From: Thermoanaerobaculia bacterium | Lineage (GTDB): Bacteria; Acidobacteriota; Thermoanaerobaculia; Multivoradales; UBA5704 | Reading direction: 5' to 3' | Assembly (NCBI GenBank): GCA_035628695.1 | Contig: DASPJI010000874.1 | Location: forward strand, 1-37,098 | Length of the DNA stretch: 37,098 nt | In this document: positions 1 through 37,098 of the stretch, one piece after another | How positions within the stretch are numbered: the first letter of the stretch is position 1 | Layout: each line of letters begins with the position of its first letter | Translations under genes and position numbers: made by a program | The notes under the pieces: generated by a model | The model's input: the letters and a program-made list of their open reading frames with translations, nothing else | Database searches by the model: none | Told to the model about the DNA's origin: nothing

Positions 1-275
1 TCCTTCAGCGCTTCTCCCGGCCGGCCGCTCACTATCAGCCAACGCACCCCGGTGTCATGGGCCGCCTCCAGCGTCTCGCGGATCTTCCCGTCGCGCGAAA
101 GCTCGCCGAGGGACAGCCCCTGGGAGCGGGTCCCCTGCTTCTCCAGGAGGGCGCGGAGCAGGGCCGACTTGCCGGCCCCGGGCCAGCCCCAGACCTGCAC
201 CAGCGGCGCCTCCAGAGATTCGAGCCGGCGGAGGAGGCGCTCGGTTTGCGGCAGGAGATAAAGCGGCTCGTCCAT
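1..275 (-). CDS. P-loop NTPase, N-terminal fragment (gene runs off the left edge); AAA_16/STAND-like ATPase module
   Basis: Absent from the ORF track because no stop lies in the window. My translation of the reverse strand from ATG (cat at 273-275) gives MDEPLYLLPQTERLLRRLESLEAPLVQVWGWPGAGKSALLRALLEKQG... The Walker A motif GWPGAGKS sits about 30 aa from the start. Confidence 0.5.
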   Translation of the reverse strand, partial: MDEPLYLLPQTERLLRRLESLEAPLVQVWGWPGAGKSALLRALLEKQGTRSQGLSLGELSRDGKIRETLEAAHDTGVRWLIVSGRPGEALK

Positions 276-370
276 CCTTACAGCATCCCAATGACATCCC
301 AAAAGGAAACGGGGGAGAGGCCGCGAAGCTACCACAGACCGGGGTGACAGCCTACCCGGAGAGGCCTGGC

Positions 371-946
371 CTATCTCCGCAGGAGGGCTTTCAGCTCGCC
401 GGCCGAGACCTCGGAATCATTGGAGGCCCGCTCGGCGAGGCCCGCCGCCAGCACTTGGCGCCACAGGGCAGCGAAGCAGCGCGTAGTGATCTTGCCGATG
501 CTCGACATCCGGTAGCCCAGCTTCTCCGCCACCTCGGGCGCCTCGTACCCCAGACGGAAGCGGAGCCGGAACAGCGACTGGCACTTCGCGGGGAGCCGCT
601 CGATCACCCCCGCCAGGTCCGAGAGCAAGTCGGCCTTCTCCTGCGGCGGATCCACCGGCTGCGACAACCACTCCAGCAGCGTCTCGTCCACCGCCGCGTA
701 GATCCGGCGCCGGCGGGTCCGCCAGTACATCAGGCAGTGGCGGCGCAGGGTCCCCACCAGCCAGGCCTCGGGGTCGCGGACCCGGTCCCATTGATAGAGG
801 AGCGCCAGCAGCGCCTGCTGAAGAAGGTCTTCAGCGTCGCCGCTCGGGACGCGGTACTTGACGAGGATCCGCTTGAGCGTCGGCTCGACCTTCTTCAGGA
901 AGTCGTCGAAGGAGGAGCCTGCCTCTGGGCTTTCCATCCGTTCCAT
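371..946 (-). CDS. RNA polymerase sigma-70 family, ECF-type sigma factor
   Basis: 191-aa ORF. Region-2-like DAEDLLQQALLALLYQWDRV and region-4 HTH-like EVAEKLGYRMSSIGKITTRC. Size is typical of ECF sigmas. An alternative start is ATG at 937. Confidence 0.85.
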   Translation of the reverse strand: MERMESPEAGSSFDDFLKKVEPTLKRILVKYRVPSGDAEDLLQQALLALLYQWDRVRDPEAWLVGTLRRHCLMYWRTRRRRIYAAVDETLLEWLSQPVDPPQEKADLLSDLAGVIERLPAKCQSLFRLRFRLGYEAPEVAEKLGYRMSSIGKITTRCFAALWRQVLAAGLAERASNDSEVSAGELKALLRR

Positions 947-977
947 GAGAGCCGACCACAGGGTAGTCCTCCGTCAA

Positions 978-995
978 AGTAGCAGTTCTGCTACT
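978..995 (-). terminator. 18-bp palindrome AGTAGCAG-TT-CTGCTACT in an AT-richer gap; candidate terminator of the udg operon or operator of the sigma gene
   Basis: Perfect 8+8 inverted repeat seen directly. On the minus strand it is followed by TTT. It lies between the UDG stop (1043) and the sigma start (946). Confidence 0.3.
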
Positions 996-1042
996 GACTG
1001 TCCAGCTTATAGATCCATTGAAAATCAAGAGGATACGAGGGC

Positions 1043-1837
1043 TCAGACGCCTTCGCGCAGGTGGTCCCGGACCTGCTGGAGGTCTTCCCAGGTGGGACGC
1101 TTGAGCGCCGGGTTCCGCAGCAGGGCGGCCGGGTGGTAGGTCACCATGGCCGGCACTCCCTGGATGGTGTACCACCGGCCGCGCATCTGCCCGATGGGAC
1201 TGTCGGTGCCCAACAGCGCCTGCGCCGCGATCCGGCCCAGTGCCACGACCACCCGCGGGCGGACGAGCGCGATCTGCCGCTCCAGGTAGCCGCGGCAGGC
1301 GGCGACCTCGTCTGGCTGGGGGTCGCGGTTGCCGGGCGGCCGGCATTTGACGACATTGGCGATGTAGACCTCGTCACGCGTCATCTCCATGGCCTGGATG
1401 ATGCGGGTCAGCAGCTCCCCCGCCGCGCCGACGAACGGCAGCCCCTGGCGGTCCTCTTCGGCCCCGGGGCCCTCGCCGATGAACATGAGGTCGGCGTTCG
1501 GATTGCCGGAGCCGAAGACCACCTTGTGGCGCCCCTCGGCCAGCCGGCAGCGGGTGCACCCCTCGGTGGACGCCCCCAGGGCCGCGAGGGCGGCGGCGCG
1601 TTCCGGGGCGTCGTCCGCCGCGACAGGAAGTGCGGGCGCGGCGGGCTCCGGGGAGGCCACCTCCGGGGAAGCCATCTCTTGGATGGCGGCCTCCTGGGGG
1701 ATGGCGGCGGGCTCGGGCGCCACCACCGTGGCCACGGGAGCCCTGGGGGCCCGGGGCCGCAGGTAGACGTCCCCGTAACCGATCTCGCCCAGGTAGGCGA
1801 GGAGGTCAGACAACGGGGCGGACGGCGGTGCGCTCAT
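1043..1837 (-). CDS. Uracil-DNA glycosylase, family 4, with a Pro/Ala-rich N-terminal extension
   Basis: CTRCRL...[34 protein letters not shown]...[12 protein letters not shown] are the family-4 UDG motifs (GEGPG, Fe-S cysteines). The start overlaps the coaBC 3' end by 32 nt. Confidence 0.85.
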
Positions 1838-3020
1838 GGCTGGGAAGAAGGACGGCGAAGAGGTCCAGCAACTGGCCGGCGATGGCCGACTTGGGGCTGC
1901 GCGGCACGAAGAGGGGCGGGCCCTCGCGACGGAACACTGTCACCTCGTTGGCCTCGCTGCCGAAGGCGATGTCGGGGCGCGAGACGTCGTTGGCCACCAG
2001 GAAGTCCACCCCCTTCGCTTCCATCTTGCGGCGGGCGTTGGCCTCCAGGTCGTCGGTCTCGGCGGCGAAGCCGACGCGCACCGCGTCCGGGGCGACCGCC
2101 ACGAGCCCGGCCAGGATATCGGGGTTCTCCTCCAGCTCGATGGCGGCGAGGCCCTGGGTCTTCTTGATCTTACGGGCGGCGGGGCGGCTCGGCCGGTAGT
2201 CGGCGACCGCGGCGGACATGATCACCAGGTCGGCCTCGGGCGCGTGCTCGCGGACCGCGCGCTCCATCTCCCGCGCCGTGGTGACGTCGATCCGCCGCAC
2301 CCCGGGAGGCGTGGCGAGCGCCACCGGCCCCGCGACCAGCACCACGCGGGCGCCGCGCCGCGCCGCTTCGGCGGCCAGGGCGAAGCCCATCTTGCCGCTC
2401 GACCGGTTGCCCAGGAAGCGCACCGGGTCCACCGGCTCATGAGTGGGGCCGGCGGTCACCAGCACCGTCCGCCCGGCGAGCGGCCCGCGGCCGGCGACCG
2501 CCTCGACGGCCTCGACGATGGCGTCGGGGTCGGCCATCCGGCCCATCCCCACCTCTCCCGAGGCGAGGGGGCCCTCCACCGGCCCGGCGAACCAGACGCC
2601 GCGGCGGCGCAGCGTGTCCACGTGCTCCTGGACGGCGGGCTGGCTCCACATGACGGAGTGCATGGCGGGAGCGGCCACCACGGGGCCGGCGAAGGCCAGG
2701 GCCGTGGTGGTGAGGAAGTCGTCGGCGAGGCCGAGGGCCAGACGGCCGAGGACGTGGGCCGTGGCCGGCGCGACGCACAGCACCTCCGCCCAGGCGGCGG
2801 CGGTGATGTGCGCCTCCTCGCCGGAGCCGGTCGGCTCCAGGTACTCCTCCTGGTGGACGGCGTGGCCGGAGAGGACCTCGAGGGTCAGCGGCGTGACGAA
2901 GGAGGCGGCGCTACGCGTCAGCGCGCAGCGCACGTCGTGGCCGCGCGCCCGCAGGCGCCGGACCAGCTCCGCGGCCTTGTAGGCCGCAATGCCGCCGCTG
3001 ACGCCGAGCAGGACGCGCAC
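1806..3020 (-). CDS. coaBC: Bifunctional phosphopantothenoylcysteine decarboxylase / phosphopantothenate-cysteine ligase
   Basis: [14 protein letters not shown] (flavoprotein CoaC N-terminus) and [25 protein letters not shown] (CoaB). I trimmed the 458-aa track ORF to the GTG at 3020, because its Arg/Pro-rich N-terminus overlaps rpoZ. GTG lies 8 nt after the rpoZ stop. Confidence 0.9.
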
Positions 3021-3027
3021 GGGCGGC

Positions 3028-3297
3028 TCAGTGGACCTCGGCGGCGGCGGTCTCGCCCTCCGCCTCGGCGGTCTCCTTCGGCGGCGGCGGGCCGTAGCCC
3101 CAGTCGACCGCCTTCTGGTGGATCTCTTCCATGGCGACGGTGGTGGATTTGCGCTTGCCGGCCTCGACCTTGGCCCGGGCACCGCGCATGAGCTGCTCGG
3201 CGCGGCTCGCGGCCACGAGGACGAGACGGAACTTGCTGTCGACGGTCGGCGGAGTCTTGGGTTCCATGTTCAAACAGTCTCCTCGGGGAGCGGACAT
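3028..3297 (-). CDS. rpoZ: DNA-directed RNA polymerase subunit omega
   Basis: ...GDCLNMEPKTPPTVDSKFRLVLVAASRAEQLMRGA matches the omega core (xDCL...NRFxLVxxAAxRARQL). Start is ambiguous: GTG 3306, ATG 3297 or ATG 3267. Confidence 0.8.
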   Translation of the reverse strand: MSAPRGDCLNMEPKTPPTVDSKFRLVLVAASRAEQLMRGARAKVEAGKRKSTTVAMEEIHQKAVDWGYGPPPPKETAEAEGETAAAEVH

Positions 3298-3323
3298 CGC
3301 CGCCACCCTGGATGGCAGAAGGT

Positions 3324-3995
3324 CTAGGCCTGGGAGGCCGGAGCCCGTTCTTGAAAGTCTAGGAGGATGGCCTGGATCCGGGGAAGCATGCGATCACGGC
3401 GATGGCGCTTCTCCAGGATGATGGCCGCCAGGACGTCGCTCGCACGGCGGGCATCGTCATTGATGATAACATACCGGTACTGCTCGAAACGACGCACCTC
3501 CCGCAGCGACACCGCGAGACGGCGGGCGATCGTCTGCTCGTCGTCCTGGGCCCGCCGGCGCAGGCGGCTCTCCAGATCCTCGTAGCTCGGGGGCATGACG
3601 AAGATGCCGTGCGCCTCCGGATGCCGGTGGAGCACCCGCTCGGCCCCCTGGACGTCGATGTCCAGAAGCACGTCGGTCCCTTTCGCCAGCCGCGGGAAGA
3701 CCTCGTCGTTGGCCGTGCCGTAGAAGTTGCCGTGCACCTCGGCCCACTCGAGGAAGCGGCCTGCGTCGATCATGCCGCGGAAGGTGGCATGGTCGACGAA
3801 GTGATAGTCCCGGCCGTCGATCTCGGCGCCGCGCGGCGCGCGGGTGGTGTAGCTCACCGAGAACGCCAGATCGCCCAGGCCGGCGAAGCTCCCCTGCTTC
3901 AGACCCTGGATCAGGCTCTGGATGAGCGTCGTCTTGCCCGCGCCGGAGGGGGCGGAGAGGATGAAGAGCTCGCCGGCTGAGGTCATTGTGCTCAA
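3324..3995 (-). CDS. gmk: Guanylate kinase
   Basis: P-loop ILSAPSGAGKTT, SVSYTTRAPRGAEIDGRDYHFV, and conserved placement next to rpoZ and yicC. Confidence 0.9.
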   Translation of the reverse strand: MSTMTSAGELFILSAPSGAGKTTLIQSLIQGLKQGSFAGLGDLAFSVSYTTRAPRGAEIDGRDYHFVDHATFRGMIDAGRFLEWAEVHGNFYGTANDEVFPRLAKGTDVLLDIDVQGAERVLHRHPEAHGIFVMPPSYEDLESRLRRRAQDDEQTIARRLAVSLREVRRFEQYRYVIINDDARRASDVLAAIILEKRHRRDRMLPRIQAILLDFQERAPASQA

Positions 3996-4012
3996 GGAGC
4001 CCCGATTCTATC

Positions 4013-4891
4013 TCACTCGACGTTCTGGACCTGCTCGCGGATCTGCTCGCAGAGCACTTTGGCGTCCAGCACGGCACGGGTCATCTCGGCGTTGCGGCAC
4101 TTGGCCCCGAGGGTGTTGAGCTCCCGGAACACCTCCTGGGTGAGGAAGTCCAGGCGCTTGCCCGTAGGGCCCGGCTCCGCGGCCACGGACCGGAAGTGCT
4201 CCAGGTGGGAGCGCAGGCGGTCGATCTCCTCGCTGACGTCGCTACGGTCGATCAGCAGAGCGATCTCCTGGGCCACACGCGCCTCGTCGACGGCACGGCC
4301 GTCGAGCAGCTCGCCGACGCGGCGCCGGAAGGTGGCCGCCATCTCCTCGCGCACCGGGCCGCGCAGCTCGTCGAGCCGCGCCACGATCTCCGCCAGGCCG
4401 CGCAGGCGCTCCTCCATGGCCGCCGCCAGGCTCGCCCCCTCGAGCAGGCGGCCGGAGACAAGCTGGGAGACGGCGTCCCTCACCACCTTGAGCAGCAGCT
4501 CGTGATCCGCCTCGTCCCACTCCTCCGCCTCGACGTCGACGCGGAACGCCTCCGGGATGCGCAGCAGGTCGCCGGCGCCCAGGCCGCGCTCGATCAGCCC
4601 CTCCTCGACCAGCCGGTGGGTGGCGGCGTGGGCGGCGCGGGCGATCCCGAGATGGAACTCCACCGTCGCATGGCGCTCGGCGCGCGGCCGGGCGTCGATC
4701 CGCACCTCGACGCGGCCACGCGAGAGCTCCCGTCCGAGCAGCTCCCGCACCGCCGACTCGCTCGACCGGATCTCGTCGCCGATCCGGAGCGCCAGGTCGA
4801 GGAACCGGTGGTTGACCGCCTTGAGGCTCACCGACACGATGTGCCGCGCGTTCTCGGCCGAGGCCTCGCCATACCCTGTCATACTGCGCAT
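4013..4891 (-). CDS. yicC: YicC family stress-induced protein / endoribonuclease
   Basis: N-terminal MRSMTGYG and C-terminal KRLDFLTQEVFRELNTLGAK are YicC hallmarks. 292 aa. Confidence 0.85.
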   Translation of the reverse strand: MRSMTGYGEASAENARHIVSVSLKAVNHRFLDLALRIGDEIRSSESAVRELLGRELSRGRVEVRIDARPRAERHATVEFHLGIARAAHAATHRLVEEGLIERGLGAGDLLRIPEAFRVDVEAEEWDEADHELLLKVVRDAVSQLVSGRLLEGASLAAAMEERLRGLAEIVARLDELRGPVREEMAATFRRRVGELLDGRAVDEARVAQEIALLIDRSDVSEEIDRLRSHLEHFRSVAAEPGPTGKRLDFLTQEVFRELNTLGAKCRNAEMTRAVLDAKVLCEQIREQVQNVE

Positions 4892-4904
4892 CGAATCCCC
4901 CTGT

Positions 4905-5558
4905 TCATTCAGATCCTCCCCCCGACCGCCCGGCCAGCCGCTCGGCCTCGGCCTCGGCGGCGTCCAGGCGGCGCTTGAGCTCCGCGGCGGCCGCGGCCGG
5001 ATCGGCCCGGCGCTCCACGTACAGCGGCTCGCCGTAGACGTAGTGCACGGTGGAAAACGGCAGCGGCACCACCATGCGGTCCCAGGAGCCCAGGCGCCGG
5101 GCCCGGGTCGCCGCCAGCGCCGCCGGCTGGATCGGGAACCCGGACATCGCCGCGGCGATGATCACCCCCTGCTGCACCTCCCCTGCCGGCCCGCGCGGCC
5201 CGTCCGGCGTGAAGCCCAGGTCCGAGCCCTCCGCCGCCATGCGCAGCAGCCCGCGCAGCCCCGCCGCGCCGCCCCGGGTGGTGGAGCCGCGGCAGGTGTC
5301 GATCCCCAGGCGGGCGAGGGTGCGGACCATGATCTCGCCGTCCCGGCTGTGGCTCGACAGCACCGTCATCCGGCGCCCCCGGTAGCCGTACGGCATCAGC
5401 AGCATGTGGCGGTGCCAGAACGCCAGGATGAAGTGCTCGCCCCGCTGCTCCCACTGGCGCACCAGCTCGTCGCCGTGATAGCGCCGCCGGACGCTCGCCG
5501 CCAGGCCGCGGATGAACCCCGCGCCCAGCAGGGAGAGGATGGCGATATCCCTGCTCAC
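4905..5558 (-). CDS. DUF374 / lysophospholipid acyltransferase-like protein
   Basis: Only the C-terminal 217 aa of the 866-aa track ORF look protein-like (FILAFWHRHMLLMPYGY...LSSHSRDGEIM...GFTPDGPRGP). A GTG at 5558 overlaps the msbA stop as GTGA. DUF374 genes are commonly linked to lipid A genes. Confidence 0.7.
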   Translation of the reverse strand: MSRDIAILSLLGAGFIRGLAASVRRRYHGDELVRQWEQRGEHFILAFWHRHMLLMPYGYRGRRMTVLSSHSRDGEIMVRTLARLGIDTCRGSTTRGGAAGLRGLLRMAAEGSDLGFTPDGPRGPAGEVQQGVIIAAAMSGFPIQPAALAATRARRLGSWDRMVVPLPFSTVHYVYGEPLYVERRADPAAAAAELKRRLDAAEAEAERLAGRSGGGSE

Positions 5559-7468
5559 ACCCGGAACTGCAGATCGTGGAGCCGCTTGTAGGAGCCGCCC
5601 AGAGCCATGAGCTGTTCGTGGGAGCCCTCCTCGACGATGCGCCCCGCCTCCATCACCGCGATGCGGTCGGCGCGCTGCACGGTCGAGAGGCGGTGGGCGA
5701 TGACCAGCGTCGTGCGCCCCTGCATCAGGTTGTAGAGCGCCTTCTGGACCAGCGCCTCGGACTGGCTGTCGAGGTGGGAGGTGGCCTCGTCGAGGATCAG
5801 GATGGGGGCGTTCTTGAGCAGCGCCCGGGCGATCGCCAGGCGCTGCCGCTGGCCGCCGGACAGCCGCACGCCCGACTCGCCGATCACCGTCTCGTACCCC
5901 TGCGGGAGCTGCATGATGAACTCGTCCGCGTACGCCGCCGCCGCGGCCTCGCGCACCCGCTCCAGCGGCAGGTCGGAGCGCCCGTAGGCGATGTTGTTGC
6001 GGATCGTGTCGTTGAACAGCACCGTGTCCTGGGTGACCATGCCGATCAGCGACCGCAGGCTTTTGAGCTCCAGGTCCCGGATGTCGGTGCCGTCGAGCGC
6101 GATCCGACCTGTGTCGGGGTCGAAGAAGCGCGGCAGCAGGTTGACCATGGTCGACTTGCCGGCGCCCGAGGGGCCCACCAGGGCCACGATCTCGCCGGCG
6201 CGGACGGCGAGGTCCACGTCCCACAGCGCCGGCCGGTCCTCGTAGGCGAAGGAGACGCGCTCGAAGGCGATCCCCTTCTCCACCCGCTCCACCGTCCGCG
6301 CGCCGGGCCGCTGCTCGATGTCGTTGGGGAGCTCCAGGAGGCGGCTCACCCGCTGCCCCGCCGCCGAGGCCTCCTGCAGGATCAGGTTGACCTTGTTCAG
6401 CTTGCGGATCGGGTCGTAGAGCATGTAGAGGGTGAAAAGGAACTGCACGAGCTGCGTCGGCGTCAGCTCCCCGGCGCGGATGCTCTTCCCGGCGTAGATC
6501 AGCAGCGCCGCCGCGCCGAACGCCGCCAGCGACTCGACCACCGGCCCGGAAGCGTGGGTGAGCATCTGCGCCCAGAGGTTGACCCGCAGGTGGCGGCGCG
6601 TCGCCTCGCGGAAGCGGCCGTACTCGAACTCCTCCATGCCGAACGCCTTGACCACGCGGTGGCCGCGGATCCCCTCGGCCATCAGGCTCGCCAGGTCGGC
6701 CATGCGCTCCTGGCTGCGGTGGCTGGTGCGGCGCATCCCCTTGCCGAAGCGGACGATGGGATAGACCAGGACCGGCGCCACCACCAGGGAGATGACCGCG
6801 AGCCGGAAATGGGTGGAGAGCAGCAGGCCGAGCAGGAAGAGAAGGGTGATCGACTGCTGGAAGAGGTCGAGCAGGCGGTTCGACACCGCGTTCTGCATCA
6901 CCGCCACGTCGTTGATGATGCGCGCCACCAGCTCCCCGGACGGGTGCTCGGCGTGGAAGCGGCTCGACTGGCCGAGGATGTGCCAGTAGAGGTCGTTGCG
7001 GATGTCGGTCGTCACCCCCAGGCCGATGTGCTGGAAGGCGTAGCCGGACAGGAAGTCGGCCAGGCTGCGGATCAGGATGACGAGGACGAAGAGCAGGGGG
7101 ACGAAGAAGACCACCTCGTCCGGCCCCACCCCCAGCCGGCGCTTGAGCGATTCGTAGCTGTCGTCGATCTGGTCGGCGACGTCGAAGCGCTTCTTGAGGT
7201 CGTCGAGGAAGGCCGGCTCCCCCGGCGGCCTGGCCGCATCTCCTGCGGCCGCCGCGTCTCCGGCGCTGTCCCCCGAGCCCGGCGAGCCGACGATCCCTCC
7301 CAGCCCGGGCAGCTGGTCGCCGTACTGGAGCACCTCGCCGAAGATCGGGCCGATGAGGAAGCTCAGCCCCGCCATGGTCCCGGCATAGACCACCATCGCC
7401 AGGGCGGCGAGCATCGCCCAGCCCACGTAGCGCCGGATGTAGTGCCAGAAGAAGGCCCGGATGCTCAC
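5555..7468 (-). CDS. msbA: ABC transporter permease/ATPase, lipid A flippase type
   Basis: N-terminal 6-TM exporter domain. Walker A GPSGAGKST, signature LSGGQRQR, Walker B ILILDEATS. Sits between lpxB and DUF374. Confidence 0.85.
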   Translation of the reverse strand: MSIRAFFWHYIRRYVGWAMLAALAMVVYAGTMAGLSFLIGPIFGEVLQYGDQLPGLGGIVGSPGSGDSAGDAAAAGDAARPPGEPAFLDDLKKRFDVADQIDDSYESLKRRLGVGPDEVVFFVPLLFVLVILIRSLADFLSGYAFQHIGLGVTTDIRNDLYWHILGQSSRFHAEHPSGELVARIINDVAVMQNAVSNRLLDLFQQSITLLFLLGLLLSTHFRLAVISLVVAPVLVYPIVRFGKGMRRTSHRSQERMADLASLMAEGIRGHRVVKAFGMEEFEYGRFREATRRHLRVNLWAQMLTHASGPVVESLAAFGAAALLIYAGKSIRAGELTPTQLVQFLFTLYMLYDPIRKLNKVNLILQEASAAGQRVSRLLELPNDIEQRPGARTVERVEKGIAFERVSFAYEDRPALWDVDLAVRAGEIVALVGPSGAGKSTMVNLLPRFFDPDTGRIALDGTDIRDLELKSLRSLIGMVTQDTVLFNDTIRNNIAYGRSDLPLERVREAAAAAYADEFIMQLPQGYETVIGESGVRLSGGQRQRLAIARALLKNAPILILDEATSHLDSQSEALVQKALYNLMQGRTTLVIAHRLSTVQRADRIAVMEAGRIVEEGSHEQLMALGGSYKRLHDLQFRV

Positions 7469-8685
7469 GCCCGCACCCCCTCCGCCGCTTCCCTCGCTCC
7501 GGCATCCACCGGCTCCCCGGAGAAGCCGAGGAAGGCCGCGACCTCCCGCGCCGCCCGGGCGCTGGCGCCCCCCTCGCCCAGGCGGCCGCGCAGCTCGGCC
7601 AGGCCGGCGCGCACCTCCTCGCGCGGGGCGGTCTCGGTCAGCAGGCGGCGGGCCTCGTCGGCGATGCGGTCCGGCTGCGCCGCGCCCTGGAGCAGCTCCG
7701 GCACCACCTGCCGGCCGAGCACCAGGTTCACCAGGCTGTAGTGCGGCAGCCGCACCAGCATCCGCGCCAGCACATAGGTGCCGGTGGCGAGACGATAGAG
7801 CACGACCATGGGGGTCCCGAGGAGCCCGACCTCGAGCGTCGCGGTGCCGGAAGCGCAGAGGGCCAGGTGGGAGCCGGCGATCGCGTCGAAGCGGTCGCGC
7901 GCGATGATCTCCACGCGCTCCACCGGCAGGCCGGCGGCCACGATCTTCTCCTCCAGCAGCTCGCGCGGTACGGACGGTGCCTGGATCAGGCTCACCTGCA
8001 CCGGCAGCTCGAGGGCGATGCGGCGCACCGCCTCCAGCATGGTGGGCAGCAGCGCCTCGATCTCACTGCGCCGCGACCCGGGGAGGAGCGCCAGGCGGAA
8101 CGGCCCCTCCGGCTCCCCCTCCTCCCAGACCTGGGGGAGGCGCGGCACCTCGTCGACCAGCGGATGGCCGACGTGGACCACGTTCACCCCGTGCCCCTGG
8201 TAGAAGGAGGTCTCGAACGGGAAGAGCACCAGCATGCGGTCGACGACCTTGGCGATGGTCTTGACCCGGCCGCGGCGCCAGGCCCAGACCTGGGGGCTGA
8301 TGTAGTAGACCACCGGCACCCCGCGCCGGCGCAGCTCCTTGGCGAGCCGCAGGTTGAAGTCGGGGAAGTCGACGAGCACCGCAGCGCGCGGGCGCCGCCG
8401 GTCCACCTGGCGGAGGATCTCGGCGAAGATCTGCCGCGCCCGGGGGAGGATCTTGAGCACTTCGGTGATCCCCACCACCGAGATCTCGGCGCTGTGCGCC
8501 ACGGCATCGAGGCCGGCCGCCATCAGCTCGTCGCCTCCCAGGCCGAACGTGGAGAGCCCCGGCACCCGGCGGCGCAGCTCGGAAACGAGCCGCGCCGCGT
8601 GGAGGTCCCCGGATGCCTCGCCCGCCACGACCAGGAGGTCGACCCGGAGGTCTGGAGACCTCTCCCCGCCCACCATCGAGGTCAT
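7465..8685 (-). CDS. lpxB: Lipid-A-disaccharide synthase
   Basis: LLVVAGEASGDLHAARL N-terminus plus GT19-like body. ATGA overlap with the msbA start. Confidence 0.9.
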   Translation of the reverse strand: MTSMVGGERSPDLRVDLLVVAGEASGDLHAARLVSELRRRVPGLSTFGLGGDELMAAGLDAVAHSAEISVVGITEVLKILPRARQIFAEILRQVDRRRPRAAVLVDFPDFNLRLAKELRRRGVPVVYYISPQVWAWRRGRVKTIAKVVDRMLVLFPFETSFYQGHGVNVVHVGHPLVDEVPRLPQVWEEGEPEGPFRLALLPGSRRSEIEALLPTMLEAVRRIALELPVQVSLIQAPSVPRELLEEKIVAAGLPVERVEIIARDRFDAIAGSHLALCASGTATLEVGLLGTPMVVLYRLATGTYVLARMLVRLPHYSLVNLVLGRQVVPELLQGAAQPDRIADEARRLLTETAPREEVRAGLAELRGRLGEGGASARAAREVAAFLGFSGEPVDAGAREAAEGVRA

Positions 8686-8876
8686 GGAATGGGCGCGGGC
8701 GGTCCCGGCGGGAACGGGTACATCAACCAGGCCACCAGCAGGCCGCCGGCCACCATCCCCAGGAAGAGCTGCAGGAAGAGCCGGGTCTGCTCCTTGCGCT
8801 CGCGCCGCCAGAGCAGGGTGAAGAACAGGCTCACCACCAGGGCGTACAGGACCATCAGGAAGAAGTGGCTGAGCAT
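8682..8876 (-). CDS. Small two-TM membrane protein, unknown function
   Basis: 64 aa with two hydrophobic helices separated by WRRERKEQ. ATGA overlap with lpxB suggests translational coupling. Confidence 0.5.
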   Translation of the reverse strand: MLSHFFLMVLYALVVSLFFTLLWRRERKEQTRLFLQLFLGMVAGGLLVAWLMYPFPPGPPAPIP

Positions 8877-8880
8877 GGGG

Positions 8881-9294
8881 TCAATCCTTCTTGCCGCGTC
8901 CGATGTCCCAGGCGTCGAGCACCAGGAGCAGGTTCATGAGGCCCGCCGTCAGCAGGAAGGAGGTGCCGTACTCGTAGCCCGGCCCGACGATGCTGCCGGC
9001 GTAGCCCATGCCGTAGCGCAGGAGGAAGTAGGGGATCCCCATGCCCATCGAGCCGAGCGTGGCGAGGAGGGTCAGCGGCTGGTTGGGCAGCACGCGGTAG
9101 AGGTTCCCCTGCAGGCTGCAGCCCACCACGATGGAGACCAGCACCAGCAGGAAAAAGACGACGCCTCGCTGCCAGCGCCGGAGGATGACGTGCCCCAGGC
9201 CGGGGACCAGCCAGGCCGCCACCGCCGCCACGAGGGCGCTGCCCACGCCGGCGGCCGCCGTGGTCTGCGGGGCGGAGGTGCTACCGGGTTCCAC
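8881..9294 (-). CDS. Integral membrane protein, unknown function
   Basis: 137 aa with several TM segments and a PGLGHVILRRWQRG motif. GTG start abuts the HIT stop (9295). Confidence 0.6.
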   Translation of the reverse strand: MEPGSTSAPQTTAAAGVGSALVAAVAAWLVPGLGHVILRRWQRGVVFFLLVLVSIVVGCSLQGNLYRVLPNQPLTLLATLGSMGMGIPYFLLRYGMGYAGSIVGPGYEYGTSFLLTAGLMNLLLVLDAWDIGRGKKD

Positions 9295-9804
9295 TCAGGA
9301 CTCCTTCCGGGCGAACAGCGCCCGCAGGCGATCGCGTGCCTGGCGCAGGTCCTCCGGGACGACCCGGACGTCCGCCAGGACGGTCATGAAGTTGGTATCC
9401 CCCTTCCAGCGGGGGACGAGATGGAAATGGAAGTGCCCGGGCACTCCGGCGCCGGCCGGCGCGCCGAGGTTCATGCCCAGGTTGAAGCCGTGCGGCTGAT
9501 AGGCGGCCGCGAGCACGCGCTGCGTCTCGAGCACCAGCGGCCAGAACTCCTGGCGCGCCTCCTCGCCGCTGTCGAGCGGCGAGGCGAGGTGCTCGAGCGG
9601 CGCCACCATCAGGTGGCCGCTGGCGTACGGATGGAGGTTCAGCATGACCAGATGGTGCCGGGCGGTATGCACCACCAGCCCCTCGGGGTCGTCCGGCCGC
9701 TTGGCGGCGGCGCAGAAGAAGCACGCGGGGGCATCCGGCGTCTCGTCGGGGGGCTTATGGGAGGTGATGTACGCGTGCCTCCACGGTGCGAACAGGGTTT
9801 CCAT
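9295..9804 (-). CDS. HIT family (histidine triad) nucleotide hydrolase/transferase
   Basis: Histidine triad GHFHFHLVPRWKGD. Confidence 0.85.
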   Translation of the reverse strand: METLFAPWRHAYITSHKPPDETPDAPACFFCAAAKRPDDPEGLVVHTARHHLVMLNLHPYASGHLMVAPLEHLASPLDSGEEARQEFWPLVLETQRVLAAAYQPHGFNLGMNLGAPAGAGVPGHFHFHLVPRWKGDTNFMTVLADVRVVPEDLRQARDRLRALFARKES

Positions 9805-9853
9805 CGCGATCGGCAGACAAGGAGAGCGGGCGGCGGCTCCGGAGAGCCGCCGG

Positions 9854-10159
9854 TCAGCACTCGTCGTTGAGCAGTTCCCTCAGCTCCTTGCCGGGCTTGA
9901 AGTAGGGGATGCGCTTCGGGGGGACGCTCACCTTCTCGCCGGTCTTGGGGTTGCGGCCGGTCCGGGCGCCGCGACGGCGGATCCGGAAGCTGCCGAAGCC
10001 CCGCAGCTCGATCTTCTCCCCTTCCTTGAGGGAGTCGACGATGCTGTCGAAGACCGTGTTGACGATGATCTCCGCGTGCTTCTTGGTGAGCTGGGTCGTA
10101 CGGGCGACCTCCTCCACCAGCTCAGCCTTGGTCATACCCTCCTTGACGGGTTCCGACAT
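9854..10159 (-). CDS. HU/IHF family DNA-binding protein (IHF-beta-like)
   Basis: MTKAELVEEVA...IELRGFGSFRIRRRGARTGRNPKTGEKVSVPPKRIPYFKPGKELRE. Start is uncertain: ATG at 10177, 10159 (GGGAGG upstream) or 10135. Confidence 0.85.
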   Translation of the reverse strand: MSEPVKEGMTKAELVEEVARTTQLTKKHAEIIVNTVFDSIVDSLKEGEKIELRGFGSFRIRRRGARTGRNPKTGEKVSVPPKRIPYFKPGKELRELLNDEC

Positions 10160-10234
10160 CGCCCCTCCCTGGTTCATGTCCGTGGGGGGCGGGCCACGGG
10201 GACCCCGTGACCCGCCGGCTCGAGCTTCGGGAGA

Positions 10235-12001
<1,767 letters not shown>

Positions 12002-12104
12002 AGAAAAACGTTCCTCCTTGGGCTGGATTCAGGCGCCTGGCCTGTCTTCCCCACGAGCGTGGGGGTTCGAGCTCTGCTTAACTCTTTGAGAACTCGGGCC
12101 TTCG

Positions 12105-12134
12105 AGTATAGGGAGCTGAGGGGCAGGGTGTCAA
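12105..12134 (-). promoter_or_regulatory. Candidate sigma-70 promoter of rpsA: TTGACA-18 bp-TATACT
   Basis: On the minus strand, TTGACA is at 12134-12129 and TATACT at 12110-12105. The implied leader is about 95 nt and contains the hairpin CCCCACG-AGC-GTGGGG. Confidence 0.5.
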
Positions 12135-12157
12135 ATCGCCGGCGGGAGGGGGGAGCA

Positions 12158-12204
12158 CACGGACGAACACGGACTGACACGGGCGATCACGGACGGGCAC
12201 GGAC
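12158..12204. repeat. Five CACGGAC heptamers at exact 10-bp spacing
   Basis: CACGGAC at 12158, 12168, 12188 and 12198, and CACGGGC at 12178. The queG stop codon (12187-12189) lies inside the array. Confidence 0.85.
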
Positions 12205-13344
12205 GCCTGGAGCAGGGGGCGGTGGTGCCTCCACCCCTGGGAGGGTGGGCGGTAGGGAGTGGGGGAGGTCAGGAGGGGGGTTTCCAGCGCCGCCGATCCG
12301 CTCCAGCGCCCAGGCGGCGTGCTCCTGAACGAGCGGCGTCCCCTCTTCCAGAGCCTGGCGCAGCGCGGGGACATACCGCGCGCTCCCCCGGTTGCCCATG
12401 GCGACCGCGGCGTTCCTCTGCAGCCCCTCGAGCTTGGGGCGCTTCATCGGGTTCCCGCGGAAGCGCTCGACGTACTCGTCGCGCCCCAGGAGGAGGAGCC
12501 GGGCGAGGTCGAGCTCGCCGCGCTCGGGGGGGAGCTCCAGCTCCGGATGCGTGGAGCCCTCCGGCAGGGTGTTCCACGGGCAGGCCTCCTGGCAGAGGTC
12601 GCAGCCGAACACCCACTCCCCCACCATCTCCCGCGCCTCCGGGGGGAGGGAGCCGCGGTGCTCGATGGTCCAGTAGCTGATGCAGCGCCGGCTGTCCAGC
12701 CGGTAGGGCTCGGCGAGCGCCCCCGTCGGACAGGCCTCCAGGCAGCGCGTGCAGCTCCCGCACATGTCGGCCAGGGGGACATCCGGGGCGAGGTCCAGGG
12801 TGAGGAACAGCTCGCCGAGCAGGAACCAGGACCCGCCCTCGGGATGGAGGAGAAGCGTGTTCTTCCCCACCGCCCCCATCCCCGCCCGCGCCGCCAGCTC
12901 GCGTTCGAGGACCGGCCCGGTGTCCACGTACGGCCGGGTGTCGCACCCCGGGAACGCCTCGCGGACGCGGGCGGCGAGCGCCTTGAGCCGCGCGCCCATG
13001 ACCTCGTGGTAGTCCTTGCCCCGCGCGTACCGGGCCACGCGAGGCCAGAGGTCGCCGTCGGGCTCGGCCTCCTCCGTGCCGTCCTCCTTAGAGAGAGGAT
13101 GGTATTGGAGGGCGACGAAGAGGACGCTCCGCGCTCCCGGATGGACCTGGCCCGGATCGAGCCGCGCCTCCACCCGCCGCTCCATCCACGACATGTCCGC
13201 CTGATCCCCCCGCTCCAGCCACCGGAGCAGGGACGGCCCATGCTCCAGGGGCTCGAGCGTCGCCACCCCGGCCCGGTCGAACCCGGCCTCGAGAGCCCAG
13301 GCCTTCAACAGCTCGGCGGTGGCGCGGGGGTCGAGGGGGTCCAT
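12187..13344 (-). CDS. queG: tRNA epoxyqueuosine(34) reductase
   Basis: 4Fe-4S motifs CGSCTRCLEACPTGA and CDLCQEACPWN, and a C-terminal HEAT-like QEHAAWALERIG. I moved the start to ATG 13344 (MDPLDPRATAELLKAWALEAGFD). The last ~30 codons are read from repeat copy A. Confidence 0.9.
   Translation of the reverse strand: MDPLDPRATAELLKAWALEAGFDRAGVATLEPLEHGPSLLRWLERGDQADMSWMERRVEARLDPGQVHPGARSVLFVALQYHPLSKEDGTEEAEPDGDLWPRVARYARGKDYHEVMGARLKALAARVREAFPGCDTRPYVDTGPVLERELAARAGMGAVGKNTLLLHPEGGSWFLLGELFLTLDLAPDVPLADMCGSCTRCLEACPTGALAEPYRLDSRRCISYWTIEHRGSLPPEAREMVGEWVFGCDLCQEACPWNTLPEGSTHPELELPPERGELDLARLLLLGRDEYVERFRGNPMKRPKLEGLQRNAAVAMGNRGSARYVPALRQALEEGTPLVQEHAAWALERIGGAGNPPPDLPHSLPPTLPGVEAPPPPAPGVRARP
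12216..12282. repeat. 67-bp direct repeat, copy A (G-rich on plus strand; G4 motif at 12239-12257)
   Basis: GGGGCGGTGGTGCCTCCACCCCTGGGAGGGTGGGCGGTAGGGAGTGGGGGAGGTCAGGAGGGGGGTT. 64/67 identical to copy B by my base-by-base alignment. Confidence 0.9.
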
Positions 13345-13422
13345 GGGAGGTAGGATAACCGGCGGCGGGAGGGGAAAGTTCCCGGAGCGGCGGCGGGCCG
13401 GGAAGACGATGCGGATGCGCGA

Positions 13423-13489
13423 GGGGCGGTGGTGCCTCCCCCCCTGGGAGGGCGGGCGGTAGGGAGCGGGGGAGGTCAGGAGGGGGGTT
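13423..13489. repeat. 67-bp direct repeat, copy B (G4 motif at 13446-13464)
   Basis: GGGGCGGTGGTGCCTCCCCCCCTGGGAGGGCGGGCGGTAGGGAGCGGGGGAGGTCAGGAGGGGGGTT. Lies in the queG/ptuA divergent intergenic region. Confidence 0.9.
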
Positions 13490-13673
13490 CTTTTCCGGAC
13501 CGCCGAGCTGCCTGCGTCCCTTCGGGACTTTGGAATCAATGATTTGCCCTCTACCTGGCATTGAAATGCCAGGCTTTATGCCTGCGCCGCTTCGCGGCTG
13601 AACCGACTTCACGGCCGGCCCGCTCGGTGAGTCGGGGATAGGATAGGCCGATGCCCTATAGGGAGAACGCGTC

Positions 13674-14930
13674 TTGTACATCCAGCGAGTGAAGATCGAG
13701 AACGTCCGAGGGTTCAAGGAGGTGGACCTGGACCTCACCCGCCCCACGGGGAGTCCGGCGGGGTGGACGGTGCTCGCTGGCCGGAATGGGTCGGGGAAGT
13801 CGACGCTGCTCAAGGCGATGGCATTGGTGGCAGCCGGAGAGTGGGGTCTCAGATTTCACGAGCAGATGCGGCTTTGGGTTCGCCAGAACGAGCCGCGTGC
13901 CCGTGTCCGCGCTTTACTGAGTGAGAAGGGGCAACTGTTCGAGGAAGAACTGACATGGTCAGGTTCGGCAAGCCCTTTTGCACCAGAAAGCTTCGCGGCT
14001 CCCCCGAACCCCGCCCGGCCCGACGGATGCCTGATCGCCTACGGCCCCTATCGCCGCCTCTCCGGCCATGCCACTGACGCTCAGCGTCTCATGGAGGGAT
14101 CGTCTCCCGTCTCCCGCATGGTCAACCTCTTCCGCGAGGACGCCTCCCTCGTCGAATGCGTCACCTGGCTCCGGGAGATCTACCTCCGCCGCCTCGAGAA
14201 GAAGCCCGGCGCCGCCGAGTTGGAGAAGGCCGTTCTCTGCCTACTCAACGACGACCTACTCCCGGAGAAAACTCGCGTCGACGGCATCGACTCCGAGGCC
14301 CTCTGGGTCGTGCAACACGGCGCCCGTCTCCCTCTCCAGGAGCTGAGTGACGGCTATCGCACCACCGCCGCCCTGGTGATGGACATCGTCCGTCATCTCT
14401 ACCTCACCTTCGGAGAGCTCCGCATCGAGACCGCCACCGACGATGAAGGCACCTTCCAGCGCGTCCTCCACGAGGGCGTGGTCCTCATCGACGAGGTGGA
14501 GACCCACCTCCACGTTTCCTGGCAGAAGAAGATCGGCTTCTGGCTCAAACGCCACTTCCCCCACATCCAGTTCATCGTCACCACCCACAGCCCGTTCGTC
14601 TGCCAGGCTGCCGACCCGGGGGGCCTGATCCGGCTGCCGGCTCCAGGGGAGAACCGCCCCGTCGAGCACGTGCCAGAGTCCCTCTACTACACCGTGGTCA
14701 ACGGCGGTGCCGACGATGCCGTCCTCACGGAGCTGTTCGGGTTAGATAGCCCCTACTCGGACGAATCCGAGAAGCTCCGGGAGGAGATCGCCCAGCTCGA
14801 AGCCCGGGTGCAGCAGGGCAAGGCGACTGAAGGCGACCTCCAGAGCCTCGACCAGATGCGCTCGCGCCTCCCGCGCACCATGACCACGGATGTGGAGTTG
14901 GCCCTGAAGAAGCTCGCCGCCGACCTATGA
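13674..14930 (+). CDS. ptuA: ABC/SMC-type AAA ATPase (AAA_15/AAA_21-like), Septu PtuA-like
   Basis: N-terminal IENVRGF, Walker A GRNGSGKST, signature-like LSDGY, Walker B VVLIDEVETHLH, TTHSP, and a C-terminal coiled-coil tail. TTG start with GGGAGA 7 nt upstream. ATGA overlap with the next gene. Confidence 0.75.
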   Translation: MYIQRVKIENVRGFKEVDLDLTRPTGSPAGWTVLAGRNGSGKSTLLKAMALVAAGEWGLRFHEQMRLWVRQNEPRARVRALLSEKGQLFEEELTWSGSASPFAPESFAAPPNPARPDGCLIAYGPYRRLSGHATDAQRLMEGSSPVSRMVNLFREDASLVECVTWLREIYLRRLEKKPGAAELEKAVLCLLNDDLLPEKTRVDGIDSEALWVVQHGARLPLQELSDGYRTTAALVMDIVRHLYLTFGELRIETATDDEGTFQRVLHEGVVLIDEVETHLHVSWQKKIGFWLKRHFPHIQFIVTTHSPFVCQAADPGGLIRLPAPGENRPVEHVPESLYYTVVNGGADDAVLTELFGLDSPYSDESEKLREEIAQLEARVQQGKATEGDLQSLDQMRSRLPRTMTTDVELALKKLAADL

Positions 14931-15649
14931 GGCGCCTCCACCGGACTCCGCTCAGCGACAAAACCAGGATCTTCCTCAGGAAGCGCGCCGGCCAGGTCGC
15001 CGACGCGCTCCACCCCATCGCCGAGGCGAAGCGTCTCTGGGACCGGCTGGACAACAAGGCCTTTCGGGAGATCCGCCAGACGTTGGCCGCCATGGCGAGC
15101 GGCGTCGAGCGGTGCATGTACTGCGAGGACAGCGAAGGGACCGCCATCGAGCACTTCTGGCCCAAGGCCCTCTACCCGAAGCGCGCCTTCGACTGGAACA
15201 ACTACCTGCTCGCCTGCTCGCGCTGCAACAGCAACTACAAGCGCAACCGGTTCCCCCTCGACCCTGCCGGCCGGCCCCTCCTCGTCAATCCGGTCGAAGA
15301 GCAACCCCTCGACCACCTGGCCTTTTCGCCGTCCACCGGCCGGTATGAGCCCAGAACGAACAAAGGAAGGGCTAGCGAGGAGGTCTACGGACTGAATCGG
15401 ACGAAGTTGACCCGCGGCCGGTCCAACGCCTGGACCGTGCTCCAGAAGCTGATCGTCGTCTACGCCCAAGCCAAGGAAGAGGGAGACCTCGCCGAGGCTG
15501 CCAAGATCGAGACCGCCCTTCGGGAGCACCCGTTCGCGGGCGTCCTCGCGGCCCTCCTCCACCTCGCCGCAGGACCCGGCGCCGCCCTGGTGCACCCCGC
15601 CTCCCTCCAAGCGCTCCTGCAGAACCCCGAAATCCAGGGCTGGGCCTGA
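14927..15649 (+). CDS. ptuB: HNH endonuclease (TIGR02646-like), Septu PtuB-like
   Basis: CMYCEDSEGTAIEHFWPKALYPKRAFDWNNYLLACSRCNSNYK shows two CxxC pairs bracketing an H...N...N core. 240 aa. Translationally coupled to the ATPase. Confidence 0.75.
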   Translation: MRRLHRTPLSDKTRIFLRKRAGQVADALHPIAEAKRLWDRLDNKAFREIRQTLAAMASGVERCMYCEDSEGTAIEHFWPKALYPKRAFDWNNYLLACSRCNSNYKRNRFPLDPAGRPLLVNPVEEQPLDHLAFSPSTGRYEPRTNKGRASEEVYGLNRTKLTRGRSNAWTVLQKLIVVYAQAKEEGDLAEAAKIETALREHPFAGVLAALLHLAAGPGAALVHPASLQALLQNPEIQGWA

Positions 15650-15681
15650 GCGCCAGCCGTCGTACCCGGAGGAAGGACGGC

Positions 15682-15933
15682 CATCCCTCGTGGGGCAGCC
15701 GTTGCCCCGGCAGGAATGACCTTCATTCCTCATGGGGCAGCCATGGCCCCGACAGAAACGGACACCATTCCTGAAGGGGCAGCCACTGCCCCAACAGGAA
15801 TGATCTCCATTCCTCCTGGGGCAGCGACTGCCCCGATAGGAACGCTCTCCATTCCTCGTGGGGCAACGATGGCCCCGACAGGAATGACCACCATTCCTCA
15901 TGGGGCAGCGGCTGCCCCAGGAGGGATGAACCC
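15682..15933. repeat. Tandem array of six 42-bp nested-palindrome (hairpin) units
   Basis: CATTCCT cores at 15724, 15766, 15808, 15850 and 15892, plus CATCCCT at 15682. Unit is CATTCCT-NN-TGGGGCA-loop-TGCCCC-GA-CAGGAATG-linker. There are no spacers between units. Confidence 0.9.
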
Positions 15934-16026
15934 CGCCGCCGCTTCCGCGACGACGGGGATCTCTTCCTTATCTAAATGGGAAAGGTGGGCGGACCCCGCG
16001 AGGCGAGGCCCGCCGTCCATGCGGCG

Positions 16027-16371
16027 TCAGACTTCGAGAAAGGTGACGCCCGCGGGACTCGACGGGTCCGCGTCCTCGACGATCCGCACCACCGACCAGC
16101 GCTGCCAGGGCGCCCGCGGGTCCGGCTCCTCCTCCAGAGAGAGCCAGGAGGCATACCACCGGCCGCGGTCGTACCAGACCGTCAGCTCGGCGGCGTCGGG
16201 ACCGTAGTCGGGGATCCAGTGATTCCCCGGGTCCTCCTTCGCCATCTGGATCTCTTCAGGAGTGGGAGTGAAGTGGATTCGCACCACCAGGTCATACAGC
16301 GCCCGGCGGGTGGATTCGGTGGGACGGGACAGATCGACGCCGTTGGGCGTACGATCACTGTGGCTGGGCAT
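16027..16371 (-). CDS. Hypothetical 114-aa cytoplasmic protein, no recognisable family
   Basis: ATG at 16371 is preceded by AGGAG with 9-nt spacing. MPSHSDRTPNGVDLSRPTESTRRALYDLVVRIHFTPTPEEI...WYDRGRWYASWLSLEEEPD... looks protein-like. The upstream part of the 176-aa track ORF is Arg/Gly/Ser-rich and was discarded. Confidence 0.5.
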   Translation of the reverse strand: MPSHSDRTPNGVDLSRPTESTRRALYDLVVRIHFTPTPEEIQMAKEDPGNHWIPDYGPDAAELTVWYDRGRWYASWLSLEEEPDPRAPWQRWSVVRIVEDADPSSPAGVTFLEV

Positions 16372-16657
16372 GAGTGTTAGCTCCTGTCCGGCAAGGCCTC
16401 GGGAGGTGAGCGTCAACTCCCTCCCTTGGCCGCTTGGACTCTGACGTCTCGGATGAGACACGCGCTCACCTTGGAGAGACAGCGGTCCTCTACGGCTGTG
16501 CTGTGAACCTGCGGTTTCCTTCTCTCCCCCTACCACCTCCTTCGCAGTTCGGGACAATAACGGCGGAACGGCTGACGTGAGCCTATAACCGCCCTAGCTA
16601 CGCGTCAAGAGGAAAATCGGCTTTCGGGAAAAAGGGGAAGGGACCAGGAAGCGGGAA

Positions 16658-16681
16658 GGGGGCCGGGGGGTGAGGGCCCCC
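16658..16681 (-). terminator. GC hairpin GGGGGCC-N10-GGCCCCC downstream of the Cys-rich peptide gene
   Basis: 7-bp stem seen directly, about 20 nt after the stop codon. There is no clear U tract. Confidence 0.25.
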
Positions 16682-16698
16682 CGCAGCCCCGCTCGGTC

Positions 16699-16935
16699 CT
16701 AGCACTGAGGGCAGCAGCAGGCGATCGCGCACCGGACCTCGGCCCGATTACAGGCGACCTCGCAGGAGAGCCTGTCCGGATGACCGATCGGCGGACAATT
16801 CGCCAAGCAGTCGAAGGTCGCCAGGTAGCAGCCGCAGTCATCCCCCGAGCACGCCAGGGTGTTCGACGGGGCCACCACCACGGCCAGCAGAACGACGCAC
16901 AGCATGGCACACACGTACACCAGCTTCGCTTTCAT
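16699..16935 (-). CDS. Small secreted cysteine-rich peptide (78-aa precursor, about 50-aa mature)
   Basis: Perfect AAGGAGG 5 nt upstream of the ATG. Signal peptide MKAKLVYVCAMLCVVLLAVVVAPSNTLA followed by CSGDDCGCYLATFDCLANCPPIGHPDRLSCEVACNRAEVRCAIACCCPQC, which has 12 Cys including three CxxxC pairs. Confidence 0.7.
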   Translation of the reverse strand: MKAKLVYVCAMLCVVLLAVVVAPSNTLACSGDDCGCYLATFDCLANCPPIGHPDRLSCEVACNRAEVRCAIACCCPQC

Positions 16936-16995
16936 GGTCTCCTCCTTGGAGATGGTTAGCGAAGCGAATAATAGCAGAAACTTAATTTAAGACCG

Positions 16996-18846
16996 CTACT
17001 CCGGAGCCGGAACGCTCTCGACCGCCTCCGAGGGCACCAGGTCCGGCCCCTCCTCCGGCGGATGGAGCTGGGCGAATACCCTGCGGCCCATGGCGGGGCC
17101 GAGGGCGCCCTGGAGATCCTCGGCGGAGGCGTTGCGGACCCCCTCGACGCTGCCGAAGGTCTGGATGAGGAGCTTCCTCCGCCGCGGGCCGATGCCGGAG
17201 AGGTCGTCGAGGCGGCTGTGGAGGGTGCGGGCGGAGCGGCGGCGGCGGTGCTTCGCGACGGCGAAGCGGTGGGCCTCGTCGCGGATCTGCTGCAGGAGCC
17301 GGAGGCCGGCGTCGTCGCGGCCGAGACGGAGCGGCTGGGGCGCGTCCGGCGTGTAGATCTCCTCCTCGCGCTTGGCCAGCGCGACGATGGGCGTCTCCTC
17401 CACCCCCAGCTCGGCGAGAGCGGCGAGGGCGGCGTTGAGCTGCCCCCGGCCGCCGTCGATCAGGATCAGGTCCGGCATCTCGCCGATCTCCTCGAGCTGG
17501 CGGCGATAGCGGCGCTCGACCGCCTGGCGCATGGAGGCGAAGTCGTCCGGCAGGGTGAGCCCCCGGATGTTGAAGCTCCGGTAGTCGCTCTTCTTCATCT
17601 TCCCCTCCTCCCAGACGACCATCGACGCCACCGTCTCGCCCCCCTGGAAGTGGGAGATGTCGAAGCCCTCGATCCGCCGCGGCGCCTCGGACAGCTCCAG
17701 GTGCCGCTCCAGTGCCGTCGCCCCCGGCGTCACCTGAATCCCCCGGAAGCGGCGCTTGTAGGCCAGCTCGGCGTTGTGCATCGCGAGGGACACCCGCTCC
17801 GCCTTGGGGCCGCGCGAGGGCATCCGGATGTAGACCCGCTCCCCCTTCTTCTCCGCCAGCCAGTCGCACAGCGCCTCCTCCCCCTCGATGGCCACCGGCA
17901 GGTGCACCTCCTTGGGGATGAAGGTCGTGCGGTCGTAGATCTGCGGCAGCACCTCGGACAGCAGCCGCTCCGGCGCGATGGCGCCGACCCCCTCCCAGAA
18001 CAGCTCCCGGCGGTCGAGGATCTGGCCGCCGCGCATGACCAGCACCGCCACGGCCGCGTGGCCGCCCGCCACGTGGACGCCGTAGACGTCGAGGTCCTCC
18101 CCCTCGACCGACGACAGCTTGCGCCGCTGGCTGACCGACTCCACCTCGGAAAGGGCGTCGCGGAGCTGTGCCGCCCGCTCGTAGTCCATCGACTCGGCGG
18201 CGTCCCACATCTCGCGCTTGAGCCGCTTGACGAGCTGGTCGTTCTTGCCCGCCAGGAAGAGCCGCGCCTGCTGCACCGCCTCGTCGTACGCCCCCTTGGT
18301 GGTCAGGCCGGCGACACAGGGGCCGAGGCAGCGGTGCATGTCGTAGTAGAGGCAGGGCCGGGGCAGCCGGCCGTCGATCTCGATCCGGCAGACCCGCACC
18401 TGGAAGAGCTTCTGGACCAGCTTGATCGCCTTGCGCGCCAGGCCGCCCGGGAGGAAGGGCCCGAAGTAGTCCGCCTTGTCGTTCGAGATGCGGCGGGTGA
18501 ACGCGAGGCGCGGGTACTCGTCGGCCGACGTCAGCTTGAGGTAGGGGTAGGTCTTGTCGTCGCGCAGCAGGACGTTGTAGCGCGGCCGGCGGTCCTTGAT
18601 CCAGTTGTTCTCGAGGAGGAGCGCCTCGGCCTCGGAGTCGGTGAGGACCGTGTCGATGTCCGCCGCCTCCGCGATCATGGCGGCGAGGCGGGTGTCCAGG
18701 TCGCGGTTCAGGTAGGAGGCGGTCCGCTTGCGCAGCGACTTCGCCTTGCCGACGTACAGGACCTTCCCCGCGGCATCCTTGAAGATGTAGATGCCCGGGC
18801 GGTCCGGCAGCTCCCGGATGCGCTCGACGACTCTCTCGTGGGCCAT
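16996..18846 (-). CDS. uvrC: Excinuclease ABC subunit C
   Basis: GIY-YIG N-terminus (PGIYIFKDAAGKVLYVGKA), UvrBC-interaction region, and a C-terminal HhH. 616 aa. Confidence 0.95.
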   Translation of the reverse strand: MAHERVVERIRELPDRPGIYIFKDAAGKVLYVGKAKSLRKRTASYLNRDLDTRLAAMIAEAADIDTVLTDSEAEALLLENNWIKDRRPRYNVLLRDDKTYPYLKLTSADEYPRLAFTRRISNDKADYFGPFLPGGLARKAIKLVQKLFQVRVCRIEIDGRLPRPCLYYDMHRCLGPCVAGLTTKGAYDEAVQQARLFLAGKNDQLVKRLKREMWDAAESMDYERAAQLRDALSEVESVSQRRKLSSVEGEDLDVYGVHVAGGHAAVAVLVMRGGQILDRRELFWEGVGAIAPERLLSEVLPQIYDRTTFIPKEVHLPVAIEGEEALCDWLAEKKGERVYIRMPSRGPKAERVSLAMHNAELAYKRRFRGIQVTPGATALERHLELSEAPRRIEGFDISHFQGGETVASMVVWEEGKMKKSDYRSFNIRGLTLPDDFASMRQAVERRYRRQLEEIGEMPDLILIDGGRGQLNAALAALAELGVEETPIVALAKREEEIYTPDAPQPLRLGRDDAGLRLLQQIRDEAHRFAVAKHRRRRSARTLHSRLDDLSGIGPRRRKLLIQTFGSVEGVRNASAEDLQGALGPAMGRRVFAQLHPPEEGPDLVPSEAVESVPAPE

Positions 18847-18862
18847 CTCGTCCGCGACCCGC

Positions 18863-20851
18863 CTAGCCGGCGTAGATCTGGATCTCCCGCAGCTCGCGGA
18901 TCTTGTCGCGGAGCTGCGCCGCCTCCTCGAACTCCAGGCGCTTGGCGGCGGCGCGCATCTCCTTCTCGAGCTTCGAGATGCGCTCGGTCAGCGGCTGGTC
19001 CTCGCCGTCGCCGCCCAGCAGCCGCTCGGGGCCGGGGGCGTAGAGGTCGAGGTTCTGCATCTGGACGAGCGGGTTGTGGATGTCCTTGAGGATGGTGGTG
19101 GGCTCGATCCCCATCCGCTCGTTGTACTCCTTCTGCTTGACCCGCCGGCGCTCGGTCTCATCGATCGCCCGGCGCATGGAGTCGGTCATGTGATCGGCAT
19201 AGAAGATGACGCGGCCGTTGACGTTGCGGGCGCCGCGGCCGGAGGTCTGGATCAGCGCCGTGGTGCTGCGCAGGAACCCCTCCTTGTCGGCGTCGAGGAT
19301 CGCCACCAGCGCCACCTCGGGCAGGTCGAGCCCCTCGCGCAGCAGGTTGATGCCCACCAGGACGTCGAAGTCCCCGCGCCGCAGGGCGGTGATGATCTCG
19401 ACGCGCTCCAGGGTCTCGACGTCGGAGTGCATGTAGCGCACCTTGATCCCCAGCTCCTCCAGGTACTGCGTCAGCTCCTCGGCCATGCGCTTGGTGAGCG
19501 TGGTCACCAGCACGCGCTGCTTGAGGTCGATCGACTTCTTGATCTCGCCGATGAGGTCGTCCACCTGCCCCTGGGCGGGGCGCACCTCGATCACCGGGTC
19601 GAGCAGGCCGGTGGGGCGGATCACCTGCTCGGAGATCAGGCCGCCGGTGCGCTGCAGCTCCCAGTCCGCCGGGGTGGCCGAGACGTAGATCCGCTGCCCC
19701 ATGCGCGCGTCCCACTCCTCGAAGTTGAGCGGCCGGTTGTCCAGCGCCGAGGGGAGCCGGAAGCCGAAGTCGACCAGCGTCTGCTTGCGCGACCGGTCGC
19801 CGTGGTACATGCCGCGCACCTGCGGGATGGTCTGGTGGCTCTCGTCGACCACCAGCAGGAAGTCGTCCGGGAAGTAGTCGAACAGGGTCGGCGGCGGCTC
19901 TCCGGGGGCGCGGCCGGAGAGGTGGCGCGAGTAGTTCTCGATGCCGTGGCAGTAGCCGAGCTCCTTGAGCATCTCGAGGTCGAAGCGGGTGCGCTGCTCC
20001 AGGCGCTGGCGCTCCAGGTACTTGCCCTCGGCCTCCAGCAGGTCCAGGCGCTCCCGCAGCTCGGCCTTGATCCCCTCGATCGCCCGCTCCATCCGGTCCT
20101 TGGGCGTGACGTAGTGGGTCTTGGGGTAGACGGCGATGCGGTCCACCTCCTGGACGGCTTCGCCGCGCAGCACGTCGAAGCGGCTGATGCGCTCGATCTC
20201 GTCGCCGAAGTACTCGACGCGGATGCCCAGCTCCTCGTAGGCGGGGAGGATCTCGAGCACGTCGCCGCGCACCCGGAAGGCGCCGTGATAGAGGTCGAGC
20301 TGGGTGCGCTGGTACTGCATGTCGGCCAGGCGGCGCAGCGCCACGTCCATGCCGTCGTTGCTGCCGACGCTGAAGAACTGGAGCATGCCGAAGAAGGCCT
20401 CCGGCGAGCCGAGGCCGTAGATGCAGGAGACGGAGGCGACGATGATCACGTCCCGGCGCTCGAACAGCGACTTGGTGGCGCGCAGGCGGAGCCGGTCGAT
20501 CTCCTCGTTGATGCTGGTCTCCTTCTCGATGTACGTGTCCGAGGCCGGTACGTACGCCTCCGGCTGGTAGTAGTCGTAGTAGGAGACGAAGTACTCGACG
20601 GCGTTGTGGGGGAAGAAGCTGCGGAACTCCTGGAAGAGCTGCGCGGCGAGGATCTTGTTGTGGGAGAGGACCAGGGTGGGACGGTTCACCGCCTCGATGA
20701 CCTTGGCGATTGTGAACGTCTTGCCGGACCCGGTGACGCCGAGGAGGACCTGCTCCCGGTCCCCCCGCATCACGCCTTCGGCGAGCTGCTGGATGGCGTC
20801 GGGTTGATCCCCCTGGGGCGTGAAGCGCGAGACGAGCTGGAAACCTGCCAT
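18863..20851 (-). CDS. uvrB: Excinuclease ABC subunit B
   Basis: [20 protein letters not shown]...GVTGSGKTF, helicase motifs, and a C-terminal UVR domain ([12 protein letters not shown]). The 897-aa track ORF was trimmed to ATG 20851 (662 aa). Confidence 0.95.
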
Positions 20852-20896
20852 GGCAGGATTGTAAACCGCGCGGCAAGGGGCGTCTGTTCCCCGGCC

Positions 20897-20996
20897 GGCC
20901 GTGGGCTGGCCTGTCCTGCTCGGCTCCTTCGTGTGCGCTCCCCCCTCCCCTCCGCCCGCTGCCAGTCGCCTGCGCCGGACAGGCCAGCCCACGGCC
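20897..20996. repeat. Perfect 20-bp inverted repeat pair separated by 60 bp
   Basis: GGCCGTGGGCTGGCCTGTCC at 20897-20916 and its exact reverse complement GGACAGGCCAGCCCACGGCC at 20977-20996. A C-rich spacer lies between them. Confidence 0.85.
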
Positions 20997-21006
20997 TCCG
21001 CCCCGC

Positions 21007-21498
21007 TCAGCTCGTAGCCCGGCCTCCCGAGCCGGTGGGCTCGCCGCGGGCCAGCCGTTCCAGGAGCTCGGTCAGATCCTGCACGTCCTGGCGGGTCATG
21101 TTCCCCGCCTTGCGCGAGTACGGGAAGAGCTGCATGTTGAACTCCTGGAGCTCCTCGGGGCTGGGCCGTCCCGACTGGATCGCCTCCTTGGCGCCGGCGA
21201 ACGCCGCCTGGAGGCGCGCCTTCTCCTCCGCGGTCACCCCCGGGGGGAGCTGCTGCATCAACCCGGTCTCCAGTTGGCTCAACGAGAGGTTCATCATCTT
21301 GTTGAGGACGTCCGGATTGTTGGCGACATACCAGATGCCGCCGAGGAGGACGATGGCGCCGAGGAGCAGGGCGGCCACGCAGCCGATGACCACCGGCTTG
21401 CCGCAGCCGCCGCGCGACGGCACGGGCTCGACCGGCCGGGGCTGGAACGGCGAGACCGGCGGTGGGGGGGGTGGGATGCTGCCCGGTTCCGACATCAA
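21007..21498 (-). CDS. Hypothetical membrane-anchored protein
   Basis: 163 aa with a Pro-rich N-terminus, one TM ([23 protein letters not shown]), then a helical soluble domain. No family recognised. Confidence 0.6.
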
Positions 21499-21585
21499 GG
21501 CCCTCCGTGAGAGTTCGCCACCTTTCTATCACCGGCCGGCAGGGCGCCACAAGCACGGCCTCCGGGAGGCCTCTATAATGGCGGG

Positions 21586-24177
21586 GTGAACTACGATCCG
21601 CTGCCCGAAGAACGCCGTCCCCCCTCCGCTCCTCCGACCCGCCGTCCGCCCCGGCGGCCCCGGCCGCGGCTGGTGCGCTGGGCCTGGCCGCTCCTCGTCG
21701 CCCTGCTCTTCGGGGCGGTGAGCGGCGTCGCCGTGGCCGCCGCCATCCACATGCCGCAGGTGGACACCCTCGTCGACTGGCAGCCGAACCTGGTGACCCA
21801 CTTCTACGACCGGAACGGCCAGGTCTTCGCCAACTTCTCCCGCGAGCGGCGGGTGGTCCTCAAGCTCGAGGAGATCTCCCCGATCATGCGGCAGGCGGTC
21901 CTCGCCTCCGAGGACGCCAATTTCTTCCAGCACGGCGGCGTCGACCTGCAGGGCGTTGCCCGCGCCGCCGTCGCGGACCTGCGCCACGGCCGGATCGTGG
22001 AGGGCGCCTCCACCATCACCATGCAGCTCGCCCGCATGCTCTTCCTCTCCCGCGAACGCACCTGGCGCCGCAAGGTCGAGGAGGCGTTCACCGCGGTCGA
22101 GCTCGAGAAGAGCTACAGCAAGGAGCAGATCCTCACCCTGTACCTCAACCTGGTGAACCTGGGGCACGGCAACTATGGCGTCGAGGCCGCCTCGCGCTAC
22201 TACTTCAGCAAGCCGGCCAAGGAGCTGACGCTCACCGAGGCCGCGATGCTCGCGGGCATCCTCCCCCTGCCCAGCCGCTACAGCCCCTACCGCCAGCCCG
22301 AGGTGGTGCTCAGCCAGCGCGACCGGGTCCTGCGGCGGATGTACGAGGAGCGCTACATCACCCGGCAGCAGTACGAGCAGGCGGTGGCCAAGCGGGACCT
22401 GGGTGTGACCACGCAGCAGGGCGAGGAGGAGCAGTTCGCCCCCTACTTCGCGGAGGACATCCGCAAGTACATCGAGACCAAGTACGGCGCCAACACCCTC
22501 TACGAGTCGGGGCTCCGGGTCACCACCACGCTCGACCCGCAGATCCAGAAGGACACCGAGGAGGGGGTGCGGGCGGCGCTGCTGCGCCTCGATCACCGCC
22601 GCGGCTGGCGCGGCGCCGTCGCCCACCTGGAGGCGGCGGACCTCGAAGCCGAGCGGCTCCCCACCTGGGGCCGCGGCAAGCCGGTTCCCGGCCGCTGGTA
22701 CCAGGGGATCGTGCTGGAGGCCGACGCCACCGCCCAGGTCAAGATCGGCGACGAGGTCTACACCCTCGACAAGCAGGGGATCGCCTGGACCAACCGCTCG
22801 TCGCCCGGAGCGATCCTCAAGCGCGGCGACGTCGCCTGGTTCCGGCTCGAGGTGCCGGCGCCGAAGAAGGACGCCAAGAAGGACGGCCAGGAGCCGGCGC
22901 CGGCCGGCGAGCCGAAGCTGATGCTGGAGCAGGAGCCGCGGATGGAGGGCGCGGCGGTCGTCATCGAGTCGAACACCGGCGCCATCCGCGCCATGGTCGG
23001 CGGCTGGGACTTCGACCGCAACAAGTTCAACCGCGTCACCCAGGCGAAGCGCCAGGTCGGCTCGGCGTTCAAGCCCCTGGTCTTCGGCGCCGCGCTGGAG
23101 GCCGGCTGGACGCCGTCCGACACCCTGCTCGACGCCCCCACCTCCTTCCGGGGGGGCGACGGCCGGCTGAGCTACCGGCCCGAGAACTATTACAAAAAGC
23201 ATTACGGCATCGTCACCCTGCGGCGCGCCCTCGAGCAGTCGATCAACGTGCCGGCGGTCAAGCTGTTCGACCTGGTCGGCGGCAAGAAGGTGGTGGACTT
23301 CGCGCGGCGCTGCGGCATCAAGACGAATATCCCCACCTGGCCCAGCGTCGCCCTGGGGTCGACCGACCTGATCCCGCTGGAGCTCGCCGCCGCCTTCGCC
23401 ACCGTCGCCAACCAGGGGGTCCACATCGAGCCCTACATGAGGGAGAAGGTGGTGACGGCCGACGGCCAGATCCTGGAGCAGCACTTCCCCGCCTCCTACA
23501 CCGCCATGGACCCGAACGTGGCGTACGTGCTGACCCACATGATGGAGGGGGTCATCGACCGGGGCACCGCCTTCGAGCTCAAGAGCCTCCCCATCGACAT
23601 CGCGGGCAAGACCGGCACCACGGACGACTTCTCGGACGCCTGGTTCGTCGCCTATACCCCTCGCTATACGATCCTCACCTGGGTCGGCCACGACGTGAAG
23701 AAGTCGCTCGGCTCGGGCATGAGCGGCGCCATCGCCGCCCTGCCGATGTGGAAGAGGATCGCCGAGGCCGGTCTCGAGAGCGGGTGGATCAAGGAGGGGG
23801 AGAAGTTCCCGGTGCCGGCGGGCGTGACCTTCCGCGAGACCGAGTACTACTCCGGCCTGCTCAAGGCGTCGGCCGGCGCGCCCGCTCCGAGTACCGCTGC
23901 CGGCGACCGGGGCCTGCAGGAGGCCTTCGTCGCCGGTACCGAGCCTGCCCGCGAGCACAGCTCCAAGTGGTCGACCATCACCAGCCTCCCCTGGTACCAG
24001 CAGAAGCAGTTCTACATCCCCAAGGCGGGCGAGAACATGCCGGGCCAGAAACCGGAGGACGCGGCGGCCGGCCAGCCGCCCCCTGCCGAGGGAGACACCG
24101 CGCCGCAGCCCGGCGCGCCACAGGAAGACCCCGGCCCGCAGGAGCAGCCGGCGGAGCCGCCGCCACCGGGGAGATGA
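21586..24177 (+). CDS. mrcA: Penicillin-binding protein 1A (bifunctional glycosyltransferase/transpeptidase)
   Basis: GT51 motifs [12 protein letters not shown] and GASTITMQL. Transpeptidase motifs SAFKP, SIN and KTGT. GTG start; an internal GTG about 28 codons later is also possible. Confidence 0.9.
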
Positions 24178-24195
24178 GAGTAGGGGTGGGTGAGG

Positions 24196-24215
24196 AGCCG
24201 GAGGCTACTCCGGCT
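24196..24215. terminator. Hairpin AGCCGGAG-GCTA-CTCCGGCT between convergent mrcA and the methyltransferase gene
   Basis: 8-bp perfect stem with a 4-nt loop. It overlaps the methyltransferase stop codon. No U tract. Confidence 0.3.
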
Positions 24216-25464
24216 TCGTCCCCACCATCCCGTAGTCCTGGAAGCCGAACAACAGCTCGTCGATCCGGTCGCGCAGGCGGTTGACGCGGTCGGCGAGGAG
24301 GCGCTGCTCTTCGGGGAGATGGGCGAGGTCGATCTCCGGCAGCCGCTCGGCGCCGGGGAACGGGCGCAGGTCGAGGCGCTCGATGGGGTCGAAGCCGGCC
24401 AGGTCGTAGAGGAGCTTCAAGCTCTCGGGATGGACCGGCCGCTGGTGGGTGGGGTCGAGCCAGAAGTTGCGCGCCGCCACCACCAGGGAGAGCGGGTTCG
24501 GCGTCTCCAGGATCAGCACGCCGCCGGGAGCCAGGGCCCGCCAGGCGAGGTGCACCAGCCGCCCCAGCATCGGGCCGGGCAGGTGCTCGATGACGTGGAA
24601 CGAGACCACGCCGCCGAGGCTCCCCGCGGGCACCGCCGCCAGCGTCTCGAAGAGGTCCCCTTCGGCCGCGTCCAGGCCGCGCTCGCGGCAGACGGATACC
24701 ATGCGGGCGCTGCTGTCCACGCCGCGGGCCGCGATCCCCTCGTCGCGCAAGAGGGCCAGCGACTCGCCGCGGCCACAGCCCAGGTCCAGCACCGGCCCTC
24801 GCTCCCGCACCGCCCGCAGATACGGCAGGTAGCGCGAGATCCGCTCGCGGATCTCCTCCTCCGTCCCGCGGTAGCGCCGCTCGAGGACGAAGTAGCCGTG
24901 CTCCTCGTGCGCCCGGGCCACGGTGTCGGGCGAGGGAACCGGAGCGGGAGACGTCTGCTCCCCGCTGGCCGGCGTCCCGGTCGTCTCAGCGATGGCCACG
25001 GCGGCGCTGAGGCTGCCCAGGAGGTCCCGGGCCTCGCGGCGGTAGCGGTCCACCTTCTGGTCGAGGCGGGCGAAGACGGCGTCGTTGTGCCGCATGATCT
25101 CGCGGATGCCGGTCGCCCCCAGCTCCTCCAGGTATTCGAGACGGGCGTCGTAGCGCCGGCCGGCCAGCTCCTCCCTCTCGTCGTGGTGGAGCTCCTCGCG
25201 CTTCCTGAGGTATTCGAGCAGGATCAGGTTGAAGGTCCGCTGCCGCTCCCAGAGGTCGTTCTGGGGGACCTTGACCAGCGGGCGGAGGAGGCGCTTCCAG
25301 AGGACCAGGAGGCGCCCGGCGATGCCGCGATGGCTGCGGACGGGGAACTCATGGTCCCCCTTCCACAGCCACCGCCAGTCATCGAGATTGCGGGTGGGTT
25401 CGACGAGGAAATCGTCGATCGTGGGTGCCGGGCGCTCGGTAACTCCCCTGTCGTCGGCCGCCAT
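24205..25464 (-). CDS. Class I SAM-dependent methyltransferase with a long N-terminal helical region
   Basis: Motif I VLDLGCGRGE, then a Rossmann-like body (VVSFHVIEHL, GGVLILETPNP). Confidence 0.8.
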   Translation of the reverse strand: MAADDRGVTERPAPTIDDFLVEPTRNLDDWRWLWKGDHEFPVRSHRGIAGRLLVLWKRLLRPLVKVPQNDLWERQRTFNLILLEYLRKREELHHDEREELAGRRYDARLEYLEELGATGIREIMRHNDAVFARLDQKVDRYRREARDLLGSLSAAVAIAETTGTPASGEQTSPAPVPSPDTVARAHEEHGYFVLERRYRGTEEEIRERISRYLPYLRAVRERGPVLDLGCGRGESLALLRDEGIAARGVDSSARMVSVCRERGLDAAEGDLFETLAAVPAGSLGGVVSFHVIEHLPGPMLGRLVHLAWRALAPGGVLILETPNPLSLVVAARNFWLDPTHQRPVHPESLKLLYDLAGFDPIERLDLRPFPGAERLPEIDLAHLPEEQRLLADRVNRLRDRIDELLFGFQDYGMVGTKPE

Positions 25465-25504
25465 GGCTCTCTCCGCAGGGGTCGTCCCCGGGCGCCCCGG
25501 GTGT

Positions 25505-25951
25505 CTAGTCTTCGCGCACCACCGAGACGGTCACTTCGGCGACCACCTCGGGATGCAGCTCGACGCGGACGGAATGATCCCCGAGGGTCTTGATGCCCCC
25601 CTCGAGGTCGATGCGCCGGCGGTCGACGGTGAAGCCCTTGCTCTCGAGGAGCTCCGCGACGTCGCCCGCGGTGACCGAGCCATAGAGGGTGTCGGTCTCG
25701 CCGACCCGCTTGGGGATCTCGAGGCGCAGCCCGCCCAGCTTGGCGGCGATCTCCGCCGCGGCGTCACGCTCCTTGGCGTGCCGGGCGTCGATCTTGGAGC
25801 GCTGCTGCTCGAAGTACTTGATGTTGCCCGGCGTCGCTTCGAGGGCGAAGCCCTGGGGCAGGAGGAAGTTCCGGCCATAGCCCGGCTTGACCTCCACCAC
25901 CTCGCCGCGACGGCCGAGATGCCGCTGATCGCTCAACAGGATGACTCTCAT
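25505..25951 (-). CDS. rplI: 50S ribosomal protein L9
   Basis: MRVILLSDQRHLGRRGEVVEVKPGYGRNFLLPQGFA. Confidence 0.95.
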   Translation of the reverse strand: MRVILLSDQRHLGRRGEVVEVKPGYGRNFLLPQGFALEATPGNIKYFEQQRSKIDARHAKERDAAAEIAAKLGGLRLEIPKRVGETDTLYGSVTAGDVAELLESKGFTVDRRRIDLEGGIKTLGDHSVRVELHPEVVAEVTVSVVRED

Positions 25952-25961
25952 CGCCGCTCTC

Positions 25962-26201
25962 CTAGTCCGTGGTGAACGGGATCAGCGCCAGATGGCGAGC
26001 CCGCTTGATCGCCGCCTGGAGAGGCCGCTGGTGAACCGCGCAGGTGCCGGAGATGCGCCGCGGCAGGATCTTCGAGCGCTCCGGGATGAACTGCTGCAGA
26101 AGCTTGACGTCTTTGTAATCGATGTAGTCGATCTTGTCGGCGCAGAACTTACAGACCTTGCGCCGGCGGAAGAATACCTTCTTGGGCCGTCCCATGGTCA
26201 A
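25962..26201 (-). CDS. rpsR: 30S ribosomal protein S18
   Basis: [57 protein letters not shown]. Confidence 0.95.
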
Positions 26202-26608
26202 ACCTCCTCCTCGTCGTCAACGTCGGAGTTACCGGGGCCGTCCACCGGCTCGGTGGAGCCGGCCGAGGAACCGCCGGCGGACGCCGGACGCTTCCGGCGG
26301 GCGGCGCGCTTGAGGTCCTCGTCCGTGCGCACCGTCAGGTAGCGCAGGATCTTGTCGTTCTGCCGCATCCGGTGCTCGACCTCGGCAAGGCTCGTCTTGC
26401 CATCCTGGCTCGTGATGTTGAGCAGGACGTACTTGCCTTCGTTGATCTTGTTGATCGGGTAGGCGAGCTTGCGCCGTCCCCAGTTTTCCTCGCTGGTGAT
26501 CTCGGAGCCACCGGCGGTGATCATGGTCTTGTAGTCGTTGGTCAGGGTGACCACGTCTTCGTCCGACACACGAGGGTCGACGACGAAGATCAGCTCATAC
26601 GTGCGCAT
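26198..26608 (-). CDS. rpsF: 30S ribosomal protein S6 (acidic/Gly-rich C-terminal tail)
   Basis: [12 protein letters not shown]...[14 protein letters not shown] overlap with rpsR. Confidence 0.95.
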
Positions 26609-26716
26609 GGGTGGTTGACTTCCTCCCTATGGCCTGGGTCGGTCCCGCTCTAGACGGAACAGAGAGGTGAATGATTCGCGGCGCCGGCTGACCCGGGCCG
26701 CGGGTGCAAGGACAGA

Positions 26717-26745
26717 GAATTATGCACGGAACCGGGGAAAGCGCA
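26717..26745 (-). promoter_or_regulatory. Candidate promoter of rpsF-rpsR-rplI: TTGCGC-17 bp-ATAATT
   Basis: On the minus strand, TTGCGC is at 26745-26740 and (C)ATAATT at 26723-26717, just downstream of the pth stop. Confidence 0.35.
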
Positions 26746-26765
26746 AGCCCCCCTCAGTCGGCCAG

Positions 26766-27362
26766 TCAGCCGTTGAACTTCCCCATCGCCGCCTCGGCTC
26801 CCTCGCGCAGCCAGCAGTCGCAGGCGTCGGCGGCGCGGCGGATCATCGCCTCGGCCGTCTCCCGCTCTTCCGGCGCGAAGGGGCCAAGGACAAACTCCAC
26901 CAGCGCGTCGCCGCCCGGGGGCGGGCCGCCGGGACCGGCGACGCCGAGGCGCAGGCGCGGCACCTGGTCGGTGCGCAGGTTCTCTAGGATCGACTCCAGG
27001 CCGCGGTGGCCGGCCGGGCTCCCCGACTTGCGCAGGCGCAGCTTGCCGAGCGGCAGGTTGACCTCGTCGTAGACCACCAGGACCGACGTCGGCTCGAGCT
27101 CCCGCCGCTCGACGAAGCAGCGGGCGGCGTAGCCGCTCCGGTTCATGTAGGTCTGGGGCATGGCCAGGAGGACCGGCGCGCCCCCCTCCTCCGCCGGCAC
27201 CTCGGCGATTTCAGCGATGAGGGAGTTGCACTCCAGCCGGTCGACGCGCACACCCCGGCGGCGCGCCAGCTCCTCGATCACCCGGAAGCCGACGTTGTGC
27301 CGGGTGTCGGAGTAGCGCTCGCCGGGATTGCCCAGCCCGAGGATGAGCCTGATGTCCGCCAA
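26766..27362 (-). CDS. pth: Peptidyl-tRNA hydrolase
   Basis: LILGLGNPGERYSDTRHNVGF and MPQTYMNRSG. Confidence 0.95.
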   Translation of the reverse strand: MADIRLILGLGNPGERYSDTRHNVGFRVIEELARRRGVRVDRLECNSLIAEIAEVPAEEGGAPVLLAMPQTYMNRSGYAARCFVERRELEPTSVLVVYDEVNLPLGKLRLRKSGSPAGHRGLESILENLRTDQVPRLRLGVAGPGGPPPGGDALVEFVLGPFAPEERETAEAMIRRAADACDCWLREGAEAAMGKFNG

Positions 27363-27409
27363 GGGCGCCTGAAGGGGAAGCGCCGCCCCGGGGTCTCCCC
27401 CGGAGGCGA

Positions 27410-28048
27410 CTAGGCCTCGTCGGTCTTGCCCTTCTTGATGACCTCGGGCTCGGCGCGGTCGGACCCTTCGCCCGCCTCGTCCTCAGTCCGGCCATGCGTC
27501 AGGGAGACGATGACCCGCTCGGGCTCGTCCAGCAGGGTGACGCCCTTGGGGAGCTGCAGGGCGCTCGCCTCCACGTGCTGCCCGGTGCGCAGCTCGGTGA
27601 CGTCGAGCTCGATCCGGTGCGGGATGTCGGCGGGCAGCGCCTCGATGTGCACCTCGCGGGTGACGAAGTCCAGCATGCCGCCCTGGGTCTTGACGCCGTA
27701 GGCGGTGCCGGTCAGCTCGATGGGCACCTGCACGCGCACCTTCTCGGTCATCAGCACGCGCTGGAAGTCCATGTGGATCACCTGCCGGCTGACCGGGTCC
27801 ACCTGGATGTCGCGCACCATGGCGTGCCGCTCCTGGCCGCTCTCCGCCATCTTGAGCAGGAAGATCGGGTTCTCGCCCGCCTTGCCCTTGAGCAGCTCCA
27901 GCATCTTCTTGCGGTTCACCAGGATGGAGACCGACTCCTTGCCGCCGCCGTACACCACGGCGGGGATCTTGCCCGTGCCGCGGGACCGCCGGCTGTCGTT
28001 CTTGCCAGCGCCTTCGCGGCGCTCTACTTCGATGGTCATCTCGCTCAT
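27410..28048 (-). CDS. rplY: 50S ribosomal protein L25 / general stress protein Ctc
   Basis: RGTGKIPAVVYGGG...VRDIQVDPV...HMDFQRV, with the long Ctc-type C-terminal domain. Confidence 0.9.
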   Translation of the reverse strand: MSEMTIEVERREGAGKNDSRRSRGTGKIPAVVYGGGKESVSILVNRKKMLELLKGKAGENPIFLLKMAESGQERHAMVRDIQVDPVSRQVIHMDFQRVLMTEKVRVQVPIELTGTAYGVKTQGGMLDFVTREVHIEALPADIPHRIELDVTELRTGQHVEASALQLPKGVTLLDEPERVIVSLTHGRTEDEAGEGSDRAEPEVIKKGKTDEA

Positions 28049-28069
28049 GATTGCCTCGCTTCTTTCCTT

Positions 28070-29011
28070 CTATACGAACAGGGAGCTCACCGAGCTGTTC
28101 TCGTGGATCCGGCGGATGGCCTCCCCCAGCAGCGGCGCGACCGAACGGTACCGCACCTTGTTGCAGCGGGCGAGCTTCTTGTCCACCGGCGTCGTGTTGG
28201 TGATCAGGACCGACTCGAGCGGCGACGCCTCGATGCGCTGCAACGCCGGCCCGGAGAGGATACCGTGAACGCCCGCCGCCAGGACGCGCTGGGCGCCCTT
28301 GGCCTTGAGCGCGTCCACGGTCTTGCACAGCGTCCCCGCCGTGTCGATGATGTCGTCGACGATCAGGGTGTTGCAGCCGTCGACGTCGCCGATGACGTGC
28401 ATGATCTCGGCTTCGTTGGGGGCGGTGCGGCGCTTATCGACGATCGCCAGCCCCACCTCCATCCGCTTGGCGATGGCCCGCGCCCGCTCGACGCCGCCGG
28501 CGTCCGGCGAGACGATGACCAGGTCCGGGATCTCCAGGTCGCGCACCGCGTCGAGGATCACGGGCGCGGCGAACAGGTGGTCCACCGGCACGTCGAAGAA
28601 CCCCTGGATCTGGTCGGCGTGGAGGTCCATGGTCAGCACCCGGTCGGCGCCGGCGCGGGAGATGAGGTCCGCCACCAGCTTGGCGGTGATCGGCACGCGC
28701 GGCCGGTCCTTCTTGTCCTGGCGCCCGTAGCCGTAGTAGGGGATGACGGCGGTGATGCGGGAGGCCGAGGAGCGCTTGAAGCTGTCCAGCATGATCAGCA
28801 GCTCCATCAGGTTCTCGTTCACCGGCTCACAGGTGGGCTGGACCACGAACACGTCCGACCCGCGGACGTTCTCGTCGATCTGGCAGAAGGTCTCGCCATC
28901 GCTGAAGTTGAAGGCGGACACGCGGCCCGGGGCCACGCCGAGGGAGTCGCAGATCTCCTGCACGAGGGCAGGATGGGACCGTCCACCGAAGATCTTCATT
29001 TCGCCTGGCAT
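28070..29011 (-). CDS. prs: Ribose-phosphate pyrophosphokinase
   Basis: MKIFGGRSHPALVQEIC, and PRPP loop TLIVDDIIDTAGTL. The track ORF was trimmed to ATG 29011 because its N-terminus is the translated tRNA. Confidence 0.95.
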   Translation of the reverse strand: MPGEMKIFGGRSHPALVQEICDSLGVAPGRVSAFNFSDGETFCQIDENVRGSDVFVVQPTCEPVNENLMELLIMLDSFKRSSASRITAVIPYYGYGRQDKKDRPRVPITAKLVADLISRAGADRVLTMDLHADQIQGFFDVPVDHLFAAPVILDAVRDLEIPDLVIVSPDAGGVERARAIAKRMEVGLAIVDKRRTAPNEAEIMHVIGDVDGCNTLIVDDIIDTAGTLCKTVDALKAKGAQRVLAAGVHGILSGPALQRIEASPLESVLITNTTPVDKKLARCNKVRYRSVAPLLGEAIRRIHENSSVSSLFV

Positions 29012-29087
29012 GCTCTCTCGCTCCGAACGAGAATCGAGGCCCGCCTCGCGAGGCCGGGCCCCGAAAAAAGAGGAACCGCTACGTCTC

Positions 29088-29162
29088 TGGTTGGGGCGGG
29101 AGGATTCGAACCTCCGGATGCCAGATCCAAAGTCTGGTGCCTTACCGCTTGGCGACGCCCCA
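29088..29162 (-). tRNA. tRNA-Gln (anticodon UUG), CCA encoded
   Basis: Reverse complement is TGGGGCGTCGCCAAGCGGTAAGGCACCAGACTTTGGATCTGGCATCCGGAGGTTCGAATCCTCCCGCCCCAACCA. It shows a 7-bp acceptor stem, anticodon loop CTTTGGA, and T-arm GGAGGTTCGAATCCTCC. Close to E. coli tRNA-Gln as I remember it. Confidence 0.9.
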
Positions 29163-29251
29163 GTCTCGGCCACGATTCGGGACGGCGGCACCGGCCGGCC
29201 GTCCCTTCTGCACCCCGAGCGGGCCGCCGCGGCAGCCGGCCTGGGGCGCCG

Positions 29252-29653
29252 TCAGGTCACGGTCCAGAAGGAGTCGCGGAGATGCATCTCCTCGATCTCC
29301 TCCAGGGTCTTGTCGGAGGTCACTCCGCCCATCGGCCCGCTCATCGGCATGGAGTCGGCGCGGTCACGGGCCAGAGGCTGCGACAGGGTCTCCCCCCGCT
29401 CGCCCAGGACCCGCTCGTACTCGCCGAGCACCTTGTCCTCGATCATCCGCCGCGTCTCGTTGTTCAGCGGATGGGCAACGTCCTTGAACTCGCCGTTCTT
29501 CTTCTTCCGGCTCGGCATGCTGATGAAGAGGCCGTCCCTGCCCTGGATGATCTTGATGTCGTTGACCATGAAGCACTGGTCGAAGACGATCGAGACAAAC
29601 GCCTTGAGCTTGTCCTCGTTGATCGGGAAAACCTTGACCTCGGTGATCTCCAT
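29252..29653 (-). CDS. spoVG: SpoVG family protein with a ~40-aa C-terminal extension
   Basis: MEITEVKVFPINEDKLKAFVSIVFDQCFMVNDIKIIQGRDGLFISMPSRK. Start trimmed to ATG 29653. Confidence 0.9.
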   Translation of the reverse strand: MEITEVKVFPINEDKLKAFVSIVFDQCFMVNDIKIIQGRDGLFISMPSRKKKNGEFKDVAHPLNNETRRMIEDKVLGEYERVLGERGETLSQPLARDRADSMPMSGPMGGVTSDKTLEEIEEMHLRDSFWTVT

Positions 29654-29933
29654 TTCGCGTCCCTCTCCGTCAGCCCTGGTGTCTCTACGCCTTGTACCCG
29701 CATGGGAGAACGGCCACGACGGCAGGTGTTCCCCCGGACGTGGCCCCTTCGGATGTGCAACCGCCACCAAGGCGTCACACCGCCCGAGGGGCCGCATCTA
29801 GTCACGCGCGGGCTTCAATGGCCGCATTATATACCTGGTTGGCCTCCGGGATACGTCTAGGACGGTTCTGGAGATCGCTCGGTCCTGCGCGACCCGACAG
29901 TTGGACCCTGACCCTGGGGTCGGGGCCTCCGTT

Positions 29934-29963
29934 ATGCTAGGGGGCGGAAGGGGCGGCTGTCAA
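29934..29963 (-). promoter_or_regulatory. Candidate promoter TTGACA-18 bp-TAGCAT upstream of spoVG (long leader)
   Basis: On the minus strand, TTGACA is at 29963-29958 and TAGCAT at 29939-29934. A second isolated TATAAT lies at 29831-29826. Confidence 0.35.
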
Positions 29964-29981
29964 CCCGCGGCTGCGGAGCGG

Positions 29982-30722
29982 CTATCCAGGAGGCTCCTCC
30001 GGCTCCTCCGCCAGCTCGCGCAGGCCGGAGTCGTCGCCGCACTCCTCGCGGAAGGCGGCGGGGGCCTCGAGGGGGGCGGGCGGGTTGGCCAGGGGCTCCT
30101 GGAGGACCTCCCGCCAGCGCACCTGCCGGCGCTCGCGGTTGGACAGGATCGCCCAGTCCTCGCGGCGCAGCCACCAGACCGAGGGGGCCCCCTGCTCCCA
30201 GAGGGTCCAGCTCTCCACCACGCCGTCGTCGCGGACCGTCGCGGTCCACCGCCGGCCGCCGCCGTCGTTGAAGGTGAGCTCGTTGCCCTGCTGATTCGGC
30301 GCCGCCGCCGGCTGGGCCGGGACCCGGCCGAGCAGCAGCGACGGCAGCGAGAGCAGCGGGAAGGGGCCGAGGGCGACGCCCGACAGGTCGAAGCTCCCCT
30401 CGAAGGCGCAGAAGGTGCGGCCGCGATGGTTCAGGGAGAGCCCCTTGCCGCCGGTCACGTCGAGGCTCCAGAGCGCCCGGCCCACCGGGTCCACGGCCTG
30501 CACCTGGTAGCGGTCCGCCGCGGCCAGCCGCAGGGTCACGCGGAAGCTCCCCTCCCCCTCCGGGCCGGAGTAGCCGACGCGGTAGAGACGTTGGGAGCCG
30601 TAGGCGCCGTCGGGCATCTCCCAGGGGGGGATGCCCACGCCCGGCAGGGGGCGGGGCGAGGGGCCGGTGGCGCAGCCGGTCAGCAGCGCCAGGGTGGCAC
30701 AGAGGCCCAGGAGGGTGCGCAA
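29982..30722 (-). CDS. Putative lipoprotein (LolB-like size and position; unassigned)
   Basis: The only plausible start downstream of the TPR stop is TTG 30722, which gives (M)RTLLGLCATLALLTGC with lipobox LLTGC. The body looks beta-rich. Confidence 0.55.
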   Translation of the reverse strand: MRTLLGLCATLALLTGCATGPSPRPLPGVGIPPWEMPDGAYGSQRLYRVGYSGPEGEGSFRVTLRLAAADRYQVQAVDPVGRALWSLDVTGGKGLSLNHRGRTFCAFEGSFDLSGVALGPFPLLSLPSLLLGRVPAQPAAAPNQQGNELTFNDGGGRRWTATVRDDGVVESWTLWEQGAPSVWWLRREDWAILSNRERRQVRWREVLQEPLANPPAPLEAPAAFREECGDDSGLRELAEEPEEPPG

Positions 30723-30738
30723 GATAGGGGAGGCCCGC

Positions 30739-32739
30739 TCAACGGGACCGGGGGCTCGCCTGCAGCCGGTCCAGCTTCCGGCGCACCTGCTCGGCGTTGT
30801 CGTCGCCCAGCTCCAGCGCCCGCCGGTACACCTCCAACGCCTTGTCGGTCTGCCCCAACGCCACATACACATCCCCCAGGTGCTCCTGCAGTGTGGCATC
30901 ACCGGGCTCGAGGCGGGCGGCCCGTTCCAGGGCCTCGCGCGCCTGCTCGAAGCGGCCGAGCCGGTAGTAGGCCCAGCCCAGAGAATCGACGTAGGCGCCG
31001 TTGTCCGGCGCGAGGGCGACCGCCCGCCGCGCCAGGGACAGCGCCTCCTCCAGGTTCTCCCCCCGCTCCGCCCAGATATAGCCTAGATAGTTGAGTGCGG
31101 CGTGGAAATCCGGCTGAATCTCGAGCAGCCGGCGGAACAGCGTGATCGCCTCCTGGTGGCGGCCCGTGCGCTCGTAGGCGGTGCCCAGCAGGAACCCCGA
31201 CCCGAGGTCGTCCGGGTGGAGCTGCTGCAGCCGCTGGAGCAGCGGGATCGACGCCTCGTAGCGCTCCGCCCGCTGGTAGGCCTGCGCCGCCGCCAGGATG
31301 GACAGCACGTCCTGGCGGTCGATCGTGGCGGCGCCTCCGGGGGCGACGGCGATCCGGGCGAGCAGCTCCTCGGCCTCCCGCTCCCGGCCGGCGCGCATCA
31401 GCACCTCGGCCCGCTTGCTCACCACCTGCGGCGTGTCGCTGGCGCGGACGAGGAGGCCGAGCGCCTCGTCATAGCGCTTCGCCCGCAGGAGGGCGTCGGC
31501 CTGGAGCAGCAGCGCCTCGGTGCGCACCGCCGGCTCGGCGGCGAGGAGCGGCGCCAGGGCTTGCACCCCCTGGTCCCACTTCTCCATGTCGAACCAGGCC
31601 TGCGCGAGGTCGAGGCGGACGGTGCGCTCCTCCTCGGTCTTCCCCGCCTTGGCGAGCCGTCCGGCGACATCGGCCAGCACGGCCGTGGCCTCCTCGTTCC
31701 GGCCGGCGCGCTGGAGCACCTGGGCCAGGGAGCGCGCCAGGGTGGAGTCGTCCGGCTGCGCCTGGCGCACGCGGATGAGCAGGTCGGCGGCCTCTCCGTT
31801 GCGCCCCTCGGCGGCCAGGACCAGCCCCTTGAGCAGGGACATGCGGCGGTCCCCCGGCTCGGAGCCGAGGAGCGGCTCGACGGTGCGCAACGCGCCCGCG
31901 AGGTCGCCGCTCAGGTAGAGCGCCCAGGCGAGCTGCCGGCCGATCCGCGGGTCGGCCCGCACCGATTCCGGCGCCGCCGACAGCGTCTGCGCCGCCGCCT
32001 GGTTGTCGCCGCGCCGGGATTGCAGGTCGGCGAGCGTCAGCCGCGCCTCCAGCGACTCGGGGGCGAAGGCGAGGAGGTCGCGCAGCGTGCGCTCGGCCTC
32101 CGCCATCTTCTCCGCCCGCATCAGCGCCTCGACGAGGAAGAGATAGACGGTGCGGTTCTGCGGCAGGTTGTGGGAGAGGGCGGAGAGCACCTCGACGCTC
32201 TTCTCCGCCTGCCCCTGGTCGAGGTAGAGGCGGCCGAGGACCAGCGCCATCTGCGGATCGGCCCGCCCCTGACGGTAGACCGCCTCGAAGGCCTCCATCG
32301 CCTTGGCCAGGGCGCCGGGATCCTGCGCCGACAGGTCGAGATAGATGGCGCCCACCGCCCGCAGCACGTCGGGGTTCTCGGGCGCCAGGCGGCGCGCCCG
32401 CTCCACCTTGTCGGTGGCACTGCGCAGCAGCCGCCGCTGCTCGTCCGCCGACTGCGCGGACTGGGCGACGCGGGCGAGGAACTGGGCGTGGTCGACCAGG
32501 ATGTACGGCGCGTCGGGCGCCAGGTCCTCGGCCTTCTCATAGGCCTCCAGCGCCGGCTGCATCTCCCCTTCCGAGGCGAGGGCCTTGGCGATGGCGAACT
32601 GGTACGACGCCTCTTTGGAGAGAGCGGCAGGATCGGAGGGAGCGGCCGCGCCGGCCATGGCCGGCACCAGGGCGCTCCACGACAGCAGGCCAGCGAGCAG
32701 GCGGGCGGCCGGACGGACCATGAGAAACAACCCCTTCAC
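30739..32739 (-). CDS. Tetratricopeptide-repeat protein with N-terminal signal sequence
   Basis: 666 aa of recurring TPR-type A..Y..AL...P repeats, ending in clear TPRs (ALNYLGYIWAERGENLEEALSLARRAVALAPDNGAYVDSLGWAYYRLGRFEQA). Confidence 0.85.
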   Translation of the reverse strand: MKGLFLMVRPAARLLAGLLSWSALVPAMAGAAAPSDPAALSKEASYQFAIAKALASEGEMQPALEAYEKAEDLAPDAPYILVDHAQFLARVAQSAQSADEQRRLLRSATDKVERARRLAPENPDVLRAVGAIYLDLSAQDPGALAKAMEAFEAVYRQGRADPQMALVLGRLYLDQGQAEKSVEVLSALSHNLPQNRTVYLFLVEALMRAEKMAEAERTLRDLLAFAPESLEARLTLADLQSRRGDNQAAAQTLSAAPESVRADPRIGRQLAWALYLSGDLAGALRTVEPLLGSEPGDRRMSLLKGLVLAAEGRNGEAADLLIRVRQAQPDDSTLARSLAQVLQRAGRNEEATAVLADVAGRLAKAGKTEEERTVRLDLAQAWFDMEKWDQGVQALAPLLAAEPAVRTEALLLQADALLRAKRYDEALGLLVRASDTPQVVSKRAEVLMRAGREREAEELLARIAVAPGGAATIDRQDVLSILAAAQAYQRAERYEASIPLLQRLQQLHPDDLGSGFLLGTAYERTGRHQEAITLFRRLLEIQPDFHAALNYLGYIWAERGENLEEALSLARRAVALAPDNGAYVDSLGWAYYRLGRFEQAREALERAARLEPGDATLQEHLGDVYVALGQTDKALEVYRRALELGDDNAEQVRRKLDRLQASPRSR

Positions 32740-32769
32740 AGAGAGAAGGATAGCAGCGGCGCCCGACGC

Positions 32770-32799
32770 TTTACAAGGCTGTCGGGCCGCCTCTATAAT
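32770..32799 (+). promoter_or_regulatory. Candidate sigma-70 promoter TTTACA-18 bp-TATAAT for the MshEN-domain gene
   Basis: TTTACA at 32770-32775 and TATAAT at 32794-32799, in the divergent intergenic region. Confidence 0.5.
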
Positions 32800-32884
32800 G
32801 TCCGCCTTGCTGTTAAGTGGCGAAAAAAGAATAAGTTAGCCGGGGTTCTCCAGAGCAGGGGCAGGTATCGAGGCAGGCGGACGC

Positions 32885-34225
32885 ATGGGCAAGCTGGGAC
32901 AGCTGTTGGTCGCTCGGGGCTGGATCACCGTCCAGCAGCTCACCCGTGCCCTCAAGAACCAGAGCGTGGTCGGGGGCCGGCTGGGCACCTGCCTGCTCGA
33001 GATGGACGCCCTGAGCGAGGAGACGCTGCTCAAGGCGCTCGCCGAGCAGCTCGGCGTGCCGTCCGCCGGCCCCGACGACCTGCGCGGGGTCCCCACCGAG
33101 GTGCTGGAGCTGATCCCGGAGAAGCTGGCGCGCCGCTGCCGCGCCGTGCCCTTCCAGGTGATGGGCAGCCGGGTCGACGTGGCGATGATGGACCCGCGCA
33201 ACATCTCCTGCCAGGACGAGCTGGCCTTCGCCTCCGGCAAGCGGATCAAGGTCCACATCGCCCACGAGCTGCGGCTCTTCGAGGCGCTGGAGCGCTACTA
33301 CCGGGAGGAGATGCCGTCGCGGCTGACGCTGCTCCTCGACCGCCTGAACCGGGCGCGCTACATGTGGGAGAAGCCGGCCGCCGAGCCGGACCTGGCCTCG
33401 GCGGCTCCCGTCCGCCGGCTGGACGACCTCTACGTCACGACGCCGTCCCTGGCGCCGGCGCTGCCCGGGCCGTCCCTGCCGCCCTCGGCACGCGCGGCGC
33501 GGCCGGTGACCGCTCCGCTCCGCCCCGCGACGCCGGCTGCCGCCGCCGCGCCGGCCGCGCCGGCCGCGGAGAGCGTGCCCGCGCCGGCGCCCCGGGTCAT
33601 CCCGCGGAGCCTGACGCTCACCGCGGAGGAGCGGGCCGAGCTCGGCTTCCTCAAGGAGGAGCCACCGCCGTCTCTGCCGCCGCCGGCACCGCCGGCTCCG
33701 GAAGCGCCGCCGCGCCCGAAGCCCTCCTCCACCACCCTCGAGGAGGTGGAGTCGGCCTTCGCCACGGCCAACGAGCGCGAGGAGGTGGCGGAGATCCTGG
33801 TCGCGTTCCTGGCGCGCAGCTACCGGCGCGTGGCGCTCTTCCAGGCCGGCAAGGACAAGGTGAGCGGCTGGCTGGCGCAGGGAGAGGGGATCGAGCGCAA
33901 GGTTTTCGAGCAGTTCTCCGTGGGTTTCGACCAGCCGTCGCTGTTCCTCAACCTGCGGCAGGGCGCCGGCCTCCACATGGGGCCGATGCCGCCGATGCCG
34001 GCGCACCGGGCGCTGGCGCGGGCCTGGGGCGGGGAGCTGCCCAAGGACTGCGTAATGCTGCCCATCCGGATGAAGGACCGCCTCGTGGCCGTGCTGTACG
34101 CGGACGGCGGGCGCAAAGGGGTCGCGGGGGTGGGTCTCCCGCAGTTGCAGAGACTGACGGCCGCCACCGCGGCGGCTTTCGAGCGGTGTATCCTCCACAA
34201 GAAACGCGGTGCGTCCAAGTCTTGA
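32885..34225 (+). CDS. MshEN (GspE N-terminal) domain protein with Pro/Ala-rich linker and GAF-like C-terminal domain
   Basis: N-terminus carries two tandem 24-aa motifs, KLGQLLVARGWITVQQLTRALKNQ and RLGTCLLEMDALSEETLLKALAEQ, separated by 5 aa. The rest of a T2SSE_N-like fold follows (VPFQVMGSRVDVAMMDP). Confidence 0.75.
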   Translation: MGKLGQLLVARGWITVQQLTRALKNQSVVGGRLGTCLLEMDALSEETLLKALAEQLGVPSAGPDDLRGVPTEVLELIPEKLARRCRAVPFQVMGSRVDVAMMDPRNISCQDELAFASGKRIKVHIAHELRLFEALERYYREEMPSRLTLLLDRLNRARYMWEKPAAEPDLASAAPVRRLDDLYVTTPSLAPALPGPSLPPSARAARPVTAPLRPATPAAAAAPAAPAAESVPAPAPRVIPRSLTLTAEERAELGFLKEEPPPSLPPPAPPAPEAPPRPKPSSTTLEEVESAFATANEREEVAEILVAFLARSYRRVALFQAGKDKVSGWLAQGEGIERKVFEQFSVGFDQPSLFLNLRQGAGLHMGPMPPMPAHRALARAWGGELPKDCVMLPIRMKDRLVAVLYADGGRKGVAGVGLPQLQRLTAATAAAFERCILHKKRGASKS

Positions 34226-34244
34226 GATCCCGGGTTCCGGTTTG

Positions 34245-34273
34245 TTGACCTCCCCCGGGCCCATTGCTAGACT
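34245..34273 (+). promoter_or_regulatory. Candidate sigma-70 promoter TTGACC-17 bp-TAGACT for the HU/IHF gene
   Basis: TTGACC at 34245-34250 and TAGACT at 34268-34273. GGAG lies 5 nt before ATG 34295. Confidence 0.5.
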
Positions 34274-34294
34274 CGGCGCCGCTTCGGAGCGGAC

Positions 34295-34561
34295 ATGATC
34301 AAGTCGGACATCGTAGACCGCGTTGCGGAGATCACGGACGTGCCCCGGGTGAAGGCCGCCCAGGCGGTCGACACCATCATCGAGGCGATGAAGAACGCCC
34401 TGTGCGACGGCAAGCGCATCGAGCTGCGCGGCTTCGGGGTGTTCCAGGTGCGCGACCGCAAAAAGGGTGTGGGCCGCAACCCGAAGACCGGCGTCGAAGT
34501 CGCCATCTCCCCCGGCAAGACGGTGCGCTTCAAGCCGGGCAAGGACCTGAAGAATCTCTGA
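34295..34561 (+). CDS. HU/IHF family DNA-binding protein (IHF-alpha-like)
   Basis: MIKSDIVDRVAE...IELRGFGVFQVRDRKKGVGRNPKTGVEVAISPGKTVRFKPGKDLK. Confidence 0.9.
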   Translation: MIKSDIVDRVAEITDVPRVKAAQAVDTIIEAMKNALCDGKRIELRGFGVFQVRDRKKGVGRNPKTGVEVAISPGKTVRFKPGKDLKNL

Positions 34562-34621
34562 GCCTCCCCATCCCCCGGATCCGCCCCGGGAGCAGGACGG
34601 CGGGCTCCCTGCCCCGCCCTG

Positions 34622-34648
34622 GGCTCCGCCATCTCCACCAGCGGAGCC
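34622..34648 (+). terminator. Hairpin GGCTCCGC-N11-GCGGAGCC after the HU/IHF gene
   Basis: 8-bp perfect stem about 60 nt after the stop. No U tract. Confidence 0.25.
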
Positions 34649-34673
34649 CCGTCCGTTCTACCCACCGGTCGAG

Positions 34674-35687
34674 GTGCTGCCGCCGTCGGGCACCACGCCG
34701 GTGCCCGGGATCCACGTCCCCGGCGAGGAGCGCCCGTACCGGCCGCGCTACCTGCGCGCCGCCATCCTCTTCCTGCTGACCTTCTTCACCACCACCACCC
34801 TGGGGCCGGCGGTCTATCTCTGGACCCGCACCGACATGACCACGGACCTGCTGCCGTGGATGTCGCCCGGGGTGATCCGGGGGGTCTGGAGCGATCCGTT
34901 CCTCCTGCGGCTCGGCCTGTCGTTCTCGGTGCCGGTGCTGCTGATCCTCCTCGCCCACGAGCTCGGGCACTACATCGCCTGCCGGCGCTACGGCCTGTCG
35001 GCGACGCTCCCCTACTTCCTGCCGCTGCCGCTGATGCTCGGCACGCTGGGCGCCTTCATCCGCATCCGCTCGCCGATCCGCGGCAAGCGGGAGCTGTTCG
35101 ACGTGGGCGTCGCCGGCCCCCTGGCCGGCTTCGTGATGCTGGTCCCCTTCCTTCTCTATGGGGTGGCGAGGTCGGAACCGGCTCTGGTCGAGCCCGGCAT
35201 CGGCTCGCTCCTCGTCCCCGGCCACTGCCTGGCGCTGGACCTCGCGGTCCGGCTGTTCCACGGCCCGCTGGAGGAGGGGATGGTGATGAACTTCCATCCC
35301 TTCGCCCTGGCCGCCTGGTTCGGCCTGCTGGCGACTGCGATCAACCTGATCCCCCTGGGCCAGCTCGACGGCGGCCACATCCTCTACGCGGCGGCGGGGC
35401 GCTGGCAGAGGCGGCTGGCGGTGCCCATCTGGCTGCTGCTCGCCGTCGCCGGCTTCTCCTGGTCGGGCTGGTGGGTCTGGTGCGTGATGGTCCTGCTGAT
35501 GGGCCTCTTCCATCCGCCGGTGCGGAACGAGCGCCAGCCCCTGGACCGCAAGCGGATCCTCCTCGCCTGGGTCGCCCTGGCGGTGCTGATCCTCTCCTTC
35601 ATCCCTCGCGGCGTGGAGGAGTACCAGACCCCGACGCGCCCCGGGCCGGGCGAGGGCTCGGGGGTGTTCGTGGCGCTCCGGCCGTAG
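34674..35687 (+). CDS. Site-2 protease family (M50) membrane metalloprotease
   Basis: HELGHY zinc motif within a polytopic membrane protein, and NLIPLGQLDGGHI (the second M50 motif). GTG start. Confidence 0.85.
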   Translation: MLPPSGTTPVPGIHVPGEERPYRPRYLRAAILFLLTFFTTTTLGPAVYLWTRTDMTTDLLPWMSPGVIRGVWSDPFLLRLGLSFSVPVLLILLAHELGHYIACRRYGLSATLPYFLPLPLMLGTLGAFIRIRSPIRGKRELFDVGVAGPLAGFVMLVPFLLYGVARSEPALVEPGIGSLLVPGHCLALDLAVRLFHGPLEEGMVMNFHPFALAAWFGLLATAINLIPLGQLDGGHILYAAAGRWQRRLAVPIWLLLAVAGFSWSGWWVWCVMVLLMGLFHPPVRNERQPLDRKRILLAWVALAVLILSFIPRGVEEYQTPTRPGPGEGSGVFVALRP

Positions 35688-35696
35688 CCCCCACCC

Positions 35697-35918
35697 TCCA
35701 GACGCTTCGGATCGCGTCCGAATGCTTCGGACGCGATCCGAAGCGGCCGGGAAGCGATCCGGGTCTCTCGGACGGCATCCAGACGGCCTGGACGAGATCC
35801 GAAGCGCTCGGGAAGAATCCAGGCCTTCCGGATCACGTCCAAACGCTCTGGACGCGATCCGCAGCGTTCGGATGCCGTCCACGGCGCCCGGACGCGCTCC
35901 GGCGGGCTCGGGAGCCGG
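35697..35918. repeat. About 11 tandem copies of a 20-bp (one 21-bp) unit, consensus TCCGAAGCGCTCGGACGCGA
   Basis: Units start at 35697, 35717, 35737, 35758, 35778, 35798, 35818, 35838, 35858, 35878 and 35898. TCCRA and TCGGA-like pentamers alternate about every 10 bp. Confidence 0.85.
35703..35745 (+). terminator. Perfect 20-bp-stem hairpin (3-nt loop) 16 nt after the M50 stop; candidate terminator
   Basis: CGCTTCGGATCGCGTCCGAA-TGC-TTCGGACGCGATCCGAAGCG, verified base by base. No U tract. Confidence 0.4.
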
Positions 35919-36052
35919 CCCCGGCTGCCGAATCGGCTCGGCGCCGGCTGGATCGAGGATCTTGACGCAGTTGCTCAAAGCACCCAAGATAGGCGGCGCC
36001 ACTTGCTCCACAGGTCCACCCTGATACCCGGGTACCACCGGAAGGAGGCCTC

Positions 36053-36898
36053 ATGCCGGGAGACCGTCGTCGCCTGTCCACGCTCCGCTCCGCCGTCGCG
36101 CTGCCGCTGCTCTCCGCCCTGCTGCTCGCCGCCTCGGGTTGTGCCACCACCCGCCAGCCCCGCAGCCTGGAGGAGCTCTGGAAGGAGTACGAGCAGGCGG
36201 TGGAGGCCGCCAAGTACCCGGCGCCCGGCCGCGTCTCGCGCAGCCTGATCGCCATCACGACGTTCACGCCGGGACTGGTATGGGACGAGAGCGGGCAGAA
36301 GGTCCTCATGGCGACGTGGACCAAGGCGAAGTACTACACGGGACAGCCGCCCTACGAGACGACGGTCCCGGCGCCGGTGTGGCTGACCGCCGTGCCGTTC
36401 CTCCAAGGGTTCTGCCAGCGGAGCGGGCTGCAGGGCGAGTCCCTCCGGGTCCGGCTGGCCGAGCGGCTCGGGATGCCTCCTGACAGCGCCAACGACGTCT
36501 TCGTGCAGATGTGGGTCGACCCGCAGGACTTCTTCCGTCCCTGCCCGGACCCGGAGGTCAACGACAGCCAGTGCCAGGTGAACCTCACCACCGGTCCGGT
36601 GGACCGGTCGGCCGACTGTCCCTGGAGCGCCGCCCTGGCCGGCCAGGTCTCCGGCAACTTCGTGTCCGTGACCCAGAGCCAGATCGAGTGGATGTGCAGG
36701 AACTGGGAGAAATCCTACCCGGCCGGCGAGCCGCGCAAGAGCTATCCATGGACGGCCCTCGGCTACACCTACGACTGGGGGGCGAAGAGCTTCTACGGCG
36801 AGAGCGAGTTCGTCCTCCCGCCCGACTCCACGGTCACCGTCCAGTCCATCACTCCGATGGACGCGTACTGCGCCCGCGCCGGCTCGCGCGCGCGCTGA
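36053..36898 (+). CDS. Lipoprotein of unknown function
   Basis: GGAAGGAGG 5 nt upstream of the ATG. Signal peptide with lipobox LAASGC. 281 aa containing several Cys. Confidence 0.7.
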   Translation: MPGDRRRLSTLRSAVALPLLSALLLAASGCATTRQPRSLEELWKEYEQAVEAAKYPAPGRVSRSLIAITTFTPGLVWDESGQKVLMATWTKAKYYTGQPPYETTVPAPVWLTAVPFLQGFCQRSGLQGESLRVRLAERLGMPPDSANDVFVQMWVDPQDFFRPCPDPEVNDSQCQVNLTTGPVDRSADCPWSAALAGQVSGNFVSVTQSQIEWMCRNWEKSYPAGEPRKSYPWTALGYTYDWGAKSFYGESEFVLPPDSTVTVQSITPMDAYCARAGSRAR

Positions 36899-36928
36899 GC
36901 GGCACGCGCCTCGCATAACGTCCTGGTC

Positions 36929-36955
36929 CCACCCCTCGGCCCCTCCGAGGGGTGG
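36929..36955 (+). terminator. Hairpin CCACCCCTCGG-CCCCT-CCGAGGGGTGG after the lipoprotein gene
   Basis: 11-bp perfect stem with a 5-nt loop, about 30 nt after the stop. Confidence 0.4.
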
Positions 36956-37025
36956 TGCTAGGATGCCGCCCTCCCGCTCCGCCGGAGCGGTTTCCCACCT
37001 TCTACGACCAAAGACGGATATCGCT

Positions 37026-37098
37026 GTGCAACCTGGAAGAGAACGACAGCTCGTGACCGCCTCGGTGATGCTGGGCATGTTCCTGGCCGCGCTCGACC
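37026..37098 (+). CDS. Start of a probable MFS (DHA2/EmrB-like) transporter, truncated by the window end
   Basis: My translation is VQPGRERQLVTASVMLGMFLAALD... The MLGxFxAxLD pattern is typical of TM1 in DHA2 MFS exporters. Start codon is uncertain (GTG 37026 or 37053). Confidence 0.35.
   Translation, partial: MQPGRERQLVTASVMLGMFLAALD

Follow-up and report, generated by a model that had tools for sequence, protein, structure and literature searches.

Mycobacterial MIRUs are intergenic tandem repeats of 40–100 bp, which occur at many loci in variable copy number, are non-palindromic and carry small ORFs coupled to flanking genes. The pneumococcal BOX elements, organised as boxA-(boxB)n-boxC (Croucher et al. 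2011, PMC3049150), are dispersed, intergenic and modular, with end modules flanking tandem units of ~45 nt, the number of which differs from locus to locus and from strain to strain. Their predicted secondary structure is extensive, and they are co-transcribed with their neighbours and enriched after the 3′ ends of genes. The REP/BIME elements of enterobacteria and pseudomonads, especially BIME-2, and the REPIN-RAYT systems (Bertels & Rainey 2011, PMC3116915, PMC3337134) are built of imperfect palindromes of ~35 nt, which are extragenic, lineage-specific, present in many copies per genome and clustered in arrays; protection of mRNA 3′ ends and transcription attenuation have been proposed as their roles. 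For both REP/BIME and BOX, effects on co-transcribed genes have been reported (PMC3049150). Retron-linked Septu systems require a reverse transcriptase (RT) and an ncRNA (PMC12819146, PMC12673091).

The array of six tandem 42-nt units described here lies 3′ of the ptuAB genes of a Thermoanaerobaculia bacterium, in a stretch of 37,098 nucleotides that was analysed as a whole (the window). The 42-nt family to which it belongs resembles BOX in being dispersed, intergenic and modular and in having end modules around tandem units of variable number; a predicted secondary structure, a presumed co-transcription with neighbours and an apparent enrichment after gene 3′ ends are further likenesses. Unlike BOX, it has no evident sequence relation to boxA, boxB and boxC, resides in Acidobacteriota and not in a Firmicute, has a nested palindrome in every internal unit and ends on the right with a terminator-like hairpin, not with a boxC pairing with boxA. 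With REP/BIME the family has in common the ~35-nt imperfect palindromes, the extragenic location, the many copies per genome, the clustered arrays, the restriction to a lineage and the proposed mRNA 3′-end protection and transcription attenuation. Unlike REP/BIME, its units run directly head-to-tail and not as alternating inverted REPs or inverted doublets, its consensus has no conserved 5′ GTAG and its hairpin is nested. No Y1 transposase (RAYT) was found among the annotated ORFs beside the arrays. MIRUs are similar in their intergenic tandem organisation, in copy number variation at many loci and in a period divisible by three, but the 42-nt units are palindromic and non-coding. Judged by its sequence and organisation, the family is outside both BOX and BIME-2/REP, though these are its nearest analogues.

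The window is chromosomal, with a G+C content of 70% and the housekeeping genes lpxB, rpsA, queG, uvrC, uvrB and prs and a gene for a class A PBP. Judged by the homologues of PtuB, the organism belongs to Thermoanaerobaculia, Acidobacteriota. The initial annotation had named the two genes upstream of the array as ptuA and ptuB, and PADLOC confirmed this with E-values of 1e-141 and 1.6e-74, respectively. The features of the locus, together with a second array of the window, are as follows.

13674–14930 and 14927–15649, plus strand: ptuA and ptuB, the Septu operon (PADLOC).
15661–15681, plus strand: left end, a degenerate 21-nt half-unit CGTACCC-GG-AGGAAGG-ACGGC (sequence).
15682–15933, plus strand: six tandem 42-nt nested-hairpin units, U1–U6 (sequence, TRF, motif count, folds).
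15931–15973, plus strand: T1, right end of the element, with the hairpin at 15931–15958 (sequence).
15987–16014, minus strand: T2, a 12-bp GC hairpin immediately downstream of the p114 stop codon (fold, −25.3 kcal/mol).
16027–16371, minus strand: p114, a 114-aa gene convergent to ptuAB (conservation, paralogue loci).
16372–16608, minus strand: promoter-like TTGACG-15 nt-TATAGG (16608–16582) and ~190-nt leader of p114 (alignment).
35697–35900: second array, about ten units with a 20–21-nt period, TTCGGA-N5-TCCGAA type.

The units begin at positions 15682, 15724, 15766, 15808, 15850 and 15892, in an exact 42-bp register, and follow head-to-tail the pattern CATTCCT-N3-GGGGCA-N5-TGCCCC-N3-AGGAATG-N5. 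The plus orientation of the array was set by the C-rich linkers and the downstream T1. Deviations in the arms are found in U1 (CATCCCT), U2 (GGCCCC and AGAAACG), U4 (AGGAACG), U5 (GGCCCC) and U6 (AGGGATG). TRF reports a period of 42 with 5.9 copies and 77% matches. A search for the half-motif with up to three mismatches gave 12 matches, six per strand, all within the array, while 0.02 were expected from shuffles. Sequence, TRF and folds all bear out the six 42-bp nested palindromic units in exact register that the initial annotation had proposed. The loop variation noted there also stands, with a correction of the lengths, as all loops are of 5 nt (gccgt, gccat, gccac, gcgac, acgat and gcggc). 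The distance from the ptuB stop codon (15647–15649), given earlier as 33 nt, is 32 nt. The array is located in the ptuAB 3′ region.

For each 37-nt unit, a nested hairpin is predicted on either strand, with energies between −10 and −27 kcal/mol and with two stems and a 3 × 3 internal loop between them; the minus strand gives a complete predicted fold for all six. In an alternative parse, GGGGCA-N5-TGCCCC and AGGAATG-N5-CATTCCT are separate small hairpins that take turns every 21 nt. Because each unit is palindromic, one long hairpin is possible for the whole array, which is 74% self-complementary and foldable as a giant hairpin with z = −11 on the plus strand and z = −15 on the minus strand. 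The variant arm CATCCCT of U1 matches AGGGATG of U6, and for U2 and U5 no complementarity beyond the consensus was seen by eye with respect to a giant hairpin or cruciform. Plus-strand A·C mismatches, equal to G·U on the minus strand, number 44, versus 24 plus-strand G·U, and the fold is slightly better on the minus than on the plus strand. These values are suggestive but not decisive of an action of the array on the minus strand, and a transition bias could be an alternative cause of the A·C excess.

The array units have no U tract, and the tails of T1 and T2 are T-rich but imperfect. T1 consists of CCCCGCCGCCGC-TTCC-GCGACGACGGGG and then, on the plus strand, ATCTCTTCCTTATCT as a T-rich tail; it resembles a terminator of transcripts from the plus strand (ptuAB). 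T2 is followed by the T-rich ACCTTTCCCATTT on the minus strand, is kept after every p114 paralogue and is likely the p114 terminator. A simple promoter and terminator scan of positions 15400–16700 called nothing; T1 was left uncalled because its T tract is imperfect. The location of the array, after the ptuB stop codon and ahead of T1, makes it the probable 3′ UTR of ptuAB.

The period of the array is a multiple of three and one plus-strand frame is open across it (ORF 15716–16207), as would suit a protein-coding repeat with 14-residue tandem units IPxGAAxAPTGMxx. However, the GC3 of this frame is 0.52, compared to 0.83–0.98 in the real genes of the window, and the ORF runs antisense into the conserved p114. 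The other frames hold stop codons, no Pfam match was obtained and the arrays of the family occur in both orientations and in variable contexts. A coding origin has hardly any credibility, being excluded by GC3 and stop codons. The regular period and the palindromic repeats may also recall a degenerate CRISPR-like array or an iteron cluster for replication or partition; sopC of F, for instance, is a set of 43-bp repeats containing inverted repeats. Here, however, the units abut with linkers of only 5 nt and there are no spacers, in agreement with the initial rejection of a CRISPR. No cas, rep or par genes are present nearby, the context is that of chromosomal housekeeping genes and there are many copies per genome, which makes this reading, too, extremely improbable. 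Rfam, run on the array with gathering and E-value thresholds, returned sub-threshold miRNA-like hairpin noise only.

The distribution of the units was studied with a motif scan of JGI metagenomes, which revealed 13 contigs from one sample (Ga0196965), with 1–7 units each in the 42-nt register. A fourteenth contig, L073, was found via a protein look-up, and the count is thus a lower bound (at least 14). Members of the 42-nt family are found at loci L042, L052–L055, L057, L060–L065, L067, L068 and L072/L073. The neighbours of the arrays have no relation to one another or to Septu and include genes for an ABC transporter, baeRF, HMA, GDSL lipase, CrcB, GcvT, a small HNH protein, GH25 lysozyme, MsrB, acyltransferase, BNR, MMPL and epimerase. 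The flanking proteins of L053, L055, L060 and L067 and the p114 of L072 share accessions or locus tags of the HYG6xxxx.1 and VEL74_ series, and hence at least five arrays belong to one NCBI Thermoanaerobaculia MAG. This dispersal is seen in a related MAG with flanks 77–84% identical, not in the same strain; the 37-kb window contains one copy only of a 42-nt family array. In this close relative, the repeat is dispersed over unrelated intergenic sites and not locus-specific, which supports the REP/BIME-like repeat that had been named initially as the null hypothesis. Arrays stand just after the stop codon of a co-oriented gene in the window and at L042, L054, L055 and L060. Because the arrays of L052 and L053 have no co-oriented upstream gene, a 3′-UTR role is not general.

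When 185,579 GTDB representative genomes were scanned for the exact motif, 40 single matches were obtained, none of them tandem and most representing one unrelated proteobacterial mobile-element sequence; no GTDB representative genome carries the 42-nt family. A scan of viral contigs gave two single chance matches only. The chance-level motif matches drew attention to a stretch of more than 130 nt (…CATCCCTAACGGGGCATTCGCTGCCCCTGCGGGCGGTG…), identical or nearly so in many genera of Beta- and Gammaproteobacteria (L005, L006, L008, L012, L015, L020, L023, L024, L028, L031, L033, L035, L038, L039, L041 and others), which presumably belongs to some widely distributed mobile element and has no connection with the 42-nt array.

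Other repeats were observed in the window and in the clade. A G-rich repeat of ~70 nt, designated R2, flanks queG on both sides (12213–12283 and 13423–13489, with 12157–12205 noted in addition; the two copies 95% identical), and one copy adjoins a 10-nt tandem repeat, (CACGGACGNN)n. R2 recurs with ~92% identity beside arrays and p114 modules in L054, L063, L069, L071 and L072. The Rfam family Acido-Lenti-1 has a match of 43 bits, above the gathering threshold, on the plus strand at 13554–13599, between queG and ptuA. There are two copies of it in L071 and an inverted copy in L042, and part of the motif (TTCAGCCGCGAAGCGGCGC) follows the array in L072. Being multi-copy in the clade, Acido-Lenti-1 behaves as another dispersed repeat.

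The position of the array immediately 3′ of ptuB and its very stable predicted hairpins speak for a structured RNA or DNA partner of Septu, an idea put forward in the initial annotation. In that case, the product of the array would be a structured RNA or ssDNA with specific binding to PtuAB and control over it, in the manner of the msDNA of retron-linked Septu (Ec78/Eco7), where a nucleic-acid partner exists (PMC12819146, PMC12673091). The locus is similar to the type I-A retron-Septu (Ec78/Eco7; PMC12819146, PMC12673091), with its ncRNA/msDNA, in that a structured nucleic acid is encoded beside ptuAB. Unlike it, the array comes without an RT gene or msr/msd, is not conserved with ptuAB and is dispersed elsewhere. 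No reverse transcriptase gene was found near ptuAB among the tested ORFs (the flanks being queG and p114/uvrC), and the msr/msd architecture of retrons is absent beside ptuAB. For stand-alone Septu, no need for a nucleic-acid cofactor is known.

The orthologous ptuAB loci bear directly on this idea. At L042 (PtuB 90% identical), the same 42-nt family is present with six units, reshuffled compared to the window. L043 (86%) has the same flanks, ptuB on one side and T1, T2 and p114 on the other, enclosing some eleven units of 21 nt with another sequence (CCAAGGGACGGCAACGCTCTC) and one relic hairpin of the 42-nt type. In L049 (82%), other hairpins follow ptuB before the contig ends. The more distant L044, L048, L076/77 and L078/79 (PtuB 63–70%) keep queG-ptuA-ptuB, with a methyltransferase gene following ptuB directly or within 115 nt, and no tandem array with a period of 15 or more was found across their ~75 kb. 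The same units also have at least 12 unrelated genes as neighbours and are scattered over many intergenic sites of the related genome that have no relation to one another; at orthologous ptuAB loci, the units are missing or replaced and do not co-occur with ptuAB. Since copies are scattered between unrelated genes, the array is a REP/BOX-like genomic repeat and not a dedicated Septu partner. The partner reading is already largely refuted, and we consider it very improbable. Some hairpin array is nevertheless kept at the ptuAB spot in all four closest relatives, a retention that could reflect selection for an array there rather than only a hot spot.

As for the operon itself, the synteny queG-ptuA-ptuB, seen at L044, L048 and L076–L079 versus positions 12187–15649 of the window, extends across Thermoanaerobaculia at PtuB identities of 63–90% and is unusually stable for a defence system. 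In the relatives, ptuB is usually followed by genes for a SAM methyltransferase and AhpC. The PtuA of L079 is 583 aa long, with a weak TIR_2 match. The GC3 of ptuAB (0.83–0.89) is lower than that of the neighbouring genes (0.95–0.98). The short-read contigs L046, L047, L049, L001 and L042, from several samples, end within or just after the region 3′ of ptuB, which is consistent with repeat-induced assembly breaks.

The elements of the 42-nt family have a modular build, namely a 21-nt half-unit, 1–7 units of 42 nt with the consensus CATTCCTCnTGGGGCAGCGGTTGCCCCGnCAGGAATG and, often, T1. In the window, the left-end half-unit corresponds to the outer arms without the inner hairpin. Half-units of 21 nt (CATTYCT-N3-AGRAAYG and CGTACCC-GG-GGTACGG) are found before or beside the 42-nt units in L052, L053, L061, L067 and L068, and runs of 21-nt units stand beside 42-nt units in L052, L061, L067 and L068. 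Within each array, all units are head-to-tail in one orientation with the 42-nt period; among loci, orientation and context vary, and both orientations are found. A T1-like hairpin marks the right end of 10 of about 16 arrays, and T1 homologues follow the arrays of L043, L052, L053, L054, L060, L062, L067 and L072. The left end and T1 are not complementary, and neither terminal inverted repeats nor target-site duplications were seen. On the contig of L065, a separate 25-nt tandem repeat at 1896–2089 (7.7 copies, 90% match, GGTTGTCGGATAGTCGAGATCGTGA) was noted together with the 42-nt array.

Sister arrays with a period of ~20–21 nt and unrelated sequences are present in L043, L069 and L071 and at 35697–35900 of the window. 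The earlier statement that nothing similar occurs elsewhere in the window holds for the 42-nt sequence family; it does not hold for the architecture, which the array at 35697–35900 shares. The latter begins ~10 nt after the stop codon of an M50 peptidase gene (34674–35687, plus strand), precedes a convergent ORF (35975–37078, minus strand) and is 69% similar to the array 3′ of a p114 paralogue in L069 (3943–4118).

The conservation of the arms had been taken initially as a sign of selection on structure. In 60 units, no pair with both sides altered by compensatory change was found, while shuffled controls give more such pairs, and 93% of the stem cells are paired, which is no better than in the shuffled control. 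As compensatory change is absent, it is the sequence of the arms that is conserved, as would be expected after recent copying or homogenisation of a repeat; the earlier reading is unsupported by covariation, and structure-specific selection on the arms cannot be claimed.

The convergent 114-aa ORF, p114, reported initially, is a real conserved gene and the most frequent companion of the arrays elsewhere; in the window, uvrC lies beyond it. At close range, p114 is confined to the clade, with 17 clusters among 5.8 billion. It is multi-copy, with three paralogues bearing VEL74 locus tags and seven distinct loci in Ga0196965. No Pfam, PHROG or PDB-sequence match was obtained for p114, nor a Foldseek PDB match with E < 0.8 for its AlphaFold (AF2) model (pLDDT 77.5). 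A profile search retrieved 187 representative relatives, a few of them with N-terminal helix-hairpin-helix (HhH) motifs; in the distant homologues P0277 and P0212, the p114-like domain is C-terminal to such motifs. An assignment of P0277, the fusion of HhH motifs with a p114-like domain, as a UvrC fragment was considered and rejected.

Every p114 copy has an upstream TTGACG-15-TATAG(G/T) and a ~190-nt leader, as follows from the alignment of seven paralogous or orthologous copies (window, L043, L052, L063, L069, L071 and L072). The leader is more conserved than the ORF and contains a hairpin, GGCCAAGGGAGGGAG-N5-CTCaCCTCCCGAGGCC, as well as an anti-SD-like CACCTCC. Rfam gave no match to the leader, and covariation is weak, the copies being too similar. 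The leader is a candidate for a new cis-regulatory RNA. Between uvrC and the p114 promoter, a 78-aa ORF (16699–16935, minus strand) with a strong SD, AAGGAGG, has a signal-peptide-like N-terminus and a cysteine-rich C-terminal half (~14 Cys), and may encode a secreted Cys-rich peptide; it sits within a locally AT-rich stretch, with a GC hairpin after it.

The order p114-T2-T1-hairpin array is found in eight of nine loci (window, L043, L052, L062, L063, L069, L072 and, as a relic, L054, which retains only the last ~40 nt of p114), and the array family in this order varies between loci. Such an association, in which p114 and the arrays are limited to the same narrow clade, sequence-unrelated sister arrays share a period of ~21 nt and the arms are conserved as sequence without covariation, may point to a dedicated protein. 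The arrays would be phased binding sites or substrates of p114 or of an undetected RAYT-like transposase that spreads or maintains them, in a REPIN-RAYT-like system of a new type; the periods of 20–21 and 42 nt would correspond to two and four helical turns and align the sites along one side of the helix. The p114-like domain C-terminal to HhH motifs in some distant homologues also agrees with this. However, p114 is missing from the vicinity of at least six arrays (L053, L055, L057, L060, L064 and L067), and at L071 there is p114 without an array. In addition, no nuclease, transposase or DNA-binding fold can be recognised in p114, the gene is multi-copy while RAYTs are single-copy, and simple co-duplication of adjacent DNA would explain the association equally well. 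A role of a dedicated protein is accordingly regarded as unlikely. Likewise unlikely is the proposal that the 20–21- and 42-nt arrays, p114 and the leader RNA constitute a new repeat-protein system, where a small lineage-specific protein or an unseen partner recognises, phases or propagates the arrays. If true, it would be a functional analogue of REPIN-RAYT made from different parts, bringing terminator cassettes to the 3′ ends of genes.

Most likely, a presumed 3′-UTR role included, the array 3′ of ptuB is a single insertion or expansion of a dispersed, non-coding repeat that is specific to a subclade of uncultured Thermoanaerobaculia. Copy number and unit order in the family change quickly, presumably by slippage, unequal exchange or conversion between units, and sister-family arrays of 20–21-nt period take the place of whole arrays. 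By analogy with REP/BIME or BOX elsewhere, the row of six hairpins, at −15 to −27 kcal/mol, could form a barrier to 3′–5′ exonucleases and could brake read-through where the ptuAB and p114/uvrC transcripts converge; it would not act as a ligand that PtuAB recognises by sequence. A local role as a 3′-UTR hairpin barrier or a terminator-proximal insulator is likely on this analogy, and the array may also be without any selected function.

For the biology of Septu, the analysis removes a false lead, that of a retron-like nucleic-acid partner for stand-alone Septu. A literature search on repeats in Thermoanaerobaculia gave nothing relevant among the matches listed, and the 42-nt family, with its unusual, strict nested-hairpin register, appears to be a hitherto undescribed group of small, dispersed repeats from an uncultured class of Acidobacteriota. 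Arrays of this kind break short-read assemblies, with several contigs ending there, and are possible strain markers. They also raise the questions of what sets the common period and why arrays often adjoin one multi-copy small gene.

Follow-up and report, generated by a model that had tools for sequence, protein, structure and literature searches.

A compact array of short palindromic repeats at the end of a gene raises the question of whether it was made at that place and serves the genes beside it, or whether it belongs to a repeat family scattered through the genome. Such an array lies in the window studied here (the whole stretch of DNA analysed, 37,098 nt), which comes from a Thermoanaerobaculia MAG representing an uncultured soil acidobacterium (5.94 Mb in 906 contigs, 70.3% GC, 93%-complete). 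The initial annotation of this DNA had described ~220 bp of about 11 units of 20 bp between an M50 protease gene and a lipoprotein gene, with a perfect 20-bp stem at the start and decay of the later units. It judged the array to be far more than a simple terminator, listed a protein-binding lattice, a highly structured RNA and an expansion-prone minisatellite as options, and proposed that several families of tandem palindromic arrays exist in the genome, each generated locus by locus. The features of the region are the following.

34674..35687, + strand: Peptidase_M50, site-2-protease-like (ORF; PF02163, E = 3.8e-17; GC3 = 0.94)
35697..35957, - strand (family orientation): 20-bp-unit array (register read directly and profile match)
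35703..35745, no strand: perfect hairpin with arms 35703-35722 and 35726-35745, a 20-bp stem and a 3-nt loop, TGC
35958..36052, + strand: spacer without repeats, with TTGACG at ~35962 and a Shine-Dalgarno-like run, GGAAGGAGG, at ~36040
36053..36898, + strand: 281-aa protein with a signal-peptide/lipobox-like N-terminus and no Pfam family (ORF, Pfam search)

Both flanking genes are as proposed initially, the first through its PF02163 match and the second through its lipobox-like start; an exact-protein look-up of the 36053-36898 product returned no record. The gap between the M50 gene and the next ORF is 365 bp, and the array begins 9 nt beyond the M50 stop codon. Its pattern is TCC-N9-GGA-N5. 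The array comprises 11 clear units at 35697-35917 of the form TCCrr-N5-yyGGA-N5, one of them 21 bp long, in agreement with the size and unit number first described, and the decay of later units was also recovered as two decayed units after 35917 that extend to ~35957. Self-identity of the array is 0.50, 0.54 and 0.49 at lags of 20, 40 and 60 bp, respectively, compared with a background of ~0.25. TRF at default stringency reports the first two units only, because the units have diverged. The perfect stem is real: 35703-35722 is the exact reverse complement of 35726-35745, and the hairpin starts 15 nt past the M50 stop codon. Folded as RNA, 35690-35960 has an MFE of -173 kcal/mol (z = -7.7 relative to 200 dinucleotide shuffles). 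Window positions 31674-36496 recur with 0 differences in an independent assembly of run SRR7003764 (Logan) and, therefore, the array is not an assembly artefact. A scan of 35500-36150 for consensus promoters and terminators gave 0 promoter-like and 0 terminator-like sites, and no U-tract follows the hairpins of the array. The view that this is far more than a simple terminator holds.

The genome-wide search that the initial annotation had suggested, for this unit and for other tandem arrays, revealed ~40 arrays with ~450 units of the same family in the host genome. Using the window array as a blastn query, more than 30 other contigs were matched at 67-80% identity. A periodic scan for four phased TCC-N9-GGA-N5 units detected 36 arrays in the genome versus 0 in the block-shuffled genome. 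From 23 clear copies, oriented and aligned, we built a profile of 261 positions, and nhmmer found 40 loci with it. The window copy matches this profile at 35939-35696 on the minus strand, from HMM position 14 to 257 of 261 (122.5 bits, E = 2e-35), compared with 70.6 bits on the plus strand. It thus represents a worn copy of nearly full length, without recognisable C units (see below). It is also the only copy with a 20-bp perfect stem, the longest perfect stem in the other 39 arrays being 5-12 bp.

The oriented alignment and a unit-type matrix indicate that the order of units is common to the copies. The element is ~260 bp long and consists of 13 dyad-symmetric 20-bp units, namely three head units, three A-B-C triplets and one tail unit. 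The consensus of each unit type is given below.

Head unit (first three units of the element): TCCGGACGCCGCGGATsCCr
A unit (triplet): TCCGGAsGsCCGGGAAGCTT
B unit (triplet): CCCGrrCGCTyCGGATCGCG
C unit (triplet): TCCrrTTCAAnCGGATGGAk

The overall consensus of 450 units, TCCGGrsssyCCGGAyGsCr, is symmetric about two centres 10 bp apart, and a sequence-only model of the 60-nt A-B-C module has 84 matches in the host genome. The mean period is 20.08 bp, with 51 of the 450 units measuring 19 or 21 bp. Arrays are 200-340 bp long (median ~255) and contain 10-19 units (median 13), and single units never occur; the ~260-bp array is a discrete element rather than a free-running minisatellite. The copies are 50-83% identical (mean pairwise identity 64%), and are thus old or fast-evolving and do not reflect a recent burst. 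In the alignment of 34 copies, conservation of the CC/GG columns is 90-100% in each of the 13 units, whereas interior columns reach 40-80%; part of this difference may be inflation, as the arrays were found by a TCC/GGA pattern and the alignments anchored on those columns. Taken at face value, this conservation would represent a constraint on specific bases that is not accompanied by covariation and recurs every 20.08 bp on average.

A second family supports the proposal that the genome contains several tandem palindromic array families. The 42-bp (2 x 21) hairpin array at 15.7 kb of the window (15654-15929) has 9 full copies in the genome, of 193-299 bp (median ~263). It belongs to the same total-length class as the 20-bp family and its sequence is unrelated to the 20-bp unit; a total length of ~260 bp is common to several unrelated families.

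We then placed the copies in their gene context with a crude GC3-based gene caller, which reproduces the genes of the window. According to these calls, all arrays are intergenic, in ~12 cases between tandem genes, in 7 between convergent genes and in 0-2 between divergent genes. The distance to a gene 3' end is at most 50 nt at 21 of the 36 well-scoring loci, a preference to be read as a tendency given the small numbers and the crude gene caller. Overlap of a few bases with the stop codon occurs in some arrays, and in tandem contexts the array is closer to the stop codon in 9 of 12 cases. With respect to transcription of the abutting gene, the element has the same orientation in 12 cases and the opposite one in 8-9; hence no orientation bias relative to transcription is seen among arrays with called neighbours. 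The junctions of the arrays are heterogeneous, with no target-site duplications, no sharp ends and no terminal inverted repeats beyond the symmetry of the units. Motifs in the flanks are common to subsets of arrays only and correspond to separate repeat families.

Other repeats were noticed in the same gaps. A G/C-run repeat (CCAGGGGGGGAGGCACCACC ... CCCCGCTCCCTCCC) directly adjoins six arrays in the host genome (G000 contigs C103, C255, C263, C337, C367 and C813). Outside the window, a second abundant repeat is present in ~47-50 copies, a ~130-nt three-hairpin element starting with ...TTGACAACTGAATCGTGA-GGGGCGCCGCC..GGCCGCGCCCC-..CCTCCG..CAGGAGG..GAGGCGGAGG..CCTCCGCCTC and found at G000 C359:15713 (L058, ~position 334), C714:5045 (L059), C351:2540, C459:3844, C143:1937 and ~45 other sites. 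It gave no match in an Rfam search. At 4-6 loci it adjoins the tail of the most divergent 20-bp arrays, 8-23 nt away, and one copy is followed by a Y1 transposase ORF after 131 nt. Intergenic gaps in the host genome thus seem to accumulate several repeat families together.

Comparison with relatives shows that the array is not conserved at this locus. In 11 relatives where the HU-M50 synteny is kept, it is missing 3' of the M50 gene. In the same-genus genome G001 and in another Thermoanaerobaculia MAG (L014), the M50 gene is directly followed by a convergent dtd and then by ssb, and none of ten further contigs with an identical HU protein and the order MshEN-HU-M50 carries the 20-bp family 3' of M50. 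Absence of the array in close relatives had been named beforehand as one half of what would refute the initial reading, and it was observed in G001, in L014 and at the ten HU-M50 loci. Synteny breaks at the array, as window positions 35688-37098 continue with the Pfam-less protein and not with dtd-ssb; the gene at 36053-36898 sits in a segment missing at the same position in relatives. In the host, dtd-ssb is located on another contig (G000 C872:1-1400), behind a putative small toxin-antitoxin pair, and thus the array marks the edge of an inserted, variable segment. At the same spot, one of these ten contigs (JGI 3300077288; L049:7314-7569) contains an array of unrelated sequence, with six hairpin units of 42 bp (2 x 21; GGGCTGCCGTCGCCCGCGCTTGAGCGGTCACCGCCCCGGCTT) and 256 bp in total, which starts 26 nt past the M50 stop codon. 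In three other contigs, gene-free gaps of 550-890 bp follow the M50 gene (L048:7300-7920, L051:7320-8200 and L053 ~7320-7860), with recurring CATTCCCC / GGGAATG motifs and a conserved TTGACAAGCC...TTGACAATCGATG stretch; these gaps could be another repeat or RNA locus.

The family itself also differs between species. G001 harbours at least five arrays that are related to the 20-bp family yet distinct from it, built on a 41-bp super-unit and lacking the C unit. For one of its array loci, the corresponding region of the host genome contains no array, and a comparison of filled and empty orthologous sites with G001 yielded no clean pair, the loci being rearranged. In sister genomes, the 60-nt A-B-C model gave partial A-B matches only, in a handful of them. 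The looser pattern (CCG-N7-CGG-N7)x5 matched 20 of 91 sister genomes, where the units are very different (e.g. CCGAAGCTTACGGCG..., CCGTCGTACGCGGAGGCAGA and CCGGAGCGTGCGGCGGACTG), the period is 19-21 bp, the super-period 40 or 60 bp and the array length 110-310 bp; at a stricter pattern setting, 2 of 250 genomes elsewhere in the phylum were matched. Scanning metagenomes for the right junction of the window array gave 0 matches, and a scan for the C unit found arrays in Ga0196965 only, the other three matches being chance 20-mers. The family is, in summary, intergenic, mostly located just past stop codons and in either orientation, and different between species, and relatives lack its array at the locus studied here.

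These properties recall several known repeat systems. REPs are imperfect palindromes of 20-40 bp, multi-copy and extragenic, which occur mainly between unidirectional or convergent genes and are often reiterated in clusters able to fold into larger structures; the GTAG tetranucleotide, unpaired at one end of the palindrome, is conserved in >90% of the members of most GTAG REP families, and REP/BIME have been proposed to act in termination, in stabilising mRNA 3' ends and in supercoiling (Di Nocera et al. 2013, PMC3733652). Tagged REPs also flank a RAYT gene, which encodes a Y1 HUH transposase. The 20-bp family resembles them in its short, symmetric, multi-copy units, its intergenic location and its preference for tandem or convergent genes. 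However, it occurs in fixed blocks of ~13 units with an ordered three-unit super-repeat. A GTAG tag was found in 5 of 450 units, at no fixed position, and CGTC does not exceed 15% of units wherever it occurs in the unit (position 8 in 66 and position 19 in 55, mirrored by GACG). The host genome encodes five paralogous ORFs of 320-350 aa with a PF01797 domain (Y1_Tnp, IS200-like HUH; G000 C682, C296, C586, C506 and C143; L009-L013). None of the five is located on an array contig, their contigs have no HMM match and their flanks contain no units. In BIMEs, REPs alternate in orientation and are joined by distinct linkers. The orientation of single units cannot be defined here because they are self-symmetric about the two centres, and the mosaic that they form is an ordered A-B-C one.

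BrickBuilt of Porphyromonas gingivalis is a minisatellite inside a MITE, with 19 intergenic copies, in which spacer-less 23-nt units predicted to form long stems and varying in number from 1 to 22.8 are combined with leader and tail modules carrying terminal inverted repeats (Klein et al. 2015, PMC4596501). The likeness lies in spacer-less tandem units of ~20 nt at many intergenic loci, and the difference in the narrow number of units here (10-19), their double dyad symmetry and the lack of a common leader or tail. The pneumococcal BOX is a modular interspersed intergenic repeat, boxA-(boxB)n-boxC, with a reiterated internal module of ~45 bp and a strong predicted RNA structure. The 20-bp family shares this modular intergenic character, the reiterated module and the strong predicted structure, but is periodic throughout, with a unit of 20 bp and without distinct non-periodic terminal modules. 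Tandem repeat families spread over tens of intergenic loci in one genome are also seen with the MIRU of Mycobacterium tuberculosis, whose units are 40-100 bp long, not palindromic, variable in copy number between strains and able to carry small ORFs, and with the tandem STRR and LTRR of cyanobacteria, the STRR units being heptamers. Hairpin-arm cassettes around PF05635 or GIY-YIG genes were considered and rejected, as only a sub-threshold PF05635 match on an array-free contig and uvrC were found. With neither tags nor a RAYT, and no terminal modules, the family therefore does not show the defining features of a tagged REP, a BOX or a BrickBuilt MITE; it still shares the general nature of REP, BOX and BrickBuilt repeats. 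The array in the window is most probably a decayed, near full-length copy of a ~260-bp non-coding interspersed repeat element of the REP/BIME or BrickBuilt kind, and the family is a new, species-restricted one within the well-known class of interspersed palindromic intergenic repeats.

This reading has to be weighed against others that the same DNA suggests. A structured non-coding RNA, acting as an sRNA, as a riboregulator of the flanking genes or as a protein sponge of the CsrB/RsmZ type, would fit the GGA found every 20 nt on both strands and the very low predicted folding energy. However, the best Rfam score in the window region was 27 bits against a gathering score of 90 and consisted of miRNA-hairpin noise only, and seven other loci gave no Rfam match. 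Covariation within units was weak: among 399 units, positions 4/12 are Watson-Crick in 56% versus 49% in shuffles and positions 5/11 show no excess, while G-T and A-C combinations are equally common, so that no G-U/A-C asymmetry is seen. Mutual information over 81 A-B-C modules returned register shifts, and not base pairs, as top pairs. The MFE of native arrays is only slightly better than that of unit-permuted arrays (mean z = -0.9) and equals that of arrays of random pool units (z = +0.1); the ability to fold thus follows generically from unit symmetry, and no particular fold appears to be under selection. A CsrB-like GGA sponge was excluded, since the predicted folds pair every GGA with UCC and no csrA (PF02599) was found in the 93%-complete genome. 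Considering also the random orientation of the element relative to neighbouring genes, we regard the structured RNA of the initial annotation as very unlikely. A minisatellite (VNTR) made in place by slippage of a terminator hairpin would account for tandem, diverged units and for a first pair that looks recently homogenised into a perfect hairpin, yet ~40 loci share the same head-plus-(A-B-C)x3 order and are of similar length, with unit numbers clustering tightly around 13. Moreover, units of one type resemble each other to the same degree regardless of where in an array or at which locus they lie, and the array therefore did not originate here. Expansion at this locus is thus a poor fit and a highly improbable origin, and the idea that arrays of this unit arise locus by locus has to be given up. 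As for a protein-coding role, as a C-terminal extension of the M50 protein or as a repeat protein, long open frames do cross the region on both strands, as expected at 70% GC; however, the M50 frame ends at 35687, a period of 20 bp is not a multiple of 3, the 19/21-bp units shift the frame and the arrays lie between GC3-supported genes, which leaves this possibility with next to no probability.

A functional protein-binding lattice on double-stranded DNA has more in its favour. In this model, a dimeric protein would bind TCC/GGA half-sites every 20 bp, that is, every two helical turns, over ~260 bp at ~40 sites, with a role in nucleoid structuring or supercoiling (gyrase-like, as for BIME-2) or as an insulator. 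It would explain CC/GG conservation that persists despite ~64% identity and without covariation, the mean period close to 20 bp, and the narrow length that recurs in the 42-bp family and in the 42-bp array of a relative. The independence of orientation and transcription, the equal frequency of G-U and A-C combinations, and the presence of arrays with a 19-21-bp period and other units in many sister genomes but rarely elsewhere in the phylum also point in this direction. However, array positions are not conserved between species, which is odd for a chromosome-organising site, and the measure of conservation may be biased by the way arrays were found and aligned. Furthermore, the same pattern could come from recognition by a mobilising enzyme rather than from a host function, and no candidate protein was found, which makes such a lattice unlikely on balance. 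A broader proposal would see in these arrays an undescribed class of elements in Thermoanaerobaculia, made of blocks of ~250-290 bp with 12-13 GC-clamped hairpin units at 20-21 bp, in several sequence-unrelated families of one overall length, such as the 20-bp and 42-bp families and those of sister genomes, with a dedicated protein reader of the CC/GG skeleton, and forming a phased lattice at gene ends that has a cellular role (transcription boundary, supercoil handling or chromosome organisation). We consider this proposal improbable at present.

Returning to the array as a copy of an interspersed repeat, we propose that the element spread as a whole unit, by a transposition or recombination route, and that it would persist where it is least harmful, at gene 3' ends. 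Hallmarks of mobilisation or its machinery (target duplications, termini, flanking Y1 genes) were not found, and plasmid and phage collections contained no match to the element. If the M50 mRNA is transcribed through the array, its 3' tail would fold into long GC-rich duplexes, the first being the 20-bp perfect stem 15 nt past the stop codon. These structures could be an obstacle that makes RNA polymerase stall or that stops 3'-to-5' exonucleases, a role proposed for REP/BIME, and the most likely candidate effect at this locus is that the hairpins act as a barrier where the M50 transcript ends. For the perfection of this first hairpin, the simplest explanation would be that a quasi-palindrome was recently corrected by local template switching. 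Finally, the near-invariant TCC/GGA every 20 bp suggests a putative sequence-specific protein reader, either a mobilising enzyme or a DNA-binding protein; the CC/GG constraint and the common ~260-bp length, both read from sequence, are what such a reader would produce, and hint at its existence.

For annotation, the gap in the window and ~40 similar gaps are best labelled as one interspersed repeat family rather than as locus-specific regulators of the M50 gene or its neighbour. In uncultured Thermoanaerobaculia, several unrelated families converge on ~13 hairpin units, 20-21-bp phasing, ~260 bp and gene 3' ends, and simple selfish decay accounts neither for this convergence nor for the near-invariant CC/GG skeleton that accompanies it. 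Were there a protein reader, the arrays would constitute a natural and tractable phased protein-DNA (or hairpin) lattice, and would give access to the formation of transcript 3' ends in high-GC bacteria, which to our knowledge lack canonical U-tract terminators.
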